Notes under the pieces: generated by a model | What the model was told of the DNA's origin: nothing | What the model saw: only the letters and a program-made list of their open reading frames with translations | Databases searched by the model: none | Translations under genes and position numbers: made by a program | DNA from: a virus | Taxonomy: Duplodnaviria > Caudoviricetes | Virus record (IMG/VR): IMGVR_UViG_3300033121_001334 | Coordinates: 1-64,000 of that record | DNA length: 64,000 nt | Reading direction: 5' to 3' (one strand) | Shown here: positions 1 to 64,000 of the stretch, piece by piece | How positions within the stretch are numbered: position 1 is the stretch's first letter | Layout of the letters: each line of letters starts with the position of its first letter

Positions 1-465
1 GGGGTCTGATTATCCCAGAACCTTTTATTGAAGAACAAGGTTCATTCAGTTCTGGGATTTTGAGTTACGGCATGTTTGGGCCGTCCCTCGAAACTTCACC
101 CTTGCTTTCGCTTGGGTTCTCTCCTGCGCCTCGGTGCGGTTGATTAGGAGAGCCGCTGTACCTATTTACTTGTCAAACTCCAACTTTGTCGGGATACCAT
201 CCCTTTGGTCAGAGCGGGCTAATGTCGAACCTTCGAGTCGGCTTTCTAACAAGGAGGTCTGTCCAGTTTGACCTGAGTATCCTTGTTATTTGCCTCCGTC
301 GAGTCCTAGCAGCGAGTTGGACTGGTCCCTTACTCTGTTCGCCGCTAGTACGTCCCGTTGGTCCTACCTTATCGTCGAGATTTCTTCAACGCTAAGGTAT
401 CTCACCAAACTTCCGTCCGTTTCTGTAACCTTTCGGCCCTCGGTTGCGAGCGACGTTGGATTGAC
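1..465 (-). ncRNA. Candidate large structured ncRNA (3' end runs off the window)
   Basis: No credible ORF; upstream sigma70-like promoter; several 7-10 bp helices (CTAGCGGCGA/TCGCTGCTAG, ATCCCAGAAC/GTTCTGGGAT, CTCTCCT/AGGAGAG) and GAAA tetraloops on the minus strand. Confidence 0.5.
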
Positions 466-471
466 GAGATA

Positions 472-500
472 AGAATATCCGCCTCCCCCAACCCCGTCAA
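472..500 (-). promoter_or_regulatory. sigma70-type promoter TTGACG-N17-TATTCT
   Basis: -35 at 495-500, -10 at 472-477, read on the minus strand. Confidence 0.6.
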
Positions 501-561
501 GCCGTTGAACCAAGAAATTCCAAATTTCTTAGCGACAACTTATCCACAAACCTTCAACAAC

Positions 562-1065
562 TCAATCCTTCATCCGAGTGAAAGTCATGGGGCCGCTGCT
601 GAGAAGGGTGAAGAAGTCTTCCTCGGTCATGGTCTTGGGGCGAGAAATAATGGCGGTTCCTTTGACAACGCCTTCAAACCTGACGCCCTTCTTTTGAAGG
701 CCATGAATGAAGTTGGCGATTTTCTTCGGGAACACATCCGACTTGTCCATGCCAGGAAAGTCGTAGTTATAACCATACGGCTTTGACTGTTTCTCAACAA
801 TCTTGACAACCTCGTTGTTCCAGCCAGAAGGACCATGCTCGGTGATCTCAATGATATCACCAACGCAAAGTCCGCAAAGGCAGTTGTTCCGAACTTCAGC
901 CTTCGTTGCGCTCAGTTTGTTGATCCAGAAAGACTCGCCCGTGCCTTCACCAGAACCGTCAAGTTCGCCAGCAGTTTTGCTGCTGATATAGCACTTGCAA
1001 AGGTTCTCTTCTGGCTCGGCAGCCTTTTTGGTGGTTTTCTTGACGGTGGTTTTTGTCTTTGGCAT
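562..1065 (-). CDS. hypothetical protein (possible DUF4265-like)
   Basis: 167 aa ORF, motif ACTAAACTTT 20 nt upstream; ESFWI...GLCVGDII segment recalls DUF4265. Confidence 0.6.
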   Translation of the reverse strand: MPKTKTTVKKTTKKAAEPEENLCKCYISSKTAGELDGSGEGTGESFWINKLSATKAEVRNNCLCGLCVGDIIEITEHGPSGWNNEVVKIVEKQSKPYGYNYDFPGMDKSDVFPKKIANFIHGLQKKGVRFEGVVKGTAIISRPKTMTEEDFFTLLSSGPMTFTRMKD

Positions 1066-1089
1066 GATTTCTTTGTTGGCGCAGAAAGT

Positions 1090-1350
1090 TTAGTTCGGAG
1101 GGTTCTTGGCGTACAGCAGGGCTTGGTCCAGATAAATCGCCGCATTACCGAGGATGTTGTTCCCTGGCAGTTTGGGGAAGCTCCACTCAAGACAGGGCTT
1201 TCCGTCATACCGCAAAATCCCGTCAGAGTCTCTGACTCCAACATAGGCATTGCAAACAACCTCAGCCTCTCGACCTTTGCCCTCCATCCAGAAGTCGAAC
1301 TTATAGCCGTCCTTGTGAAGCGTGACAGTTTTGGGTTTCTTAGTTTCCAT
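1090..1350 (-). CDS. hypothetical protein (start revised to METKK)
   Basis: ATG overlaps the end of the upstream ORF; 86 aa. Confidence 0.6.
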   Translation of the reverse strand: METKKPKTVTLHKDGYKFDFWMEGKGREAEVVCNAYVGVRDSDGILRYDGKPCLEWSFPKLPGNNILGNAAIYLDQALLYAKNPPN

Positions 1351-1813
1351 ATTCGGCTCTTCTCTTTTCCCAGAAGTTATCCAGCCAACGCTGCTCCTCA
1401 GCCTCAAGGTCGGCTCTCTTTCCAGTATAAACGCCGCTGTTGGGGAGGTTTTCGCAAGACCAGAGGTTCTTGTGTTGAATCGGAAAAGGAGAACTCTTCT
1501 CTCCGCCAAAGATCGTAGGAACTCCGTCAGCAAAGCGCAGATCGCATTCGGTTGCAATCTTCTCAGCGAGATGACGATCTTCGAGCGGAATGGAAACAAC
1601 AACGAAGGTAAGTCCTTTGTGCAAAATCAAGAACATCTGAAATCGGTCGTTCAATACCTCGTCTTTTGGGTCATAATGTTCATGCTCAAGGCGAGTCATA
1701 AACTTTGCGAACCCAACCCGCCCCATAAAACCAACAATGCCAAAACGATCATTGGCGTCAAAATGGGCCTGAATCTTGGCGGTAGTAATCTCGTTGGTTG
1801 TTGGAGGATTCAT
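1340..1813 (-). CDS. hypothetical protein
   Basis: 157 aa ORF in co-directional string, GGAGG SD upstream. Confidence 0.7.
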   Translation of the reverse strand: MNPPTTNEITTAKIQAHFDANDRFGIVGFMGRVGFAKFMTRLEHEHYDPKDEVLNDRFQMFLILHKGLTFVVVSIPLEDRHLAEKIATECDLRFADGVPTIFGGEKSSPFPIQHKNLWSCENLPNSGVYTGKRADLEAEEQRWLDNFWEKRRAEYGN

Positions 1814-1818
1814 GGTGT

Positions 1819-2121
1819 CTACTTTCCGACAAGCAGCGAATAAGCCGCAAGACCCTTCTTGAAAACGGCTTCGTCGCCGCCAATGTCAGGATGATTCTTC
1901 ATGGCGAACTGTCGCCATGCGCTCTTGACCGCCGCTGCGTCAGCGCCTTGCTGCAAGCCCAAAACAGTATACGGGTTGTCCTTATCGAGAACAGCAACAG
2001 CCTCTTCCTCGCCCATCATGCGGGCTTCGTAGGTCTTGCGCCATTCCTCAGGATTGCCTCTCTTCTCGGCATGACCGTAAGGAGCGTAGCCTTTGTCGAA
2101 TGCTCGGCTCTTCTTCGCCAT
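1819..2121 (-). CDS. DnaJ (J-domain) protein
   Basis: NPYTVLGL...AVKSAWRQFAMKNHPDIGGD with the HPD motif. Confidence 0.85.
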   Translation of the reverse strand: MAKKSRAFDKGYAPYGHAEKRGNPEEWRKTYEARMMGEEEAVAVLDKDNPYTVLGLQQGADAAAVKSAWRQFAMKNHPDIGGDEAVFKKGLAAYSLLVGK

Positions 2122-2496
2122 GCTAATTACTTCCGCGCAAGAAGTTTAGTCCTCGTCCTCAATCTCTTCCAGCGCACCAGCGATATGACGCTCCAAGACC
2201 TCAAAAGCTGTTTGACCATTGGAGGTTTTTGTGTCAGGATCAATGCCATTGGCCTTGAGAATGGCGACAATGTGTTCAGCGGTATTCGGTCCAGCAACGC
2301 TAGCCATTTCGTTTCTCCACCTTCCAAGTCGGGTCTCCGCCAGCGTCCGTCCGCTCAACGGAATAGCCCTTCCTTCTTAGGTCTTGGAAGAAGTCGTGAA
2401 GTTTAGTTCTGCTGCCAACAAACAAAGCGCCCTTCAGAAGAAGACCGTTTTTGGCCTTCAAATCTTCAGAAACGCTTTCGATGGACCATGATCCAT

Positions 2497-2817
2497 TCAG
2501 CACTGCCAGATGCCTTCTTTCAAAAGGTCGCCAATGGTATTCCCCCTTCCAACGGCTGTTTGGTCCACAACCCCTTTGTCTGTCAACATACCAAGCTCAA
2601 TAAATGAGCCGCTTGGATCGTTGCGCGACTTTCCGCCGCTGACAACATACTGATGCTCGCCCTTGATATCAATATCTTCGGGCACGGCAACAATTCCAAC
2701 GACCATCATGAGTTTGCGACCAGGTCCAGCGGGGCCGTTTGCGTTTTTGGGCGTGTCTCGGAAGAAGAGTTGGCCGGTGATGCGCTTTTGCTTGTCAGAC
2801 ATGGAGTCGTCCTTCAA
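2497..2817 (-). CDS. hypothetical protein
   Basis: 106 aa ORF in co-directional string. Confidence 0.6.
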   Translation of the reverse strand: MKDDSMSDKQKRITGQLFFRDTPKNANGPAGPGRKLMMVVGIVAVPEDIDIKGEHQYVVSGGKSRNDPSGSFIELGMLTDKGVVDQTAVGRGNTIGDLLKEGIWQC

Positions 2818-3193
2818 ATGCCTCTCTCAATCTGCGCCGAACTTCCGTTTCGCCAAGTTCTTTCACCAGCAAAAGGATTTGCTCGTCCCGTCCAGCATTG
2901 TTGGTATCAGAGCCTTCAACGCTGACGCAATCATGAACGTCATTGTCGAGCATCTCCTGAAGGTTCTCCTTGTCCGCCTCGTCCAACTGAGCTTCGGTTG
3001 CCTCGTAGATAGCCTTGGCTGCTGTTTCCTCCGCTCTTTGCTTGTCGAGCAAATGCTTGAGATGGATTCCGTGCCTATTAAGAGAGGCGAGCCTCTGCTC
3101 GCTCGTCTGCGTAGGCATGAAGATTTCGGGACCAAAGAATCCTTCCAACGCTACAAGGAGTCCTTCCAAGTCGTCGATGGGGACGGTAATCAT
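2795..3193 (-). CDS. hypothetical protein
   Basis: 132 aa ORF, motif copy upstream. Confidence 0.65.
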   Translation of the reverse strand: MITVPIDDLEGLLVALEGFFGPEIFMPTQTSEQRLASLNRHGIHLKHLLDKQRAEETAAKAIYEATEAQLDEADKENLQEMLDNDVHDCVSVEGSDTNNAGRDEQILLLVKELGETEVRRRLREAFEGRLHV

Positions 3194-3344
3194 GTTTCTC
3201 AGTATAGGCGAGGAAGTTTAGTCCTGCAACTGGTTGCAAGGCCTGGTCATTTCTTTTGGAAAATCTTCCATTTCACCACTGGAGGGATTCCAATCACATG
3301 CCAGAATCCAATGAAAGCGAAAAAGTAGAGAAAGAAATTTCCCA

Positions 3345-3665
3345 TTATGCGATAAATCCATGCTTCTTGGCGAAATCGAGTTGTCTTCCGTACTTCCGTC
3401 CCCGCAGACCGCAAGCCCTCAAATGCTTGCAATCGCCATGCGAGATGCAACCTGGGCAGGAGCAGGACCAGTAGAGAGCGCCAGGAGCCGCATCAAAAGA
3501 AATCTTGTAGATTCTCGTGCTACTTGAACTGGCGACTCCAAAGCCAAACTTGTAGCGGTCAGAGTCAGGGTAGGTCTGGACCGCATTGCTAGGGGCTTGG
3601 GGCCTCGGAGCCTTGACGATGGCTGCGCTACGTTGGATTTGTCCCTTTGCCATAACTTTCCCCAT
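3345..3665 (-). CDS. SWIM zinc-finger protein
   Basis: YWSCSCPGCISHGDCKHL matches the CxC-x(n)-CxH SWIM pattern. Confidence 0.75.
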   Translation of the reverse strand: MGKVMAKGQIQRSAAIVKAPRPQAPSNAVQTYPDSDRYKFGFGVASSSSTRIYKISFDAAPGALYWSCSCPGCISHGDCKHLRACGLRGRKYGRQLDFAKKHGFIA

Positions 3666-3677
3666 TGCGCAGAAAGT

Positions 3678-3968
3678 TTAGTCCGCAGTCGGGTAAATCT
3701 CGCCGACCTTGACTCTCCACTTCTTCTTGAAGGGAGCCTTGGCGATCAAGCCCTTGACTGCTTCTGCGTCCTTACGAGAGCGGTAGTAGAAGACCAAATC
3801 CCTGCGACCAAAGCCGCACCCGCTACCTCCGTCCCTCTTCTTGAGGTACTTCGGAATGACCTTCTCAGGCCCCTTAGGGTCTTCGATGTCAAATTCAAAG
3901 TAGAACTCGGCATTGTAAGAAACCTCAACCGAATATTCAGTCCTTTGCTTGGTGATCTTCTTTGCCAT
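3678..3968 (-). CDS. hypothetical protein
   Basis: 96 aa ORF between two motif copies. Confidence 0.7.
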   Translation of the reverse strand: MAKKITKQRTEYSVEVSYNAEFYFEFDIEDPKGPEKVIPKYLKKRDGGSGCGFGRRDLVFYYRSRKDAEAVKGLIAKAPFKKKWRVKVGEIYPTAD

Positions 3969-4001
3969 GTTCTTTTCTTTCTCGCAGAAAGTTTAGTTCA
4001 A

Positions 4002-4040
4002 TGACCCCGCTGGGACTCGAACCCAGGACCAACGGATTAA
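4002..4040 (-). pseudogene. 3' half of a split tRNA-Lys
   Basis: TTAATCCGTTGGTCCTGGGTTCGAGTCCCAGCGGGGTCA: intact T arm; acceptor strand pairs with the 5' half at 4814-4847. Confidence 0.8.
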
Positions 4041-4249
4041 TGCAAAAGAAGAGCAGACAAGACGATATTGACGATGAATCCAACAAAAGCAACAATAACT
4101 GCTTGCTTGCCTCTCTTTCCTTTATTGCTCCAATCTATTGCTCCAAGTAAAAGAGCAACAAGAACGCAAACAGGAAAAATAAAGGTTCCTATTGCAAAAC
4201 CCATTGCAATCTGTCCCAAAATTGTTGGCCTGCTTTGCTGATTGTTCAT
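4037..4249 (-). CDS. small membrane protein (cassette cargo)
   Basis: 70 aa, two hydrophobic helices; its TAA stop lies in the anticodon loop of the tRNA 3' half. Confidence 0.7.
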   Translation of the reverse strand: MNNQQSRPTILGQIAMGFAIGTFIFPVCVLVALLLGAIDWSNKGKRGKQAVIVAFVGFIVNIVLSALLLH

Positions 4250-4686
4250 ATTTGCTCCAACCTTTCCTTCGTGAGAACAAAGTCATCGTGGAAGTTTAGT
4301 CCCTTGGTTTGACCGTTCCTGGTCTTCTCTTTCCTGACCGCCCAACTTCTTGTTCCTACAAAATGTTCTGGTTTGAGTAGGTACATATCCCCTGATTCAT
4401 GATCATAGCAGACAATCAAGTCACAGTCTTTTTCTGTGTATCCTTTGCTTGTGCCCTTATACCAATTAGTTGTTCTTAAGGAAAATTCTCTTGCGCCAGA
4501 AGAATTTATTCGTTCGCTCGATTTGACTTGAACTTTCTTGAGTTTGCCGTCTATTACGGCAACAAAGTCAAATGGCAGATTGTCGCTTAAGGGCGCAAGG
4601 ACCGGAATATCGAACTTCGCAAACTCCCCCATTACTATTAATTGAGCTTTTTCGCCTTTACCTTTTGGATTCATATACACCTCCAA
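4246..4686 (-). CDS. PD-(D/E)XK endonuclease (free-standing, homing-type)
   Basis: PFDFVAV...KKVQVKS motif, DCDLIVCY; lies within tRNA remnants. Confidence 0.8.
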   Translation of the reverse strand: MEVYMNPKGKGEKAQLIVMGEFAKFDIPVLAPLSDNLPFDFVAVIDGKLKKVQVKSSERINSSGAREFSLRTTNWYKGTSKGYTEKDCDLIVCYDHESGDMYLLKPEHFVGTRSWAVRKEKTRNGQTKGLNFHDDFVLTKERLEQI

Positions 4687-4730
4687 ACATCTATTTCGTA
4701 GGTGTATATAAAACTCCTTCTTTTATTGAA

Positions 4731-4803
4731 TGCCCCCTGCTGGATTCGAACCAGCGGCCACTCGCTTAAAAGGCGAATGCTCTAACCACTGAGCTAAGAG
4801 GGC
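4731..4803 (-). tRNA. tRNA-Lys(TTT)
   Basis: GCCCTCTTAGCTCAGTGGTTAGAGCATTCGCCTTTTAAGCGAGTGGCCGCTGGTTCGAATCCAGCAGGGGGCA; cloverleaf, no encoded CCA. Confidence 0.92.
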
Positions 4804-4813
4804 GATATTTTTC

Positions 4814-4847
4814 AAGTCCGACGCTCTACCAACTGAGCTACGGGATC
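4814..4847 (-). pseudogene. 5' half of a split tRNA (Lys-type)
   Basis: GATCCCGTAGCTCAGTTGGTAGAGCGTCGGACTT, ends in the anticodon loop. Confidence 0.8.
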
Positions 4848-4957
4848 GTACCATGACGAGAAGGGCAGGGGCGGCCTCTCGTAATCCTCAGACTATCCCC
4901 ATCAGCAGACTGAGGGATTTAACAGTCACCGTCATGGATTTTAGTTGTCAGGAAAGT

Positions 4958-5632
4958 TTAGTCCTGAGGCTTCTTATTCTTGGTATGCGGAGATTCTCTT
5001 TCTTCCACCTTGCTAAAAGCCTCTTTTGTTTCCGGGCTAGTCTGCTGTCCCAAAATCTCAAGAGCCTCGATCACAGACATCCCGCTTTGCTCGTCCAACA
5101 TCTCCTCAATCTTCTCGTTATACATAATCGAAGAAGTATGAGCGGCCTCGGTATCTCCGGCGTTCCAGAGATCCATGATGATGCCTTCATGGGTCAAAAC
5201 AACAATCAGTGTACGGCCTTCTTCCTTGTCCTCGTACTCAACCCTCATGTCGTTGCCGACTCGAACGGGAACGTCGTCAACCTTGAAGGTGACGGGCGCA
5301 TGAGAGCGAGGGTCATTGCTTTCTTCCGTCAGGTCCGCAGCGGACTCAGGCTCGCCAGCGGTGTAGCGGCTGATTTGTTTCATTGCAGCCAAAAGTTGAG
5401 CCTTCGCCTCTTCTTCCTTTCGACCAGTCTTGATAAAAGAACCGGCGTACTTAAGAGCGTTGTAGATGCTTTGCAAATCGGCTTGAAGGGCAAGAATCTT
5501 GCCGTTCATAACCTTGCTAACGGCATTCATAACCGCATCTTGCTGGGAAAGAGAAAAGCCTTCTCCATTGCCCATGTCGTTGAGGCGACTGGCGGCGTCT
5601 TGGAGAATCTCTTGGGCAAGGTTGTTGTTCAT
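4958..5632 (-). CDS. hypothetical protein
   Basis: 224 aa; its TAA stop is the TAA of a motif copy. Confidence 0.75.
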   Translation of the reverse strand: MNNNLAQEILQDAASRLNDMGNGEGFSLSQQDAVMNAVSKVMNGKILALQADLQSIYNALKYAGSFIKTGRKEEEAKAQLLAAMKQISRYTAGEPESAADLTEESNDPRSHAPVTFKVDDVPVRVGNDMRVEYEDKEEGRTLIVVLTHEGIIMDLWNAGDTEAAHTSSIMYNEKIEEMLDEQSGMSVIEALEILGQQTSPETKEAFSKVEERESPHTKNKKPQD

Positions 5633-5670
5633 GCTCTTTCCTTCGGCGCGGAAAGTTTAGTTACGGCTTC

Positions 5671-6036
5671 TTAAGACTTCCATTCCCAAGCAATCAGGAA
5701 CCAGCCAGAAGGAGCCAACTTGTTCGCCTCGTCTTCGTTCTGACCAAGCCAATGATTAAAAGAAGTTTCAGTCAAATCAAAGGACTTATCCTTCTCAAAC
5801 TCAGGGTCAATCTCGAACTCAACCTTGCGCTCGACCCAGGTATGGTCAGAAAGAGCCAAGCCAAGATCCACCTTGATTGTTGGCAGAACGCCGCAATCGC
5901 CGCAATGACCAGGACCAGGATTGTCATGGCAACGGCAATGAGGGTCTGAGCAAGTAACCTCGCCCTTTGCAGGTTCAGCGGCGGGCGGCGTCGGCGTGGC
6001 GGACTCTTCAAGATTGACGGCGTTTGGGTTTCCCAT
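5671..6036 (-). CDS. hypothetical protein, Cys/His cluster (possible Zn binding)
   Basis: CSDPHCRCH...HCGDCG. Confidence 0.65.
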   Translation of the reverse strand: MGNPNAVNLEESATPTPPAAEPAKGEVTCSDPHCRCHDNPGPGHCGDCGVLPTIKVDLGLALSDHTWVERKVEFEIDPEFEKDKSFDLTETSFNHWLGQNEDEANKLAPSGWFLIAWEWKS

Positions 6037-6146
6037 AATGAATGGATTATAGCAGAAAGTTTAGTCCTTGATTTTGTGCCAATGAAAAAAGGACCGCCGC
6101 TATGCAGCGACGGCCCTTTCCTTCGGAGAAGTTGTCAGCAAGCCGA

Positions 6147-6671
6147 TTAGCGGCTGCCGGTGTTGCCAGCCTTGCTGCGCTGACGGGCGCGGATGGCCTC
6201 AGCCTCAGCGAGAATGCGCTGGTTGCGAGCGTTTTCCTGAATCTCCGCAGCGTTGCGAGCGTGATCGGAGATGATGTTGAGGCCGGTCTGAGCCGCCTGA
6301 CCAGCGGGACCGTCCTGAGCAACGCGACGCGCCAGAGCGTCGTTGATGCTCGCGCCCATGCGAACGAGATTGTCGGTGTCCTGGTTGTCGAGGCTGGCGG
6401 GGGTGACGAAACCCGAACCGTTGAACATCGACGAGGGCTTGTCGCTGGAGGTCGCCGTGCGAACCGCATCGCAATACGCCTGAGCGGAGGTCGCATTGGT
6501 GATGCGATTGCTCTCCGCCGCAGCGTGGTTGTTGCGGCTCTCGCGAGTCTTGGCCGGAGTATTGGCCGGAGCGGAAGTGTCGTTGCCGTTTGCGTTGCTC
6601 ATGTTTCTACTGCCTTCTGTTCGCCCCTTATTGGGGCTTTGGTTTGGGGGCCTACTAACATTTCGGCCCAA
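6147..6671 (-). CDS. hypothetical protein
   Basis: 174 aa (start may be MSNANG); GC hairpin + U tract follows at about 6085-6120. Confidence 0.65.
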   Translation of the reverse strand: MGRNVSRPPNQSPNKGRTEGSRNMSNANGNDTSAPANTPAKTRESRNNHAAAESNRITNATSAQAYCDAVRTATSSDKPSSMFNGSGFVTPASLDNQDTDNLVRMGASINDALARRVAQDGPAGQAAQTGLNIISDHARNAAEIQENARNQRILAEAEAIRARQRSKAGNTGSR

Positions 6672-6729
6672 CTGTTCCGACTCTCATTTTCTCCAAGAAA
6701 GTTTAGTTCTTGGAGGACGATGAACTACT

Positions 6730-6921
6730 TTACCCTATCCCCTCACTGTTGTCAAGCCTACGAAGACTCTTTTTTGTCTCTCTGCGCTCTTCCTTGACAG
6801 ACGGCTTGCCGCCAAAAGTCTTTGCCCTCGAACGACCAACCATCTTCTCCCTTTCCAGTTGGTTTTCCCTGGAAATCTTTCTGAGAGTTTTGACCAGTTC
6901 TTTTTTCTTGGGCTTTGCCAT
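6730..6921 (-). CDS. small basic protein
   Basis: 63 aa Lys/Arg-rich, motif copy upstream. Confidence 0.65.
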   Translation of the reverse strand: MAKPKKKELVKTLRKISRENQLEREKMVGRSRAKTFGGKPSVKEERRETKKSLRRLDNSEGIG

Positions 6922-7016
6922 GATATTTTTATTGCGCAGAAAGTTTAGTTCTTCAAAATAAAAGCCCCCTCTGCCTACGCCGACAGAAGGGGCAAACGTG
7001 GGTGACCCGAGATTGA

Positions 7017-7586
7017 TTAGGCGTTCTTCTTCGACTGGATCGCCGCCGCCTGAGCGAGAATCTCAGCCTCGCGCTGCTCGCGGAGAGCGTCGCGATGAGT
7101 CGTCAGGAAGTTGATGCAGTAGTTGAGGAAGTCGCCAGCCGTCTTGTCGCCAGCGGCCTCGCGCTTGGCGAGAATGTCGCCGATCAGCGTGACCATGTTG
7201 GCCGCGCCGTTGTTGGGAAGGCGAGTCGCAGGGCCGCTGTGGATGAAGCCGTCCGAGTTCCAATGCTGATCATAGCCCTTGCGGGGCGGATGAGCCTCGC
7301 ACTGCTCGTAGAACTCCTTGAGATACTGACGACCGCTATTGGCGTTGCTGGGGTCGATGCGGGTCTGCGTGGCGTTCTTCTTGATCCGCTTCGTCGCCTG
7401 AACCTCGATCGCTGCGACCGCAACCGCATGCGCCTCCGCAGCCTCGCCCTTCGGCTCGACCTCGACAGGAGCCGCAGCCTCCTTCGGAGCCTTCTTCTCA
7501 GCCTTCTTGGTCGCCTTCTTGTCCGCCGTCTTCGTTCCGCTCATTGCTGTTTCTCCGTTACTAAAACTTGGGTTGCTACTTCGCAA
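7017..7586 (-). CDS. hypothetical protein, Lys/Ala-rich N terminus
   Basis: 189 aa; terminator-like hairpin at about 6960-6995. Confidence 0.7.
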   Translation of the reverse strand: MRSSNPSFSNGETAMSGTKTADKKATKKAEKKAPKEAAAPVEVEPKGEAAEAHAVAVAAIEVQATKRIKKNATQTRIDPSNANSGRQYLKEFYEQCEAHPPRKGYDQHWNSDGFIHSGPATRLPNNGAANMVTLIGDILAKREAAGDKTAGDFLNYCINFLTTHRDALREQREAEILAQAAAIQSKKNA

Positions 7587-7695
7587 GCCCTATGACTTTC
7601 AGTTTACCTCCCAAAGTTTAGTCCCGCCTCCCCCTGCTCCCCTACCATACCGTAAACCCAGTAAAATCGCAAAATTGTGCACAACTTGTTGAAAA

Positions 7696-7728
7696 CAGAA
7701 CTCGACCCCGCAAAGGGTCGAGTTCTGT
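7696..7728. terminator. intrinsic terminator hairpin
   Basis: cagaactcgaccc-cgcaa-agggtcgagttctg inverted repeat downstream of 7754-8473. Confidence 0.7.
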
Positions 7729-7753
7729 TACTGTTCGGGTTGTCTGTTGTCGA

Positions 7754-8473
7754 TTAGCGGTTGCTGAACTTGGCGATGAACTCCATGAACGATTCAAAGC
7801 TCATCTCGCCAGATGCGTACAGATTCCAGGCCTTCGACAGGTCAAAAGAATCAACAACGCCGTCACCATCCAAATCCCCTGCGGTGATGATGTCGTAAGC
7901 GTCAGCATAGGCGGCGTCATAGCCTCCGTTGACGTTACGAACGACGGTGACAACACCAACCACCTTGTCGTCTTCGAGCCCGAGATTGTTGTTGTCGAAA
8001 AACACGCTCAGGCTGCCGTCGTCGTTGGCAAAGACAAAAGATCGAACTTGCTGCTGGCGAGGTTTGCCGTTCTCCATGTCGCGAATGTAAACCTCGATCA
8101 GGCTCGGATCAACAGGAGCGGTAAAGGCAATGTCGTAGGCAAAACCCGAACCTCGCTCCATGTTGGCATCGCGAGTCTGAGGCTGTCGAGGGTTGACGTT
8201 GTTGCCGACTCGACCAAGGCACCAGGTGAAAAAGTTGTTGGCCCCTTCGTAGCAAGCCTTGCGACGGTTGGCCTCATTGCTCTGCCGGTCGCAGTCAGCG
8301 AGGAGGCTTTGGAAGCATCCCCAACACTGACCAACATTCGGAGGATTGCCCAACTGCTCGCAAGGGTTGGCCTTGTTTTCGGCAACAGCGATACGCTGCT
8401 CAGCCTCCCCAAGCGCAGTGGCGCAAAAAACAACAAGAGCAAGAACGACGCACAGATAAACAAGACGGACCAT
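7754..8473 (-). CDS. secreted Cys-rich protein with C-terminal dockerin/EF-hand-like repeat
   Basis: N-terminal signal peptide, CWGC/C..C cluster, GDLDGDGVVDSFDL. Confidence 0.7.
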   Translation of the reverse strand: MVRLVYLCVVLALVVFCATALGEAEQRIAVAENKANPCEQLGNPPNVGQCWGCFQSLLADCDRQSNEANRRKACYEGANNFFTWCLGRVGNNVNPRQPQTRDANMERGSGFAYDIAFTAPVDPSLIEVYIRDMENGKPRQQQVRSFVFANDDGSLSVFFDNNNLGLEDDKVVGVVTVVRNVNGGYDAAYADAYDIITAGDLDGDGVVDSFDLSKAWNLYASGEMSFESFMEFIAKFSNR

Positions 8474-8775
8474 ATTGGAATCTCCAAATCAGTGTTCCTT
8501 GTTCGCCCCCATTGAGAGCATGGGAAAAAACGAACAAGTTGACTAGACAATTTTCAAAGAAAGTTTAGTTCAAAATGGATAAGTCCAATAATCAGCGGGT
8601 TGTTAAATGAAAATCGCCGCCAGAACTTCCCTTTCGGTGACCCTGACGGCGAAATCAGCAGAGAACCGTTTTAAGACCCCAGGTATACATTGAGTATACG
8701 GTTCAGTTCTTGCTCTACTAGAGGTTGGGTGCAGGTCTATCTTGCGATAGCCTCATACCAACATAGCTCTGCCGA

Positions 8776-8845
8776 AAACCCTTGGTAGGATTCGAACCTA
8801 CTGGACTCCGTATGAAACCGGAGCGCTCACCAGAGCAGCAAGGTT
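8776..8845 (-). pseudogene. atypical tRNA-like element (8-nt anticodon loop GTTTCATA)
   Basis: Good T arm GTAGG-TTCGAAT-CCTAC, stem CTCCG/CGGAG, 4-nt D loop, imperfect acceptor. Confidence 0.6.
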
Positions 8846-8919
8846 TAACCTTTTCCCAGGATGATCAGTCCCAGTACGCAAGGTTGGCCGTTATATTATA
8901 GAGGAGGCCAAACCTCTAA

Positions 8920-8995
8920 TAGCGGCTCCTGGATTCGAACCAGGGTTCTCGACGTTATGAGCGTCGCGAGATGGGCCAGACTTCTCCAAGCCGCA
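8920..8995 (-). tRNA. tRNA-Met(CAT), initiator-like
   Basis: TGCGGCTTGGAGAAGTCTGGCCCATCTCGCGACGCTCATAACGTCGAGAACCCTGGTTCGAATCCAGGAGCCGCTA; 1:72 mismatch and A11:U24. Confidence 0.85.
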
Positions 8996-9034
8996 ATCTG
9001 TACCTTTTGATTTATCGTCAAAAGTTTAGTTCTC

Positions 9035-9955
9035 AAACAGCCAAAGCTCCAATCCGGGACAGATTATCAAAACTAAGGCTGGTATTCGATCTCCCTTGCC
9101 TTTTTGTTCAATCGAGAAGGCAACTCTCTAGCTATATTTCAATAGCGCGCAAACAAAGACAAGTAAATAGTAAGCGGCAGAGGTTACTAGCCTCTGAACT
9201 TTCGTCCGTCCCAATGTTGTTATGCGACTCATCATAGAAACCCGCTTCGAATCAGGTCTCTCCGAGGCAGGGGTGGTTACCTGCAATCTCGCTCCCCTAG
9301 TCATATTATTTATGGCTAGTCGAGATCTTAGCGCCCCAACGGTTTTCCTATTGGCCTTTGCCGGATACCCGCCTTCCTTCTGCACTACACTGAAACGACT
9401 TACTCATACCTGAGTTACCAATGAACCCAGTACCTTATGCCTGGAGATAGGCATTAGATTTTCAGTCACCGCTTACTATTCACTTGTCAAAGACTTGAAA
9501 AGTCAGTGGCAAACTTTCATTTGCCAGCCGACCCTAGTAACTTTAGTTCCAAGAAGCACAAAGGCTGCTTGGTGGTCTTTTTCCCTGTCGCTAAAGTTTA
9601 TCCAACAAGGAAGCAAAGGCAGTCATAGTCTTAGGCTCTGGTCTCTTACCTCAAACTACCAGTGCTGCATCGCCTCAACATTGAATCATCTTACTGAAGG
9701 CGAACTTCAGATGATCCTTTAAAGCCGCTCTTTCTGCTTTCGCATCAGAGGGCTGCCAGGTCCGGCGTCCGTAGAGGCCGGCTGACCCGCCTTTTACCAA
9801 TCCTGTAGGTCGGCGGTTGACCCTCACAAAGACGCTGGAGAAAAGGGGGATTGTAAACCCGAAAGACCCAGCTATCTTTGCTAAAACTCAGTGCGGCGTT
9901 TACTCCGCACCTAGTTGCCCTTGCAAGCCTCGTCGTGGAGACCCAAGGGGCGTGG
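9035..9955 (-). ncRNA. Candidate large ornate ncRNA (about 920 nt; GOLLD/ROOL/MISL size class, family unassigned)
   Basis: No credible ORF; promoter at 9961-9989; at least 10 hairpins incl. GAAA and UUCG loops; 20-bp long-range helix 9158-9177/9469-9488. Confidence 0.65.
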
Positions 9956-9960
9956 ACCAT

Positions 9961-9989
9961 ATTGTAGCCGAAACTTTATTGACCGTCAA
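9961..9989 (-). promoter_or_regulatory. sigma70-type promoter TTGACG-N17-TACAAT
   Basis: -35 at 9984-9989, -10 at 9961-9966. Confidence 0.75.
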
Positions 9990-10017
9990 GTTTTCAAGTT
10001 TCGATTACAAGTGGTTC

Positions 10018-10194
10018 TCAAGCAGCCGTCGCAAGTTCTTTCTTCGTCGTTTTCAGCGCCTTCCACTTGCGACCCGTCTGCTCTTCCTTCTCTTTTCGGA
10101 GTTCTTTGGCTTGACCCTTGCCGAGATCACAACGGATTCCGCTCGCCAAAGGCTTTCCTTCTTCCACAACAATCCAAAAGCTATCGTCTTTCAT
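10018..10194 (-). CDS. hypothetical protein (start revised to MKDDS)
   Basis: 58 aa, start overlaps the end of the upstream ORF. Confidence 0.55.
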   Translation of the reverse strand: MKDDSFWIVVEEGKPLASGIRCDLGKGQAKELRKEKEEQTGRKWKALKTTKKELATAA

Positions 10195-10195
10195 G

Positions 10196-10381
10196 TTAGT
10201 TCTTCTTGGACTGGGACGCCTTGGCGATCTTCTCGTCAAGTTTTTCGATGCGCTTTTGAAGCGCCTTCTTTTTGCGCTCATAGCCCTTGATCTTATCTTC
10301 CTGCTTCTTCGCCGCCTTCAGCAACGACTGAAGCTCAGAAAGAGACAAGTCCGACAGTTGGTTTGTTTTTCCTTTGCTCAT
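10196..10381 (-). CDS. small coiled-coil protein resembling an H-NS oligomerisation domain
   Basis: LSDLSLSELQSLLKAAKKQEDK...; 61 aa from MSKGK. Confidence 0.5.
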   Translation of the reverse strand: MSKGKTNQLSDLSLSELQSLLKAAKKQEDKIKGYERKKKALQKRIEKLDEKIAKASQSKKN

Positions 10382-10406
10382 GGCCTTTCCCTTTTGTCCA
10401 AAAAGT

Positions 10407-10925
10407 TTAGTCCTCGTCCTCAATGTCGCTGCTGTCAAACGGAGAAACTTGGACAGTGTTACCAGTGGTAACAACATAGAAGAGGCCGTCTTCCCCTTCA
10501 GTGTAATCATCGCTCTTGATGAACTTCCTGGCAGCCTTCAACAAGCTGTCGTAGTCTTTATGAGACTTGCCAACAATTGATGGGTCAACACTTCCAAACA
10601 CATGCAAAAGATGAAATCGCTTTCCTGAACGAGTCTTCCGCTTCGCTTTTTCAAGCTTGCGTCCAGCTTCAAAGGCCATATCAATAGCCTTCTTAATGTT
10701 CCAGACGGCAATATCATGGAAGTCGAGTCTATCCATGTTGCGAGTCTCAAGCGTCTCAAGATTAAGAAGCTTGCGAATCTCTTCGGAAACGTTGTTCTTC
10801 GCAATCAATTCGGGCAGTTCCTTCTTGCCCTGCTCTCGAACCTTGTTGCACTTCACAGCTTCTTCGTCAGAGAGAGGGTGCTGTCGCACAATCCGCTCAA
10901 GGCGAGTTGTCTGAAAGTTGGTCAT
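10407..10925 (-). CDS. DUF6900-domain protein
   Basis: LNLETLETRNMDRLDFHDIAVWNIKKAIDMAFEAG signature. Confidence 0.75.
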   Translation of the reverse strand: MTNFQTTRLERIVRQHPLSDEEAVKCNKVREQGKKELPELIAKNNVSEEIRKLLNLETLETRNMDRLDFHDIAVWNIKKAIDMAFEAGRKLEKAKRKTRSGKRFHLLHVFGSVDPSIVGKSHKDYDSLLKAARKFIKSDDYTEGEDGLFYVVTTGNTVQVSPFDSSDIEDED

Positions 10926-11039
10926 AGCTTTTCGATTTGCGCGAAAAGTTTAGTTCAGAAATCAAAAGAAGGAGTTTTGAAGGGCTTTTTGTATTCCTGA
11001 AATAGCGGACTAACCGCTTAGATAACAGGAGTACAGGTA

Positions 11040-11798
11040 ATGAATCAGTGTAGAAAATGCAACAATCAAATACCAGCAACCGTTAGAATAAACAATAAGA
11101 GACGAAATCTTTGCGGAAGAAAGTTTTGCCTTGAATGCAGTCCTTTTGGTTCTCACAATACAAAACCAGATGATCCTGCAAGAAAATCTGTTTATGGACA
11201 GGAAAGATACAAGAAAAATCCTTATTCAAACTGGGCTGAGCATGCAAAAGAGTCTCATAGAAAAAGTACCGTAAACCGAGCAGCAAAACTAAAGCAGAAA
11301 ATTGTGAATCTGAAAGGCGGTAAATGCTCTTTATGCCAGAACTCAAGCATAGACGTTTTGACTTTTCATCACAGAAATAGAGAAGACAAGTTATTCAATC
11401 TTGACAAAAGTTCATTGAGGTCTTACTCGTTAGAAGAAATAGCAAAAGAAATAGAAAAATGCGATCTTCTGTGTTTTAATTGCCACATGGAAACTGAAGC
11501 CAAACACGAAGCAGTAAAAGGCTCAGGAAAGCAGAATGTTAGAGGATGGGAAAGAAAGCAAAAAGCAATTGAAGAATTGGGAGGCAATTGTTCACAATGT
11601 AAATATGACAAATGCATAAGATCTCTGTCTTTCCATCACAGAGATCCATCTACAAAATCTTTCCCTTTAGATATTAGAGCCTTCAATGGTTATTCTTGGG
11701 AAAAACTACAAAACGAAATCAACAAGTGCGATCTGCTTTGTTTGAACTGTCATCGAAGCCTAGAGAACTCTCTAAGAAAAAGCAGGTATCTGCAATAA
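11040..11798 (+). CDS. HNH endonuclease with two tandem HNH domains
   Basis: Two GGxCxxC...FHHR...KCDLLCxNCH units; stop abuts the tRNA 3' end on the opposite strand. Confidence 0.9.
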   Translation: MNQCRKCNNQIPATVRINNKRRNLCGRKFCLECSPFGSHNTKPDDPARKSVYGQERYKKNPYSNWAEHAKESHRKSTVNRAAKLKQKIVNLKGGKCSLCQNSSIDVLTFHHRNREDKLFNLDKSSLRSYSLEEIAKEIEKCDLLCFNCHMETEAKHEAVKGSGKQNVRGWERKQKAIEELGGNCSQCKYDKCIRSLSFHHRDPSTKSFPLDIRAFNGYSWEKLQNEINKCDLLCLNCHRSLENSLRKSRYLQ

Positions 11799-12085
11799 TG
11801 GGCAAACCGGGATTCGAACCCAGAACCTAGCGATTATGCCTACTGACTTGAGTTTCCCCAAGAGTCGGACTGTACCTTCACCCGTTTCACTTCCTTACGG
11901 AAGAAAAGTTAGGGTGGCTGCCGTCCAGTCTCTACACCTTCGCTTTTCAGCGCTTGGCTCGGGATTGGCGTGAGTCTTTCGACCTTTAGCTTTCCCCGAC
12001 TTTGACAGCTTACTCATACAACATTCCTATTGTATGGACCCAAGTTTTCTTAAGTCGCTTGCTCTAACCGTTGAGCTATTTGCCC
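11799..12085 (-). tRNA. tRNA(CAT), probably Ile2, interrupted by a group I intron
   Basis: Exons 12053-12085 and 11799-11838 join to GCGA-CT-CAT-AA-TCGC; anticodon arm resembles enterobacterial ileX. Confidence 0.88.
11839..12052 (-). mobile_element. group I intron (214 nt, no ORF) after U33
   Basis: P1 GACU/UAAG-AAAA-CUUG/GGUC with U-G at the splice site; R GTAGAGACTG; S AAGGTACAGTCC; terminal G. Confidence 0.9.
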
Positions 12086-12109
12086 TATCTTCAATCGTCT
12101 ACTATCAGT

Positions 12110-12183
12110 ATATCCCCTGTTTTTGAACCTGGTATTGACCGCTAACCGACTCACCCAGTCTCTAACCGCTGAGCTAATCGCCC
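12110..12183 (-). pseudogene. degenerate tRNA remnant
   Basis: 5' part GGGCGATTAGCTCAGCGGTTAGAG is canonical; the rest is decayed. Confidence 0.55.
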
Positions 12184-12231
12184 GCCAACTCTTTCTCGAC
12201 TAACGGAAGTTTAGTTCCGCCACATTCCACA

Positions 12232-13158
12232 TTACGCAGCCTTGCAAGAAAGCTTGCGATTTCGCTCCTTCATCAGTTCCTCAACCTTGCGAACCTCCTT
12301 CGAGGAGATTTGCCGCTTCTCAGCGGGCAAGTAAGCGCCGCCGAAGAGCGACTCGCAAACCGACCAAAGACGCTCATAGTGGTAGTCGTGACGGTAGTAA
12401 CGGTAAAGATCGTCCTTCTTGCCGTCAACGATTTGGCCGACGAACTTGTTGCTGCTCAGCGGACGCCACTTCCACTCCCACTTCATGGTCTTGTCGTTGA
12501 AATCACGAACAGTCTCGCCGAACGACTTCTTCTTCTTCTCTTCAGCCGTCGCCTCGCGGAACTTGAACTCGTACCAAACCTCGCCGATCTTGTGGTACTG
12601 CGTCAGCGGCTTCTTCGGGTCGAAGTAGCTGTCGTTGCTCACGACCGTCTCTCGCCGATAGCGAGGATTCTTCTTGGTCTTGCGCAGTGTCCCGTCTCGG
12701 GGATCGACGTAAAACTCTTCGCGACCATAAGAAGTCGTCATGCTCTCGGGGCCAATGACCCCAGAAGCCATGACAGTGTTACCTTCCATGTAAGTCTTGG
12801 TCTGGACTTCGCCGAACTTAATCAAGTGCTGCCAAACATGAAACTGAATAGCGTTATTCAGGTTGAGGCCGCTCATGATCTCGCTGTACACCTTGTCCCA
12901 AGGCTGACCAATGCGAGAATTCAAGAAACGACGAAGAGGATTGAGGTTCTCGTTCAACCGCTTCTTGTCGTCGAAGGAGTTGGGCTTCGAGGTGTGAACC
13001 CTTTTCATTCCGCGAAAATCAGGAGTGTCCCAATCTTCTTCGAACGGAATGTCTTTGCAAGCCTGGCGAGTCAAATGACGGTTCTGGCGAATCCGCTCCT
13101 TACCGCAGCCGCCAGTTCGGGGGCGCTCAACCAAAACTTTTGCCATGTCTTTACGCAT
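12232..13158 (-). CDS. conserved hypothetical protein (MRKDMxKVxVERPR family)
   Basis: 308 aa from MRKDM; LNENLNPLRRFL...GQPWDKVYSEI. Confidence 0.75.
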   Translation of the reverse strand: MRKDMAKVLVERPRTGGCGKERIRQNRHLTRQACKDIPFEEDWDTPDFRGMKRVHTSKPNSFDDKKRLNENLNPLRRFLNSRIGQPWDKVYSEIMSGLNLNNAIQFHVWQHLIKFGEVQTKTYMEGNTVMASGVIGPESMTTSYGREEFYVDPRDGTLRKTKKNPRYRRETVVSNDSYFDPKKPLTQYHKIGEVWYEFKFREATAEEKKKKSFGETVRDFNDKTMKWEWKWRPLSSNKFVGQIVDGKKDDLYRYYRHDYHYERLWSVCESLFGGAYLPAEKRQISSKEVRKVEELMKERNRKLSCKAA

Positions 13159-13351
13159 TGGTCCTCTTATTAGAAAATTGAGGCTGTTTGGAAAAGAAAC
13201 CAAAACTTTTCTTGGTTTTGAATGTTAGATCAACAGAGCAATCGGGCTCGTTAAGATCATTAATTACAAAACGCTTGACCTTGCTAACCATCTCCTCGGT
13301 TCCAGAGATTTTGATTCTCAAGGTTTTTTGTTTCTTAGTCGCTTCCAACAT
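13151..13351 (-). CDS. hypothetical protein
   Basis: 66 aa, motif + SD upstream. Confidence 0.6.
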   Translation of the reverse strand: MLEATKKQKTLRIKISGTEEMVSKVKRFVINDLNEPDCSVDLTFKTKKSFGFFSKQPQFSNKRTNA

Positions 13352-13384
13352 GCTTTTCTTTTTCCGCGAAAGTTTAGTTCCGAA

Positions 13385-13458
13385 TGGGCGACCTGGGACT
13401 CGAACCCAGAACCTCTTCTACGTCAAAGAAGCGCGCTGGCCAATTGCGCCAGTCGCCC
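13385..13458 (-). tRNA. tRNA-Val(GAC)
   Basis: GGGCGACTGGCGCAATTGGCCAGCGCGCTTCTTTGACGTAGAAGAGGTTCTGGGTTCGAGTCCCAGGTCGCCCA. Confidence 0.9.
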
Positions 13459-13708
13459 GTTTTGTATTGTCCCAAGCCTTTCTACTATAAACAACGTTTG
13501 TCATGCTTGAAATATCTTCAACAAGAATGGCATGGTCCGTTCTGTCTTTGAATCTATTGCAAATCACTTCAGTTATATCATTAACTGCCTTTACTGCCGC
13601 AGCATTAGTAAGGCTCAACCCTTTTATTTGTATCTCCAAAACTGGTTCTGGTCTCAATTCTCCTTGTTCAGGAGAATGATCCGTAATGGTTATTTTGCGG
13701 ATAGTCAT
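13418..13708 (-). CDS. hypothetical protein overlapping the 5' half of tRNA-Val(GAC)
   Basis: 96 aa from MTIRK, motif + SD upstream. Confidence 0.55.
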   Translation of the reverse strand: MTIRKITITDHSPEQGELRPEPVLEIQIKGLSLTNAAAVKAVNDITEVICNRFKDRTDHAILVEDISSMTNVVYSRKAWDNTKRATGAIGQRASLT

Positions 13709-13742
13709 GCTTTTCTTTTTCCGCGAAAAGTTTAGTTCTAAA

Positions 13743-13780
13743 TTGGAGCGACAGGAATCGAACCTGTCATCCTCTGTTTT
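13743..13780 (-). pseudogene. orphan tRNA 3' half (isotype undetermined)
   Basis: AAAACAGAGGATGACAGGTTCGATTCCTGTCGCTCCAA; intact T arm. Confidence 0.7.
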
Positions 13781-14318
13781 CTGAAACTGCTTTACAAAAA
13801 ACAATCAATTCATCATCAGAGTATCTGTTTTTGGCAAGGTTAGCCATAACTGATACAAACTGAACATTTCCTTTAACATATCCTAAAGAATTGTCTATTC
13901 TATCTAAACTTGCACCATTTATAGGTTGTTTACCAATCCAGCCGTTAGTGTTTTGAGGAAGAACAAGATCCCAACCTGTATAAGGACATTTGCCTTTTTG
14001 CTTTTCCCATAAAAAACGAATATATTCTAGGTCTATATCAACTTCTTTATTTGTTCTGGTTTTAGATACACTTCTTGTTTTTAGGACTGTTGAAAACCAT
14101 CGAAAAGGAGTTAATTCATCTCTTTGATTTCCAGATTCTTTTTTTATGTTTGGATTGCCCTTTCTTGGATTAGCCTTATTACCAATAAGGCAAGCACAAG
14201 ATCTAGAGCAACAATGTTTATATCCTCTTTTTTGCGCAAGGTTGTATTGAGAAATTGTTTTATGAAACCTTTTTCTACATTCTTGGTTTTCACATTCAAC
14301 TTCAATCAAGGTCTTCAT
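13767..14318 (-). CDS. HNH-family endonuclease
   Basis: GKCPYTG...SLDRIDNSLGYVKGNVQFVSVMANLAKN; ORF ends inside the tRNA 3' half. Confidence 0.85.
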   Translation of the reverse strand: MKTLIEVECENQECRKRFHKTISQYNLAQKRGYKHCCSRSCACLIGNKANPRKGNPNIKKESGNQRDELTPFRWFSTVLKTRSVSKTRTNKEVDIDLEYIRFLWEKQKGKCPYTGWDLVLPQNTNGWIGKQPINGASLDRIDNSLGYVKGNVQFVSVMANLAKNRYSDDELIVFCKAVSENRG

Positions 14319-14392
14319 GTTTATTCCGGGTTTTTGTGATAAGAGTTTACTAAATAAATAGTCTTATCGGCTAAACCCGAAAAATTATTCAA

Positions 14393-14464
14393 TCGGCCCT
14401 CCCGCGCTTGAATCGGGTTCTAACGATTATCAGTCGTTTGCTCTACCACATGAGCTAAGAGCCG
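14393..14464 (-). tRNA. tRNA-Ile(GAT), atypical T arm
   Basis: AACGA-CTGATAA-TCGTT; T arm CCCGA-TTCAAGC-GCGGG has an A53:G61 mismatch. Confidence 0.75.
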
Positions 14465-14478
14465 CTTTCTAACAAAAG

Positions 14479-14553
14479 GGTGATCGACGGGACTCGAACC
14501 CGCAATCCTCTGGATCACAACCAGATGCTTAAACCAATTAAGCTACGACCACC
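14479..14553 (-). tRNA. tRNA-His(GTG)
   Basis: G-1 and C73 present; TCTGG-TTGTGAT-CCAGA. Confidence 0.92.
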
Positions 14554-14675
14554 ATCAAGCTGCTAGAACTCCTTGATTTTACAAGTCAAAACTAGCGGGT
14601 ACTCATTTTTGAGCAGGTTTAGTCGCTACGCTTCTAAACATGCCTTGCAGGTTTAGCTAACCTGAGTTTTCCAAA

Positions 14676-14704
14676 TAGGCACAGCCGGACTCGAACCGAC
14701 AAGC
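14676..14704 (-). pseudogene. 3' remnant (T arm + acceptor strand) of split tRNA-Val
   Basis: GTCGG-TTCGAGT-CCGGC-TGTGCCT-A; pairs with GGGCGCA at 15411-15417. Confidence 0.7.
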
Positions 14705-14875
14705 TTACTTCTTTTCAAGTTCCTCAATACGTTTTTCAAGAGATTCAACATACTTCATAAGAGGTTCAAATGCTCTTGAAAGTCGGTTTAATCTGTCTCT
14801 TAGATTGCCACCAGAAGGAATCGCATTATCTGTTCTGGTTAGACTATCAATTTCTTTTTTAATATCAGAATTCAT
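14705..14875 (-). CDS. small coiled-coil protein (cassette cargo; start MNSDI)
   Basis: 56 aa, GGAGG SD just after tRNA-Val. Confidence 0.6.
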   Translation of the reverse strand: MNSDIKKEIDSLTRTDNAIPSGGNLRDRLNRLSRAFEPLMKYVESLEKRIEELEKK

Positions 14876-14886
14876 TTTTCCTCCAA

Positions 14887-14961
14887 TAGGCCCTCGGGGT
14901 GACGATCCCCGTACCTCTTCGGTGTAAACGAAGCGCTCTAGCCAGCGTGAGCTAAGGGCCT
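14887..14961 (-). tRNA. tRNA-Val(TAC), non-canonical T loop
   Basis: AGGCCCTTAGCTCACGCTGGCTAGAGCGCTTCGTTTACACCGAAGAGGTACGGGGATCGTCACCCCGAGGGCCTA. Confidence 0.8.
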
Positions 14962-15374
14962 GTATGTCGCTCCTGGTAGTGGAGCTTAGCATGGCAATTC
15001 CTGCAAAGAACCATGCATTTTTCTATCTCTTTCATAATGCGTTCTAGGCTCATGCCTTTACGAACCATTATGCTAACTTCAATTTCTTTTTCCTGCGGAT
15101 CTCTGTGATGAAAGTCAAGACAAGCAATATGTGATTCTCGACAAACTTCACAAGGATGATTTTTCCTGTAATCGTTTAGAAACTCCCTGTTTCTTTCAAT
15201 AATCTTTTTGCGCCAGATTTTTGCATCTTTTTTCTTTTGGGCTGCATTTTCTGGATTTTGATACCACTTCTTATTGTATTCGCTATGGTAAGCGAGTTTC
15301 TTTTCTCTTTCTTTTTGAGGCATAACAGGTTCTCCTGTTATACCTATTCGACTACTTCTTTTACACTCCTTCAA
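14952..15374 (-). CDS. HNH endonuclease
   Basis: CEVC...CLDFHHRDP...KCMVLCRNCHAKLH; last codons overlap the tRNA-Val 5' end. Confidence 0.88.
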   Translation of the reverse strand: MKECKRSSRIGITGEPVMPQKEREKKLAYHSEYNKKWYQNPENAAQKKKDAKIWRKKIIERNREFLNDYRKNHPCEVCRESHIACLDFHHRDPQEKEIEVSIMVRKGMSLERIMKEIEKCMVLCRNCHAKLHYQERHTGP

Positions 15375-15377
15375 TTT

Positions 15378-15417
15378 CCGTGTAAAGGTGGCACTCTAGC
15401 CATTGAGTTATGCGCCC
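15378..15417 (-). pseudogene. 5' half of split tRNA-Val(TAC)
   Basis: GGGCGCATAACTCAATGGCTAGAGTGCCACCTTTACACGG, truncated after the anticodon loop. Confidence 0.8.
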
Positions 15418-15429
15418 AAACCCTGAAGT

Positions 15430-15729
15430 TTAGTTCTGACCTTCCGGCTGAACTTCTTCAGTTTTCATTTCTTTCTGCTTCTTGATCTCTTCAGATCTTT
15501 CCTTGAACCATCGGCCAATATGGCCCTGCATTGCGTAAATGTGACCCTCGTTCTCGCTAAGTTCGCTTTCCTTGATGAACCTGGTAAGCTCAAGAGCAAG
15601 AGCCTTATTCAGGGTAATAGTGATGTTACCCTTCATATGCTCAGGGTTTGCTGCGTCAAAAGGCTGAAGAATGAACACAGGCTTCTGAAGCGGACGACGA
15701 TTTCTGACAGTTTTGGGGGAGTCGGACAT
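15430..15729 (-). CDS. hypothetical protein (start MSDSP)
   Basis: 99 aa; stop is the TAA of a motif copy. Confidence 0.65.
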   Translation of the reverse strand: MSDSPKTVRNRRPLQKPVFILQPFDAANPEHMKGNITITLNKALALELTRFIKESELSENEGHIYAMQGHIGRWFKERSEEIKKQKEMKTEEVQPEGQN

Positions 15730-15803
15730 GGATTTGCTCCAAGTGGTAAAAGTAAACACTCAAAAGATACATCGTACCTTTCTGCTTTCCACAATCAAGT
15801 CAA

Positions 15804-15875
15804 CGCGCCGTGGGAGGTTCGAACTCGCTTTTCCCGATTTGGAGGCGGGCGTCTTACCAATAGACGAATCGGCGC
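15804..15875 (-). tRNA. tRNA-Trp(CCA)-like, degenerate
   Basis: CCCGC-CTCCAAA-TCGGG; mismatches in the anticodon, T and acceptor stems. Confidence 0.55.
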
Positions 15876-15973
15876 AGTGTTACAAGCTATTCTGTTGTCA
15901 AAGAAAAAACCCCTCAAGTTTTTAGAAGGGATTTTTCCAAAAGCTTTGAAATAACTGATAAAGGAGTTCAGTT

Positions 15974-16432
15974 ATGTCAAAGTATCAGGAAATGACCCCA
16001 GAAGAAATCGAAGAATACAGAAGAAAACGTAGAGAATATTACCAGAATCTAACAAAAGAAGAAAAAGAAAGAAGAAGAATACAAAGAAGAGAAAGACGTA
16101 GAAAAAATGGAAAACCAGAAAAAGAATTAGAAGCTAATAGAAAATGGGCTGCCAAAAACAATATCAAGATTCAAAAGCAAGCTCAAGATTTGAAACAAAA
16201 ATGTGTAGAACTAAAAGGTGGAAAGTGTTTTGCTTGCAATAATTCTTTCCCGTCTTGTGTTTTTGATTTTCACCATAGAGATGTTAATCAAAAAGAAGAA
16301 CAATTATCGGTTTTGATCTACAAAGCTCACGGAGAAATGACTCAAGAACTATTATCTGAACTTCATAAATGTGATCTCCTTTGCTCAAACTGTCATAGAA
16401 TACATCACCATGTGAAACAAAAAACCCCTTGA
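15974..16432 (+). CDS. HNH endonuclease (antisense to tRNA array)
   Basis: GGKCFACNN...FDFHHRD...KCDLLCSNCHRIHH; AAGGAG SD. Confidence 0.88.
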   Translation: MSKYQEMTPEEIEEYRRKRREYYQNLTKEEKERRRIQRRERRRKNGKPEKELEANRKWAAKNNIKIQKQAQDLKQKCVELKGGKCFACNNSFPSCVFDFHHRDVNQKEEQLSVLIYKAHGEMTQELLSELHKCDLLCSNCHRIHHHVKQKTP

Positions 16433-16499
16433 ATAAACTCAAGGGGTTCCGCAGACCTGTGGACATACAGCAAGTAGTCAACAGTCGCTACCCCTTGAG
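16415..16499 (-). promoter_or_regulatory. attenuator: antiterminator 16490-16499/16438-16447 versus terminator 16438-16447/16424-16432 + U tract
   Basis: CTCAAGGGGT pairs with ACCCCTTGAG (10 bp); ACCCCTTGA-GTTTAT-TCAAGGGGT-TTTTT. Confidence 0.8.
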
Positions 16500-16543
16500 G
16501 TAATGACATGCCAAATCACCTGATGTACAACTATGCTGTTCAT
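16478..16543 (-). CDS. attenuator leader peptide MNSIVVHQVIWHVITSRGSDC
   Basis: 21 codons, GGAG SD; codons 4-14 are Ile x3, Val x4, His x2, Trp, Gln. Confidence 0.75.
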   Translation of the reverse strand: MNSIVVHQVIWHVITSRGSDC

Positions 16544-16576
16544 TTCAAAAATCTCCGCCCAACATTGGGCTACCCA

Positions 16577-16605
16577 ACTGTATCGGCTTTTTCCGCAAAA
16601 GTCAA
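16577..16605 (-). promoter_or_regulatory. sigma70-type promoter TTGACT-N17-TACAGT
   Basis: -35 at 16600-16605, -10 at 16577-16582. Confidence 0.7.
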
Positions 16606-16743
16606 CAATCTTTTCACGCTTTCTCTAGTTTCCTAAAATCCTTCATTTTCCGCTTACGGAAACTAGGCCATTTTGGGAAACTGCTAAATGCGATTAAGAC
16701 CCCGATTCTCACCCATAACGATTATGCTTCACAAATTCCTTCT

Positions 16744-17142
16744 TTATTGCGAAACTTTTCCGTAAATTTCTGCGCTTTCAATCGTGCCTGTTGGAATAGT
16801 AATCAAAGATCTAAAACTGGGCTCTTTGTTTCCAGCTTCAAACATTGAGTCAACTCCAATAGTAACAAATTCTTTTTTTTCGCCTATAAAAGCAACAAAA
16901 CCGGAAGTGCAAACCTTGCTTGGCCCGTCAGGAACTTCGCCAGGCTTGAGTACAGAATCCGGATCGAATACTGCGCCCTTCCAAATAACCTGAACTATAT
17001 TCCCAATTTCAGCCTTGGCAAAAAACTCTTCAGAGTTCATAAACTTCTCCTTTACTATCATGTCTATCGACAAGAGAGTATTACAAGGAGAAAATCCAGA
17101 ATCCTCTTCAGTTCTGACTATTGAATTTACGAATCGCGCCAA
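16744..17142 (-). CDS. hypothetical protein (start probably further downstream)
   Basis: ORF track; Sm/SH3-like beta-rich segment. Confidence 0.55.
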   Translation of the reverse strand: MARFVNSIVRTEEDSGFSPCNTLLSIDMIVKEKFMNSEEFFAKAEIGNIVQVIWKGAVFDPDSVLKPGEVPDGPSKVCTSGFVAFIGEKKEFVTIGVDSMFEAGNKEPSFRSLITIPTGTIESAEIYGKVSQ

Positions 17143-17524
17143 TCAGTGTAGCGACTTCGATTTTCCAAAGCTCAGGAAACCTGACATTCTCTGGCATCCA
17201 AACATCAAAATGAACGTCCAGAATAGACTTGATATTTGCTCTACCAGCAGGATTCAAGCTATGAACAACAACAATCTTACCATGATGCTGCGTCATGTCT
17301 TTCAAGTGACGAGCAACAAAACGACCGTCCTCATGATCGTCTTTGGTAACATGATAATGCTCTTCTTCGAGATCGTGATCCAAATAGATCACATCATACT
17401 CGTTCTTTTTCAACAAGTCGATTGCTTCTTGCGCAGTGATAGCAAAGTCAACAACGCAGCCAATAGCTTTCTGTTGAAAGACATCTCGCCTGCTCTTCAT
17501 GTCGTCAAGGAACAAGATCCTCAT
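17108..17524 (-). CDS. cyclic-phosphate-processing receiver-domain protein
   Basis: MRILFLDD...EAIDLL...DVIYLDHDL...VVVHSLNPAG pattern. Confidence 0.7.
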   Translation of the reverse strand: MRILFLDDMKSRRDVFQQKAIGCVVDFAITAQEAIDLLKKNEYDVIYLDHDLEEEHYHVTKDDHEDGRFVARHLKDMTQHHGKIVVVHSLNPAGRANIKSILDVHFDVWMPENVRFPELWKIEVATLIGAIRKFNSQN

Positions 17525-17528
17525 TGAA

Positions 17529-17617
17529 TGCGGCAGGCGGGCGATAAACCCGCTTGCCCCTTTAGATTGCGTTTTCAAAATGCAACCAGCGCCTACCAAA
17601 CGTACAGGGCCTGCCGC
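17529..17617 (-). pseudogene. tRNA-like cloverleaf (Ser TGA-like, non-canonical T loop)
   Basis: 7-bp acceptor GCGGCAG/CTGCCGC + A; T-like arm GCGGG-TTTATCG-CCCGC; loop TTTGAAA. Confidence 0.5.
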
Positions 17618-17665
17618 ACTTCATTATCGACCAACGCCGCCCTGCCTCTCTGCTGTTCAGAAAGT

Positions 17666-18859
17666 TTAGTTCTCCTCGTCGCCGCCCTCGTCGTCGTCGT
17701 TGCGGCGACCTTCGCTGGTCAGCGACCAGCCGCCATTGTCGTCTCGGTCAGCCAGGCCTTGAGCCTTGTAGTTCGACAGGTTCTTGCTCAGCTTCTCGCG
17801 AGTAAGCTCAGGGAATTCGACAAGAAGCCTGTCGTAGATACCGCCAAGGTCCAGCCGAGAATGAGTTGTGAGAATGTCTTTGACGCTGGGAAACAGTCTC
17901 AGCCTCTTGCCTCTTTGGGGCTTGGTCTGCTTTGCGGTCTTGATAGAGGGATGTCCTCCAAGCTCGGCAACTCGTTGGTCGAGGGCTGCGAACTTCTGAA
18001 AAGCAAGTTCAACGGCGATTTGCGCTGCCTTGGCCGCTTTCTTTGCAAGACCATACTCGGCAACGGCCTTCATCCGCTCTTCTTCAGCGAGCTTGAGAGA
18101 GGCGCTGTCTTTGCCCAAAAGAACGTCAAGGTCGATGAGGTCGTCGTCGTCAAGGTCGATTGGAAACGAAGGCTGCGGCTTCGCAACCGCAAGAATGGAA
18201 GCGGGAATGGCCGGCGCAGTGGGGCGAGAAGGTTGAGCGACGGTTGGAGGTGTCGGCGGAGGTGTCTGCGGCTTGAATGGCAAGGCTTCGGGGGTAGAAG
18301 GAGCCGTCAGAACCTCAAGGAGAGCGTCATGGGCTTCCCCAATAGGCAAGAGCTTGGCGTCGTCTTGCATGGGAACCTTGTTGATTTTCCCAATCGCTCT
18401 CATGCCGTCGCCGTGGTCCCTCCACTTGTTGGCGAGATTGAAGTTCTGCGTCCAACGCCTTTCTTGCCCGGCCCAAACGGCTTTCATCTTCGCGCTGAAG
18501 ATGACAAACTCGCCAGAGGGAGCGCCAGTCGGGACAATGCTCGTTGGGATAGACAGTCTCTCTCCGAGCGGCTTCCGAAAATCAACAGCAGACGGCATAT
18601 TCATTACCTCCGTGATGTCAAAGTCGCAACCGCTCTTCCAAAGATAGATATTGGAGAGCTTTTCTTCTTCGTCATGTCCGTGCTTGAAGGGCCGAACGAT
18701 GGCCCTTCCATTGCCCAAGACCTTCTTGAGAATGCCCCTATTGGGCTTCCCCCTTATGTCTTTGTTGATGAGCTTGATATTGCAGATTCGCCCGCTCTGT
18801 TGAGCAAGCTCAAGGAGCTTGAGGGCTTGAGCTTCTGAAATTCCTTGACGGCTTTCCAT
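17666..18859 (-). CDS. hypothetical protein, Pro-rich linker, coiled coil and C-terminal winged helix
   Basis: 397 aa; LDLGGIYDRL...LSKNLSNYKAQGLADRDDNGGWSLT. Confidence 0.7.
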   Translation of the reverse strand: MESRQGISEAQALKLLELAQQSGRICNIKLINKDIRGKPNRGILKKVLGNGRAIVRPFKHGHDEEEKLSNIYLWKSGCDFDITEVMNMPSAVDFRKPLGERLSIPTSIVPTGAPSGEFVIFSAKMKAVWAGQERRWTQNFNLANKWRDHGDGMRAIGKINKVPMQDDAKLLPIGEAHDALLEVLTAPSTPEALPFKPQTPPPTPPTVAQPSRPTAPAIPASILAVAKPQPSFPIDLDDDDLIDLDVLLGKDSASLKLAEEERMKAVAEYGLAKKAAKAAQIAVELAFQKFAALDQRVAELGGHPSIKTAKQTKPQRGKRLRLFPSVKDILTTHSRLDLGGIYDRLLVEFPELTREKLSKNLSNYKAQGLADRDDNGGWSLTSEGRRNDDDEGGDEEN

Positions 18860-18912
18860 AGTCTAGAAGTCTAGGCCGAAAGTTTAGTCTTGGGCTTTCT
18901 CCGAGTGCAAAA

Positions 18913-18963
18913 TGGCCCCGATGGGATTCGAACCCCTACGCCTTTTTACGGGCTACGGATTTT
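18913..18963 (-). pseudogene. 3' half of split tRNA-Leu
   Basis: AAAATCCGTAGCCCGTAAAAAGGCGTAGGGGTTCGAATCCCATCGGGGCCA; long variable arm; pairs with GGCCCTG at 20026-20032. Confidence 0.82.
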
Positions 18964-19423
18964 TCACATTTCTTCCTCTCCAAGTTGGAGTCAATGCGTG
19001 GCAGTTGCAACACAAAAGTTCTAGATTTTCTTTTCGGTTATCAGTTCTATCACCATTTTTGTGTTCAATTTCTAAAGGAGCGATCTCTCCTTGCCATTCT
19101 GTTATTTTACACTTTTCACATTGATGACCTCGTTCCGAAATCAAATGTGGTTTTAAAGAAGAAAGCTTATTGTATTCTGACCAGTCTTTTAATCTTTTCC
19201 CAACGTTCCAAGCACTACCAGTCCAATGAGAACAATCCAGATTTAGCCTCTGGAGTGTTTTTCTCATATTGTTGTAGTTGCCACCTGCAACTCTGAGATC
19301 AAGGGCCTTCAAAAGCTCTGCCATCGAGTTGACTTCTTTACACTTTTGAATAATTTGTTCATCGGTGTAGCTTCTGTATTTTCTTGCCATAATCCACCTC
19401 CATAGATGGATTACAATTGGCAA
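18953..19423 (-). CDS. HNH endonuclease
   Basis: CEKC...LEIEHKNGDRTDNRKENLELLCCNCH; ORF ends in the tRNA 3' half. Confidence 0.9.
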   Translation of the reverse strand: MPIVIHLWRWIMARKYRSYTDEQIIQKCKEVNSMAELLKALDLRVAGGNYNNMRKTLQRLNLDCSHWTGSAWNVGKRLKDWSEYNKLSSLKPHLISERGHQCEKCKITEWQGEIAPLEIEHKNGDRTDNRKENLELLCCNCHALTPTWRGRNVKNP

Positions 19424-19456
19424 TCGAATTATCCTTCTTCGTCTACCAATTCCTAA

Positions 19457-19775
19457 TGGACTGACCGGGACTTGAACCCGGATGGTGTTTGAATACCTGC
19501 GGATTTTCTTACCACTTCAGCTTTCGCCGACTGCCCTTTTCCATCAAGGTACTTGGGGTCTTACGTTTGTGGTCTGGACTGTACCTTCATCCGTTCTGCT
19601 TCTTACGAAGAGTTTTGGATGACCCAATTGCAGTCTCTACGGCTTCCTTTGTAGGTTTGCCTCGGAATTGGGATTTTACACCGTTTCCCGATACTCTGGG
19701 TTTCATTTACAAGATTACTCTTGTAACGCTCAAATTGTCTAAGTCCGCTGCGTCTGCCAATTTCGCCATCAGTCC
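19457..19775 (-). tRNA. tRNA-Leu(TAA) with group I intron
   Basis: Exons 19741-19775 and 19457-19507 join to GCGGA-CT-TAA-AA-TCCGC. Confidence 0.9.
19508..19740 (-). mobile_element. group I intron (233 nt, no ORF) between anticodon positions 34 and 35
   Basis: 5' AGACAATTTGAGC recalls the cyanobacterial/plastid trnL intron; R CCGTAGAGACTG; S AAGGTACAGTCC; terminal G. Confidence 0.9.
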
Positions 19776-19782
19776 AATTATT

Positions 19783-19983
19783 CTATTCTTTGCGCGAATA
19801 ATTTTGCACAGACAATTTATCTATTTGTTCTTGTTGAGATTTAATAATACTTAAGATTTTCAAAAAATCTCCAGCCATAACAAAAAAAGTATTATCTCCC
19901 TTAATAGGAAATTTTCCTCCTTTACCAGCTTTATCCATTCTTTCTTTAACGTTTTGAATAAGTTCCTCAATCTCGTTCTTCAT
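19783..19983 (-). CDS. hypothetical protein (cassette cargo)
   Basis: 66 aa, GAAAGGA SD. Confidence 0.65.
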   Translation of the reverse strand: MKNEIEELIQNVKERMDKAGKGGKFPIKGDNTFFVMAGDFLKILSIIKSQQEQIDKLSVQNYSRKE

Positions 19984-19993
19984 ATTTGTCCTT

Positions 19994-20389
19994 TCAAAAA
20001 GTCCGATGCGTCTGCCGTTCCGCCACAGGGCCGATAATCTGAGAAACAGTCATTTTGCGAACAGGTAAAATGTTGTGGTCCAAGAAGTGATTGAGGCAAT
20101 CTTCCACTTCGTCCAAGAAGCTATCGCAGGCGGCAATTCTGTTAGAGGGAAGATCTTCTCTCATTTCAAGAATCGTTCTGTAAATCGAAATCAAGTCAAT
20201 AACTTTGCATTCGATTTTAGATTCTCGCGCAAAAGTAAAAGCGTCCGAAATGAGATCCAAATCGGGCTTTCTTGCGGATTTCAATGATTGAAATGCAGAA
20301 AGAGCTTTTTCTTTGCGAAGCTCGTTCTGGTTTGGAGAGTGAATATCTACTTTAATAGAACGAAAATCAAGAGTATCAAGCATCGTCAT
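19994..20389 (-). CDS. hypothetical protein reading through the tRNA-Leu 5' half
   Basis: 131 aa; C terminus GPVAERQTHRTF is encoded by the tRNA remnant. Confidence 0.6.
   Translation of the reverse strand: MTMLDTLDFRSIKVDIHSPNQNELRKEKALSAFQSLKSARKPDLDLISDAFTFARESKIECKVIDLISIYRTILEMREDLPSNRIAACDSFLDEVEDCLNHFLDHNILPVRKMTVSQIIGPVAERQTHRTF
19999..20032 (-). pseudogene. 5' half of split tRNA-Leu
   Basis: GGCCCTGTGGCGGAACGGCAGACGCATCGGACTT. Confidence 0.82.
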
Positions 20390-20391
20390 AA

Positions 20392-20465
20392 TAGCTCCAG
20401 AGAGATTCGAACTCTCAACCTTACCGCCTTAAACGGTTTGCCTCTGCCGATTGAGCTATGGAGCC
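20392..20465 (-). tRNA. tRNA-Leu(TAA), short variable loop
   Basis: AACCG-TTTAAGG-CGGTA; 74 nt. Confidence 0.82.
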
Positions 20466-20481
20466 AAAGTTTAGTTCTAAA

Positions 20482-20555
20482 TGCTCTTGAGTGGATTCGA
20501 ACCACTAACAACTAGATTCTGAGTCTAGCGCCTCTGCCGGTTGGGCTACAAGAGC
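20482..20555 (-). tRNA. tRNA-Leu(CAG), short variable loop
   Basis: CTAGA-CTCAGAA-TCTAG; 74 nt. Confidence 0.88.
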
Positions 20556-20568
20556 GAATTTTACTAAA

Positions 20569-20642
20569 TGCCCAGGACTGGATTCGAACCAGCACTGTAT
20601 TGATTTTGAGTCAATCGCCTCCTGCCGTTGGGCTACCTGGGC
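20569..20642 (-). tRNA. tRNA-Leu(CAA), short variable loop
   Basis: ATTGA-CTCAAAA-TCAAT; 74 nt. Confidence 0.88.
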
Positions 20643-20663
20643 TTTATTGAAGTATTTCCATAA

Positions 20664-20746
20664 TGCCCCTGAGAGGATTCGAACCTCCACGTCCTTTCGG
20701 ACACGAGATCCTAAGTCTCGTGCATCTGCCGTTTCGCCACAGGGGC
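20664..20746 (-). tRNA. tRNA-Leu(TAG)
   Basis: CGAGA-CTTAGGA-TCTCG; long variable arm GTCC-GAAA-GGAC. Confidence 0.93.
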
Positions 20747-20987
20747 CTATTTTATTTAGGCCATTTTACACGGACTTGTAAAATTCCAGACAGCTTTGAT
20801 GTCTTCTTCAATCGGAAACTCATGCGATCTATTTCCGTCAACAATAACCTCTTTTACTGATTCAGTAACGCAAATTGCAGAAACTAATTTTTGAAGCTCG
20901 CTCAGAACATCGACCTGAAAATTGTAAGTGTCCTCAGTGGTTATAACAACGATTCTTTTTGTACTCATTATGATCCTTTCTTTTAAA

Positions 20988-21071
20988 TGGCCTTGACAGG
21001 ACTCGAACCTGCACTCTCTTGCGAGAACCACCACCTCAAGGTGGCGCGTCTGCCAATTCCGCCACAAGGCC
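20988..21071 (-). tRNA. tRNA-Leu(GAG)
   Basis: CCACC-TTGAGGT-GGTGG; long variable arm CTC-GCAA-GAG. Confidence 0.93.
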
Positions 21072-21080
21072 TTATGTACC

Positions 21081-21145
21081 AAAAGAAAAACCCCATCTTT
21101 TTAGGGATGGGGTTCGTGTGCATCTACGCAACGACTTCCATCCCT
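21081..21145 (-). promoter_or_regulatory. attenuator: antiterminator 21138-21145/21103-21110 versus terminator 21106-21112/21091-21097 + U tract
   Basis: AGGGATGG pairs with CCATCCCT; CCCCATC-CCTAAAAA-GATGGGG-TTTTTCTTTT. Confidence 0.82.
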
Positions 21146-21196
21146 TTATTCAAGGAGTAGGAGGCCGCATAACAAGCTGTTGAAGTTAGTATTCAT
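21146..21196 (-). CDS. leucine attenuator leader peptide MNTNFNSLLCGLLLLE
   Basis: 16 codons with 6 Leu (TTG TTA CTC CTA CTC CTT); probably a leaderless mRNA. Confidence 0.8.
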   Translation of the reverse strand: MNTNFNSLLCGLLLLE

Positions 21197-21202
21197 GGTT
21201 GA

Positions 21203-21230
21203 ACTATATACCTTTTCGGCTAGAAGTCAA
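21203..21230 (-). promoter_or_regulatory. sigma70-type promoter TTGACT-N16-TATAGT
   Basis: -35 at 21225-21230, -10 at 21203-21208, 6 nt before the leader ATG. Confidence 0.7.
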
Positions 21231-21372
21231 AAAATCCTTCAACGAACACGAAAGAATTTTGTGAGTTTTCACCGATTGAGCTTTTTTGGTTTCCGGAAAA
21301 TTACAAGGAATCTCAATCCCGCAATAAGGACAAAATATCTGTCCAAGCGTTTTTTCTCCGCAAACAAGACAA

Positions 21373-22032
21373 TCACTTGATCTTGTAATAGCGGATCGCT
21401 TCTTCCAAATCCAACGCCTCAAGCTCGCCCAGAGAAATAAAAACACAACCCCGCTGCTTATAGATAAGAGGATTATGCCAGTGTCCATGTACGAGTATCC
21501 TAGGCATATGAGCATGAATCATCGAATCAAGCAAGAAAGCTGTGGAGTTACCCTTTGGTTCGCCCCAGCCCTCATTGTTGCGGTCATAAGTACAAGAAGC
21601 AGCCTTGGCAATCTGATGAAGCCTAAACGGAGCTTCATGACAAATCAGAATATCAGGCTTGTTGTTGATGTAGTCATCAAGAGCAAGCTCCATAGCCTCC
21701 CGATTAAGTTGCTCGTCAGGCCACCAATCAACTCCCTCTTTTCTCCACTTCTTATCAACAGAATCAGCGCCAGCAACAATGTACAGCCCATTCCACATGC
21801 CATACTCAACGGCATACTGCGGATGCGCTCTGCAAATGGCTGGATTGTCATGATTTCCGCGAAAGAAACGAAAGTTCGCAGGCAGCTTTGGTTCTCGACC
21901 AGGAAAGCCAATACCAACGTCGCCAAGACCAAGAACAGTCTTGTTCGCGTACTTATCGCAGACGTTCTTGAGCATGGACCATTTCCCATGAACGTCGCCA
22001 ACAATCACAATATCATTCAGGCTTGGATTCAT
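21373..22032 (-). CDS. calcineurin-like metallophosphoesterase
   Basis: GDVHG, GDVG, GNHD, HGHWH motifs. Confidence 0.9.
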   Translation of the reverse strand: MNPSLNDIVIVGDVHGKWSMLKNVCDKYANKTVLGLGDVGIGFPGREPKLPANFRFFRGNHDNPAICRAHPQYAVEYGMWNGLYIVAGADSVDKKWRKEGVDWWPDEQLNREAMELALDDYINNKPDILICHEAPFRLHQIAKAASCTYDRNNEGWGEPKGNSTAFLLDSMIHAHMPRILVHGHWHNPLIYKQRGCVFISLGELEALDLEEAIRYYKIK

Positions 22033-22462
22033 CTCTCAAAACTTTCTGGAACTGATACAGCGCCGCTCCTTCTAAACACTGCTTTGCAAGACCAAACAAA
22101 ACGCTCAATCTGTCAAGCGTTAGTCCGGCTCTCTTTGCAATACCGCCCAGAAGAAGCTCTCGCTGTTTTTCGTCCAAAAGCTGAGAGGTGGTGTCAATCG
22201 CCACCAAAATGCGCAAGAATCCAACAAGCTCGTCTTCTTCCAACGGAGGGTCAATCTCTTCGTCATTGCCCAAAAAATCGGTCAGCTTCACAAGCTCGCA
22301 ATCCTGATAAGGGTTTGCGATGTAGTTAGCGACCTCTTCCGTGAAAGAAGTATCAACGCCAATGAAGCCGCCGTCCACCTTATGAATATCAAGATGAATA
22401 ACCTGACCCGGATTATCAGGGTCAGCTACCTCGATAGTCTTGATGTACTGGCTAATCTTCAT
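22013..22462 (-). CDS. hypothetical protein
   Basis: 149 aa, overlapping start/stop with neighbours. Confidence 0.7.
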   Translation of the reverse strand: MKISQYIKTIEVADPDNPGQVIHLDIHKVDGGFIGVDTSFTEEVANYIANPYQDCELVKLTDFLGNDEEIDPPLEEDELVGFLRILVAIDTTSQLLDEKQRELLLGGIAKRAGLTLDRLSVLFGLAKQCLEGAALYQFQKVLRDESKPE

Positions 22463-22914
22463 GATTCGTCTTCTGTTCCGCCGTCGCCAAAGATTCGCTC
22501 TCGAACCCTGTCATGGATAGCATAGTCAACCTCAAAGAAGGCGTCAACTTGCCGTCCCATTTCAAGAGCTTTTTCGATTTCATTTGCGCCGCTATTGGAA
22601 AGCACAATCTTCTTGCCGGTAATCCTTTCAAGGGAAGCGATAACCCGCTTCATACCTTCGACAGGATCAACATTGGCAATCGTCCTGAACGACGGAGCCA
22701 GGTCCGCAAATGATGTTGCGTAAACTTGATTGAACGCAAGGTTTTCTCGGTATTCCGTCAGCGCCCAAGAGTTCGGCGTTGCGGAAACACCATAACGATA
22801 GCTCAAGGTCTCGCCCTTGCTGCGAGGCCCTTCAGACTTGCGAGTTTTCCAGTCGTCCGAAAGGTGACAAAGCACCTTTTCGTTCTCGGCTTGCTTCGGT
22901 AAATCAACTTTCAT
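22459..22914 (-). CDS. hypothetical protein
   Basis: 151 aa, motif upstream. Confidence 0.7.
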   Translation of the reverse strand: MKVDLPKQAENEKVLCHLSDDWKTRKSEGPRSKGETLSYRYGVSATPNSWALTEYRENLAFNQVYATSFADLAPSFRTIANVDPVEGMKRVIASLERITGKKIVLSNSGANEIEKALEMGRQVDAFFEVDYAIHDRVRERIFGDGGTEDES

Positions 22915-22975
22915 ATGCTACATATAGTAGCAGAAAGTTTAGTCTTGGCAAACCAAACTGTGGTTTCTCAAAGAA

Positions 22976-23542
22976 CTAGACACACTCCAACGACGAGAGT
23001 TTCTCGTTCATGTCTACCTGAACGCCTCTGTCTTCAAGAAACTGAACAAGGTCGTATAACTCTTTGTACGAGTCATGACCTAAAGATTCATTCATAAATA
23101 AAAGACCAGACCAAACAGCTTTGCCGCTACGAGGAACCTTGATCTCTTTTCCGTCGAGACAGATAGTTGACGGATAAGTTGTGAAGCCAAAGTACACAAA
23201 AGCGCCGTTGCTAAGTTCAACCGCAAATACAGCAATACTTTGCGGATTCACAATCACAATCTTGTCATTGTGAAGCATAATCCCTTGAGACAAAAGCTTT
23301 GCGTCAAGCAAGGGATCTTCTGAACCCTCAACCAGGCACTCTTCTCCATAAAAGCGATGAATGGGGCCTACCCTAATCGCCTTATCCTGTGCTTGTTGTC
23401 GCAGGGCAACAAGATGAGCATACATCTCCTTCTTGTCGCAAACAAGCTCAAAATGAAGAGCGCCAGAATCAGTCTGATGATTCTTGAGTCGCTCGGTTTC
23501 CATAAACAATTCCCCTGAACGAACTGGACTGATTGTTGTCAT
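22976..23542 (-). CDS. hypothetical protein
   Basis: 188 aa ORF. Confidence 0.7.
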   Translation of the reverse strand: MTTISPVRSGELFMETERLKNHQTDSGALHFELVCDKKEMYAHLVALRQQAQDKAIRVGPIHRFYGEECLVEGSEDPLLDAKLLSQGIMLHNDKIVIVNPQSIAVFAVELSNGAFVYFGFTTYPSTICLDGKEIKVPRSGKAVWSGLLFMNESLGHDSYKELYDLVQFLEDRGVQVDMNEKLSSLECV

Positions 23543-23688
23543 GTTTCTTTGTTGTTGAGAATTCCCGTGCCCTCAAAGATAGTATGAACTCCCCGCATGA
23601 AAATGCAACATTTTACAAGTGAAAACGGCACAATCTAAAAGAAATACATAAAGGCTTCTTGTTATACGACCCTGCTAGACCTTTGGAT

Positions 23689-24282
23689 TCAGAAATTCGC
23701 CAAATAAGCGGCAATTTCTGTGAAATCCGCAAGGTTGGCGCGATCCCAGGGAGTCTTCCCTGCATTGTCCTTCACATGAACGCTTGCACCTTCTTCTTCA
23801 ACAAGCCGCTTGACTTCATCAAAGTCTTGAGCGTCAACAGCCAGATGCAGGCGGGTCTTCCCAAACTGACCAACCTTCTGGTCAATGCTTCGAAAAACCG
23901 GCTTCTCCTTAAGCCTAGTCTGGAAAACCAAACTAGAAGGCTCTTCAATAACCGGCTCTGGTTGACTGTTGAAGAACTCAATGATCTCGTCAAAAACTTG
24001 AGAAGTTATGTTTTGCAAATCAATAATAGCATTGACCTGCGCCAATCGAGTCAACGCTCCAGGTTGAAGCTTGCCCTTCTCGGCCCAGGCAGGATGCTGA
24101 TTCAGGATTTCTCTTTTTGCACGAGAGAAAATAAACTCTCGCAATCTAAAGCGGTCAATTGTCGAACCGTTATTCGAAGAAAGCCTCCTGGTTAGTTCTT
24201 CAATAAGAGGTTCCAGAAGGCTTTCTTCTTTTGGGCTGATTAATGGCATAAACAATCCTTTTTTCATCAGCAAATGAGCCAA
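23689..24282 (-). CDS. ankyrin-repeat protein
   Basis: FGKTRLHLAVDAQDFDEVKRLVEEEGASVHVKDNAGKTPWDRA. Confidence 0.8.
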   Translation of the reverse strand: MAHLLMKKGLFMPLISPKEESLLEPLIEELTRRLSSNNGSTIDRFRLREFIFSRAKREILNQHPAWAEKGKLQPGALTRLAQVNAIIDLQNITSQVFDEIIEFFNSQPEPVIEEPSSLVFQTRLKEKPVFRSIDQKVGQFGKTRLHLAVDAQDFDEVKRLVEEEGASVHVKDNAGKTPWDRANLADFTEIAAYLANF

Positions 24283-24440
24283 GTCCGTCTAGCTCACTAT
24301 CAGGAAATTTGTCGGTTCCGTTTGCCGCCCTCTCCGAGACAGCAAGAATATCGTACATGAAATCGCCTTGAAAAGCAAGAAACGAAAGAACTTGCAATGA
24401 TTTTTTGCAATCGGGGTTAGTTGTGGAAAAGTTGTCACTT

Positions 24441-26111
24441 TCAGTTGAGGCTATCAATCATTTCCCGCATCGCTTTGTAAGCTCTACGCTCGTCAAAGCA
24501 CTCGTCAATTCTTGTAAGCAGGGACGCAAACTCTTCATTATGCCAGTTGCAAATTGTATGCGCAACCTCGTGTTTTGCCAAAGCCATCAACTTTTTCTGG
24601 TCTTCTTGGCTCCTGATGCCATACAACAACTTGCCGTCCTCGCTAACAGGATTCAACAACAAAGCTGAACCGCCGCTAACCGGCATATGCTTCGCTTTGG
24701 CGGTGTCCGAAAAAGTCCAACCAATCCCCCAAACAACCTGAGCAATCGATTCGTCGCCCTTCATCATTGCGTCAACCGCATACTGACAGGCAACCTTCCA
24801 CAACATCAAGAGCTTATACATAATAAAACCCTTGTTATAAGTCTTGTCTCCATGCTCCATTACAATCCAATTCTCAGGATTGTAAGAATCAATAACCCTC
24901 CTAATGTTCTCATTCTCCGTGTCGTCGTCAATGAAAATATCAGGAAGCCCGCTATGAAACTTTTCGCCGATTCTATTCGGAAGCGTTTCAACAACGGGAG
25001 TATTCTTCAGACGATCAAGCATCTCGCCGCCGCCCAAAACCCCGCCAATAACTTCCGCAGCGCGAAAGGTCGTTGTATCCAAAATCGCTGATCGACGAAC
25101 TTCCTCGCCTTCAACAGGTCTTGTATAAACCGAACCCGAAGCGCGACCTGCTGCAAAAACCTTGATTTCTTCGCCAGACTCAATCTTCGGAAGTTTAGTT
25201 CCAGCCTTCGGCGAAACCGAGAAGATAAGCCCTCGACCCTTGATCGTTGCGTCCTTCTTCTTGAAGCGAGGCTTCAGAGCCGAGACCGTATCAACCGCAA
25301 GCTCCTGCACAAATGCCTCAAGAACAGAAGAGTACAAAGAGTGCATGCCGTCTCGATTTGCCGTCAAAACCTCTCGACTCAGATTTGGCTCAACCTCAAC
25401 AATGACTTGAGCCCTGGCTCCAATCGACTGACTGTACATGACCGCGCCAGCAACTCGCACAAGCAGCCGATGATTTGCAGCCGACTTGTTAACATAAACG
25501 TTCGCAAAAGGAACATTGTTAACAAGAAGCTGACGAGTAAGCTGACGACGATGGTTCCATCCCGTAAACCGAATGCCATTAACATAAACGTCGCAATACA
25601 TCTGACTATTGCGAAGATAGTTATCAAGCTCGCTGGAAAGACGATCGTAACTCTCGTCCTCGATCTCAACCTGAAGAAGACAACCATGACGAAGATCGAC
25701 CGTTGCGATTTCGTAAGAACCGCCCTCGCCCTGAACCAAGTTGTCCTGCGTATGAATCGTGTAGTTCTTCATGGAGAAACAGGTCAACAGTCTGGCTCGA
25801 CCAAACCCGCCAACCGTTGAGCCGCCAGTCTTGGTCGTCGAACCAAGACTGAAATAAACGTTCTCCAAAACTTCCCGACTCATGCCGGTGCCATTGTCGT
25901 CAAATGAAATCCCAATGACACCGTTGTCTTTCCTGACAATCTCAACATCAATCCGAGAAGCCTTTGCGTCTGTTGAGTTCTGGAAAAGTTCGCGCCAAAA
26001 AGCAAACTGCCAGTTCGAATACATCCGCCGCTCTTTGACGAAAAAAGACTTTGGAACCATTACGCTAGGCATTTGGTCGGTATCTCCGTTGGTGAAGCTT
26101 ACGCTTTTCAA
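24441..26111 (-). CDS. GHKL (Hsp90/MORC-type) ATPase with C-terminal HExxH motif
   Basis: RELFQNSTDA, DDNGTGM, GGFGRA; LAKHEVAH near the C terminus. Confidence 0.85.
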   Translation of the reverse strand: MKSVSFTNGDTDQMPSVMVPKSFFVKERRMYSNWQFAFWRELFQNSTDAKASRIDVEIVRKDNGVIGISFDDNGTGMSREVLENVYFSLGSTTKTGGSTVGGFGRARLLTCFSMKNYTIHTQDNLVQGEGGSYEIATVDLRHGCLLQVEIEDESYDRLSSELDNYLRNSQMYCDVYVNGIRFTGWNHRRQLTRQLLVNNVPFANVYVNKSAANHRLLVRVAGAVMYSQSIGARAQVIVEVEPNLSREVLTANRDGMHSLYSSVLEAFVQELAVDTVSALKPRFKKKDATIKGRGLIFSVSPKAGTKLPKIESGEEIKVFAAGRASGSVYTRPVEGEEVRRSAILDTTTFRAAEVIGGVLGGGEMLDRLKNTPVVETLPNRIGEKFHSGLPDIFIDDDTENENIRRVIDSYNPENWIVMEHGDKTYNKGFIMYKLLMLWKVACQYAVDAMMKGDESIAQVVWGIGWTFSDTAKAKHMPVSGGSALLLNPVSEDGKLLYGIRSQEDQKKLMALAKHEVAHTICNWHNEEFASLLTRIDECFDERRAYKAMREMIDSLN

Positions 26112-26205
26112 CCGTATACGGAAAGTTTAGTTCTAAGAGTTAAATAAAAATCCCCCCGCTCCGAAGAGCAGGGGGGACTCTGAAAGAGACGCCGACGTTG
26201 CTGGC

Positions 26206-26706
26206 TTACTCGCCCTCGACGACGATTGCGTCCTCGGGGTTGGCGAGGTAGGCGTCCATGCCGCTGCCAGCCTGGTACTGGCCGCGATCAACCCGGACGC
26301 AGACGGGCGACTTGCCCATGCGGAGGTTCGCCAGCTTGCTGAGGGACTGAGCGACCATCGTGGGGTAGTTTTCCGCGGTCGTGTTGTAGCCGTTCTTCTT
26401 GACCTTCTCGCAGATCTGCGTGGTCGTCTGCGCCCGCTTCGCAGTCAACGACTGAGCAACCGCCGTGATGAGCGAAACCTCGTTGGAAGCGCGAGACTTG
26501 CGACCGCCCTTGCGGACGGTGCCGCCCAAGCTCTTGATCTGCGCCTGGACCGTCGCCCGCTCGGCGTCGATCTCGGCAAGACGAGCCTTCGCCGAAGCGA
26601 GGCCAGCCGACCGCGCCGTCTCCAGAGCAGCCTGAGCCGCCGCCATCTGCGCCTCCGCATCCGCCAAAGAAACCGTCGAACCGTTCTGAGTGCCCTTCGT
26701 CGCCAT
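26206..26706 (-). CDS. coiled-coil + winged-helix putative nucleoid-associated protein
   Basis: RKSRASNEVSL...VKKNGYNTTAENYPTMVAQSL...RVDRGQY; GC-rich codon usage; terminator at about 26145-26180. Confidence 0.7.
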   Translation of the reverse strand: MATKGTQNGSTVSLADAEAQMAAAQAALETARSAGLASAKARLAEIDAERATVQAQIKSLGGTVRKGGRKSRASNEVSLITAVAQSLTAKRAQTTTQICEKVKKNGYNTTAENYPTMVAQSLSKLANLRMGKSPVCVRVDRGQYQAGSGMDAYLANPEDAIVVEGE

Positions 26707-27060
26707 TTGTATTTCTCCTACTTATGGCTTCCGTTGACTTCCAAGAACCGACTACTACTTTTCGTCGCCCTCAGTTGTCTATTCTTCAAAAACCCCAAGA
26801 AAGTTTAGTTCGGAGCTTTCTATTCGCCCTTGCCAACCTTCCCTTACGCCCTTTACGTTTTTCCCAAGAAAGTTTAGTCCTGGGCGGCGTTCCCCTTCTT
26901 ACTCTAACTCGTACCTTTATACGAGTCAACCTTGTAAACCCCAATTTTCGCGGAAAAGTTTAGTCCTCCCCAAACTTTCTCTTTAAGGTTTGTAAACAGT
27001 TAGGGATACAAAGCCTTTATTACCCATTTCAAAGCCCGCCAAAAGTTTAGTTCTGGCTTT

Positions 27061-28119
27061 TTACTCCTCCTTGTAGCCAAATCGAGTCAAATCTCCGACT
27101 TCTGCAACTGAAATAATCCCCTCAGCCATATGACGGAAGACGGCCCGTTTGCCCGTAGCCCCATACCTGTTCTTCTCGTCGCAAGCAATAATGAATTCCG
27201 CAGGATCAAACTTATTCCTGTGAGCAATCATCTCAATGTCAACTTTGTGACCAGGATAAGTTCCTCCCTTTATTTTACCCTTTCCGTTGACATGCGAAAT
27301 CAACCAGAAAGAAGTACCAAGAGAAGTAGCCATTGCCTTGTATGTAGTCAGAATAGTCGTAATGCCAGAAGAAAAACGAGCCTGACGAGTATCCTGAATT
27401 GAATCAACAATCACCAACCTGGGACGATGCTCGTTAATCAACGACTCATGCTGCGTTAGATTGTCAGAGCTTGACAAAAGAATATTGTGCTTGTTCGTCC
27501 AAGATTTCCCGTTGCGACCAAGAAAAACCTCAACCTTCTCTTCGTTCTGAATAAACAGAACCCCGTTCAAATCCATCTCCTCGTCAGGAGGATAGTCAGG
27601 ATGACCAACAGCGGCAGCAATCTGCACCGTCAATCGAGTCTTACCCATCCCCTTGGGAGCGCCGAAGATCAAACAGGCTCCTCTAGGAAGCCCTTCAGTT
27701 CCGCTTACGGGGTCAGTGCCAAGAACCTCGTCAACCCCCTTCAGCCCAAGACTAAAGCGAGGACTATGAATTCTCTCAATCTCGCTCACATGACGAGCCG
27801 TACCGTCATCGTCTCTCAGCATGTCAAGAGCAGAAAGCTCCTGGCATTCGGAAAGATAACGGTGCTTGCACTTGCGGATTTGTTCCATCAGCCGCTGACG
27901 AAACAAAGCGTCATGCTTCGGGGCCACAACCCCAAACTTGTTCGCAATCTTTACCCGCTCGTCATCTCGCTCAATCGCAGCCAGATTATGCTTGAAACGA
28001 GTCAGGTTGTACAAGATTGTATCATTGTCCGTTTTCTGATGAAGCAAAAGATTGATACGTTGCTCATTGGTGAGATTCTCTCCCTGATCGGAAGGAATAA
28101 CATTACTCGACCTCGCCAT
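27061..28119 (-). CDS. RadA/Sms-like RecA-family ATPase (ATPase domain only)
   Basis: Walker A GAPKGMGKT, VIVDSIQ, ISHV, KNRYGAT (KNRFG-like). Confidence 0.8.
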   Translation of the reverse strand: MARSSNVIPSDQGENLTNEQRINLLLHQKTDNDTILYNLTRFKHNLAAIERDDERVKIANKFGVVAPKHDALFRQRLMEQIRKCKHRYLSECQELSALDMLRDDDGTARHVSEIERIHSPRFSLGLKGVDEVLGTDPVSGTEGLPRGACLIFGAPKGMGKTRLTVQIAAAVGHPDYPPDEEMDLNGVLFIQNEEKVEVFLGRNGKSWTNKHNILLSSSDNLTQHESLINEHRPRLVIVDSIQDTRQARFSSGITTILTTYKAMATSLGTSFWLISHVNGKGKIKGGTYPGHKVDIEMIAHRNKFDPAEFIIACDEKNRYGATGKRAVFRHMAEGIISVAEVGDLTRFGYKEE

Positions 28120-28288
28120 GCAGTTCCTCAGTTCTGTCCATAGAACAACCGCCTAACGTGCCAGCGGTCTGATCGTGCCTATCGGCCTTCAGCCCAAAGT
28201 TTAGTCCTACCCCAATACATACCATACAAATAAAAAGGCGTCCCAGCAACAAGCCAAGACGCCTTTACACGAGTTTTGTAGTTAGCTA

Positions 28289-28975
28289 TCAGTCCTCGTC
28301 AGAAGAGAACTCTTCCTCTTCGACCTCCGCCAAATGCTCGGCCTCGCTGATAATCAAACCCGCCGGAATGCTGTCAACCGTCTTCGTATACTTACGTTTG
28401 CGATTGGTATTCAACGGCTGAACAGGATCGCCGTCCGCAATGCCAGTTCTCAACTGAATCTTAACTTGACGATTTGCGTCAACAACAATGTCAATGCAAG
28501 CCCCAACCTGCGCTAGCTTGAAACCATACGGATGATTGCCGCCTAAACGCTGAAGAACCTCAACGTTCTGAAGGAAACGAGTAAAGTCGTCTCGGCCAGT
28601 CTCGACATTGCGACATGGACGCTCAGAGAATCGCTGCCACGCAGTCTTGCCAACCTTTATTGTCTCAGGCTTTGAGGTAATCTCCTGAAACTTCTTATAA
28701 ACAATAGAAACAGGATGAGGCTTGCCTGTTCCTAAGGCAACAAGAGAGTCGATGATAAAACTGTATAGACGATTTGCTCCGTAAGGAGAAATAAAACGAC
28801 CCTGTTCCTGCATTTGACGACGAACTTCAATGAGCTTGTCAGCCTTCAGATGATACTTGCGAGGAACCTTAGATTCTCCGCCCCTACCGTTCGCAACAGC
28901 CTTTCGCGCAGAAAGCGGAATGTTCGCATGACCCGCTATATCCATGTATAACTGTTGCTTGCTTTTTCTTGGCAT
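28289..28975 (-). CDS. hypothetical protein
   Basis: 228 aa ORF, terminator-like hairpin at about 28232-28266. Confidence 0.7.
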   Translation of the reverse strand: MPRKSKQQLYMDIAGHANIPLSARKAVANGRGGESKVPRKYHLKADKLIEVRRQMQEQGRFISPYGANRLYSFIIDSLVALGTGKPHPVSIVYKKFQEITSKPETIKVGKTAWQRFSERPCRNVETGRDDFTRFLQNVEVLQRLGGNHPYGFKLAQVGACIDIVVDANRQVKIQLRTGIADGDPVQPLNTNRKRKYTKTVDSIPAGLIISEAEHLAEVEEEEFSSDED

Positions 28976-29223
28976 AACAAAACTCCAGTTGCCAATCGGC
29001 TGCCTTGGCCTTTGCCCCGAAATATTCTAGGCTCCGACTTTTCCACCTGCACATGCAAAATCGTTCAACATAGCCTACCAAAATACAGAAATGCAGCCCC
29101 ATAGCGCCCTATTGCGGTTTTTTGATTGCCATTTCTCCACTCCCAACCCCGCTCTCACACCCATAACCATTCCGATAAACGTGTCATCAAACTCGTCAAG
29201 CAAACCCCGAAAGGCAGGTACTT

Positions 29224-29964
29224 ATGGAAGAACTTATTCCTATGACAGACTTCGACCAGAGATATTACCCTGAAATCTCTGAAGAAGATAAAGTTAACTT
29301 TATCATGCATTCTAATTCTTTTGAAAGAATAGTTCATAAGTATGACCAGATTCAGGCGCATCTTCTGATTCCGTCAAGAGCAGATCCAGCCGTTTCTGGT
29401 CAAATGAGATGCCTCCACCTCATTTTTGAACTTGCTAAAAATCCTGACCTCATCCCAAAACCAAATCTAATAACTCCTGCAAGTTTTGATAAACTCTTTC
29501 CCTGGGTTAGACAACTTCATAAAAACTTGCTCCACGATTTTTCGCGCAAAGGACAAGAACTCCTTAACCAAATCGATTACCCACAACCCGAAGAACTTGG
29601 TAGCTATAGAACCGAACCTAAAACCCTTGGCTCCCGCCTTATGCCCCCGCCCGACCAAATCAAAACCCTCCTCGCCACCCTCTTCTCAAATTACTCTAAA
29701 ACTTATCACAAATATAAGGAAGGTATCGAAACACCTATCCTCATGGAAAAAGAACATTGGCTCGACCTAGAAAAACAAATCCACCTCGCCTCCCTCTCCT
29801 TCGCTTGCGTCAAACCTTTCAAAGAAGGCTCCAACCGTACCGCACGCCTCGTCGAAAATCTCCTCAGACTTAACACAGGCCTCAAGTTCACCTTCCATAC
29901 TGATAAAGATAACTACCTCAGAGAACTCACATCCCTCCAAGATTCATCTTATAAGTTTTCTTAA
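29224..29964 (+). CDS. Fic-domain protein with degenerate active site
   Basis: SYRTEP...GSRLMPPPDQIKTLL; VKPFKEGSNRTARL in place of HPFxDGNGRxxR. Confidence 0.75.
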   Translation: MEELIPMTDFDQRYYPEISEEDKVNFIMHSNSFERIVHKYDQIQAHLLIPSRADPAVSGQMRCLHLIFELAKNPDLIPKPNLITPASFDKLFPWVRQLHKNLLHDFSRKGQELLNQIDYPQPEELGSYRTEPKTLGSRLMPPPDQIKTLLATLFSNYSKTYHKYKEGIETPILMEKEHWLDLEKQIHLASLSFACVKPFKEGSNRTARLVENLLRLNTGLKFTFHTDKDNYLRELTSLQDSSYKFS

Positions 29965-30002
29965 ACAGTGGTACAGTTTCGTTGCGCAGTGGAACGTTCT
30001 CT

Positions 30003-30032
30003 AATTATATTCTTCTTAAGAAGAATATAATT
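30003..30032. repeat. 30-bp perfect palindrome
   Basis: aattatattcttcttaagaagaatataatt equals its own reverse complement. Confidence 0.95.
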
Positions 30033-30706
30033 CACCGGAGAGTCTTTAGTATCTTCTCGACAACATTCGTGCCAGAAGAAAGTTGACGAACAGCGTCCTC
30101 GCCAATACCAGAAAGTAGCTCTCGCCGCGCAGTGCTAACAATCAACTGATTGTCCCTCTCCAAACTCTTCTTAACCAAGACTCTCAAAAATTCCCGCGCA
30201 CAAGAATCATCTAACCCTACATCAAACGAATCAACCCAGATAACACTGTTCCTAATCTCCCCCTTGTACAAATCAGTCAATACCGCCCGCGCCTTCTCTA
30301 CCCCAAGCCCTCCTGAATCCAAAGCACTACCACTAATAAAACTCCTCATACACAAAGCAGAGTTGTACCCCAGTAACCCACCTAACACCTGATGCTCTTT
30401 CAAAATGGTATCAGGAAATACCAAACTTTGCACTACTCTCCCCTGCTTTACAATACCAGTAGCTATAGCGCCACCATATTCTAATTCCCCATACCCGCTC
30501 ACTTTATCCCAATCTAGAAAACAAGTATCAGGATACATGGCATTACGAAATAACCTCAATGCCATTTTTTGTAGCATGCTCTTGCCAGAACCATTACCGC
30601 CAACTATCCCAACAATAGGTAATGGACTACCAGAATCTCCTCGTAAATCTACCGTAGCCTTGCCAGAACCCCAATCCGCTTCCAAACGCCGTACTCGCAT
30701 AATCAA
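30032..30706 (-). CDS. ABC/AAA_21-type ATPase with degenerate Walker B
   Basis: GIVGGNGSGKS; VIWVDSFDVGLDD; QLIVST. Confidence 0.7.
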   Translation of the reverse strand: MIMRVRRLEADWGSGKATVDLRGDSGSPLPIVGIVGGNGSGKSMLQKMALRLFRNAMYPDTCFLDWDKVSGYGELEYGGAIATGIVKQGRVVQSLVFPDTILKEHQVLGGLLGYNSALCMRSFISGSALDSGGLGVEKARAVLTDLYKGEIRNSVIWVDSFDVGLDDSCAREFLRVLVKKSLERDNQLIVSTARRELLSGIGEDAVRQLSSGTNVVEKILKTLR

Positions 30707-31194
30707 ACTCCTAACCGTCCCATAGGACTAAACTTTGTCGGTATTCCCCTCTAGAGGCCTCACCCGCCTATTGCCCTCTTTCCTGCCCTTCGGAGAAGCA
30801 CGAGGCTGCTGGAGCCGCCTAAAGGCTAGCTTTGCCCCTCCAGTCCTTCTCCGTTCTGGTAGGAGCAAAAGCTCGTAGCAGTCACCCTCTGTAGCTCGCT
30901 ATGGAGGGTGATTGTCTTTACTGCTTCCAGAACTGCCAAGAAAACCGCTTCCCGTAAGTTCTTTTGCATGTCCAAAGCCTCAAACGCCCTATGACCTCAA
31001 AAAGAACAACTAAGAGAAATAAACTTAGTAATAGCGGCCAGAAGAAAAAGCCCAAGAGATACTCTTGAATGGAACGATCTCTTTTATCATTCTCTATTAT
31101 GAACATCGTAACAACGCTCATGATAGTCCAAGCAAAAATATAATAAACGAATGGCGCAGTTACCGGCGCAGCGGACGAACCTTGCAAAGCTAGA

Positions 31195-31265
31195 TTCAGT
31201 GTTAGAAATCTTGCGCAGTGGACCATTTCAGTGTTACAACTTTCAGTGTTAGAGATTCAGTGTTA
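31195..31265 (+). repeat. four direct repeats TTCAGTGTTA
   Basis: copies at 31195, 31227, 31242, 31256, followed by an AT-rich stretch. Confidence 0.85.
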
Positions 31266-31454
31266 GAAATTATAAGATTGTAGTTTATGTTTTGTGAATG
31301 TTAATTATTAGTTTGTAGGTCAGAGAGTCGCTAATCACCAGTTATTTGAAGCATGTCCCCATGAAATGTCATAAAGTGGGGCAAAGTGGGGCAGTCCTCT
31401 AACTCTTCCTACTACAAACCTTATTATTTCCTCACCAGAAGGGCTTCTACTCTT

Positions 31455-31820
31455 CTATTCTTTCTTAACAGCTACATCTTCTTCTAGCGGATCTTCTATC
31501 GCTACAATGTTCTGATTTTCTATTATAGTCTGGTTGTTTGCATTCTTTATATCAAGATTTGCAGGACATTGGGATTGCATGAGTTGTGATTGGAGCATTG
31601 ACATTTTGACATTTTTACATTCATTCAAAGCTTCAGAAACGTCAACAAGGAGGGCATTAGTAGCGGCAGCGGCGAAGGTAAATGTCCAGCCTATAGCGAC
31701 GACGAGCAGGGTTCCAACATTGAGGCCATTGAGAGAAGCGACGACGACAAAGTAGAATATAGCGAGGGGTATGCAGACCTTATAAATCTTATTCATTAGT
31801 TCTCTATTTGACTTTACCAT
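31455..31820 (-). CDS. membrane protein
   Basis: two hydrophobic helices, 121 aa. Confidence 0.65.
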   Translation of the reverse strand: MVKSNRELMNKIYKVCIPLAIFYFVVVASLNGLNVGTLLVVAIGWTFTFAAAATNALLVDVSEALNECKNVKMSMLQSQLMQSQCPANLDIKNANNQTIIENQNIVAIEDPLEEDVAVKKE

Positions 31821-31891
31821 TTTATCTGTACTACGACTTTAGTATAAGATTTGTTAGTGTGAGATTTTCGAAGGTTTCGAAAGAGTGTGAA

Positions 31892-32342
31892 TTATGATAC
31901 TAGGTCATAACCTTTTCGTTGGAGTGTTGGTTGTGCGAGTTTGAGTTTTGTTGAGACTTGGGCTATAACTTGGAGGAGTTGTTCTTCGAATTTTGGGTCG
32001 CAGCAGATAGCTACGATTCGTCCTGGTTTGGTTTTGAGGGGGGGACCATTTTTCTTTAGCGGACATTAGTTCAAAGTCTGCTTCTGAGATTTCTGTTATA
32101 TCAGGAGCGAAGGCTATTTCGGCGATTTCTTTATAGGTTGTGAAAAAGAGCATTTTATGTTTAGGATTTTTGACGACAGCGACTGGTAGTTGAAGATAGT
32201 TTATACCTACTACTTCTAGGGAGAGTTCTGTTGGGAGGGAGGCTTTGAGTTCTTTACAGATATTGTCAAAAGCTTTATCTCGTACTGCGAGATAATCTCT
32301 TTTGATGGTTACTTGTTGCGGGTTCTGTTGTGGGTTCTGCAT
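31892..32342 (-). CDS. hypothetical protein with probable frameshift at a C7 tract
   Basis: ORF 31905-32342; the alternative frame after 32038-32044 gives a more protein-like tail. Confidence 0.5.
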
Positions 32343-32419
32343 TGGTTATTAGCTCCTTAGTCTTGGTGGTATTAGCGATGTTGGTGATGTTGTGAAGATT
32401 TGATTATTGCGCGAAAATA

Positions 32420-32920
32420 TTAGGGGTTTAGGTTTTTATATCTTGGGGTTATAGAGACTGAGGGGTTAGGTGTACCGAGTCCTGTTTTGACGACTAGGTA
32501 TTCTTGTTTATTATTGATATCATAGAGGACGAAGACGGAGAACTCTTGTTCTCTATTATATTGCCAGGGGGTAATAGTAAAAGAAAGGGGTTGGATAACA
32601 GGGGCATATTCTTTCTGCAAGATTTCCTGTTGTAACTTTTCTTTTTCTATAAGATTGAGTCTTTCTATTTCTTCTTCTTGTTCTTTTTGGAGTTGTTCGG
32701 CTCTACGTTGTTCGGCTCTAGCTTGAGCTTCTTTGGCGCGGACGTTGGCTCGTTCTTGGAGGAGCTTATTTTTTTCTTCTTGCAAGAGCTTCTGGGCTTG
32801 TGAAGATTTATCTTGCGCGATTTTTCCTTTTATGGGGAAATAGAAAGCGGCGAAGACGGCTAAGAGGGAGAAGGCGCATAGTATTATTTCAGGGAACGGG
32901 AAGTCTCTTGATTGTCTCAT
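32420..32920 (-). CDS. membrane-anchored coiled-coil protein
   Basis: N-terminal TM helix and charged helix. Confidence 0.7.
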   Translation of the reverse strand: MRQSRDFPFPEIILCAFSLLAVFAAFYFPIKGKIAQDKSSQAQKLLQEEKNKLLQERANVRAKEAQARAEQRRAEQLQKEQEEEIERLNLIEKEKLQQEILQKEYAPVIQPLSFTITPWQYNREQEFSVFVLYDINNKQEYLVVKTGLGTPNPSVSITPRYKNLNP

Positions 32921-33622
32921 TATTTTTCTTCTTTCTTAGGTTTTGGCGAGATAGAGACGACTGTTCCGTTTTCAACGAGAACGTATTCGATATTATTTTC
33001 GATATCTTTGACAACAAAGACATATCGAGGGCTACCGATGCTTTCTATTATTTTTTGTGAAGGCTGCGGGTTATCTGTTTGGTTTATTGTTTTAGGCGGG
33101 TTAGAGAGAGCGGCGACCACGAGAGCGACGACGATGGCGATAAGGAGTCCGAAACAATGGTGGAGGTCGTTTTTTTCATATGCGCGGATTTTTAGTTCTT
33201 TGGGTGTTTATTCGTAAAAAGAGAATCGATGACGGCGAGGACTGCGTTAGACACGCCTACTAGGAGGAGGGCGGAGATGTCTACGATTCCGGCGGCGACA
33301 GAGAGGATTATTGAGCGGACGGCGTTCATTAGTGGCGATTTTTTCCGAGGCCAATAAAGGACAGGAACAGTTCAGAAGAGGCTTTTGCCAAGGTTTGCGC
33401 TGCAACGTCTTTAGGTATTCCCGATTCTATGAGATTATCATATAATCTTTTAAGGGAGGGGGTAATAAGGTCAACATAGCGGGCGGTTGCCTGGTCAAAC
33501 TCTTGCATTTGTTGCGGGGTCATTTGGGGTGTCATTTATTATCTTCCTATTACAAGAATAAAAAAGCCCTGCCATGCCGTCGTTAAGCAAAGCAGGGCCT
33601 GTAGGAGAAAGCGATTTAGGGC

Positions 33623-34006
33623 TCAATCTCGGACGTATTCGGTACGGCTGAGCAGGTGGTTTCTTTCGCGAACAATCTTGGACTTGTACTTACCCTTCGG
33701 GATATTGATGGGCTTATGTTCCTCATGTTCGATAGTCGAGTCTTCCTGGACATCGACATAGGTTTCCGCTTCTTCGCCCTTCTTGGGTTTGGATTTGAGG
33801 ACGGTAGCTTTACCCTTGAGCTTATGGGAGTGTCCGGTGACTTCGCCATAAGCAACAACCGGCTCATGATGAGGGGTCAGTTTAGCGGGAAGCTTGTCAA
33901 TCTTGAAGAGCAGAACGTCTCCCTGCTGGTAGTAGACTTCATTGCTAGCGGGTGTTGCGGCTTTGGTTGCGGTCTTTTTCTTCTCGGCCATTGTGTTTCC
34001 TTTCAT
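33623..34006 (-). CDS. conserved hypothetical protein (QGDV...GEVTGHxH...HEEH family)
   Basis: QQGDVLLF, AYGEVTGHSH, IEHEEHKPINIPKGKY. Confidence 0.8.
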   Translation of the reverse strand: MKGNTMAEKKKTATKAATPASNEVYYQQGDVLLFKIDKLPAKLTPHHEPVVAYGEVTGHSHKLKGKATVLKSKPKKGEEAETYVDVQEDSTIEHEEHKPINIPKGKYKSKIVRERNHLLSRTEYVRD

Positions 34007-34917
34007 TATGAAACTTGGAGTTTATTTTCATCTTTTACAAGAGGTTTCTTGAAAAAATGAAAACTTGTTTCTTGACAAAATCCTGATTTAAGACGGATCT
34101 TTTTACCATCGAATCCGGCAATATCTTCAAGCCGGAAAATAACTTGCCAAAGTTTGTCGGTTGTTTTAGGGCCGAAATATGTATGCGCGATAAACATATT
34201 AGAACAATGTAGGCCGGGTACGCATGTTAAAGAATCGTTTTCTGTTTCTGAGACATCTATAGAAAAACGTCCGGGTTTTTGTATAAAACTTTCATTATAT
34301 TTACCCGAACAATCTGAGTTTGTTACTCTATAAGCTGTAAAATAACCATTAGAATCTGGAATAATGTTTAGTATAGAGAGCATATAGGGAATTCGTTCAT
34401 AAATATCACATTTCCAGTCGCCTCCCTGCCATGTACCTCCCTGCCATGTACCTCCCTGCCATGTACCATTATTCCAGATGCCATTTAGCCAGAGGCCATT
34501 TTTCCAGGTGCCGTTTAGCCAGATGCCATCTAGCCATTTGCCTCTTCCCCAGATGCCATCTAGCCATGCGCCGTTTTTCCAGGTGCCTTTTTCCCAGGTG
34601 CCGTCATGCCAAGTACCGTTTTTCCAAAGGCCATCTAGCCATGTGCCGTTTTCCCAAGTACCGCTTTCCCAGATGCCGTCATGCCAAATTAACAACCCAT
34701 CATGGGTAATACTAACCGTTGCCGCTGTAGTAGATGCTTTATTTAGCCATAAAGTAGTTTGTTTTTGTTGTTCATTTGGTTCATTAACAGGAATATTTTC
34801 GCTATTTAGATAGGTAATTTTAATTGCTAAGACATTATCCATTGATGATTTCTTTATTTTAGATAATGAAATTATGTCAAAGCGAGGGGCAGGGTCGTTG
34901 CTCCATGATTGCGCCAC
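34006..34917 (-). CDS. Trp-rich pentapeptide (GxWxx) repeat protein
   Basis: about 18 GTW/GIW/GLW pentapeptides; 15-bp DNA repeats at about 34410-34690. Confidence 0.8.
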   Translation of the reverse strand: MAQSWSNDPAPRFDIISLSKIKKSSMDNVLAIKITYLNSENIPVNEPNEQQKQTTLWLNKASTTAATVSITHDGLLIWHDGIWESGTWENGTWLDGLWKNGTWHDGTWEKGTWKNGAWLDGIWGRGKWLDGIWLNGTWKNGLWLNGIWNNGTWQGGTWQGGTWQGGDWKCDIYERIPYMLSILNIIPDSNGYFTAYRVTNSDCSGKYNESFIQKPGRFSIDVSETENDSLTCVPGLHCSNMFIAHTYFGPKTTDKLWQVIFRLEDIAGFDGKKIRLKSGFCQETSFHFFKKPLVKDENKLQVS

Positions 34918-36143
34918 TTGATGGCTTCTTCAACAGTTTTGCAACTATTGTCAACGCCTTCAAGATGATGATCGTCCATTGAGGGGTTCTTCATTTGGAG
35001 GAACTTACAAGCTCTACGGGTTGTTCCGCCCCAGGGGCTTGCAACTGGTATTTCAACTTCAAGGAGCTTATAATCTCCCTGAGTGTCGATGGTTTTAGCG
35101 CCAAGGCTTCGAATGATAGACTTTGGGCCAAGTCTTTCGAGGACAACTCTGCGTTGTTCGACATTCAATCTGAAGAAGGCGGTTTTGCGCTTCTCCATAT
35201 CCTTAGCCTTGCAAGTTATCACCCATTCAGGACAATCTCTGCCTCTGAAGTAGTAATAGTTTGCCTTACCGCTCTTCTTAAAGGCGTAGGACTTTTCGTT
35301 ATGAAGAACGAGTCGCTTGGTGTTGTTTGCCTGTACGACTCTTGAAGATACGAACGAGGCCTTATGCCCTGCGTAGAAAACTCTACCAGGAACAATAGCA
35401 AAGAAGATGAAGTGGTTATTGATTTCCTCAAGGGCCTTCTTAAGATTTTCAGGCAGGGCAACCTTGCGAACGGCAATCTGGCGAACGATTGCTGACAAGA
35501 AGCCAACGGTACTTGCAAAAGACTGAGTGGAAGTGAATATCTTAGAATGTAGCTTCTTACAAAGTTCCAAGAACTGCGGGTCGAGGCATTCTTGGACTCT
35601 GCCCATCTTAAGGATATAGCAGGTTCGGGTGTTATAGTTCTCGAAGAACTCGGTAAGAGTTATTCTGGGGAGATTTTCGATTTCCGCGAGAATTTGATCG
35701 TAGTAAGGCGCGAGGGACCAGCTTACAGCGTCTTTGTGGTTGAAGTTAAAGATAGCGTCGAGTTTGGTAACTCTTGAGATGGCGCTTTGAACGTTGGAGA
35801 GAGCGACATGGAGGCGGTCGATAGAGAGGACTTTGGAGCCTGGTATATCGCTTGGGACAGAGAAGCCCATTGCTTGCGAGTATCCGTTACTACTGCCATA
35901 CTCGCTTTCAAAAGACTTAATTTGGCAGGTTGAGATTGAGGAAGTATCGAGCGGGTATCTCGAAGCCTCAACAAAGCTAAGAGCAACCTGCTTAGCAAGT
36001 TTTTCATAGCCTTCTTTACGAGCTTTCTTGACCTTCTTTTTCTTCTTACCAGAGGTCTTGTATTTGACCTTTTCTGGTTCAACAAACTTTTTGTTGATTA
36101 GGTCTTGCTCAATGATTTGCTGGATGAGAGGGGTATCGCTCAT
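34872..36143 (-). CDS. DUF6745-like protein
   Basis: NVEQRRVVLERLG...YKLLEV...FLQMKNPS...EGVDNSCKTVEEAIKW. Confidence 0.7.
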   Translation of the reverse strand: MSDTPLIQQIIEQDLINKKFVEPEKVKYKTSGKKKKKVKKARKEGYEKLAKQVALSFVEASRYPLDTSSISTCQIKSFESEYGSSNGYSQAMGFSVPSDIPGSKVLSIDRLHVALSNVQSAISRVTKLDAIFNFNHKDAVSWSLAPYYDQILAEIENLPRITLTEFFENYNTRTCYILKMGRVQECLDPQFLELCKKLHSKIFTSTQSFASTVGFLSAIVRQIAVRKVALPENLKKALEEINNHFIFFAIVPGRVFYAGHKASFVSSRVVQANNTKRLVLHNEKSYAFKKSGKANYYYFRGRDCPEWVITCKAKDMEKRKTAFFRLNVEQRRVVLERLGPKSIIRSLGAKTIDTQGDYKLLEVEIPVASPWGGTTRRACKFLQMKNPSMDDHHLEGVDNSCKTVEEAIKWRNHGATTLPLALT

Positions 36144-37096
36144 AAGGAATCCTAGGCTATAAAAAAGCCACTATATTTATGGATTTTTCTTGATTTCTTC
36201 GACAGCGGCATTAATAAGTCTATCAATTTCCTGAAGTTGGGTTTTGTAGTGCATTCTCTGTTTGCGGATGCGTAGGTATCTCCAAAACTGGACGATTAGA
36301 ACTAACAGGAACGGAGCGAGGACAAACAGGGTTGCTGCGGGCAATTGAAGATTCAATCTCAACCTCCACTTTTATATTTCCCGTTATTTTACGAACATAG
36401 GAGTTACCAGGGCTTTCGAGATGGGCCGGCAATCCGTCTGATATAGTGCCTCTTGTGACATTGATTGTTTTGAACTTTTGGTAATAGCCTTTGCCGGCGT
36501 TTTTAGTGTGGATTGTTTTGACAATAAAGAACTTATCTCTCAGGTCGCATTGGTAGAAGCCGTCTTGGAGCGGTTCTTTTTGTTGCGCGAAAAGAAACCA
36601 AGGTTCTTCATTTTGGAATGACACTGAGATGATCATGATCGGATTGTTTTGACTGAGCGGACGAAGCTTGGAATGCAACAGGTTAGGACAACGATTGAGG
36701 CTACAATCATAATGCCTTTATCTGTTGAGTTATACTTACTGTCCCATGTATATACTCCATATGTCATAAAGAGTATATACAAGACGAGTGCAGGCTCAAG
36801 AAAGAGAAGTATCCAGGCTGCTTTTTTAGCAGAGAGCAGGTTCGAGTTCTGAGAGTTCTTCATGAGATTCCTCATAAGTATTTTCGCAAGGCTTTGTGGT
36901 TTTAGCATTTAGAGAATCAGCCACGGCCTTACAATCTTCGGGATCTTGGAAAGAAGCAATCCAGGTTTTATTGCTATCATTCTTGTAAAGTTCGGTTCCT
37001 TCGGAAATATAGCGCGTCATGCAGTTACCTCAGTTTGTCAAGATTGCGGGAGGAATCGTTACTATTACGTTGCAAACGAGTCTTGAAAAGTTTAGT

Positions 37097-37456
37097 TCAG
37101 AAAGGGAGGTCAGAGAGATCGATGGTCGGGTATTTCTGAACATAAACAATGTACCAGGTTTCGGGAAGAAACTCCGAGGGCTCGTCGCCTGTCAAGATTA
37201 TAGCTCTTAGAACTTTCACTAAAAAGAGTTCTATTTTATCGAGCCTTCTTTTTAGCTCCAAAATGGCTTCTTCTTTGTTAGAAGTGAAGTGTTCTTTTTT
37301 GAAGTAAATATGATCTTGGTTTATCATATCTCGTACTTCAAACCTGAATACGTCGCCGAATACGCCAAGCGCCTCTATTTCGGTAAAGGGTATTTCTTGA
37401 GGCAGTTCTATTTCAAGGTGTGTATTCATGTAGGTTTGTGACATTGCAATAACCAA
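37097..37456 (-). CDS. hypothetical protein
   Basis: 119 aa, stop in a motif copy. Confidence 0.6.
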   Translation of the reverse strand: MVIAMSQTYMNTHLEIELPQEIPFTEIEALGVFGDVFRFEVRDMINQDHIYFKKEHFTSNKEEAILELKRRLDKIELFLVKVLRAIILTGDEPSEFLPETWYIVYVQKYPTIDLSDLPF

Positions 37457-37880
37457 GTCTTCTAAGTATATTTAGCATTGATCGCGAATATACATAGATA
37501 ACATCGTCAAACGAGACTTTTGCCGACTTGAGCAAATACTTGATTGTTTTTTCTCCAATTCCTTTTCTTCGTCGGTCGTGTTTTGTGTAGGCCATGATTT
37601 CGAAGTTTGGAAACTGGAACGAAAACGCAGAGCTAAGGGGTTGCGACGGTTCGGCATCGCACATGCCTTTTCTCTGCATATTCTTCGTTATGGAAACCAA
37701 GCATATTGGGTTTCCATTATCTCTTGTTATGGCGAACAAAGACGAGTTGAAGTCTTCTGGAACTTCAAGTAATCTGGATAGAGTTCCGTGGTGATGGAGG
37801 CGGTGTTCCCCAAACGTTATTAGGTTATAATCTTTGTTCTTCTTGATATTTGAAGATTTTGTAATTGCTACAGTCAGCAT
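37413..37880 (-). CDS. possible GNAT acetyltransferase
   Basis: AYTKHDRRRKGIGEKTIKYL resembles GNAT motif A (RxxGxG). Confidence 0.5.
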   Translation of the reverse strand: MLTVAITKSSNIKKNKDYNLITFGEHRLHHHGTLSRLLEVPEDFNSSLFAITRDNGNPICLVSITKNMQRKGMCDAEPSQPLSSAFSFQFPNFEIMAYTKHDRRRKGIGEKTIKYLLKSAKVSFDDVIYVYSRSMLNILRRLGYCNVTNLHEYTP

Positions 37881-37952
37881 AAACGGCTCTGCTGTTTTGA
37901 TTGAACTATTTGCGCGGAATAACTCCCCAGCAAAATGCCGGGGAGTTATTTG

Positions 37953-38324
37953 TCAGTTAGAGCTTGTGGTTGTTCCGGTTGTTGGCTGGGCCGTTGAAGC
38001 CGGCGTTCCAGCAGGTTGCGGGCTGTTATGATTAAGCGGGACTCTTGCTTGAGGCATTGGTAGCGGCTCGGGCTGAGATAGCGTCCAGATATACGCTCCG
38101 CCGCCTGCGCCAACGATCAAAAGAATAAACAGTATGAAATAGAAAGCATCGCTTCCAAATGAAGACTTAGGCGATGTCGGTTCCTTCTTGGGACTATCAG
38201 TCTCCGTTAGAGTGTCTGTTGGCGGGTTTGACGACAATGATTCTTTCGTATCCATTCTAAAACTCCTTATGCGGGTATAAAGGTCCAGTCGATTTTCATA
38301 CCAAAGAAATGATCGAAGATCCAA
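37953..38324 (-). CDS. membrane-anchored protein
   Basis: single TM helix and Pro/Thr-rich tail. Confidence 0.6.
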   Translation of the reverse strand: MDLRSFLWYENRLDLYTRIRSFRMDTKESLSSNPPTDTLTETDSPKKEPTSPKSSFGSDAFYFILFILLIVGAGGGAYIWTLSQPEPLPMPQARVPLNHNSPQPAGTPASTAQPTTGTTTSSN

Positions 38325-38677
38325 ACAGTAAATCTACAAAAAGTCAGTAGAGACAATAATAGAGAGAACATCGAAACCATGTAGACTGTTAGAGAGTATG
38401 AGAGGGGAACACCTTCTGTTGTGGTCAGCTTTTTTGCGTAGTTCAATCCGCTAGTTGCAACAAAGGCCATGAAGGCTGAAAGAGTAGCCGACGCGATTCC
38501 GACAGCTATTGCTCCAAGCAGGTTCACAAACGGAACATAGAACGGAGCAACAAGCAATACTAGGCAGCCAAGAAAGGAAGTGAAAACACAAAAAAGCTTC
38601 GACAAAATCGCCTCAACTTGCATTAGAGCGGCCTTCGTTATGGCGGACTGGTTCTCTTTTTTGTCTCTTTCGACCAT
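38267..38677 (-). CDS. multi-pass membrane protein
   Basis: three hydrophobic segments. Confidence 0.6.
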   Translation of the reverse strand: MVERDKKENQSAITKAALMQVEAILSKLFCVFTSFLGCLVLLVAPFYVPFVNLLGAIAVGIASATLSAFMAFVATSGLNYAKKLTTTEGVPLSYSLTVYMVSMFSLLLSLLTFCRFTVWIFDHFFGMKIDWTFIPA

Positions 38678-39416
38678 GTAAATCTCGCTTTACGCTCCAA
38701 TGCTTCGGCAAATGTCTTGGCTTCATCGTCTGAACAAAATGCTCTCTCCATTCTTCCACAAAGGTTTGGAAGTTTTCGGTTTTGGAAATTACAATTTGAG
38801 AGTGAGAAAGATATTCTCCAGACTGTCCGTTATCTGTTTTTACTATTTTTTCGAGATATTCATTATCAACGAAAGAACTGTTTGTTTCTTTCTTAATTTG
38901 CTCAATCAAATATTGTTTTCTATCTTCGGGAATTTGTTCGCCAAACTTGATGAGAGTTTTAGCGTATTTAGGAGCTTGTTTCTCATTGATGTTATTTAGA
39001 CCATGCAAGGGAGCATTGTATTTTTCCGCCAGATCTTGTTTCTTTTTTACGGCATGTTTCTCGTATACAACATGGCACTCTATACAGAGAGGGAGAATAT
39101 CATAGTAGTTAGAATCCTTGATCTCTTTAGGAAACTCTTTGCGGTAGCAATAAGGAACAACGTGATGTTTTGTTAGCTTTTCGCTTGACCCGCAGCAGCA
39201 ACACTTATTTTCTCTATTTTGAAGATAGTAATGGTCGCCAGACCAGCCAAGGCCATTAGGTTTGAACTTGAGTCTTATTGTGTTTGGAGCTTCCAGAACT
39301 GCCAAGTTTTTTCGAACATACCAGTCGAGCTTCTTCTTGTGACACTTGAACATTTCAACGCCTTCAGGCGATAGAACTGTACAGTTGTGATAGATTTCTT
39401 CGTTTGAATAACTCAT
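38613..39416 (-). CDS. HNH-like protein resembling the EXD2 C-terminal domain
   Basis: NCTVLSPEG...WYVRKNLA...LKFKP...ENKCCCCG...HHVVPYCYRKEFP...YDILPLCIECH. Confidence 0.7.
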   Translation of the reverse strand: MSYSNEEIYHNCTVLSPEGVEMFKCHKKKLDWYVRKNLAVLEAPNTIRLKFKPNGLGWSGDHYYLQNRENKCCCCGSSEKLTKHHVVPYCYRKEFPKEIKDSNYYDILPLCIECHVVYEKHAVKKKQDLAEKYNAPLHGLNNINEKQAPKYAKTLIKFGEQIPEDRKQYLIEQIKKETNSSFVDNEYLEKIVKTDNGQSGEYLSHSQIVISKTENFQTFVEEWREHFVQTMKPRHLPKHWSVKRDLHGRKRQKREPVRHNEGRSNAS

Positions 39417-39620
39417 ACAAATAGCTTGTATACAATAAAAGCTATAAACACAACAACAACTGCTATTATTGTATATGTTGTTAGGCTAAGAATTAGGGGA
39501 AACAAGAAAATAAAACCAAAAGCTCCCAGAACTAGCCCAAGCGCTTTTTGCGAAAGCGAAGCTTCTTTATTCGAAATCAACTGTAACGCAAAAAACAACA
39601 ACAAGCAACCAAGCACAAGT

Positions 39621-40046
39621 TTAAGCAAAGCGAGGATCATGTTTTTCCTTTTCTTGCGTCAGTCTCTCTTTCAGGGAGGCTGAATAATTGATATAACTGC
39701 CGTTCTTTGGACCAGGATTCTTGCTAACGCAGATAAAAACTTCATACCCTCTTATAGAAAGAATATAAGCAAGATTGTACATAATTTTGTTATGTACGTT
39801 GTAGGAAACTTCAACGAAGTCCTTAGAGCTTAGGGCGTCAGAGAGTTCAGGATCAAGTTCTATCAGGTGCAACTTATCCTTCCAGCCTTCTTCCGTGAAG
39901 GGGATATTTGATATTGCAAGAGCAGTCGAGTCTGCTTTTCCTACCAGATGCAGGTAAATAGCTATGCTATCAAAAATTTCCTCGACAAGCTTATAGCGTT
40001 CAAGATTGTTTTTGACAGGGGTACAACTGCCGCTTTCGTCAATCAT
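39621..40046 (-). CDS. hypothetical protein (possible paralog of 40043-40498)
   Basis: shared ILS/TxRGxEVF motif. Confidence 0.6.
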   Translation of the reverse strand: MIDESGSCTPVKNNLERYKLVEEIFDSIAIYLHLVGKADSTALAISNIPFTEEGWKDKLHLIELDPELSDALSSKDFVEVSYNVHNKIMYNLAYILSIRGYEVFICVSKNPGPKNGSYINYSASLKERLTQEKEKHDPRFA

Positions 40047-40498
40047 AACTCATTCTCGAATGGGACGAATATCTTGTTATTTAAGAATACTTCATGGCCG
40101 CGAAAAGTAAGAATTGAGCAAATAAGATTTGCCCAATGAAGAGATAGATTCGTCATGAAAGAGTTGATTTCATAGCTAAAGAAGATGTCAGCCGCAATAG
40201 CGTCAACCGGATACTTCGCTTCCAAGGTTTCGTTGTTCGTTTCAGGTTCTTTATCGCTGATTGTTACGGCAAAGTGTTTGTCTGCGCATGGATTTTCGCT
40301 TGCCACAACTCGTATATTGACGTAGAGAATTGGATACTCGCAAAGTTCTTTGAGGAACTTAAGAGTTAGATTCCGTTCTTCTTCGGTTGGTATTGAAGAC
40401 ATTTCTTGCGTTATTACGAGTTGCGTATTCTTATTTGAGAAAAAGGAAATACTTGACGGACTTCCTGTTGTATTACAGGATTTATAACTATTCTTCAT
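40043..40498 (-). CDS. hypothetical protein
   Basis: 151 aa, ATGA-type overlap. Confidence 0.6.
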   Translation of the reverse strand: MKNSYKSCNTTGSPSSISFFSNKNTQLVITQEMSSIPTEEERNLTLKFLKELCEYPILYVNIRVVASENPCADKHFAVTISDKEPETNNETLEAKYPVDAIAADIFFSYEINSFMTNLSLHWANLICSILTFRGHEVFLNNKIFVPFENEL

Positions 40499-40910
40499 AT
40501 TTGAAGTTCTCTGGATTTCTATTTAGAGCATTATCAATCTTTCTCTGCCATTCTGCGAACAAGGGCAAAAGTTCTATAGATATTCTTGGCTTATAATCAT
40601 GGCTTGCAAAGATTTCAGGTATTCTGAAGTCCTCAAGGAGTTCTTCTGCAAGCTCGTCGGTCCATGCGGAAGCCAAGTTGGAATGAACTTCGCAGATATC
40701 TCCGCAAAACTCTCCATAGGAGTTTGTTTGACCCATTCCGTCTGGAGTTACAGATTGAAATAAAACTCCTGAGAAATGGCTCTTAGGATCGTCCCATACG
40801 TCTATAATTTGAGACGGGTTGTTTTTTAGATATTCAATAGCTTTATCGTAACTGTCCATTTTAACCTCAAACTTATAGTGAGATTGATAATTTTGATTTT
40901 CACTATGCAA
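40488..40910 (-). CDS. hypothetical protein
   Basis: 140 aa, motif upstream. Confidence 0.65.
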   Translation of the reverse strand: MHSENQNYQSHYKFEVKMDSYDKAIEYLKNNPSQIIDVWDDPKSHFSGVLFQSVTPDGMGQTNSYGEFCGDICEVHSNLASAWTDELAEELLEDFRIPEIFASHDYKPRISIELLPLFAEWQRKIDNALNRNPENFKYEE

Positions 40911-40927
40911 AATCAGGAAAGTTTAGT

Positions 40928-41275
40928 TCAGGATACGCCATTTTCGGCTCTCATCGTAATAGAGAACTTCTCTAGCGGAGGAACTATCTTTTCTCCGACT
41001 ATCTTAGAACATAAAGATTGACCAATCTCAGAATGGTCTTTTACTTCTGTCAGGGCGGTGAAGACGCCTTCTAAACAGGAATATAAATGAGCCTCTGTTT
41101 TGGCAGGATCTTCATAAGAAGCGGAGGCTTCAGCGCAAATCTTATCGGCGTATTGAAGGAGATGCATGCTCGCCTTTATTTTTCCATGCAAAGAGGCGAT
41201 TCCCAGCCGTCTGCGCTGGTCGTCAGTTACATGAATCTCATTATTAGTCGCCTCATTATTGGTTACTTTTGGCAT
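40928..41275 (-). CDS. hypothetical protein
   Basis: 115 aa. Confidence 0.65.
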   Translation of the reverse strand: MPKVTNNEATNNEIHVTDDQRRRLGIASLHGKIKASMHLLQYADKICAEASASYEDPAKTEAHLYSCLEGVFTALTEVKDHSEIGQSLCSKIVGEKIVPPLEKFSITMRAENGVS

Positions 41276-41298
41276 ACAGTTTCTCCGATTTAGATTTA

Positions 41299-41844
41299 TT
41301 AAGAAGTCGCACTAGCGGGCGGTTGCGAAGTCTCGGTTTCCTCTGCGCTATCAACGCTATGACCCATTGCCCGCATAAGGGCTGTGATTTTCTCAAATCG
41401 GTTTTGAGTCATACCGCCATAAGCTTCCTCAGGTTTCACCTTATACTTGCGCGCAAAGGTTTTTTGCTGATTCCACCAACGAATAGTCTTCTGCTCTTCT
41501 TCATTTTCTGAGGCATAAGGCCAAAGTTTACCGTCATTCTTGTATTTAGCAACGACAAGGTTGTAACGGGTTTCCCAAATGCCGTCCCTTTCAAGCGCTT
41601 CATTTACGTCAATTAGACCCTTGAGAAGGGCTTCTCTTTCAAGAGAAATGCCAGGAGCCTTCTCTCCAGCCGCCTTTTTGGCAAGAAGATACTTCTGCCT
41701 GCTCCACCACTGTCCGAGTGCTTTTTCGGTTTCGTCTTTGGAGGTTGTTGAGGGCCACCTCTTATTAGTAGCAGCGAACTGCTTCACTTGCTCAAAATGC
41801 TCGGTCCATTCTGCTTGTCTTTTTGATTCCGCCATTAGTCTCAT
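41299..41844 (-). CDS. helicase-associated (HA) domain protein, two repeats
   Basis: WTEHFEQVKQF...KRWPS...EKALGQWWSRQK repeated. Confidence 0.75.
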   Translation of the reverse strand: MRLMAESKRQAEWTEHFEQVKQFAATNKRWPSTTSKDETEKALGQWWSRQKYLLAKKAAGEKAPGISLEREALLKGLIDVNEALERDGIWETRYNLVVAKYKNDGKLWPYASENEEEQKTIRWWNQQKTFARKYKVKPEEAYGGMTQNRFEKITALMRAMGHSVDSAEETETSQPPASATS

Positions 41845-42007
41845 CCTTTGTGTCTATTGTGTCGAAGGCCCATAATGGCTCTTCTCAACACTATTTTCGA
41901 CTAATGAGCGTTCTTTTTTGAGCATTCACGCAAATTTTGAACTATAAAAGCTTAAAAGAAAACTCCCCTTGCGGAGAGTAATCTGGGCGGGTCGCTGATC
42001 CTGGTTA

Positions 42008-42463
42008 TCAGTCCTTGAGAGCTTCCTGTAACGCTCGGAGTTCCATGACTCTGCGCTGCTCAGGGGAAACGAGGCGATTGACCTTGATATCGAGTTCTTC
42101 GAGTTCCTTCTGCTTCTTCTCAATCGAGAGCATTTCAACTCGGGTCTTAAGATCTTCTTTCCAGTCGCTGATTGGATAGGCCTGCCAGGTTCCGTTGAAA
42201 TCAACGCCAAGCTGTTTTGCGGCCTTGGAGAGTTCGGCTTCTTGAGTATTCAAGAATGCATAGATTTCAACAAGTTTACGAACGTCTCTGACAGTCTGGA
42301 TGTTCGTTCGGTCTGCCGTCGTCGTTTCGTCGCGCCCAAAAGTGCAGCTAGTCTTCCAGAACGGACGAGTTTTGGCTTTTTCGATTTCTCTTTTCTTCTG
42401 TTCAACCTTAACCAGCAGAGCCAAAACTGCTTGATCTACTGATTCGTCTGCTTTGTTCGTCAT
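42008..42463 (-). CDS. coiled-coil hypothetical protein
   Basis: 151 aa, AAGGAG SD. Confidence 0.75.
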   Translation of the reverse strand: MTNKADESVDQAVLALLVKVEQKKREIEKAKTRPFWKTSCTFGRDETTTADRTNIQTVRDVRKLVEIYAFLNTQEAELSKAAKQLGVDFNGTWQAYPISDWKEDLKTRVEMLSIEKKQKELEELDIKVNRLVSPEQRRVMELRALQEALKD

Positions 42464-42474
42464 ATAACTTCTCC

Positions 42475-43587
42475 TTATTTCGAAACATCGTAAACTGTGT
42501 TAATGGGAATCTTCTTGCCGTTTGAGAGAACCATGTTGATCTTGAAAGATTTCTTGACTCTTTCAAACGCTTGTTCTTTTGTTATGTGCGGCTTGTTCCA
42601 GCCCCTATTCGAATAGTTGTAAACCATCGTCTTTGTATTGAGAATTCCGCTTTCTTCAATAGAGTAGGTAATCTCGTGCGGAGGTTGCCACCCTTTATGG
42701 AGCCTCAATACCCAGAAATGAAGGTTATCTCCATTCTTGTCAATAAACTCTTTGCTTTGATGATTTTGTATCAATTCTTTTGATTCAAAAACTTCTTCCA
42801 AAGTGATTGTTTGGGGTTCGGATTCCCAACCCTGAATGCCAGACGAATGAGGATCGGTGTTCCATTCGTCAATCAGGTCGGCGTAGTTGAGAACGGGTTC
42901 TGTGCTATTCAGCAGGGCTAAGAACTTAACGTCGCTCTTGCCGAAGAACTTTAAGCCATATTTAGTTCTTTGGGGATAAGCAAAGATATGTTGCCTTGTT
43001 CCCTTGCGAGGCTTGATTTCACTCCGGTAAGGACTCCATTCAAACCAATGGAATCTACCAAGATAGATAACTTCTTCGCCCTTCTTTGTTGTATAGCTAT
43101 GACCAGGCTTCAAGTCCTTAGCAGAGATGTTTTGATCTTGGCGCTCGGTATAGTCAACAGCCTTCTTGTATTCTTCTGAACAGCAAGGCAAAAGAACAAG
43201 TTCTGTTCCTTTCCAGGCGTAAACAAACTTGCCTTCTAGACCACGCTTGAGGCAGTCTGTTTCCGTCAGAATACCAATAAGGTTTTCTGGCGTTACCTCA
43301 AACTCAATACCGCGAGGATCATACATGCGAATATATGATCGATTAGAACCAAAATGGTCCCAGTTGAATCGTTTGACATCTTTGTTAAGGCAAAAGCCGT
43401 CCTGAGGATTGTTATCAAACTCCTGAGCGTCAATCTTTTTGTCGCGCCAAGATTCCCAGGACTTTTCCTTGCGCAAAACTCCCTTGTTATCAAAGTAGAT
43501 AACATAAGCAAGCTTGCCTGTATAAGTTCCTTTACGGTCTTGGAAGCCAACCTTGATCTTCTTGGGTATAAAGAGATTGCCGCTCAT
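42475..43587 (-). CDS. conserved phage-type hypothetical protein
   Basis: 370 aa; IPKKIKVGFQ...KLAYVIY...LRKEKSWESWRD. Confidence 0.75.
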   Translation of the reverse strand: MSGNLFIPKKIKVGFQDRKGTYTGKLAYVIYFDNKGVLRKEKSWESWRDKKIDAQEFDNNPQDGFCLNKDVKRFNWDHFGSNRSYIRMYDPRGIEFEVTPENLIGILTETDCLKRGLEGKFVYAWKGTELVLLPCCSEEYKKAVDYTERQDQNISAKDLKPGHSYTTKKGEEVIYLGRFHWFEWSPYRSEIKPRKGTRQHIFAYPQRTKYGLKFFGKSDVKFLALLNSTEPVLNYADLIDEWNTDPHSSGIQGWESEPQTITLEEVFESKELIQNHQSKEFIDKNGDNLHFWVLRLHKGWQPPHEITYSIEESGILNTKTMVYNYSNRGWNKPHITKEQAFERVKKSFKINMVLSNGKKIPINTVYDVSK

Positions 43588-43634
43588 TCGCTCGTTTGCC
43601 TTTCTTTTTGATTGTTGCTGGTTTCGCCGTTGTA

Positions 43635-44480
43635 TTAGAGGATACGAGCGGCGTACAGGCAGATGAGCGTCTTGCAGTCTCGGATGAGGCCGTCAGCATG
43701 AAGTTTCTGAATCTCTTCGCGAGTCATCCACTTGGCTCGGATGTGTTCGCCTTCGCTGGCAAGGCCAGTGACTCCGCCGGGGCTGGTCTTGGGAACAATG
43801 CCAAGATAGAACGACATCTCTTCGTTCGTAATACCAGGCGTCATCATTGCCTTGTGAATCAAGCGAAGATCAGAAGACCCGATGACGCAGTTGCCCTCTT
43901 CTTGCGCTTCGCGAATAGCGGTCGCTTCGGCAGAGTCGCCAGGTTCGATGACGCCAGCGATTGTCTCATAAAGCCAACCGTCTTCATTGACTTCCTGAGG
44001 AGTCTTGGTTGCGTCCTGATTGGCGTTATACCAAGCAGGATAACGAAGCTGACGAATCAAGAGAAACTTGCCCTCAGAAGGACACATCGGGAGAACCGTC
44101 GTTGACATCTTCTGTAGATGAACGAACTCTCGATGGCCGGTATCAGGCGGGTTGCCGTCTTGGTTGTCAATCTCGTAGTCTTGCGTAATGATACGAACGT
44201 GTCGTCCTCGGGTTACTCGATTGTTTGTTTCGGTTAGCGTGAACGGAGGAACTTCAATACCAACAATCGGCTTGGTAGCGGGCGGGTTCGCAATCTTCTT
44301 CGGAACAATAGGACTTGTTGGAGAAGAAAAAGTGGGGACGATTGGCGCTGGCGCGGGCGTCGGCGCAGCAGGCGTTGTCCCCTGTTGAGCAGGAACAAGG
44401 ATCATGGTGCTGTAACCGGGATTGTTTTTTGCAGACGGAGCGCTAGTCGGAGGACGAGCGGAGCGGGGTTTGGATGCCAT
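43635..44480 (-). CDS. NUDIX hydrolase (ADP-ribose/NDP-sugar pyrophosphatase type)
   Basis: Nudix box GVIEPGDSAEATAIREAQEEG; LLIRQLRYP; TPGITNE. Confidence 0.9.
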   Translation of the reverse strand: MASKPRSARPPTSAPSAKNNPGYSTMILVPAQQGTTPAAPTPAPAPIVPTFSSPTSPIVPKKIANPPATKPIVGIEVPPFTLTETNNRVTRGRHVRIITQDYEIDNQDGNPPDTGHREFVHLQKMSTTVLPMCPSEGKFLLIRQLRYPAWYNANQDATKTPQEVNEDGWLYETIAGVIEPGDSAEATAIREAQEEGNCVIGSSDLRLIHKAMMTPGITNEEMSFYLGIVPKTSPGGVTGLASEGEHIRAKWMTREEIQKLHADGLIRDCKTLICLYAARIL

Positions 44481-44498
44481 TGAGATATCTTGCCTTTC

Positions 44499-45035
44499 TT
44501 AGTGATTGTTCTTGTTTTCGATAGCGGGATATGGTCTATCAATATAGGCCAAAGCAAAAGTTGAAACAACAAAGATCAGATGGATTCCTACGAGAATGCC
44601 AATCTTATGCCAGCTTGCAGCGTCAACATTCGAAGACTCTGCTGTTTCGACAAACTTCTTGAGAAGATGGATACTACTCACCCCAATTAGCGAAGATCCC
44701 ATCTTGACCTTCAAACCTGAGGCCGTGATGTGGCTCATGAATCGAGGTCGATTGATGATTGTTTCAGGATCGATTTCTCGAACAAAGATTGAATAACCGC
44801 CAATAGAAATCATGACAACCAGATTAGCAAGCATGGCGATATCAACAAGCCCCAACAGGCAAAGCATTGTCTGTTCAGAGCTTAGCTCGCCAATCTCCGA
44901 AGCCATATGATAGAGTTCTTGACAAAACTTGTAGGAGTACAAAGCAAGACCAATAGAAAGGCCTATAGAGGTAACAGCAAGCAGCCATCGGCTGGCAAAT
45001 ATGCTGCGCTCTATAAGGGAGAGAGGCTTGCTCAT
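44499..45035 (-). CDS. yqhA: YqhA / UPF0114 membrane protein
   Basis: IFASRWLL...LVDIAMLANLVVMISIGGYSIFV...LKVKMGSSLIGVSSIHLLKKF. Confidence 0.85.
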   Translation of the reverse strand: MSKPLSLIERSIFASRWLLAVTSIGLSIGLALYSYKFCQELYHMASEIGELSSEQTMLCLLGLVDIAMLANLVVMISIGGYSIFVREIDPETIINRPRFMSHITASGLKVKMGSSLIGVSSIHLLKKFVETAESSNVDAASWHKIGILVGIHLIFVVSTFALAYIDRPYPAIENKNNH

Positions 45036-45302
45036 GTTTTTGGGCTTTGCTCGGAAAGTTTAGTTACAGTCTTACCGTCCTTGCCGTATTTCGTCTCAAA
45101 ACTCTTCGTTGAGCAAAGGTTCGGGTCGCCGTCGTAAGCCCAAACAGAGCCTTTGTTTTCGCCAGCGGTTTCAGGTTGAAGATTTGCGCCTTGAAGAAGA
45201 AGTTGTTCAGTCATTTCATTGACTTCCTGAACCGCTCCTGTCATTCTACCGTCAGCATATCTTCTAGCCCAGAAGTGGAGCTTAGTCGCAATAGCAAGAG
45301 GA

Positions 45303-45650
45303 TCATGCTTTGGTGGGCTCTTTGGCATGTTTCTTCTGTTCCGCGAAATAATCCATGATAAACTCTTCGGACAAGGCTTTTCCAATTTTAGTTATGATTT
45401 CAAAGCCTTGAGAGCTATCGTCGTTATCCAGGAAACGGTCAAAGGTTTCTTGAACTTTTTTGGCGGACTCTTCTTGAGCCTTAGCAAGAATTTCCGGCGC
45501 TATCTTTGGTGACGCAGTTTCGGTTGACTGGTAACAACTTATGCGCATGCAGATTTGCATGTTTGCAAAACACAACTGCATTAGTTCAAGAATTTGTCTA
45601 GCCTGAGCCGCTGATCTCTTGTATTCAGCCGAATTCGTATCAAGACTCAT
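45303..45650 (-). CDS. hypothetical protein
   Basis: 115 aa in an overlapping gene string. Confidence 0.6.
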   Translation of the reverse strand: MSLDTNSAEYKRSAAQARQILELMQLCFANMQICMRISCYQSTETASPKIAPEILAKAQEESAKKVQETFDRFLDNDDSSQGFEIITKIGKALSEEFIMDYFAEQKKHAKEPTKA

Positions 45651-46119
45651 TTTTTTTATCTTTCTTGATTTGCCGCTCTAGCTCTTCTTTGCTCATCTCT
45701 ATAAACTGAGATTTGTCGCCTTTTTCCTGAATGAGCTTGATAGACTCTGCGGAGATTGAGCCAGGAGATTCGTTAACTTCTTCTCCTCTGTCAATGCGTA
45801 AAGCTTCGGCATAGGAAATGATAAACCAATCAGATCCGTTAGCCTTTACTGCTTGCCTCTTAAGTTCAGGAAATGCTTCTTCTTCAGAAGACGCTTCGAT
45901 CGTACCCCATGTAATGTGACAAACAGGAATACCGCCAGCGAAAAACTGAATATCTCCTTCAGCGAGATGGTTTTCCCAGTCATCGCTAGAGGCGAGCATC
46001 TTGTAGACGCTCCTATTCGTTCCTCCAGTCATGCCTTTGCGAATCATAACAAGATAAAGCTGTTCATCCATTTGGTTTCTTTCTAAGAAAAAGGAAATAA
46101 GGCTCAAAACCCTCGTCAT
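45640..46119 (-). CDS. hypothetical protein
   Basis: 159 aa (start probably MDEQL). Confidence 0.6.
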   Translation of the reverse strand: MTRVLSLISFFLERNQMDEQLYLVMIRKGMTGGTNRSVYKMLASSDDWENHLAEGDIQFFAGGIPVCHITWGTIEASSEEEAFPELKRQAVKANGSDWFIISYAEALRIDRGEEVNESPGSISAESIKLIQEKGDKSQFIEMSKEELERQIKKDKKNES

Positions 46120-46636
46120 AGCCCGGCTTATCGTATTTTACTTCCCAACCAGCTTCTTTGTATAGTTCTTCAACGTCAAGAAGCCTCTCGTCAAAGATTC
46201 TGTTTCGAGAAAATCCTATCGCGACAAGTTGGTTTACAATCTCTCGTTGCAAAATTCTTGCAGCGCCATTCTTGTATTTTTCCGAGATTAACGAGTTGAA
46301 GACTTCAATAACTTTATCGGGAATTGAAGCTGAAGGCTTTATTTGCTCTGGTGTTATCGGTTTAGTTTTCTTTTGATTCTGTGGTTCTGACCAAGGATTG
46401 AGAGGAGGATAACCAGCGACTCTAGGCTTGAATTGATTATCCATTTCAACAGCAAAAACACAATCTTTGAATAGTTTCCTGATTCCAGAAGAAGTAACAA
46501 GCCATTTATTGTTATCAAGTATTTCTTCAGTCCATTCCCATTTTTTACTATTGATTTTGTTTATCTTATATCTGCGAGTAGGTCCAACTTGCAGTATATA
46601 CTCGCCTTGTTTATTTTCATAGTGATGGGGAATCAT
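46064..46636 (-). CDS. hypothetical protein
   Basis: 190 aa; LDVEELYKEAGWEVKYDKPGYDE. Confidence 0.7.
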   Translation of the reverse strand: MIPHHYENKQGEYILQVGPTRRYKINKINSKKWEWTEEILDNNKWLVTSSGIRKLFKDCVFAVEMDNQFKPRVAGYPPLNPWSEPQNQKKTKPITPEQIKPSASIPDKVIEVFNSLISEKYKNGAARILQREIVNQLVAIGFSRNRIFDERLLDVEELYKEAGWEVKYDKPGYDEGFEPYFLFLRKKPNG

Positions 46637-47249
46637 ATTTGAACCTGCGTTTCCTTAGCGAGATGAATGAGATCTTTGATTAGAAGCTCTCTATCAGATC
46701 TTTTCTCTTCAAGAGATTGCGCCATCGAACAGAGAACGCCAAGTCTATGCTCGACGGCTTCGTTTCTCGTTATGAAAAAGTGAATCGACGCAAAACCAGG
46801 ATACAAGATCGCTGTTCGTCCCTGAATCTCGGTAACTCCAGTTACTTCGATCTCTTTGAGGGTGCCAAAGTGCCAAACCCAAACCTTGTCGCCTTTAGAA
46901 ACCATTATGCATCTCAAATAATTATGTTATCTTCGAATTCGCCTAGAAGTCTAAGAAGAAGTTCTTTATCATGCTTTTCATATGCGTTATAATGGCGCAG
47001 TTCGGCAAGATGAGCAAATTTCATTTATTCAACTTCCTGAAAAGAAGACTTCTCAAAAATTATTGCATCGTTTATTTTTTCATTTACATCAACGTAATAG
47101 TCGCCTTGATAAACAATGACTCCAACATTGTCTCGAACTTCAACTTCTTTTATTATGTCGTATCTAGCGATTGCAGGAAGAGGCGAAAAACCATCTTGTC
47201 GCTTGCCTGGCGGGAGAGTTCTTTTAGCGCAAAGTATGGCCTTCATTTA

Positions 47250-48557
47250 TTACCCTTTCAAGACAGCAACAGGCAGAAGTTCGATTTGGATATCAACCAA
47301 GTCCTTTTGGTTGTTCATAACAACGTCAATGCTTTTATATGCGCTTCCAAGTTCGTCATGAGCTTCTTGAACTCCATAAAGCTCAACAGAACCAAGCTGC
47401 GAAGCCTGCGAAGGGTCAAGCCCGTCAGCAATACGCTTCTTAGCGGTTGTTCTACTGAAGTTTCGACCCGCACCATGCGAACAAGAGTTGAAGCTGTCTG
47501 GGTTTTCCTTACCCTTTACAATGTAGCTCTTGCTGCACATCGAACCAGGAATAATTCCAACAGTCGTCTTGCGAGCGAGCGTTGCTCCTTTGCGATGAAC
47601 CCATACATTCTCACCATGATGATGTTCAATCGTTGCGTAGTTATGGTGAATGTTGATAATGTCCTTGAGAGCAGCCGTCTGGTGATATTGCTCTCTAACA
47701 GCTTCCTGACAACATATCATCATGAGTTTTCTGTTTACAAGAGCGTAATCTTGCGCAGCCAAAAGGCTTGCAATGTACCATTGTCCTTCGTCAGAATCAG
47801 CGGGCAAGAATGCTAGTTCTTCATTAGGAAGGCGAGTGTAGTATCTCTTGCAGGTCTTGACGGCAAGGTGATGGAACTTCTTGGCAAGCTGAGCGCCAAA
47901 GCCTCTGGAACCGCTATGAAGCATGAACCAGGCGTTGCCTTCTGCGTCTTGCTGAAGCTCAATGAAGTGGTTTCCGCCACCAAGAGTTCCTATTTGTATT
48001 TTTGCTCTGCACCATGCAGGATAATCAAGAGTCTTACAGAATTCTTTTGCTTCCTCAACCTTTTTCTCGACATCAGCAATATGGTCAATAATACGCTTAT
48101 GACCAAGCCAGAGATCGCTTCTAGAGCGGTTTTTACCTTCGCCAACAGGGACATCAGCGGCAATGGCTGTCATGAGCTTCTTGATATCAAGGTCTGCGAC
48201 TTTGATACCTGAATTCCATGCACACATTCCGCACCCGATATCCACCCCGACCGCATTTGGTGAAACGGCATTATGAAGCGGCAGGACGCAGCCGACTGGG
48301 ACTCCAAAACCTGTATGAGCGTCGGGCATGAGCGCAACATGGCGATAGACGCAAGGAAGGCGAGCAGCTTCGCTGACTTGACGAATTGCGCCTTCTTCTA
48401 GGTTGAGGATGGGCTTGCCGGTTTCTGAATCGACATCCTTCGTCCAGCACTTGACAGGAACGCCGCCAGTTTGCTCGGGCGGGATTACGACGGGTCCGAG
48501 TTTTTCTTCAATGGTTGACATGATGTGATTATAGGATAAAAAATGGCACAAAATCAA
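47250..48557 (-). CDS. rtcB: RtcB RNA 3'-phosphate/5'-OH ligase
   Basis: MPDAH, GVDIGCGM, GTLGGGNHFIE, HSGSRG, HHNY, HRKGA, PGSM, SHGAGR. Confidence 0.95.
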   Translation of the reverse strand: MILCHFLSYNHIMSTIEEKLGPVVIPPEQTGGVPVKCWTKDVDSETGKPILNLEEGAIRQVSEAARLPCVYRHVALMPDAHTGFGVPVGCVLPLHNAVSPNAVGVDIGCGMCAWNSGIKVADLDIKKLMTAIAADVPVGEGKNRSRSDLWLGHKRIIDHIADVEKKVEEAKEFCKTLDYPAWCRAKIQIGTLGGGNHFIELQQDAEGNAWFMLHSGSRGFGAQLAKKFHHLAVKTCKRYYTRLPNEELAFLPADSDEGQWYIASLLAAQDYALVNRKLMMICCQEAVREQYHQTAALKDIINIHHNYATIEHHHGENVWVHRKGATLARKTTVGIIPGSMCSKSYIVKGKENPDSFNSCSHGAGRNFSRTTAKKRIADGLDPSQASQLGSVELYGVQEAHDELGSAYKSIDVVMNNQKDLVDIQIELLPVAVLKG

Positions 48558-48588
48558 ACGTGTCTAAAGTGTTTTCATTCAAAACTTG

Positions 48589-49338
48589 CTATTTGTTCCA
48601 GAACCAATTAGGAAGAGATTCTAAAAAGTAAATTCGTTCTTGAGTTAAAGGCCGAAGTCTTGTTCCTTTGCCTTTATAATTTCTTTTTTGATTAGCAATC
48701 CACTTGCCTAATCTTTTTTCTTCTAAATCTTTGGACTTTTGAGATGGATACTTTTTATTCTTTTCTTGAAATTCTTTAACAGAATTAGCATTTTCCTGCC
48801 AAATATTATCAAGATCTACTTCCCATTTCCAACCAGGAATGGATTCGAGAAAAGAAATTTGTTCTTGAGTTAAAGGCCTTGCTCCCTTCCCTTTGTAGTT
48901 CTTTTTTTGACAAGAACACCAGCTTCCTAATCTTTTTTCTTCTTTATTTTTAGAATGATCAGATGGATGCTTTTTATTATTTTCTTGAAATTCTTTAACA
49001 GAGTTAGCATTCTTTTGCCAAAGATCATCATCATCCCAGTACCAACCAGGAATAGATTCAAGAAAAGAAATCTGCTCCTTAGTTAAGGGTCTTAACTCTT
49101 TTGCTTTACCTTTGTAATTCTTTTTTTGATTAGCAACCCAGTAACTTAATCTCTTTTCTTCTTTGTTTTTAGAATTATGAGTTGGAAATCTATTATTGAT
49201 TTCTTGAAATTCTTTAACAGAATTAGCATTCTGTTGCCAAATATTATCAAGATCTAAAGACTGCTGCCACGGGACAGTATCAATAGCGTTGAGTCGTTTA
49301 ACGGCTTTAAGTTTAGTTCTTTTATTCCAGCCTAGCAT
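48589..49338 (-). CDS. helicase-associated (HA) domain repeat protein, three repeats
   Basis: W..NANSVKEFQE.N...PS...K..EEKRLG.W...QK.NYKG three times, with DNA-level similarity. Confidence 0.85.
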   Translation of the reverse strand: MLGWNKRTKLKAVKRLNAIDTVPWQQSLDLDNIWQQNANSVKEFQEINNRFPTHNSKNKEEKRLSYWVANQKKNYKGKAKELRPLTKEQISFLESIPGWYWDDDDLWQKNANSVKEFQENNKKHPSDHSKNKEEKRLGSWCSCQKKNYKGKGARPLTQEQISFLESIPGWKWEVDLDNIWQENANSVKEFQEKNKKYPSQKSKDLEEKRLGKWIANQKRNYKGKGTRLRPLTQERIYFLESLPNWFWNK

Positions 49339-50021
49339 TACTTATCCTTATTCGGAATAAAAACAAGCGTCCCCATGACAGTCTTCGGATTCGCCGCATC
49401 GCTATTAGTCTTCTTGTTCGGCTGAGTGCCATTATAGGTATAGGCAGAGTTTCCAGCAACTTTCCACTTTTTCTTGCTCCAAACCAAACGAAACATCGCA
49501 TTTTTGCAAAGATTGTCAATCAACTCTTTGACGCTAGAAAAGCGATTATGAGCCTTAATCACAACATTCAATACAAACATTGTATCTGTGTGATTGTTTT
49601 CATAAAGAAAGTTCAAAATTCTTCCAGCATGTATGGCTCCCTTGTCTGTCATGTTAATCAGGTCAGCATTAACTATTGCTGGATTGAAATTTCCATTATG
49701 CTGAGCAATCTTCATGGCTGTCAAAAAATCCAAACCATACCAATTTGATTCTTTGTATAGCTGGTTCTTTTTGTGAATTTTTTGTTCAGAATCTACTCCG
49801 TGAAATTGATTGGGAGTTATCAAGCCAGCCTTGATAACTTGATCAAGCTCGGAATCTTCTAAGATGCCGCTTTCGTCAGCGCAAAGAGCGCACATGCTCC
49901 AGTATTGTTTGTCTTCTGGAAGAGAAGGACCAATAAATTGCTTATACACATCAATGATAGTCGCTTCTCTAGCAGCATGCTTACGAGGGCAACCTGTGTA
50001 CGTTTTAGGAGTAATGGTCAT
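49338..50021 (-). CDS. hypothetical protein (possible Rossmann-like fold)
   Basis: 227 aa, coupled to the helicase and HA genes. Confidence 0.65.
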   Translation of the reverse strand: MTITPKTYTGCPRKHAAREATIIDVYKQFIGPSLPEDKQYWSMCALCADESGILEDSELDQVIKAGLITPNQFHGVDSEQKIHKKNQLYKESNWYGLDFLTAMKIAQHNGNFNPAIVNADLINMTDKGAIHAGRILNFLYENNHTDTMFVLNVVIKAHNRFSSVKELIDNLCKNAMFRLVWSKKKWKVAGNSAYTYNGTQPNKKTNSDAANPKTVMGTLVFIPNKDK

Positions 50022-50085
50022 AGTTTAAACCAGTCTGGTCTCAAAGATCTAATAATCTTGTCAAACTCAGTATCATATCCAGTTT

Positions 50086-52314
50086 TTATTCGCCATACAA
50101 TCTTCTCTTTTCTTCAAGAAGAGATTGATTACGCTTCCAGCTATAAGCTTCTTCGTATAATGAAACCTCTTCTGGATCCGAAGATTTCTTTTGAGGATTT
50201 CGATTGTTTTTGGCAACAAATGCGTCAAGTCGATCAATGAAGTTGTTGAATCTTTCCAGAGAATGACTTGTTGAAATTCTGGTTACAGCATTTCGGAAAG
50301 ACTTGAAAGAATCAATACCAATGGCTTCCGCAGCAAAGGATACAAGCAAACCCTCTGGAGAGATTTCTTCCGGGCTAACAAGGCCAAATTCTTCAGCCAT
50401 CATGCGAACCAAAGGAGAGTCAAAATCAAGTGAAAGCCGAACGCTATTGGCTTTCATTGCAGAAGCTCTACGGGCCGTGTAGGTGGCAACCGATTCAGCA
50501 TACAGGTGAACGAGTTCTTCATCTACATCAAGGTCAAGAAGGATATCCGAAACGATATCAATTCTTTCCTTCAGGCTAATTTCTCGACCTTCCATTGCAA
50601 TTCTTGCAGTTACAACAGCAAGGAATTCGCTTCTCTTGTCCATTGTTTCAAACAACTCGCTCATAAGGTCGCCGCCAGAAATTTCTTCTTTTTCTTCAGG
50701 ATTGTTTCTCTTTGGAGCCGTAACCATTATGGGCTGCATAATATCAATGCACATCATGAGCGCCAAGTTCAAACTCAAAAGCGCTTGATTAAGGTCTTCC
50801 GACATTGATTCCGAATCGACCTTTGTTGAAGTCGGAAGTAGCCATGTCATTACAGCATAGCTTTTTCCAGCAACATCTCTGATCATTCGACCATTGATCT
50901 GAACAATCATGGCGAGAGACTTAACGTTGCCAATCAAAATAATCTGGTCGCAAGCAATCCAATCAAACCCCTCTTTGCACATACCCAGAGCGATGATAAC
51001 ATCAACAGAGTCTTTGCCGTCATTAACTCCTCTCAGGAATTTCTTAACACTTTTGCGAATGTGATCTTCGTCGTCAACGGCGTCAACAACGGTTATCCAC
51101 TTGTTCTTGCCAACACGAAGTTGGAAAACTCCTTCAACAGTTTCACCGTCGCTGTTTGTGTAGGTTTTTTTCTCGATACCTTTTTTCCAGCCGACCCCCT
51201 CAAGTATTCCATGCAAAACGTTTTCAACGTCGTCCTTCTTGCGGCTAACAGGAAAAGCTGAGTCTTCGCCCTTTGTTCTTGCTGGAATAAAGAAGATTGG
51301 TTTGTTTAGGCCATGTTTGCGAATTGTGCTTGCAATTGGCTTGACAAAGCTTTCTTTGGTAGAAAAAACTCCAAAGTCGTAAATCAACTTGTTGAGATAC
51401 TTGAAGTATTTGAAGTATTCATCGAACGGTAGTTCATAAAAAGCTCCGTCAAGAAGCTTTGCAAACTTACCAGCAAAAATGCGCCGTCTGTCGCCGCGGA
51501 AGAAGGTTGCAGTGAGGCCGCAGATATGAGTATTAAGTTGTCTGTTTTCCAGAATATAAAAGATCATCTCTCCGAGCGTGTTGCAGGTTTCTTCTGAGTT
51601 GTCAACAAAGAGATGATGAAACTCATCAATGACTATGAGGAGATTTGAAAGAAGATGGAGCTTCTTTGCTTTCTTGAGTTCTTTGTAGACCCGAGCTAGC
51701 GTCGAATGAGTAACTATGGCGATTCTTGAGTGGGGCTCAACACCAGCCGGATCTGTAAGGAACTTTATTGTTTCTTTAACTTTGCCTTCTTCTGAAGCGC
51801 AAGCCTTGCCTGCCGACTGGCAAAGATCAAGACAGGGACTCCATGTAACGCAATCCTTTTTGGGGAAAAGAGATTTCCAATTATGTCTTTCTTGATCAGT
51901 CAAAGCTTTAAAGCAAGCCCAGTTTTCTTCTCCAATCAAAAAGCTAGAGATTTCGCCATCTTTGGTGTGACGCCAAGCTTCGCCAATAACTTCCTGAGGT
52001 GGAGCAATAATTGCTCTAACTTTAGGATTATCAGTCAAAATTTGAGAAACAGCAATTGAGGTAGTCTTGCTTTTACCTGCTCCAGTTGAAAGAATCAAAC
52101 CAGAAATAGGATGATTATTAGCATATCTGTCGCAAATATGCTTTACTGCTGGTTCCTGATACTCTCTAGGAATGTAGACCTTTTCCTCGAAATCAGGAAA
52201 ATAAACACTTTCAATTTTGTGATTCGGGTCACGAGAACATACAAACAGAGGCTTTGTTTCTGTTTGATGGATTCTCTTTTTAGTCAAAGAGTGTTTCGCT
52301 AGATCTACCACCAT
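50086..52314 (-). CDS. superfamily 2 DEAD/DEAH-like helicase (ResIII type)
   Basis: LSTGAGKS, VIDEFHH, GLTATFFR, IALGMCKEGFDW, VQINGRMIRD. Confidence 0.88.
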   Translation of the reverse strand: MVVDLAKHSLTKKRIHQTETKPLFVCSRDPNHKIESVYFPDFEEKVYIPREYQEPAVKHICDRYANNHPISGLILSTGAGKSKTTSIAVSQILTDNPKVRAIIAPPQEVIGEAWRHTKDGEISSFLIGEENWACFKALTDQERHNWKSLFPKKDCVTWSPCLDLCQSAGKACASEEGKVKETIKFLTDPAGVEPHSRIAIVTHSTLARVYKELKKAKKLHLLSNLLIVIDEFHHLFVDNSEETCNTLGEMIFYILENRQLNTHICGLTATFFRGDRRRIFAGKFAKLLDGAFYELPFDEYFKYFKYLNKLIYDFGVFSTKESFVKPIASTIRKHGLNKPIFFIPARTKGEDSAFPVSRKKDDVENVLHGILEGVGWKKGIEKKTYTNSDGETVEGVFQLRVGKNKWITVVDAVDDEDHIRKSVKKFLRGVNDGKDSVDVIIALGMCKEGFDWIACDQIILIGNVKSLAMIVQINGRMIRDVAGKSYAVMTWLLPTSTKVDSESMSEDLNQALLSLNLALMMCIDIMQPIMVTAPKRNNPEEKEEISGGDLMSELFETMDKRSEFLAVVTARIAMEGREISLKERIDIVSDILLDLDVDEELVHLYAESVATYTARRASAMKANSVRLSLDFDSPLVRMMAEEFGLVSPEEISPEGLLVSFAAEAIGIDSFKSFRNAVTRISTSHSLERFNNFIDRLDAFVAKNNRNPQKKSSDPEEVSLYEEAYSWKRNQSLLEEKRRLYGE

Positions 52315-52664
52315 CTATAAACCTTTCTTTCTTGTTTTCCAGGCTTTCTTCGCAGCGTTGCTACGGACAGAAGCCTTCTTGTTTCTGGTAATCCATGCTT
52401 TACGAGCCGCAAGACTTGACTTTTGAGAAATAGCCATATCTCTATCCTTTAGTTGCAAAGTTTAGTCCTCTGCTTGAGGGTAAAGAATCACATGTCGTTC
52501 ATACTGGTATCTCTTGTGAAAGATAGAGATTTTGAACAGTCAAAGTATATTCGAGCAAGTTCTCACTTGCAAATTTTGATGACTATTTCTGTAAGAAAAA
52601 CTTCCTGCAACTCCTTGCAACTCCTTGCGGCTCTTTGCGACTCCTTGCGGCTCTTTGCGACTCC

Positions 52665-53444
52665 TTACGAAGGGTTGAAAATATTCACAGAATTTGAGAG
52701 CCTACCTTTTGCTTGCTCAAAGTATTCCTGATTCTTCTCTACGCACAAATAGTCAAGCCCAAGACCTTCGCAAGCAACCGCTGTCGTTCCTGACCCACAC
52801 ATTGGATCAAGAACGAATCCTCCTTTAGGACAACCAATTTCTAAACATCGCTGAACCAGCCAAATTGGTTTCTGGTGAGGATGCCCAACCCTTTCGGAAG
52901 TTGGAGTTATAGAACTCGTCCAAACGTTCCGTAGCTGCTTACCTTGCGCAAAAGTCTTACTAGCCTCGTAGTTGAAGTAGTAATCTTTTGATTTTACAGC
53001 CCATATCAGATGTTCTGTAGATTCAATCAGACCTGATTGAGTAATGTTGAACATCGCATTGTCTTTGTACCAGACAATAGAGTTGACAATCTTCATACCT
53101 AGTTGGCGTTGAAGGATCTCTCCGCAAAGATAGAGATTATGAAATGAAGCGCAAAGGAAAAGATTGCCAGTATCCTTCATGGCTTCCTTGATAAGAGTTA
53201 GCCATTTCAAATAAGACTGATATTGCTCTTCAATGGACTCAAACTGGTCCCAATCCTCGTCGGACTTTTTCCAGTTCTTGTCTTTGTGGGAAAGCTTTTT
53301 GTTGCCGATTCCGTAAGGCGGGTCAAAGAAAACAAAGTCAACTTGGTTTTTGAACCGAGATAGCTCCGTCTCTGCGTCTGAGTTCAGCAACTTTCCCATT
53401 AGAGCGTAAATCGACCTTCCAGCTTTGATTCTGGGCTCTTTCAC
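52665..53444 (-). CDS. DNA N4-C/N6-A methyltransferase, beta class
   Basis: FFDPPY, GHPHQKP, VLDPMCGSGTT. Confidence 0.92.
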   Translation of the reverse strand: MKEPRIKAGRSIYALMGKLLNSDAETELSRFKNQVDFVFFDPPYGIGNKKLSHKDKNWKKSDEDWDQFESIEEQYQSYLKWLTLIKEAMKDTGNLFLCASFHNLYLCGEILQRQLGMKIVNSIVWYKDNAMFNITQSGLIESTEHLIWAVKSKDYYFNYEASKTFAQGKQLRNVWTSSITPTSERVGHPHQKPIWLVQRCLEIGCPKGGFVLDPMCGSGTTAVACEGLGLDYLCVEKNQEYFEQAKGRLSNSVNIFNPS

Positions 53445-53486
53445 GCTATGGTCTAAAACTAAACTTCTGTCGCAAAATCAACAGCT

Positions 53487-54296
53487 ATGGCGAGTAAGAG
53501 CAAACACGTTGTCCTGTCGATTGACTTCGATTTCTTTATTAAAGAAGATATTTCATACGATTGGGGTCATCGAGAGAATGGGCTGTTCATTGGCCCAATC
53601 TGGCCAATTCGAGCTATGCAGCTTTTGTCGCAAGGCATCGACCCTCTCAAGGATGTTGGACTGGTCGAAGATCCCAGCGAGCTTCCTGTAAGTCTTAAAA
53701 AACTTGGTTGGAAGTTTTGTAAACAATCAAGGCTTTCAATTGCCGAATCTCATGCTTCGGCCTACCACGCCTTGAAATACCATACAAACCTGGAAATCAT
53801 CAACATCGACGCTCATCATGATATTTGCTACGGTCAAGACGAGAAGCTTGACTGCGGCAACTGGATTTATATGCTTGCCAAAGAAGGGCGGGTCAAGAAG
53901 GTAACAATCGTCTATCCTCTTTGGCGCAAGAGCGAACATGACGCCGAGATGGATAGCGACTATCTGAGCAACGAATCGGTCAAGAAACTTACCAGTCTTG
54001 GCGTTGAGGTTGATGTTGTTTACGGCATTGACAAGACTCATCCAAGAAAAGTTCGGGAAGTTTTTATTGCTCGTTCTGGTGCTTGGGTTCCGCCTTGGAC
54101 CGACGACGAATTCCTCCAGTTTATCAGCGTTTGGTCTTTAAGAACCAGAATTCAAACAATTTGGAACTATCAATCTCTTGACCAGTTCAAGAGGGAGTTT
54201 GATCTTGAAGAAGTCAAGAAGGGCGCTGAACTCATGAAGGTTCAAATGGGGGAAATGAGCAGCAAGAGACTTGTGAATAAGATTATCAAAACCTGA
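53487..54296 (+). CDS. UPF0489 / arginase-like metallohydrolase
   Basis: LSIDFDFF, ESHASAY, INIDAHHD, LDCGNW. Confidence 0.7.
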   Translation: MASKSKHVVLSIDFDFFIKEDISYDWGHRENGLFIGPIWPIRAMQLLSQGIDPLKDVGLVEDPSELPVSLKKLGWKFCKQSRLSIAESHASAYHALKYHTNLEIINIDAHHDICYGQDEKLDCGNWIYMLAKEGRVKKVTIVYPLWRKSEHDAEMDSDYLSNESVKKLTSLGVEVDVVYGIDKTHPRKVREVFIARSGAWVPPWTDDEFLQFISVWSLRTRIQTIWNYQSLDQFKREFDLEEVKKGAELMKVQMGEMSSKRLVNKIIKT

Positions 54297-54325
54297 TCTT
54301 TGCCGAAATAGACGATTATTCGTCT

Positions 54326-55165
54326 ATGAGCGGCAAGAAGTTTGATGTTATTCTGATGAACCCGCCTTACCAGAAGCCAAGTAAGGACGGCATAGGTCGT
54401 AATAAGCTATTGTGGCCTCTCTTTGTTGATAAAGCTTTAGAGCTTTGCAAAGAGGGCGGTTATATAGCTAATATTCATCCTTCCATCTGGCGCAAACCAG
54501 ATTACAAGCTCTTTCAGAAGCTTGTAAAATATAACATCCTACGGCTTTGTATGAACTCCAAAAAGACTGGTAATAAGGTCTTTGGAGTCAATACCAGATT
54601 TGACTGGTATATTCTACAGAAATCGCCCTATGCTGGACCAACATTGATCGTAGACGAGGCGGGCGGAAAGTTTAGTTCTGATATTCGGAAGTTTCCTTTC
54701 CTACCAAGCGCCAATATCGAGCAGGTTATGAAGATCATGACCACTCAAACTGGAGAACGGGTTGAAGTTCTTTATTGCACAAGATATCATAGGAAATACA
54801 AAAAACTTGTTAAGGAAGAAAAGACAAGCGAGTTCTGCTACCCGCTTGTTCACTCAATTGTCAAGGGCGGACCAGTTCTTTATTACACAAATACTACAGA
54901 GCGAGGTATCTTCGGAGTTAAGAACAAGGTCATTATCAATATGGGCGAGAAGCTTTATACTCTTCTGGACCTGAATGGTGATTATGGTATGACCGAGTGC
55001 TGTTTTGCTATTGCTTGCTCGTCCGCTGAAGAGGCAATAAAAATCAACGAAGCACTGAACTCTGAAGCGTTTGCTGAAGTCGTAAAAAGCACCAAGTGGA
55101 GCAACTATAAGATTGAGTACAAGATGTTTGAATATCTACGCAAAGACTTCTGGAGGCTCTTATGA
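54326..55165 (+). CDS. N6-adenine DNA methyltransferase, catalytic (NPPY) + TRD half
   Basis: KFDVILMNPPY...WPLFVDKAL...GGYIANIHPSIW; no motif I. Confidence 0.8.
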   Translation: MSGKKFDVILMNPPYQKPSKDGIGRNKLLWPLFVDKALELCKEGGYIANIHPSIWRKPDYKLFQKLVKYNILRLCMNSKKTGNKVFGVNTRFDWYILQKSPYAGPTLIVDEAGGKFSSDIRKFPFLPSANIEQVMKIMTTQTGERVEVLYCTRYHRKYKKLVKEEKTSEFCYPLVHSIVKGGPVLYYTNTTERGIFGVKNKVIINMGEKLYTLLDLNGDYGMTECCFAIACSSAEEAIKINEALNSEAFAEVVKSTKWSNYKIEYKMFEYLRKDFWRLL

Positions 55166-55635
55166 GCAGAGAAGAGAGATATAGAACTACTGGCGAAGTC
55201 TTTACTCCGCCTTCTCTTGTTAGAAAGCTTGTTTCTTCTTTGCCTACAGAAGTGTGGAAGGAAAATAAAACCTTCCTAGATCCTGCTTGCGGAAATGGAA
55301 ACCTGCTCATTGCAGTTCTTTGGCGCAAAATAGAAAGAGGGCATAGTCCTTTAGAAGCTTTGAAGACAATCTACGGAGTAGATATTATGCCTGATAATAT
55401 AAAAGAATGCAGGTTGAGGATTCTTGGGCTAATCTCTTTATTTCAAGCAGTTACTAAAGAACATATAAAGGCTGTACTAACTAATATTGTGTGGGCTAAT
55501 AAAGGTTCTTTGGAGTATGATTTTTCTTTTGCGCCGGTAAATGAAATTGGCGAATGGGTTGATTGGCAAAAAGAAAAAGAGCTTCCTATTACAGAAGCTC
55601 TTTGCGAGAAAAAGACAAGCAGCATTTTTGATTAA
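55162..55635 (+). CDS. N6-adenine DNA methyltransferase, SAM-binding (motif I) half
   Basis: GEVFTP...TFLDPACGNGNLL...IYGVDIMPDN. Confidence 0.8.
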   Translation: MSREERYRTTGEVFTPPSLVRKLVSSLPTEVWKENKTFLDPACGNGNLLIAVLWRKIERGHSPLEALKTIYGVDIMPDNIKECRLRILGLISLFQAVTKEHIKAVLTNIVWANKGSLEYDFSFAPVNEIGEWVDWQKEKELPITEALCEKKTSSIFD

Positions 55636-55914
55636 TCGTCGTCAGAAACGGCTTCAGTTTCAAATCTCCACCAGAAGTCGCCATGTCCGCCATTCTTGCG
55701 AGTCCAGGTTCCTTTTAGGATCTCTCCTTTATCGTCTATGACGCAGCCTATTGGTGCCTTGATTTTCTCTTTTTCAATCAAGATTTTCGCCATGTTTTCT
55801 TGTTGTTCTTTTGAGCCATATTTACAACATCTGCGACACCCGCCAGAAAGAACCGGATGAGCGCAAGTGCAAGTCAAAGAGCAAGGATTGCCAAACTCGC
55901 AAGGGCAGGTTTTT

Positions 55915-56532
55915 CTAGGCGTACTTTTCCCATTCGCCTCTGAAGACGGCTTTGAGCTTTTCGAGGTAGTCATTTGATTTGACCTTTCTCATCCAAAGAT
56001 CATGCCCTGAGCCGCCTTTAGCAATAACGCCTTCCCAAACAGGAAGAGTTCGGGTACGAACGGCCTCAATCAGTTCTTGATTAAAATTTCCTTCGTAAAC
56101 GACTTGAGCGGACTTGAGATGACCGAAGTGCTTGACGAAATCTCTAGGCCCCAAGATACCCTTCTTGTGGAAGTTGATATCGAACAAGACAAGTTCTTTA
56201 GGATCGTTGTCTGGTTCCAAGTCATGAATACCAGCAAACGATTTTGGCCCAAAGAACTCGCAATAGGCGGTTACTCGCTCATTATTGCGATACTCTTTTG
56301 TGTCTTGAATGACTTTCTCAACACCTTCGGCTTGGGTGTCAAGGAAGAGCTTTATAGCTGGTCCGAAAACAGGATCTGTATGATCAAACAGCCTTGTTCT
56401 AGTTCCGAACTTATTCCATCCCTTTTTGGGAGTCCATTCAAAGCGCAGGTTACTACCGTCATACTTATAGAAAGCAATGCAAGGCTTTCCAAAGTCGCCA
56501 AGAGGCCCCTCAATAGACGGATATTCTTTCAT
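55915..56532 (-). CDS. Rnl2-like RNA ligase / nucleotidyltransferase (minimal)
   Basis: motif I YKYDGSN, CEFFG, LFDI, EGVIAK, KVKS. Confidence 0.75.
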   Translation of the reverse strand: MKEYPSIEGPLGDFGKPCIAFYKYDGSNLRFEWTPKKGWNKFGTRTRLFDHTDPVFGPAIKLFLDTQAEGVEKVIQDTKEYRNNERVTAYCEFFGPKSFAGIHDLEPDNDPKELVLFDINFHKKGILGPRDFVKHFGHLKSAQVVYEGNFNQELIEAVRTRTLPVWEGVIAKGGSGHDLWMRKVKSNDYLEKLKAVFRGEWEKYA

Positions 56533-57109
56533 TTGTTCTCAACAACAATCAATTCATGAAGCTCGTAACAGCTTTTTACGCCGTCACTATGCTGTACGTC
56601 AAAGCATAGGCCATGAGAATCATGATGTCCAATGACAACGCCATTAGCTTCATGCCGCCTGGTCTTCTTTGCTTCTTCTGACCAGTCTTCCGCTTCCATA
56701 CCTCCATCAATAAAGGTCATCACCTTTGTTCCTGGAGCTATCGGAGGATAGACCGACGTTTGAACCTGGTAAGTTCTCATTATATGCTCCAAAGGTAAGA
56801 CCAGTTTGACTTATGACGTTCAATAATCTTTTTGTCAAACGCTTTTCTATCAAACTTGTTTTCTTTTATTGCCTGCAAGTCTTCAAGAGTTATTTCTTCA
56901 ATGGTTTCATGATTTCCAACCTTAGGATTATGATGAGGAAAAGACCCGTAAAGCTTGTAGATGTATTTATTTGCGCTATACCAGGCATGGACTTCGTATC
57001 CATTTATACGGAATATTGTATATACAACACCGTTGCCTTGATTAAGTAGATCCTGTAGTTTTTTCGACTCGTCACTCACGCCCCCCTCCTTATCCCAAAA
57101 GTTTAGTTC

Positions 57110-58336
57110 TTAGGCGACTAGCTGCAACTGCTTTTGCTTCTGTTCCTTAAGGCTTGCGAAAATTTCGGGCAAGGTCAGAATCTTCGGCTGTTCGACTTCC
57201 TCTGCTCTACCTCTTGAGGGAGCATAGCTCGGAGTGAAGACATTAGCGAGCTTCTTGAAACGGTCTTCGCTCTCCTGAATCAACAAGAGGCGCATGATGA
57301 CGCTATCCGTAGGAGGGAAGTCTCCGGTAAGAACAACGCAAAGTTGCTCAATTTGCTTACCCTTCTCCCAAACAGCAACCTTCTGATGACCAGGGAAGAT
57401 TTGATAAGTTCTTCCGCTATCACCCTTGAAGGTTATGAAACCTCGAACAGCAAACTTCTGGAAAGCCTGCTCTCCAATCAAGCGACGAAGGGTTTGACGA
57501 GCGCGAACCTCTCTGATATCCGTTGTTGGACGGAGTTCTTTGCTCTTGACAATAATGTTGGGAGCAATTCTAGAACGCAAGATTTCCTTCATGCGCTCAA
57601 CAGGATCAATAACGTGCTGAGCAGGAGCGCCGCCATACCAGTAACGAAGATGATGAGCATATGCGACATCATGTTCATTATGTTCCCATTCAACGTAAGT
57701 TGTTGTTGCCGTATTTGTGTAGTTATGGAAATACGGGCGAAGATATGTAGTCGCAGACGTTGTTATGTCTGTGTCGTTGTTATATGCTGAATAAGCATTA
57801 TAGGTTGCGGTCGTTGTTGTAGCAGAAGACGTTGTGTATCGAAGAGCGCGAATTGGAGATGCAGTCGCAGTTGTTGGATATCTTATGAGTCTTCTATAGA
57901 TTTCTCTTCGATAACGATCAGTCCCCATGTTATGTTCAAGAGCGTTTGTTGTTGCGTCAACAAAGCCTCTTTCGTGGGGATTAGTTTCTTGACCAGTTGC
58001 AGGAACCGGAGCGACTTGAATCACTTCGTTCTTGAATATCTTAACATGGAGCTTAGCTCTCATGTGTTCGCCAGTTTCAGGGAAATATGGCTCAACTCTT
58101 TCAACAACGCTGACAACGGTATTACCGTCGCCGTCAACTGTTGTGTAAGGGAGTTCATACTCGTCTTGCATGCAGTAAACATTATCATTCACTGCAACGT
58201 CAATAACCTTCTCCCTGGTTCCTTTCTGATATTGAGAGGGAAACTCAATGCGTTCAACAGGCTCGTTGCCTGTAACTTCATGAGCAGGGACTTCGGTTAT
58301 TTCACCAATTTCAGGAAGAACGGCTGTCTCTGGCAT
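57110..58336 (-). CDS. hypothetical protein with Thr-rich linker and conserved C-terminal domain
   Basis: RARQTLRRLIG...KGDSGRTYQI...LCVV...PPTD...ESEDRFKKLAN. Confidence 0.75.
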   Translation of the reverse strand: MPETAVLPEIGEITEVPAHEVTGNEPVERIEFPSQYQKGTREKVIDVAVNDNVYCMQDEYELPYTTVDGDGNTVVSVVERVEPYFPETGEHMRAKLHVKIFKNEVIQVAPVPATGQETNPHERGFVDATTNALEHNMGTDRYRREIYRRLIRYPTTATASPIRALRYTTSSATTTTATYNAYSAYNNDTDITTSATTYLRPYFHNYTNTATTTYVEWEHNEHDVAYAHHLRYWYGGAPAQHVIDPVERMKEILRSRIAPNIIVKSKELRPTTDIREVRARQTLRRLIGEQAFQKFAVRGFITFKGDSGRTYQIFPGHQKVAVWEKGKQIEQLCVVLTGDFPPTDSVIMRLLLIQESEDRFKKLANVFTPSYAPSRGRAEEVEQPKILTLPEIFASLKEQKQKQLQLVA

Positions 58337-58337
58337 T

Positions 58338-58700
58338 TCAGCCTCCGGCGACTAGCTTGATAGGAAGAAACAAAACTTCTTCTGCGGTTGGATCAAATTT
58401 ATCCATTGGAGCGCCTTGCTTACCATCTCCACCGACTCGATAAGCGCTAAGGCCCTCTTTGATAAATTGATCAAACATTCGACCGGCTTCAGCAATATCT
58501 CCCATGCTCATTCTGTTCCAAACAAGGCGCTTATCGCCTTCTCTTTGGTCAAGAATACGGAAAATGCCAAAGCCCTTATTACCTTCGATAAGAGCAAACT
58601 CTTTATCGTCAGGAGCCTGTAGGCCTGTTTCAAGCTTGCAGAGTGGACGAGCCTTTGAGAATGGAGAAAAATCAATAATAGTTGCTGCGGTCTGCGTCAT
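58338..58700 (-). CDS. small protein ending in Gly-Gly
   Basis: GDKRLVWN...FDPTAEEVLFLPIKLVAGG*. Confidence 0.75.
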   Translation of the reverse strand: MTQTAATIIDFSPFSKARPLCKLETGLQAPDDKEFALIEGNKGFGIFRILDQREGDKRLVWNRMSMGDIAEAGRMFDQFIKEGLSAYRVGGDGKQGAPMDKFDPTAEEVLFLPIKLVAGG

Positions 58701-59056
58701 ACTCTGTCTCCGAAAAATTCAACCCAATGACTGATATCTTTGCCAACTTGGTCTGGCTTTGTTACAACAACAGCATCTCTTTCATTTGTTGAACCTGCTC
58801 TGTCTTTCATCTGAATAGTTCGAGCATTCCAAGTAAATGAGGACTTAGGAGCATATATCTCGTCAACAGGTTTACCGCTGTATCGACGGTCTTCAACGAT
58901 TTTGCCGTCTTCAACCCGTCGTTGATGATCGTGTTTGCAATTAGGACAAATGATCTTATGAACACCGTTGAGTCCCATGTTCATTTTGATCATAAAGTAT
59001 CCGCCGCATCCACCACCGGATTTAGTGCAGTAGAATTCTTGTACAACTCTCGACAT
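58697..59056 (-). CDS. zinc-ribbon protein
   Basis: YCTKSGGGCGG...ICPNCKHDH. Confidence 0.7.
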   Translation of the reverse strand: MSRVVQEFYCTKSGGGCGGYFMIKMNMGLNGVHKIICPNCKHDHQRRVEDGKIVEDRRYSGKPVDEIYAPKSSFTWNARTIQMKDRAGSTNERDAVVVTKPDQVGKDISHWVEFFGDRV

Positions 59057-59115
59057 ATTCCTGTTTACCTCTATTGAAACAACAAGACCGCCGCTAAGCG
59101 GTCTTGTTGTGTTAT

Positions 59116-60447
59116 TTAGTCAACGCGCTCAGCAGAGAAGGAGTGAAGAGCCGTATTCTTGGCAAAAGTGTACCAAGTATTTTCTTCACCAACCAGAGAA
59201 GCATGCTCGTCATGACAAATTTCAAAGTTGCGAGCATAAATTCCGCTACGAGCAAAGATTACTTCGCCAGAAAAGAAATAATGGCGATTTGAGTCTTCGT
59301 CCTCAATCCCAAATGCAAGGCCAGAGATTTCACCATCTTTATTGTCTGCGAACATAAGGGTATCAGGAGAGTAGCGGTCAGGAACCTGCTTCTGATTCTT
59401 GACAGGAATAGCGAACCATTCGCCCTGACGGAGAACGCCCTTTAGTCCGCGAGCAGAAGCGGGCATAAGCGAAACGTAGGCGCTTGGAATATCCTTCGGA
59501 TTATCAGCAAGAACGCAACCAAAATAGGTTCCCTCGTCCTGCCCGAGAATGTAACTTTCCTTGCCGTTTCTCAAAAGAACGGTTGAAGACTTATGCCATT
59601 CAATCGGATTGCTGTCAATCAAAGAGAAACCAGCTTCGGGAGGAGTCTGGTTAGCTGCCCAAATGTCAAATCTAAACTTGGACGACTTGCGAGCATTGCT
59701 GCAAGCGGTTCGCAAAGCTTTGCTTGCTTCTTTTCTCTGCTCAGGAGTGAAGTCAACAACCTTCAGCTTCGCCTTGCGAATAGTTTCGTTTGCCGCGCTC
59801 TCGTCAAGAACCTTCTTAGCAATAAGATTGCCAAGGCAGTTGAAGCTCAAAGTTGGATGTTCGTCAAACTGACCAGACGAAACAAACTCATGCTCGTTGT
59901 TTGCATTTTCGTCAGCGTTGATTAGGAGATGGCCGTCAACAAGAAGAGCGCCGATAGTGTCGAAGTGGGGAATAAAATCAGTATCGTCAATGAACCAGTC
60001 ATTATCGCCAACAGAATCCTGGCTTTCATTGAAATAGTCACGAGCATTAACCGAAAGACAATGGAAAGGCAGTCCATATTCAGGACTGAATCTTGTTACG
60101 AATCTTGTTACTTCGCCAGTTTCGGGATTGATTGCAAGGAGAAAGCAGTCGTAACTGCAAACTCCATCAACGGCTCTTGTTTTCGAAGAATCACAAAGAT
60201 CAACACAAACAAGATGAAGGCCTTCAAAAGTGACAGGGGACTTTCCTGTTTTGAGGTAATCATCAACTCCTGGCATGGCGTCAATGATGTCGTCTTCGCT
60301 TGGGCGCTGAGCTTTTGGATTCTTCGCAACAGAGGTAATCTCATAAGGCTTGTTGAGAGTACCCTTAAAAGGAACGATAAATCGCTCCTTGAATTCGTTG
60401 ATGCGGGTTTGAGAAACGGAAGATTTTTTGTTTAAAGTGGTTGTCAT
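59116..60447 (-). CDS. hypothetical protein with C-terminal RQGxxF...HxEH domain
   Basis: 443 aa; LRQGEWFAIP...RH...HDEHASL...KNTALHSFS. Confidence 0.7.
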   Translation of the reverse strand: MTTTLNKKSSVSQTRINEFKERFIVPFKGTLNKPYEITSVAKNPKAQRPSEDDIIDAMPGVDDYLKTGKSPVTFEGLHLVCVDLCDSSKTRAVDGVCSYDCFLLAINPETGEVTRFVTRFSPEYGLPFHCLSVNARDYFNESQDSVGDNDWFIDDTDFIPHFDTIGALLVDGHLLINADENANNEHEFVSSGQFDEHPTLSFNCLGNLIAKKVLDESAANETIRKAKLKVVDFTPEQRKEASKALRTACSNARKSSKFRFDIWAANQTPPEAGFSLIDSNPIEWHKSSTVLLRNGKESYILGQDEGTYFGCVLADNPKDIPSAYVSLMPASARGLKGVLRQGEWFAIPVKNQKQVPDRYSPDTLMFADNKDGEISGLAFGIEDEDSNRHYFFSGEVIFARSGIYARNFEICHDEHASLVGEENTWYTFAKNTALHSFSAERVD

Positions 60448-60470
60448 TTGAGATTCCTTGTATCTAGAAC

Positions 60471-60785
60471 TTATTTCGGAGCTACAGTAACGCTTATTGC
60501 GACTTTCTTTTCGATTACTGGTCTATTTGCATGAAGAGGGACGAATTTTTCGTCTTTCAACGTTTTATACTCAATCGCTTGTTCCCATTTTTCACGATTG
60601 GCATAAACTTCATAACTCCATGTTTCTTCTGTTGAGGCTGGATATCCATGACCGGGATTAGTTCTTGATCGCTCGTCCCCAGGGATATAGATAGTTCTTG
60701 AACAAAGAATGGCGAAGTGTTCACCAGTAGGAATGTCTTCTGGTTGAGAAGCAAACTTTTGAGGATATGCAAACCTGGGAGACAT
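60471..60785 (-). CDS. hypothetical protein
   Basis: 104 aa; IYIPGDERSRTNPGHGYP. Confidence 0.7.
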   Translation of the reverse strand: MSPRFAYPQKFASQPEDIPTGEHFAILCSRTIYIPGDERSRTNPGHGYPASTEETWSYEVYANREKWEQAIEYKTLKDEKFVPLHANRPVIEKKVAISVTVAPK

Positions 60786-60787
60786 GG

Positions 60788-61150
60788 TTATTTTCCGCTA
60801 ACAAAGGCGTCAATCTTTTCAAACGTGTCACCAAAAGAGAGCGGCTCCAGCGAGACGGAAACATCAACTTTACCGCCTACAATAACCTTCTCAAAAAAGG
60901 CGGTAAGATAATTTCCTGCGCCATCATGCCCCGTTATAACCAAAGGAGTTGAGAACCCGCTTTCTTTGGCTTGCTTCCAGTTTTGGTAAAAATAGGCGAC
61001 AGGACAAGCAAACTTTTTGCCATTTGCGTCGTCATGAAGATGGACTTCTCCTTTATTTTCATGAATGCGGAGTCTTGTGATTGGTGTTGAACCAATCTTA
61101 GGCGTTGCCGCTGGCGGGGGAGTCAAGATTTTTTCGTTCGTTCCACCCAT
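60788..61150 (-). CDS. hypothetical protein (start MGGTN)
   Basis: 120 aa, GGAGAAG SD. Confidence 0.6.
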   Translation of the reverse strand: MGGTNEKILTPPPAATPKIGSTPITRLRIHENKGEVHLHDDANGKKFACPVAYFYQNWKQAKESGFSTPLVITGHDGAGNYLTAFFEKVIVGGKVDVSVSLEPLSFGDTFEKIDAFVSGK

Positions 61151-61445
61151 TTTCTTCTCCTGGTTTTGGAAGCTGATCAAGAGTAGGTTTACCAGCATAC
61201 TCCCAATCGCCATGAATTCTTTCACTAAAACCTTCGGTAAAGCAGCATTGAAACTCGCCATGCCAAGGTTGAGACTCATCGTATTGCAGATAATGACCGT
61301 TTTCAAGCTTTTTTGTGATTGTACGATATATGTACTCAACGTGCGTAAAGCTCTTGCCGTAAAAATCGACCCCTACTTCTTTTACAAGAGGGATTCTTAC
61401 TCTAGCAGGTAATCCAAACTTGTCTGCTATTTGCTTAACGTTCAT
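61098..61445 (-). CDS. hypothetical protein
   Basis: 115 aa, ATGA overlap with the upstream gene. Confidence 0.6.
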   Translation of the reverse strand: MNVKQIADKFGLPARVRIPLVKEVGVDFYGKSFTHVEYIYRTITKKLENGHYLQYDESQPWHGEFQCCFTEGFSERIHGDWEYAGKPTLDQLPKPGEENGWNERKNLDSPASGNA

Positions 61446-62638
61446 CTATTGAAGCCAGGAAATTTTCTTGGATAGATTGACGGTTCATGAAACTCGTTAT
61501 TAACAATCCAATACGAGATTCCAACGTTGAGACCAATAGTGAATAGGAAGGTTAGAATTACCGCCCAAGTAGGCGGAGCGACATCTAGATAATCAAAATC
61601 CTTTTCAAACTCTTTTCGCTTCCAAAAAGTCGGGACAGCTTCTTCGATCCAGTCGAGAATGCTATCAAGTTCAACTCGCTTACCAATTTGATCATTAACA
61701 ATGTTTCTTCCCTGAACATTGATTTCGCTATTGTCGCACCAAGAGAACGCATGCCCCCAAGTAACTTTGTAATCCTTATCAACGCCAACACAGATGACAA
61801 GTTCATTCATGTTACCGTTGATCCAGTAATTCTGTTGCGCATATCCAGCGTCTAGAGTTTGCTCTTTGAAGACGAGAAGCCAAACTCGAAGCTCTTTACT
61901 AGCCCCATAACGAGCATTGAAGACGGATAGCCGCCGTTCTGCTTGAGCAAAACCAGGAACATTATCGCCCAAGACAGAAGGTATTACCCATTTATCAACA
62001 ATAGAGGGGTAATCGTAAAGGCCTAATCTTTTGACATCTTCTTCTTTGACGGGTTGCAGCTTAAATACTGATCTTGAAACGGCAACTTTGTTTTCATAAG
62101 AATGAACGCTGCTAATAACCTCCATATCCTCGTTTCTGTTGTTGAACAGAACGTTGTATCTGTCGCCGTCTTTGTTATAAAAATTCCGGTTCAGTTCTTC
62201 AAAAGACTCATTACCCCAACGACGAACAAAGTCTTTGTATTCTGAAGAACTAATGCTGTAGCTTTCTCCGTTGCTACCGCATGCAGACCAGCTAGGAGGA
62301 TGTTCATCAATACGAGATTTACGAACGGTTTTGTATTTCGTTCTTGAATGTCTTTTGCCGTCAGAACCCGTATATTTCTCGGTTCCGTCAGCAACTCTAA
62401 CATTGTAATAGACTTTTTCATTCCATGCTTCTGTATAACTAGCTTTAGTAATCCAGCCAGTCCAGTATTCGTCCCTGCTTGCTTGAAAAAAGGACGTAGT
62501 AAAATGCATTAGCAGCGCAAAGACAAATGAGCCGCCAAATGGGATAAAAAACTCCCACCACTTGGTCTTATGCTGGAACTTGAACCACAAAACTATTGCA
62601 GTAATGAAGGGGACAAGCATTGCTAGGAAAATGAGCAT
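61442..62638 (-). CDS. membrane protein with large soluble domain
   Basis: two N-terminal and one C-terminal TM helices; 398 aa. Confidence 0.75.
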   Translation of the reverse strand: MLIFLAMLVPFITAIVLWFKFQHKTKWWEFFIPFGGSFVFALLMHFTTSFFQASRDEYWTGWITKASYTEAWNEKVYYNVRVADGTEKYTGSDGKRHSRTKYKTVRKSRIDEHPPSWSACGSNGESYSISSSEYKDFVRRWGNESFEELNRNFYNKDGDRYNVLFNNRNEDMEVISSVHSYENKVAVSRSVFKLQPVKEEDVKRLGLYDYPSIVDKWVIPSVLGDNVPGFAQAERRLSVFNARYGASKELRVWLLVFKEQTLDAGYAQQNYWINGNMNELVICVGVDKDYKVTWGHAFSWCDNSEINVQGRNIVNDQIGKRVELDSILDWIEEAVPTFWKRKEFEKDFDYLDVAPPTWAVILTFLFTIGLNVGISYWIVNNEFHEPSIYPRKFPGFNR

Positions 62639-62718
62639 ATTTCAATCCACTTTCTTTCAATCTAATCAACCCTTCCAAAACAACAGTCTCGCCGATTCCG
62701 CCGAGGCTGTTGTGAAGT

Positions 62719-63270
62719 TTACTTGTTCGGCTTAAACAAATCGGTATCGTCGTCCTTGCCAGTTTGGAATGCGTTGTCTGTTCTAGTTGAAGTCACAAGC
62801 TGAATTGCCAGTTCTTTTCGACCCAAAAAGCCAAGATACATAGAAGAAGGGAATCGGCGGAAGAGGCGGGTATGCTCCGCATGAATATCAATAAGAGTCT
62901 TCTGCTCTCGCTCAAAGTCTCGACGATTCGCCTCGATGCTTGTCATAAGCTGTTTAAAGAGGCTTGAATCGAAGTTTGGATTAGATTCCTTGACAAACTT
63001 GATCAGTTTGGCTTGTCCGTCAGGATTCCGAGCGTCCATGATATCCTTATAGATACCACGGAAGCTTTCCTGATACTTGTCAGTAACGCCAGCTTGCTGC
63101 TGAATCGTTTTCCAAACTCGGTCATAAACGACCTGATTGGCTTTCTGCGAAGCCTCAACGCTGGTTCTCAGGTCGGCCTCGTTATTGCCATAGCTAATAA
63201 GAGGGACCACCACCATGAAGATGGCGACAAAAGCGAGAACACCAAGAACGATCCATCCTTTGTACTTCAT
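62719..63270 (-). CDS. LemA-like membrane-anchored helical protein
   Basis: N-terminal TM; ...HTRLFRRFPSSMYLGFLG; gene pair with 61442-62638. Confidence 0.55.
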   Translation of the reverse strand: MKYKGWIVLGVLAFVAIFMVVVPLISYGNNEADLRTSVEASQKANQVVYDRVWKTIQQQAGVTDKYQESFRGIYKDIMDARNPDGQAKLIKFVKESNPNFDSSLFKQLMTSIEANRRDFEREQKTLIDIHAEHTRLFRRFPSSMYLGFLGRKELAIQLVTSTRTDNAFQTGKDDDTDLFKPNK

Positions 63271-63281
63271 TTACTGCTTCC

Positions 63282-63818
63282 TTATCCAACAGGGGTTAGG
63301 AGTTTCGGACTGAAATGGAAGATTGAGTCTTCCCCGATCTGGACTTCCTTGTCTTCCTTTGCGCGAGTTTCGTCAAGGACTCGGTTGCCTTGACTGTCCT
63401 TGATTATAGGCGCAGTATAGGTTGTGGCAAGAGCCTTACCGTCTCTTGAGTAAGAAAGCATGATCGAAAAGCCCTCAATAGACGAAGGCATTTCCCGAAC
63501 GCTGCCATATTTCTCTAGATTCTTGCTATAGTCTTCAATTGTCTTTTCTTCTGTGTACCAACACTCGCAGATCTGAACGACAGCGATAGGTTTGAATTCA
63601 GCGCATGCTCTTTGAATAAGAGAAGCGATAAGATTCTTGCTTGGCAATCTCTGGTATAGAAAACTTGGAATGTCAACAATTTGATTATCTTTCAAAACGA
63701 GCTTAAAGAGCATTGGTAGTTCTTCCTTAGAAACTTTGAGATATGACTTCATGGTTTCAACTGAAGAACTAATAATGTTTTTGAAAAGCTCTGTATGTTT
63801 CTTTGTTGGGTCCAACAT
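63282..63818 (-). CDS. hypothetical protein (start MLDPT)
   Basis: 178 aa. Confidence 0.65.
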   Translation of the reverse strand: MLDPTKKHTELFKNIISSSVETMKSYLKVSKEELPMLFKLVLKDNQIVDIPSFLYQRLPSKNLIASLIQRACAEFKPIAVVQICECWYTEEKTIEDYSKNLEKYGSVREMPSSIEGFSIMLSYSRDGKALATTYTAPIIKDSQGNRVLDETRAKEDKEVQIGEDSIFHFSPKLLTPVG

Positions 63819-64000
63819 ATTACACCCCGATTGTTTCAGGTTCAGTTTCTTCGACTTCCTGAGCAACAGGAGAAGCAGCAACAGCTTCGTCTCCGTCGCT
63901 AAGCTTCATGATTCGAACGCCATTAGTGCCTCTGTGAGTAATGCGGATTGAATCAGCGGGAATGCGAATCATCTGTCCCTGTTTGGTAATAAACACAATG

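Follow-up and report, generated by a model that had tools for sequence, protein, structure and literature searches.

A putative cut-and-replace homing-endonuclease cassette with an intron-bearing spare tRNA-Leu(UAA) inside a broken tRNA-Leu(UAA) gene of a giant wastewater phage

To our knowledge, homing endonucleases are thought to persist in genes only by way of introns and inteins that remove themselves, and otherwise to reside between genes. Several described systems are close to the locus presented here. For collaborative homing, PMC3984707 provides a review (compare PMC6083498). In phage tRNA clusters, free-standing homing endonucleases comprise the GIY-YIG enzyme SegB of T4/T6 (PMC2330249, PMC13096335) and F-TflI/II/IV of T5 (cited in PMC2330249). 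These enzymes cut tRNA genes in relatives devoid of them and carry adjacent tRNA genes along, and SegB homologues are enriched beside tRNAs (PMC2330249, PMC13096335). Mobile group I introns in the anticodon loop of bacterial tRNAs are known as the ORF-less intron of the cyanobacterial and plastid tRNA-Leu(UAA) and as the intron of the Synechocystis tRNA-fMet, which encodes I-Ssp6803I (cited in PMC3984707; PDB 2OST). In fractured genes, finally, a free-standing endonuclease gene splits a phage gene into two pieces (Dassa et al. 2009, PMC2677866).

The locus described here was found in a window of 64,000 nt (positions 1 to 64,000 of IMG/VR record IMGVR_UViG_3300033121_001334) from a giant wastewater phage, and all of its features lie on the minus strand (Table 1). 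An older tRNA-Leu(UAA) gene, hereafter the outer gene, is separated into two halves by an insert containing a small ORF, a complete second tRNA-Leu(UAA) gene with an intron, hereafter the inner gene, and a gene for an HNH endonuclease. It is probable, in our judgement, that the insert is a homing-endonuclease cassette of a 'cut and replace' kind, which resides at its own target site and supplies an immune replacement tRNA. The locus looks like a cut-and-replace element descended from mobile introns because the cassette breaks the older tRNA-Leu exactly at the anticodon while sister phages keep the gene whole. That it is moreover a 'home-and-rescue' gene drive of natural origin, with a mobile group I intron as its ancestor, is a serious possibility, which we advance tentatively.

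Table 1. Coordinates of the features of the tRNA-Leu(UAA) locus within the window.
Feature	Position	Strand	Remarks
Intact short (type-I-like) tRNA-Leu(UAA)	20391..20466	(-)	Empty site for a second HNH-plus-tRNA cassette, which is present in L006
Outer tRNA-Leu(UAA), 5' half	20032..19999	(-)	Positions 1-34; GGCCCTG...GGACTT
ORF66	19983..19783	(-)	66 aa; cargo confined to the window lineage; no family
Inner tRNA-Leu(UAA), 5' exon	19775..19741	(-)	Ends ...GGACTT
ORF-less group I intron	19740..19508	(-)	233 nt; between U34 and A35 of the inner tRNA
Inner tRNA-Leu(UAA), 3' exon	19507..19457	(-)	AAAATCCGC...TCAGTCCA
Leader hairpin	19384..19423	(-)	-18.5 kcal/mol, z -4.2; predicted to sequester the Shine-Dalgarno sequence and ATG of the HNH gene
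Free-standing HNH endonuclease gene	19390..18953	(-)	145 aa; Pfam and PHROG matches
Outer tRNA-Leu(UAA), 3' half	18963..18913	(-)	Positions 35-76; AAAATCCGT at start, CGGGGCCA at end

When compared to collaborative homing, the locus differs in that the intron-bearing gene and the nuclease have been inserted as a pair into a second, intron-less copy of the target, which is killed thereby; furthermore, the target is a tRNA gene, and cleavage at the insertion site is presumed. With SegB and the F-Tfl enzymes it shares the position of a nuclease gene among phage tRNA genes. Whereas SegB recognizes a T-loop motif common to many tRNAs and sits between genes, the HNH of the window belongs to a family tied to one isoacceptor and its anticodon site, and lies inside the target gene together with a replacement of the same anticodon. 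The inner intron resembles that of the cyanobacterial and plastid tRNA-Leu(UAA) in its U34/A35 site, the U.G pair at the 5' splice site and the terminal G, relatives of the HNH are intron-encoded at U34/A35 (L167, L182, L200, L222), and the Synechocystis tRNA-fMet intron has a parallel in a Lys cassette of the window with an I-Ssp6803I-like PD-(D/E)XK enzyme. The outer interruption, however, is not an intron and cannot splice, and it is the spare gene that keeps the function. No HNH-encoding tRNA-Leu introns of phages were found in the literature searched. As in fractured genes, a free-standing homing-endonuclease gene with its own control elements lies between two pieces of a phage gene, but split inteins keep the protein function there, while in the window the broken gene is given up and the insert brings a complete copy to replace it. 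In a literature search that had most subscription journals outside its scope and leaves absence unproven, we found no account of a tRNA gene interrupted by a nuclease together with a spare tRNA. The locus would represent a third solution for a homing endonuclease, in which the target is broken and a resistant copy is brought along. Synthetic gene drives of the 'cleave and rescue' and 'home and rescue' types were reportedly built with Cas9 in insects by Oberhofer et al. in 2019 and Kandul et al. in 2021. They are alike in that a nuclease against an essential gene is linked to a cleavage-resistant rescue copy and inserted at the cut site; they differ in being engineered around Cas9, while the phage element is natural and protein-guided, with a presumptive drive.

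Joining the outer halves in silico yields an 85-nt tRNA-Leu(taa) that is recognized by ARAGORN. The split tRNA-Leu read by the first-pass annotation, which gives CT-TAA-AA upon joining and has the acceptor GGCCCTG/CGGGGCC (with one G.U pair), is therefore confirmed, as are the 66-aa ORF and the HNH gene inside it. The break is unambiguous at T34|A35, corresponding to U34/A35 of the tRNA. The joined tRNA contains a U27.U43 pair, which is seen too in the intact natural tRNA-Leu genes L003-L005, and one G.A mismatch in its T stem. The 5' half doubles as the final codons of ORF131, and the last codons and stop codon of the HNH gene fall inside the 3' half. The same annotation had suggested looking for the empty site, which we located through homologues of the flanking 397-aa protein: in L148 and L150, an intact tRNA-Leu(taa) lies between the same two flanking genes. 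The outer 5' half is orthologous to the 5' part of this intact tRNA, the joined halves of the window are identical to the L148 gene in 78 of 85 positions, and the downstream flank is common to both. The empty L148 is the closest backbone relative of the filled L146 (81% identity in the flanking protein). Hence, the cassette shows a presence/absence polymorphism at an orthologous site, the absent allele having an uninterrupted target. The filled site was found in five lineages (window/L009, L149, L006/L146, L014-16 and L017), and the nested layout recurs in independent assemblies, i.e. L009, L149 and Logan contigs of runs X2, X4, X5 and X6; it is neither a product of chance nor an assembly artefact.

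Further database searches were less productive. The phage GenBank collection contained no blastn match to 1.8 kb of the locus, IMG/VR scans with the 397-aa protein, both as single sequence and as profile, returned the L006 contig only, and the DNA pattern of the intact allele retrieved from IMG/VR only three unrelated tRNA-Leu genes. When metagenomes were scanned with this pattern, ordinary bacterial tRNA-Leu genes were among the matches listed; likewise among the matches listed, the outer tRNA body of L017 proved nearly identical to a common bacterial tRNA-Leu(UAA). The phage is present in wastewater communities of runs X1-X9. Contigs from DNA and RNA libraries of public runs contain the filled, unspliced form with no joint that skips the cassette or the intron, such contigs being uninformative on transcription, splicing and absence of the empty allele. 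In run X4, an apparent 'skip' of 267 nt contains 34 foreign letters and has a side of 20 nt; it was discarded as the tRNA of another organism.

The junctions of the cassette bear on how it arrived. The HNH gene meets A35 in the same way in all filled loci. The 5' junction lies exactly after T34 in the window, L009 and L149 and varies across lineages between position 34, about 31 and about 26. As the 5' junctions differ and L149 contains stacked orphan 5' halves, simple two-armed homing is insufficient to account for every locus. The first insertion was probably an illegitimate capture at a break made by the HNH. One could also imagine that the whole arrangement is a scar of illegitimate recombination among the similar tRNA genes of huge-phage arrays, with the HNH as a mere neighbour, and the many orphan tRNA fragments and mosaic identity patches in these arrays would agree with this. 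We regard such a scar as improbable, because the break in independent lineages falls on one and the same nucleotide, that of the intron site, all filled loci have the HNH directly next to A35, and dozens of unrelated phages show the link of its family to tRNA-Leu(UAA), with members also inside the intron of this gene. Moreover, the replacement always has the anticodon of the broken gene, not only in the Leu cassette but also in the Lys and Val cassettes of the window, which share its design and contain an enzyme related to I-Ssp6803I and an HNH-like ORF, respectively. An integrase-mediated tRNA island was rejected as well: the insert consists of ORF66, a tRNA and the HNH only, and the anticodon loop is broken without any duplication.

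The first-pass annotation had taken the split for a protection against an anticodon-targeting nuclease. The condition of the outer halves speaks against a protective adaptation of a working gene. In addition to the mismatched T stem of the window, mismatches are present in the outer T stem of L149, and the 3' halves of the two loci combine two T-arm alleles as reciprocal chimeras, which, although few sites are involved, would fit conversion tracts. In L006/L146 the 5' half is cut at about position 26 and devoid of the anticodon stem, and in L014 the acceptor strands are unpaired although the HNH protein is identical to that of L017. Because of these chimeric or mismatched T-arms here, and of the truncated or mismatched 5' half in other lineages, the outer tRNA-Leu(UAA) gene is, to judge from its sequence, a dead relic of the insertion. 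For the contrary reading, in which the outer halves are expressed and joined or trans-paired to give a second active isodecoder, one may adduce that the complementary acceptor strands covary (C6-G67 in L006, U6-A67 in L017, U6.G67 in the window) and that the variable and T stems are perfect in L006, L009 and L017. This covariation is, however, equally explained if different live alleles, like those of L148/L150, had received the insertions or served as conversion donors. At the outer junctions, inspection of the sequence and Rfam gave neither a ribozyme nor a bulge-helix-bulge motif nor complementary leaders, and the sole product that the inner ribozyme could form with the outer gene, its 5' half joined to the inner 3' exon, is not recognized as a tRNA. 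Together with the damaged halves, this makes a functional split tRNA very improbable.

The inner gene, in contrast to this relic, is intact. It was located by ARAGORN unaided once introns were allowed, and its exons spliced in silico (junction CTT|intron|AAAATCC) give a flawless tRNA-Leu(taa), so that the complete intron-bearing tRNA-Leu(TAA) proposed earlier, with its interruption at 34/35, holds. Between the window and L009, the exons show 0 differences in 86 positions and the intron 9 in 233. The assignment to trnL-type group I introns held in part. In its favour, the intron interrupts tRNA-Leu(UAA) between U34 and A35, the exon end ...ACUU| pairs with the intron sequence UUUGAG to form P1 with a U.G pair at the 5' splice site, and the intron ends with a G (...GGUAAG|). 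On its own, it scores 21.8 bits (E 0.007, 19554-19750) against Rfam RF00028, which is below the gathering score of 50. Related introns do exceed this score, at 11846-12061 of the window (61.2 bits) and in L007, L156, L186, L192, L207, L210 and L222, and the inner intron aligns with such passing introns (61 and 56 bits). In a five-sequence alignment, compensatory changes at 27 of 55 consensus pairs support the conserved paired core (P3-P8, with P7 as GACU/AGUC), and GUAGAGACU and ACAGUCC are invariant.

It had also been proposed that the intron, like the split, protects against an anticodon-targeting nuclease, read here as a host enzyme that would cleave tRNA-Leu. Phage tRNAs are known to counter tRNA-cleaving defences (PMC13096335; PMC11464382), and unusual short tRNAs with Leu anticodons in the array might be cited in support. 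At the RNA level, however, the intron provides no protection since splicing restores the anticodon loop that an intron-less tRNA would have, the split gene gives no tRNA at all, and nothing resembling a tRNA repair system is present in the locus. We thus consider evasion of an RNA-level defence very unlikely; any protection by the intron would shield the DNA site from the cassette's own HNH.

The exact insertion at the tRNA-Leu intron site raises the question whether the outer interruption was itself once an intron. The whole 1035-nt insert would then derive from an HNH-encoding group I intron at the outer 34/35 position and never have been a free insertion, its ribozyme having decayed once a second tRNA-Leu(UAA) made splicing dispensable. 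Apart from the site, this is suggested by the HNH relatives that are intron-encoded there, which fall outside the nested clade in a midpoint-rooted tree. Yet the inner intron is the one group I match at E<=1 in Rfam between 18700 and 20200, with no ribozyme remnant beyond it, and just 15 nt separate the outer 5' half from ORF66. Furthermore, immediately upstream of the outer 3' junction the lineages have A, C or T and never a conserved G, the HNH ORF extends into the 3' half, and a complete tRNA gene within an intron would need a further event regardless. A degenerate mobile intron therefore appears unlikely, though it is the alternative to which we give the most weight.

The HNH protein matches Pfam HNH_3 (26.0 bits, cutoff 24.8) and PHROG 10822 'HNH endonuclease' (E 8e-33). 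The catalytic H/N/H and CxxC...CxxC residues (H110, N122, N129, H131, C91, C94, C127 and C130) are invariant among 30 relatives. Sequences of the PDB gave no match at E<=1, and a Foldseek search of the PDB with the AlphaFold model (pLDDT 78) gave none at E<=0.001, with weak HNH-domain rows alone (McrA, GVE2 HNH, Cap5, Gme HNH); the N-terminal part of the model consists of three helices outside any classified fold. Hairpins masking the Shine-Dalgarno sequence and the ATG are a trait of phage homing-endonuclease genes such as that of I-TevI. The hairpin predicted in front of the HNH gene has an equivalent with different stem sequences in 8 of 11 relatives and also upstream of the nucleases of the Lys and Val cassettes. 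ORF66 has no Pfam or PHROG family, no homologue beyond its own cluster among 5.8 billion proteins and no similarity to a 56-aa ORF of the Val cassette; it is present in L009 and absent from the otherwise similar cassette of L149.

Relatives of the HNH, of which IMG/VR contains 461, show to what extent the family is associated with its presumed target. Out of 48 relatives with at least 50% identity, 26 are located within 150 nt of a tRNA-Leu(taa) and 31 within this distance of any tRNA-Leu. Four states can be distinguished in the family: (i) intron-encoded, within group I introns of tRNA-Leu(UAA) with the arrangement CTT|...G|AAAA (L167-L171, L173, L182, L200, L222 and L224), L222 having an Rfam group I match of 55.6 bits beside the intron-encoded ORF; (ii) free-standing beside an ORF-less intron-bearing tRNA-Leu(UAA) (L010, L156, L186, L192, L207 and L210), which is exactly the layout of collaborative homing, the introns being called by Rfam at 50-60 bits except for that of L010, for which the call was made by eye; (iii) free-standing, with intron-less alleles as neighbours; and (iv) as a cassette independent of splicing, which is placed inside the target, breaks it and would supply an immune spare. 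These associations speak, indirectly, against the refuting condition named in the first-pass annotation, an HNH with no recognition of tRNA-Leu DNA, and support that the family is tied to tRNA-Leu(UAA) DNA: the insertion point of the cassette is the intron site and intron-encoded relatives occupy that site, the cleavage site itself being putative.

The history of the element is incongruent with that of the host genomes. The HNHs of the window, L009, L149, L010, L017, L006 and L146 form one clade (98/94) despite backbones of L010 and L017 that share just 25-40% identity in the flanking protein. L006 and L146 are 99% identical in the HNH versus 77% in the flanking protein, and their DNA is 92-100% identical over the cassette and halves versus about 80% beside it. 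Since these phages are mosaic elsewhere too, with other patches of 94-97% identity, the high identity of the cassette is suggestive and not proof of homing. A division of the HNH tree into companions of 'intron-tRNA' and 'short-tRNA' genes was dropped as unsupported, the seven-member clade being unresolved inside.

From these observations, we infer the cleavage specificity of the HNH, splicing and present-day active homing, and propose the following course for a cut-and-replace cassette. A resident type-II tRNA-Leu(UAA) would have been opened exactly at the classical tRNA-Leu intron site, U34|A35, and would now hold a short A-rich spacer (expanded here by ORF66), the replacement tRNA, the RBS-masking hairpin and the HNH gene. 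In co-infecting relatives, the HNH would cut or nick intact tRNA-Leu(UAA) DNA at or near 34/35; the old halves would serve as homology arms, and break repair would therefore copy the whole cassette into the broken gene. The target site would be destroyed in the old gene by the insertion and in the replacement gene by the ORF-less group I intron at the same position, following the logic of collaborative homing. As the intron would be spliced out of the RNA, the phage would keep a working tRNA-Leu(UAA). In L006/L146, the replacement tRNA is intron-less and retains 17 bp (CGGACTTAAAATCCGTA) identical to the presumed target, so that immunity would need a recognition that reaches further out. An intron in the spare tRNA is what is distinctive of the present cassette relative to other such cassettes.

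Within one enzyme family and at one site, a path can thus be traced from an intron-encoded nuclease via an intron with a nuclease next to it to a cut-and-replace cassette in which the intron would still shield the spare gene. Should state (iv) home actively, with the two dead halves serving as arms, selfish nucleases could dispense altogether with a host element that splices itself, and phage tRNA repertoires would be continually overwritten, which would explain the odd short Leu tRNAs and the many tRNA fragments of huge-phage arrays. The locus would be a natural counterpart of engineered rescue-type gene drives. It is also a candidate mechanism behind the fast turnover of the tRNA genes of huge phages. 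With a single 145-aa enzyme and a few 85-bp substrates, it constitutes a testable system for the assembly and disassembly of mobile introns. For annotation, the locus is a warning that tRNA finders overlook both the intron-bearing and the broken gene: neither was reported by a default ARAGORN run and Rfam at the gathering score.

Orphan tRNA fragments occur in the arrays at 2400-2432 of L010, as 5' fragments in L014 and L149, and around 12110-12180 of the window. The array carries unusual short tRNAs with Leu anticodons, and at the site of the short tRNA-Leu(UAA) listed in Table 1 a contig from an RNA library of run X5 carries an insertion of 776 nt at 20423/20430.

The resident tRNA-Leu(UAA) gene of this locus is interrupted at the position used by tRNA-Leu introns and contains a spacer, a tRNA with the same anticodon, a masked leader and an HNH gene. 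Joining of the two outer halves results in an 85-nt tRNA-Leu(taa) accepted by ARAGORN, whose acceptor stem (GGCCCTG/CGGGGCC) possesses one G.U pair and whose anticodon arm is identical to that of the intact phage tRNA-Leu genes L003-L005. Because a T follows T34 and an A precedes A35, the position of the outer junction is fixed and cannot be shifted. With ORF66, the inner tRNA interrupted by 233 nt and the HNH gene all present, the split described in the first-pass annotation was confirmed. The inner tRNA yields a flawless cloverleaf when spliced in silico and is detected unaided by ARAGORN if introns are allowed; neither the tRNAs of the locus nor the intron were reported by ARAGORN at default settings or by Rfam at gathering score. 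The best explanation of the locus, and quite probably the correct one, is a homing-endonuclease cassette that resides in its own target, which it would cut and replace.

Features of the split tRNA-Leu locus and of further tRNA loci in the window
Feature	Position	Strand	Remarks
Outer tRNA-Leu, 5' half	20032..19999	minus	34 bases; GGCCCTG...CATCGGACTT
Outer tRNA-Leu, 3' half	18963..18913	minus	51 bases; AAAATCCGTAGCCCG...CGGGGCCA
ORF66	19983..19783	minus	first element inside the split
Inner tRNA-Leu(UAA), exons	19775..19741 + 19507..19457	minus	233 nt interrupt U34/A35
Leader			66 nt; between inner tRNA and HNH ORF
HNH ORF	19390..18953	minus	stop and last codons within old 3' half
tRNA-Lys(ttt)	4731-4803	minus	enclosed by the 4002-4847 halves, with masked leader
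PD-(D/E)XK endonuclease	4246-4686	minus	PF11645, 74.6 bits; PDB 2OST, E 6e-7
70-aa membrane ORF	within 4002-4847	minus	
tRNA-Val(tac), intact	14887-14961	minus	then 56-aa ORF and T-arm/acceptor remnant (~14676-14704)

Judging from its sequence, we assign the inner intron to group I. Its score against the Rfam group I model is 21.8 bits when taken alone (threshold 50), and over 96 nt it is 73% identical to a second intron of the window (11846-12061, 61 bits). In an alignment with the introns of three other loci (L007, L009 and L010), 27 of 55 consensus pairs are maintained by two-sided changes and the P7 strands are invariant. The last U of the 5' exon pairs with a G in P1 and the last intron base is a G; the intron would be expected to be self-splicing. 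The second intron, likewise group I according to Rfam, is located inside a 73-nt tRNA (11799-12085, minus strand) that ARAGORN reads as Leu(taa), placing the intron at 36/37. The requirements of splicing, namely a U preceding the 5' site, a G preceding the 3' site and an 8-bp P1, favour CT/...G/CATAA, which corresponds to the anticodon CAU and an intron at 33/34. This tRNA is adjoined on the opposite strand by a 252-aa ORF (11040-11798, plus strand) that contains two HNH-like repeats and lacks a Pfam match.

The outer tRNA-Leu gene is dead. In the joined molecule of the window, the T stem contains a G.A mismatch, which is the sole true defect. Two T-arm alleles occur, alpha (AGGGG-TTCAAAT-CCCCT; L006, L009 and L146) and beta (GTGGG-TTCGAAT-CCCAT; the intact gene of L148). 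The window combines the 5' strand of alpha with the loop and 3' strand of beta, L149 shows the reverse, and each chimera therefore carries a mismatch. These chimeric arms look like recombination or conversion tracts ending in sequence freed from selection. In L014, whose HNH protein is the same as that of L017, the acceptor strand of the 5' half cannot pair with the 3' half, and the anticodon-stem strand is wholly absent from the 5' half of L006/L146. Window and L009 differ at 0 of 86 positions in the inner exons, 9 of 233 in the intron and 3 of 72 in the outer halves.

Two 5' tRNA-Leu halves are stacked upstream of the working intron-bearing tRNA in L149 (1220-1345), both with an identical A-rich spacer behind them (..AAATAAGGAGAAAA), and the single 3' half pairs with the first of them only. 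This arrangement suggests successive invasions, each of which would have left a 5' fragment behind. The upstream ORF131 (19994-20389, minus strand) runs through the old 5' half, ending in ...SQIIGPVAERQTHRTF and a stop, as it likewise does in L006 and L149, and its homologue in the empty-site L148 ends 13 nt ahead of the tRNA; this extension seems to be a side effect of the death of the outer gene.

Syntenic relatives were reached via the flanking 397-aa protein. The empty loci L148 and L150 harbor one intact tRNA-Leu(taa) with an ORF131-like gene on one side and an ORF397-like gene on the other; the L148 tRNA is identical to the joined halves of the window at 78 of 85 positions, and the downstream flank is common to both. 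Filled loci carry, together with the HNH gene, either an intron-bearing spare tRNA with clean T34 and A35 junctions (window, L009 and L149) or a 74-nt intron-less tRNA-Leu(taa), with the old 5' half shortened by erosion to roughly position 26 or 31 (L006/L146, L014-16 and L017). HNH directly abuts A35 in all filled loci; L010 possesses an intron-bearing tRNA followed by HNH, without outer halves. The closest backbone relative of the filled L146 is the empty L148 (81%, flank protein). L006 and L146 share HNHs that are 99% and flank proteins that are 77% identical, and their DNA is 92-100% identical from the 5' half to just beyond the 3' half compared to about 80% alongside. The HNHs of these loci form one clade (98/94), even though the L010 and L017 backbones are very distant. 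Identity of the cassette above that of its flanks is good evidence for transfer, which is not exclusive because further high-identity patches occur elsewhere in these mosaic genomes.

The window HNH lies barely over the cutoff of Pfam HNH_3 and matches PHROG 10822 (HNH endonuclease; E 8e-33), and the catalytic His, Asn and His as well as two CxxC pairs are invariant in 30 relatives. Its model (pLDDT 78) comprises three N-terminal helices and a C-terminal beta-beta-alpha unit; PDB searches by fold and by sequence gave HNH-domain matches, all weak. The leader is predicted to form a hairpin (z -4.2) in which both the ATG and the Shine-Dalgarno sequence are buried. Equivalent hairpins with unrelated stem sequences occur ahead of 8 of 11 relatives as well as ahead of the nucleases in two further window cassettes.

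We surveyed the neighbourhoods of 80 of the 461 IMG/VR relatives of this HNH. Among the 48 of these with at least 50% identity, tRNA-Leu(taa) is found within 150 nt in at least 26 and any tRNA-Leu in at least 31, both of them minimum counts since genes with introns escape ARAGORN at default settings. Once introns were allowed, many relatives were seen to fall within tRNA-Leu(taa). True intron-encoded relatives sit at CTT/...G/AAAA; the ORF is located in the P6 loop (L167-L171, L173) or near the 5' end of the intron (L182, L200 and L222, the latter with an Rfam core of 55.6 bits beside the ORF). Free-standing relatives adjoin ORF-less intron alleles scoring above the Rfam threshold (L156, L186, L192, L207, L210), and remoter members found by protein look-ups (L018, L020, L022, L023) abut tRNA-Leu(taa) in either orientation. 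Following the reasoning usual for homing endonucleases, a family that occurs within a single site, next to it and enclosed by its two halves, here tRNA-Leu(UAA), would be aimed at that site, which is indirect evidence for the target. The broken tRNA-Leu(UAA) of L017 (2688-2719 + 3441-3491) has a body (D, anticodon, variable and T arms) nearly identical to that of a very common bacterial tRNA-Leu(UAA) (metagenome loci L144, L089, L090 and others), and the acceptor stem alone differs. Given this likeness, the host gene might carry the same nuclease site.

In the proposed mechanism, HNH would cut intact alleles at or near 34/35, and the dead halves would provide two-sided homology by which the cassette is copied during repair. 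The old gene would be immune because it is split, and the spare by virtue of the intron interrupting that same position, an arrangement known from collaborative homing (PMC3984707); excision of the intron would retain UUA/UUG decoding. The first insertion was probably a capture at a break. The 5' junctions of filled loci vary among lineages, and the intron-less spare of L006 retains 17 bp of the presumed target site. Intron and split had initially been read as protection against an anticodon-targeting nuclease; we retain the notion of a shield, which would protect the DNA site against the cassette's HNH, and abandon protection at the RNA level. The nearest known systems are collaborative homing, SegB-type endonucleases of phage tRNA clusters, mobile tRNA introns and fractured genes (PMC2677866), none of which is described for phage tRNA-Leu in the literature searched. 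SegB is free-standing, recognizes a motif of the T loop and favours the inheritance of the tRNA region of T4 (PMC2330249, PMC13096335). The locus departs from all of these systems in that the cassette is inserted into the target and at the same time brings along a replacement gene, a combination present in none of them.

A short tRNA-Leu(taa), intact in the window (20391-20466), and its L006 orthologue (1797-2467) represent a second empty/filled pair. In the latter, another HNH (1885-2361) and another short tRNA-Leu(taa) separate C32 from U33, the outer flanks are identical to those of the window, and the same 776-nt insert is found in a contig from the public sequencing run X5. ARAGORN with introns allowed also revealed a nested locus at 4002-4847 (minus strand; acceptor GATCCCG/CGGGGTC), whose halves read Lys(UUU) if broken at 34/35 and Thr(UGU) if broken at 35/36. 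A third locus of the same design (14676-15417, minus strand) successively contains the 5' part of a tRNA-Val(TAC) up to and including position 37, then a masked leader and an HNH-like ORF, which possesses CxxC/H motifs and has no Pfam match.

The IMG/VR virus record to which the window belongs is 74.6 kb long, and its completeness is estimated at 15%. The window, its first 64 kb, is thus a fragment of a huge phage, and its DNA is found repeatedly in metagenomes from wastewater and rivers. The locus lies in a minus-strand tRNA array with five Leu-anticodon tRNAs at 20391-21071 and further clusters after. Among the tRNAs carrying Leu anticodons, several (taa, cag, caa) are just 74-76 nt long (window 20391-20642, L006, L014, L017, L146); they keep the A73 discriminator, lack the long variable arm that is the hallmark of bacterial tRNA-Leu, and are the spares in intron-less cassettes. 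ARAGORN additionally called a tRNA with a four-base anticodon (ttca; 8776-8846, minus strand) that the Rfam tRNA model did not report at gathering score. Orphan pieces occur between intact array genes, namely a D-arm-like start (GGGCGATTAGCTCAGCGGTTAGAG; window ~12110-12180, minus strand) and a T-arm and acceptor remnant in L010 (2400-2432).

Follow-up and report, generated by a model that had tools for sequence, protein, structure and literature searches.

The 64-kb window analysed here (the whole stretch of DNA under study, positions 1-64,000 of an IMG/VR virus record of 74.5 kb) contains, directly ahead of a minus-strand cluster of tRNA-Leu genes, a promoter, a short leucine-rich ORF, three overlapping RNA helices and an intrinsic terminator. 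Together these most probably constitute a ribosome-mediated (leader-peptide) transcription attenuator that gates the phage tRNA-Leu cluster; from the sequence and the modelled folds, we put the probability of this assignment at about 0.8. The sequence parts themselves, their conservation and covariation, and their behaviour on folding are observed.

Results

Setting of the element

Since CheckV rates the 74.5-kb record as only about 15% complete, the window is a fragment of a very large phage. Nearly all of its genes, and 13/13 of its tRNA genes, lie on the minus strand. Near-identical sequences come mostly from wastewater metagenome runs, and four wastewater metatranscriptome runs hold the stretch as assembled contigs, with even coverage across 15500-23500.

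Compared with the related contigs L002 and L003, the window has a 134-nt insertion (21263-21398), encoding a CxxC...CxxC zinc ribbon, between a phosphatase gene and the putative attenuator promoter. The insertion creates a 103-aa ORF (21515-21204, minus strand), which overlaps the 3' end of the phosphatase gene and has its stop codon within the -10 box; some wastewater variants are without the insertion (joint 21263 to 21398). Elsewhere in the window, ARAGORN reports a tRNA with a four-base anticodon (ttca) at 8776-8846, adjoining a tRNA-Met, which could be a frameshift/stop suppressor or a miscall.

Architecture of the leader and terminator

The initial annotation had described a promoter with an ATG 6 nt after the -10 box, a leader using five different Leu codons, a segment directly following the stop that can pair with a second segment overlapping the 5' arm of a GC hairpin, a U tract ending 10 nt before tRNA-Leu(GAG), and a further segment able to pair with the first of these. 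All of these parts were recovered (Table 1; promoter to ATG, 21230-21194), with RNAfold agreeing on the last of the pairings.

The promoter (-35 box at 21230-21225, -10 box at 21208-21203) is the best site in the 2.4 kb scanned. The box containing TTTCGTG just upstream, possibly an UP element or a regulator site, is kept in the related contig L025 despite a different upstream gene there. The leader ATG (21196-21194) lies exactly 6 nt past the -10 box and no Shine-Dalgarno sequence was seen ahead of it. Given a standard start site, the A of the ATG (21196) would therefore be the first base of the transcript, i.e. the transcript is probably leaderless. Codons 8, 9, 12, 13, 14 and 15 of the leader specify Leu and read, in order, TTG, TTA, CTC, CTA, CTC and CTT, so that the leader uses every Leu codon except CTG, five different ones in all. 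Against the six-frame background composition, P = 0.004 for this Leu content (6/15 codons, including four in succession).

The core of segment 2, AGGGATGG, is a perfect 8-nt complement of segment 3, CCATCCCT, which itself has 5 nt in common with the 5' arm of the terminator hairpin; a complement of this kind overlapping the terminator arm arose in 25 of 5000 shuffles of the upstream sequence (0.005), and the whole leader folds better than its shuffles (z = -2.6). The hairpin is followed by TTTTTCTTTT, and the T tract ends 10 nt ahead of tRNA-Leu(GAG), which starts at 21071. No promoter fits between the T tract and the tRNA, so tRNA-Leu(GAG) is transcribable only through the terminator. Within 19000-23000, only tRNAs pass in Rfam, and neither the Leu_leader nor the T-box model gives a match at E values up to 10. 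Weak Rfam matches on 21082-21166 (NsiR1, E = 0.42; a toxic sRNA, E = 3.4) were rejected, since they fall well short of the threshold and seem to reflect a generic resemblance to terminators.

Table 1. Features of the tRNA-Leu element, of its sister in the window and of related units in other phages
Genome	Feature	Coordinates	Strand	Description
Window	Upstream box	21235..21260	-	Contains TTTCGTG; near-identical in L002, L003 and L025
Window	Sigma-70-type promoter	21203..21230	-	TTGACT-16-TATAGT (16-nt spacer); 10/12 consensus matches; conserved in L002, L003 and L025
Window	Leader ORF	21146..21196	-	16 codons + TAA (21148-21146); reads MNTNFNSLLCGLLLLE
Window	Segment 1	21152..21168	-	Inside the Leu codon run; pairs with segment 2 (-14.4 kcal/mol; RNAfold)
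Window	Segment 2	21131..21145	-	Core AGGGATGG (21145-21138) starts on the base right after the stop codon
Window	Segment 3	21103..21110	-	CCATCCCT; pairs with segment 2 (antiterminator hairpin, -20.9 kcal/mol) or joins the terminator
Window	Intrinsic terminator	21081..21115	-	10-bp hairpin 21115-21088 (-14.9 kcal/mol) + T tract 21090-21081
Window	Putatively controlled cluster	20391..21071	-	tRNA-Leu GAG, 70-aa ORF (20968-20756), tRNA-Leu TAG, CAA, CAG, TAA
Window	Sixth tRNA-Leu(TAA)	19456..19776	-	233-nt intron; ARAGORN with introns allowed
Window	Sister attenuator (putative)	16415..16605	-	Promoter, SD, leader, 10-bp antiterminator, terminator
Window	TCTTTGACA box	15895-15904
L003	TCTTTGACA box	7407-7416
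L059	TCTTTGACA box	4794-4803
LR756501 (735 kb)	TCTTTGACA box	upstream of 367322
LR756501	Unit 1			Leader with all six Leu codons; five tRNA-Leu genes follow
LR756501	Unit 2			Core TPAPAVAFRRGTGTGTGT; Arg, Thr, Val, Ala, Gly, Pro tRNAs follow
LR756501	Unit 3			Core SKHSKHFSSSSKWF; Trp, His, Phe, Lys, Ser tRNAs follow
LR756501	Unit 4			Core IINMIQEQMQQIQ; Met, Gln, Ile, Glu tRNAs follow
LR756501	Unit 5			Core KYNDYCIND; Ile, Cys, Asp, Asn, Tyr tRNAs follow
LR756511 (595 kb)	Unit			Leader with eight Ser (all six Ser codons), five Leu, two Tyr; Ser, Leu, Tyr tRNAs follow
Caulobacter phage CcrSC	Unit 1			Leader core RQFVRQIQFVRVNR; Val, Ile, Val, Gln, Asn, Arg, Phe tRNAs follow
Caulobacter phage CcrSC	Unit 2			Annotated hypothetical gp144 (39 aa), rich in T, L, P, A, K, S, H, W; Pro, Thr, Lys, Leu, His, Ala, Ser, Trp tRNAs follow

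The cluster behind the terminator contains five ordinary tRNA-Leu genes according to ARAGORN; a search for relatives of the 70-aa ORF among them gave no match. The six Leu tRNAs of the initial annotation are made up by an intron-containing sixth, tRNA-Leu(TAA), but its membership in the transcription unit is uncertain, because it lies 615 nt past the fifth, behind a 131-aa ORF. Three of the five ordinary genes (20391-20466, 20482-20555 and 20569-20642) are only 74-76 nt long and are without the long variable arm typical of bacterial tRNA-Leu, and relatives carry short and long tRNA-Leu forms for the same anticodon.

The motif ACTAAACTT has 41 copies in the window, where 0.8 are expected, with 39 of them on the minus (coding) strand. 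Copies lie mostly between genes and after tRNA clusters, e.g. at 20467-20475, 22935-22943 and 13370-13378, and the motif is present in the 494-kb relative as well; it may be a phage-specific promoter or an RNA processing signal. As one copy (20475-20467) is inside the cluster, immediately ahead of the last tRNA-Leu, expression of that gene may in part escape the attenuator.

Conserved pairing in divergent relatives

The neighbouring metallophosphatase gene served as an anchor for finding relatives (up to 505 kb) in which the gene order is retained. In L002, a 57-kb contig with an identical leader peptide and one synonymous change, the promoter, leader, switch and Leu cluster are present together as a unit, as they are in L003 (a 494-kb contig), L004 (370 kb) and the metagenome copies L130 and L131, in which the adjoining phosphatase gene is 77% identical. 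In L025 the upstream box, the promoter and the first 11 codons are the same, the upstream gene is different and the contig ends at that point.

The L003 version has a TTGACA promoter with a TAGAGT -10 box and an ATG 7 nt further on. Its leader, MKNASLLSLSLLLLS, has 15 codons and is in the same place, with a stop codon that overlaps segment 2 and with seven Leu in 14 codons (P = 0.0005); ORF length, frame and Leu run are thus kept despite heavy sequence change. Covariation in relatives, which the initial annotation had named as a check, was found in helix 2:3, which reads AGGGAUGG:CCAUCCCU in the window and GAGGGGCAG:CUGCUCCUC in L003. When the two versions of segment 2 are lined up on the conserved AAGTC 3' of it, three homologous 2:3 pairs have changed on both sides in L003 (A-U to G-C, U-A to C-G and G-C to A-U). 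Segment 2 (GAGGGGCAG) and segment 3 (CTGCTCCTC) of L003 form nine pairs, one of them G-U, and the 3' arm of the terminator changes in step, from GATGGGGTTT in the window to GAGAAGTAGGGT in L003. The 1:2 pairing is kept with a different sequence. The energies in L003 (2:3, -25.3; 3:4, -14.9; 1:2, -13.1 kcal/mol) follow the same order as those of the window (Table 1), i.e. 2:3 is stronger than both 3:4 and 1:2.

The helix pairs were checked by script, because the MAFFT alignment misaligned the helices. The covariation of the Leu element rests on one comparison, because the collections searched hold only two divergent versions of it: DNA patterns for the promoter and the sister leader matched only the same four viral contigs, and a single metagenome scan gave only copies identical to L003 and one 57% relative with no tRNA downstream.

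Predicted effect of ribosome position

Folding was repeated with a ribosome placed codon by codon; the leader was masked as far as 13 nt past the first base of the codon in the A site (an assumed footprint). For a ribosome at codons 2-7, the model favours the terminator together with helix 1:2. When one of codons 8-14 (UUG, UUA, UGC, GGC, CUC, CUA, CUC) occupies the A site, the 2:3 antiterminator is predicted and no terminator forms in the model. From codon 15 to the stop, the ribosome covers segment 2 and the terminator is predicted to return. The predicted read-through range, i.e. codons 8-14, contains five of the six Leu codons. The 1:2 / 2:3 / 3:4 logic put forward in the initial annotation is thus borne out as a real layout, conserved with compensatory changes and giving the expected switch in the model.

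In a co-transcriptional variant, in which the transcript is folded before the 3' arm of the terminator emerges, the boundary is predicted at the end of the regulatory run in 11/11 elements. By contrast, equilibrium folds with the full terminator give the terminator wherever the ribosome sits in most sister elements, and apart from one codon in the Leu element of LR756501; the model therefore needs kinetic control.

Matched leaders at other tRNA clusters

Thirteen further leader/antiterminator/terminator units were identified: one in the window, two in the 494-kb relative, and ten spread over two huge phages from GenBank and two phages in culture, such that the design, with matched leaders, is present in six phage genomes. 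This recurrence, with leader residues that match the downstream tRNAs, supports the suggestion of the initial annotation that a general phage tRNA-supply sensor may be involved.

In the window, the sister leader (16543-16478; Ile/Val/His/Trp) has the core IVVHQVIWHVI, and is followed by tRNAs for Trp, Val, His, Ile and Val. A plus-strand ORF of 152 aa (15974-16432) has been inserted between this attenuator and tRNA-Trp (region 15895-16432); since a second terminator-like hairpin (about 15934-15907) follows the insertion, part of the terminator may have been duplicated by it.

The 494-kb relative has a homologue of the Ile/Val/His/Trp element, in which a one-base helix indel is compensated. Its other unit (G002, 137897-138090) has a 39-codon leader, residues 4-28 of which draw on 14 amino-acid types; over the following 30 kb there are 45 tRNA genes, of exactly the same 14 types, and the types absent from the run (Leu, Ile, Val, His, Trp and Glu) are served by other clusters. 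Just past the terminator of this leader there is a strong TTGACG-17-TATAAT promoter, and then a tRNA-Phe split by an HNH-type insertion.

Amino acids of the leader's own tRNA set are enriched in 11/11 leaders tested (binomial, P from 0.05 to 2e-6), with every tRNA type of the set covered in nine of the 11. Of the 120 ways of assigning the five LR756501 leaders to their clusters, the true one ranks first. In three Leu elements, those of the window, L003 and LR756501, segment 2 either adjoins the stop codon or shares bases with it.

Brevundimonas phage Kabachok (L210, ON529852.1) has two units homologous to those of CcrSC, and its 44-aa annotated CDS KABACHOK_04190, like CcrSC_gp144 (39 aa), is assigned here as a leader peptide; the two CcrSC leaders are at 80739-80858 and about 88164-88262 of the phage record. 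Residues T, K and R occur in the Kabachok leaders, although the annotation there lists no tRNA for Thr, Lys or Arg. Genes for the tRNAs so predicted, i.e. Thr(cgt), Lys(ctt), Lys(ttt), Arg(cct) and Arg(ccg), were then found at about 19507-19799 and 26279-26474, by Rfam (three matches above the gathering score) and relaxed ARAGORN; a predicted tRNA-Phe was not found. The leaders have thus helped to locate tRNA genes missed by annotation.

Some candidates were left out of the count: a similar promoter and a short ORF, but no T tract, accompany the Glu cluster in the 494-kb relative, position 277849 of LR756511 is a weak match only, and ORFs ahead of the Glu-Asp tRNAs in CcrSC and Kabachok were likewise excluded. 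As a separate observation, four phage genomes have a box, TCTTTGACA (three of the four read TTCTTTGACA), some 20-25 nt ahead of the first tRNA past a terminator; its spacing is unfit for a normal -35/-10 promoter.

Discussion

The transcription start, the translation of the leader, the regulated termination and its physiological trigger are deduced from these features, and the following mechanism is proposed on that basis. Transcription by a host-type RNA polymerase would begin on the A of the ATG (21196) or on an adjacent base, and a ribosome would translate the 16-codon leader; efficient leaderless translation is an assumption. When Leu codons are read fast, the ribosome would reach the stop and cover segment 2, allowing the 3:4 hairpin to form, so that transcription would end at the T tract, 10 nt ahead of the first tRNA, with an expected terminated RNA of about 110 nt. 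When no ribosome is present, segment 1 would hold segment 2, likewise leading to termination. By contrast, stalling at Leu codon 8, 9, 12, 13 or 14 would leave segment 2 free to form the stronger 2:3 hairpin, such that the terminator would not form and polymerase would read through into the tRNA-Leu genes. The new tRNA-Leu would restore decoding and shut the gate again, i.e. would exert negative feedback on tRNA supply.

The physiological signal may be tRNA supply or amino-acid supply; more tRNA would not relieve stalling that results from leucine starvation. It may be that the switch is real but senses leucine (charged-tRNA) starvation, or a general slowdown of translation, rather than the amount of tRNA, in which case the phage would simply make more tRNA in a starved host or under the excessive translational load of late infection. 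The geometry would be the same whether the A site is empty through lack of tRNA or lack of charging, and classical attenuator leaders respond to starvation (PMC1183508). However, many synonymous codons map onto downstream isoacceptors (five Leu codons in the window, six Leu codons in LR756501 and six Ser codons in LR756511), and leader content tracks the tRNA gene content and not any biosynthetic pathway, making this alternative rather unlikely.

That the terminator/antiterminator choice is set without translation, by a protein or by direct binding of tRNA, with the short ORF left untranslated, would fit with the lack of a Shine-Dalgarno sequence ahead of the ATG. Such a switch is nevertheless very unlikely, given that ORF length, frame and Leu run persist through the heavy sequence change in L003, that the position of the stop codon relative to segment 2 recurs in three Leu elements, that Rfam gives no T-box match at E up to 10, and that the amino-acid content of 14 leaders matches the downstream tRNAs, which is sensible only in the reading frame. 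The view that the terminator is an ordinary one belonging to the upstream gene and simply precedes a tRNA cluster, with the ORF and the complementary 8-mer present by chance, is scarcely credible: terminator-like hairpins are common (510 in four genomes) and Leu is the commonest residue in random frames, but the lack of room for a promoter between T tract and tRNA means that the tRNA is read through the terminator, the figures for Leu content (0.004) and for the complement (0.005) are low, three pairs have changed in a compensatory manner in L003, and the design recurs with matched leaders in six genomes.

Taking the element as a ribosome-mediated attenuator, a broader proposal can be made, which we offer tentatively as plausible but short of probable: that in tRNA-rich phages, from the 300-kb Caulobacter phages to 735-kb megaphages, codon-matched leader attenuators together make up a network for tRNA homeostasis that spans the genome and resolves individual isoacceptors, with each block of tRNA genes being on only when its own codons are decoded slowly. 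A leader written in the codons of the tRNAs behind it would, if so, give direct feedback on decoding capacity. Such a network could enable a phage to detect and repair the loss of specific host tRNAs, e.g. by host shut-off or anticodon nuclease cleavage, and its leaders would be readable as a barcode predicting tRNA gene content. It would also explain the grouping of tRNA genes by amino acid in large phages, how the timing of tRNA synthesis is decided, and the presence of dozens of small 'hypothetical proteins', including CcrSC_gp144, ahead of tRNA clusters. The idea is directly testable, because cultured Caulobacter and Brevundimonas phages carry the same design.

Full-text searches, the huge-phage paper, a genome-wide attenuator survey and a phiCbK look-up gave no description of attenuators ahead of tRNA genes; as far as we found, tRNA genes are described in the literature as controlled at their promoters (by growth rate and the stringent response) and not as attenuated.

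Relation to known regulatory systems

The proposed mechanism is that of the trpL/leuL-type attenuators. The leader of the enterobacterial leu operon, leuL, comprises a short ORF in which Leu codons follow one another towards the end, helices 1:2, 2:3 and 3:4, and an intrinsic terminator ahead of the first regulated gene, with ribosome stalling favouring the antiterminator. The phage Leu element is similar in having an ORF with a Leu run, three overlapping helices and a terminator before the first gene. It is, however, without sequence or covariance-model similarity to leuL (no Rfam match), and so is an analogue rather than a homologue. It also differs in being phage-borne, in apparently regulating tRNA-Leu genes, where leuL regulates leuABCD, in its probably leaderless transcript, and in its use of five different Leu codons, which match five isoacceptor genes.

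Sensing of several amino acids by one leader is known from the ilvGMEDA (Ile, Val, Leu) and thr (Thr, Ile) operons, and the phage sister elements, e.g. that with the Ile/Val/His/Trp leader, are multivalent in a similar manner. In the phage leaders, by contrast, the mix of residues (up to 14 types) mirrors the identities of the downstream tRNAs, not a shared biosynthetic pathway. T-box riboswitches bind uncharged tRNA directly, via a specifier codon and the T-box sequence, and do not need a ribosome. The phage element resembles them in that a choice between terminator and antiterminator would report the state of a specific tRNA, but it is without T-box motifs or an Rfam match.

In Deinococcus deserti, leaderless leader peptides have been predicted ahead of genes for tRNA synthetases and of amino-acid genes (PMC4007540), and mycobacteria have polycysteine short ORFs that are leaderless (10.1101/834739). 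The phage Leu element is like such ORFs in having its start codon (probably) at the 5' end of the transcript, in being rich in the cognate residue and in that some of the targets belong to the translation apparatus. The targets named in these accounts are, however, protein genes on bacterial chromosomes and none is a tRNA gene, unlike those of the phage element, which appears to place the tRNA genes themselves under the control of a leader written in their own codons.
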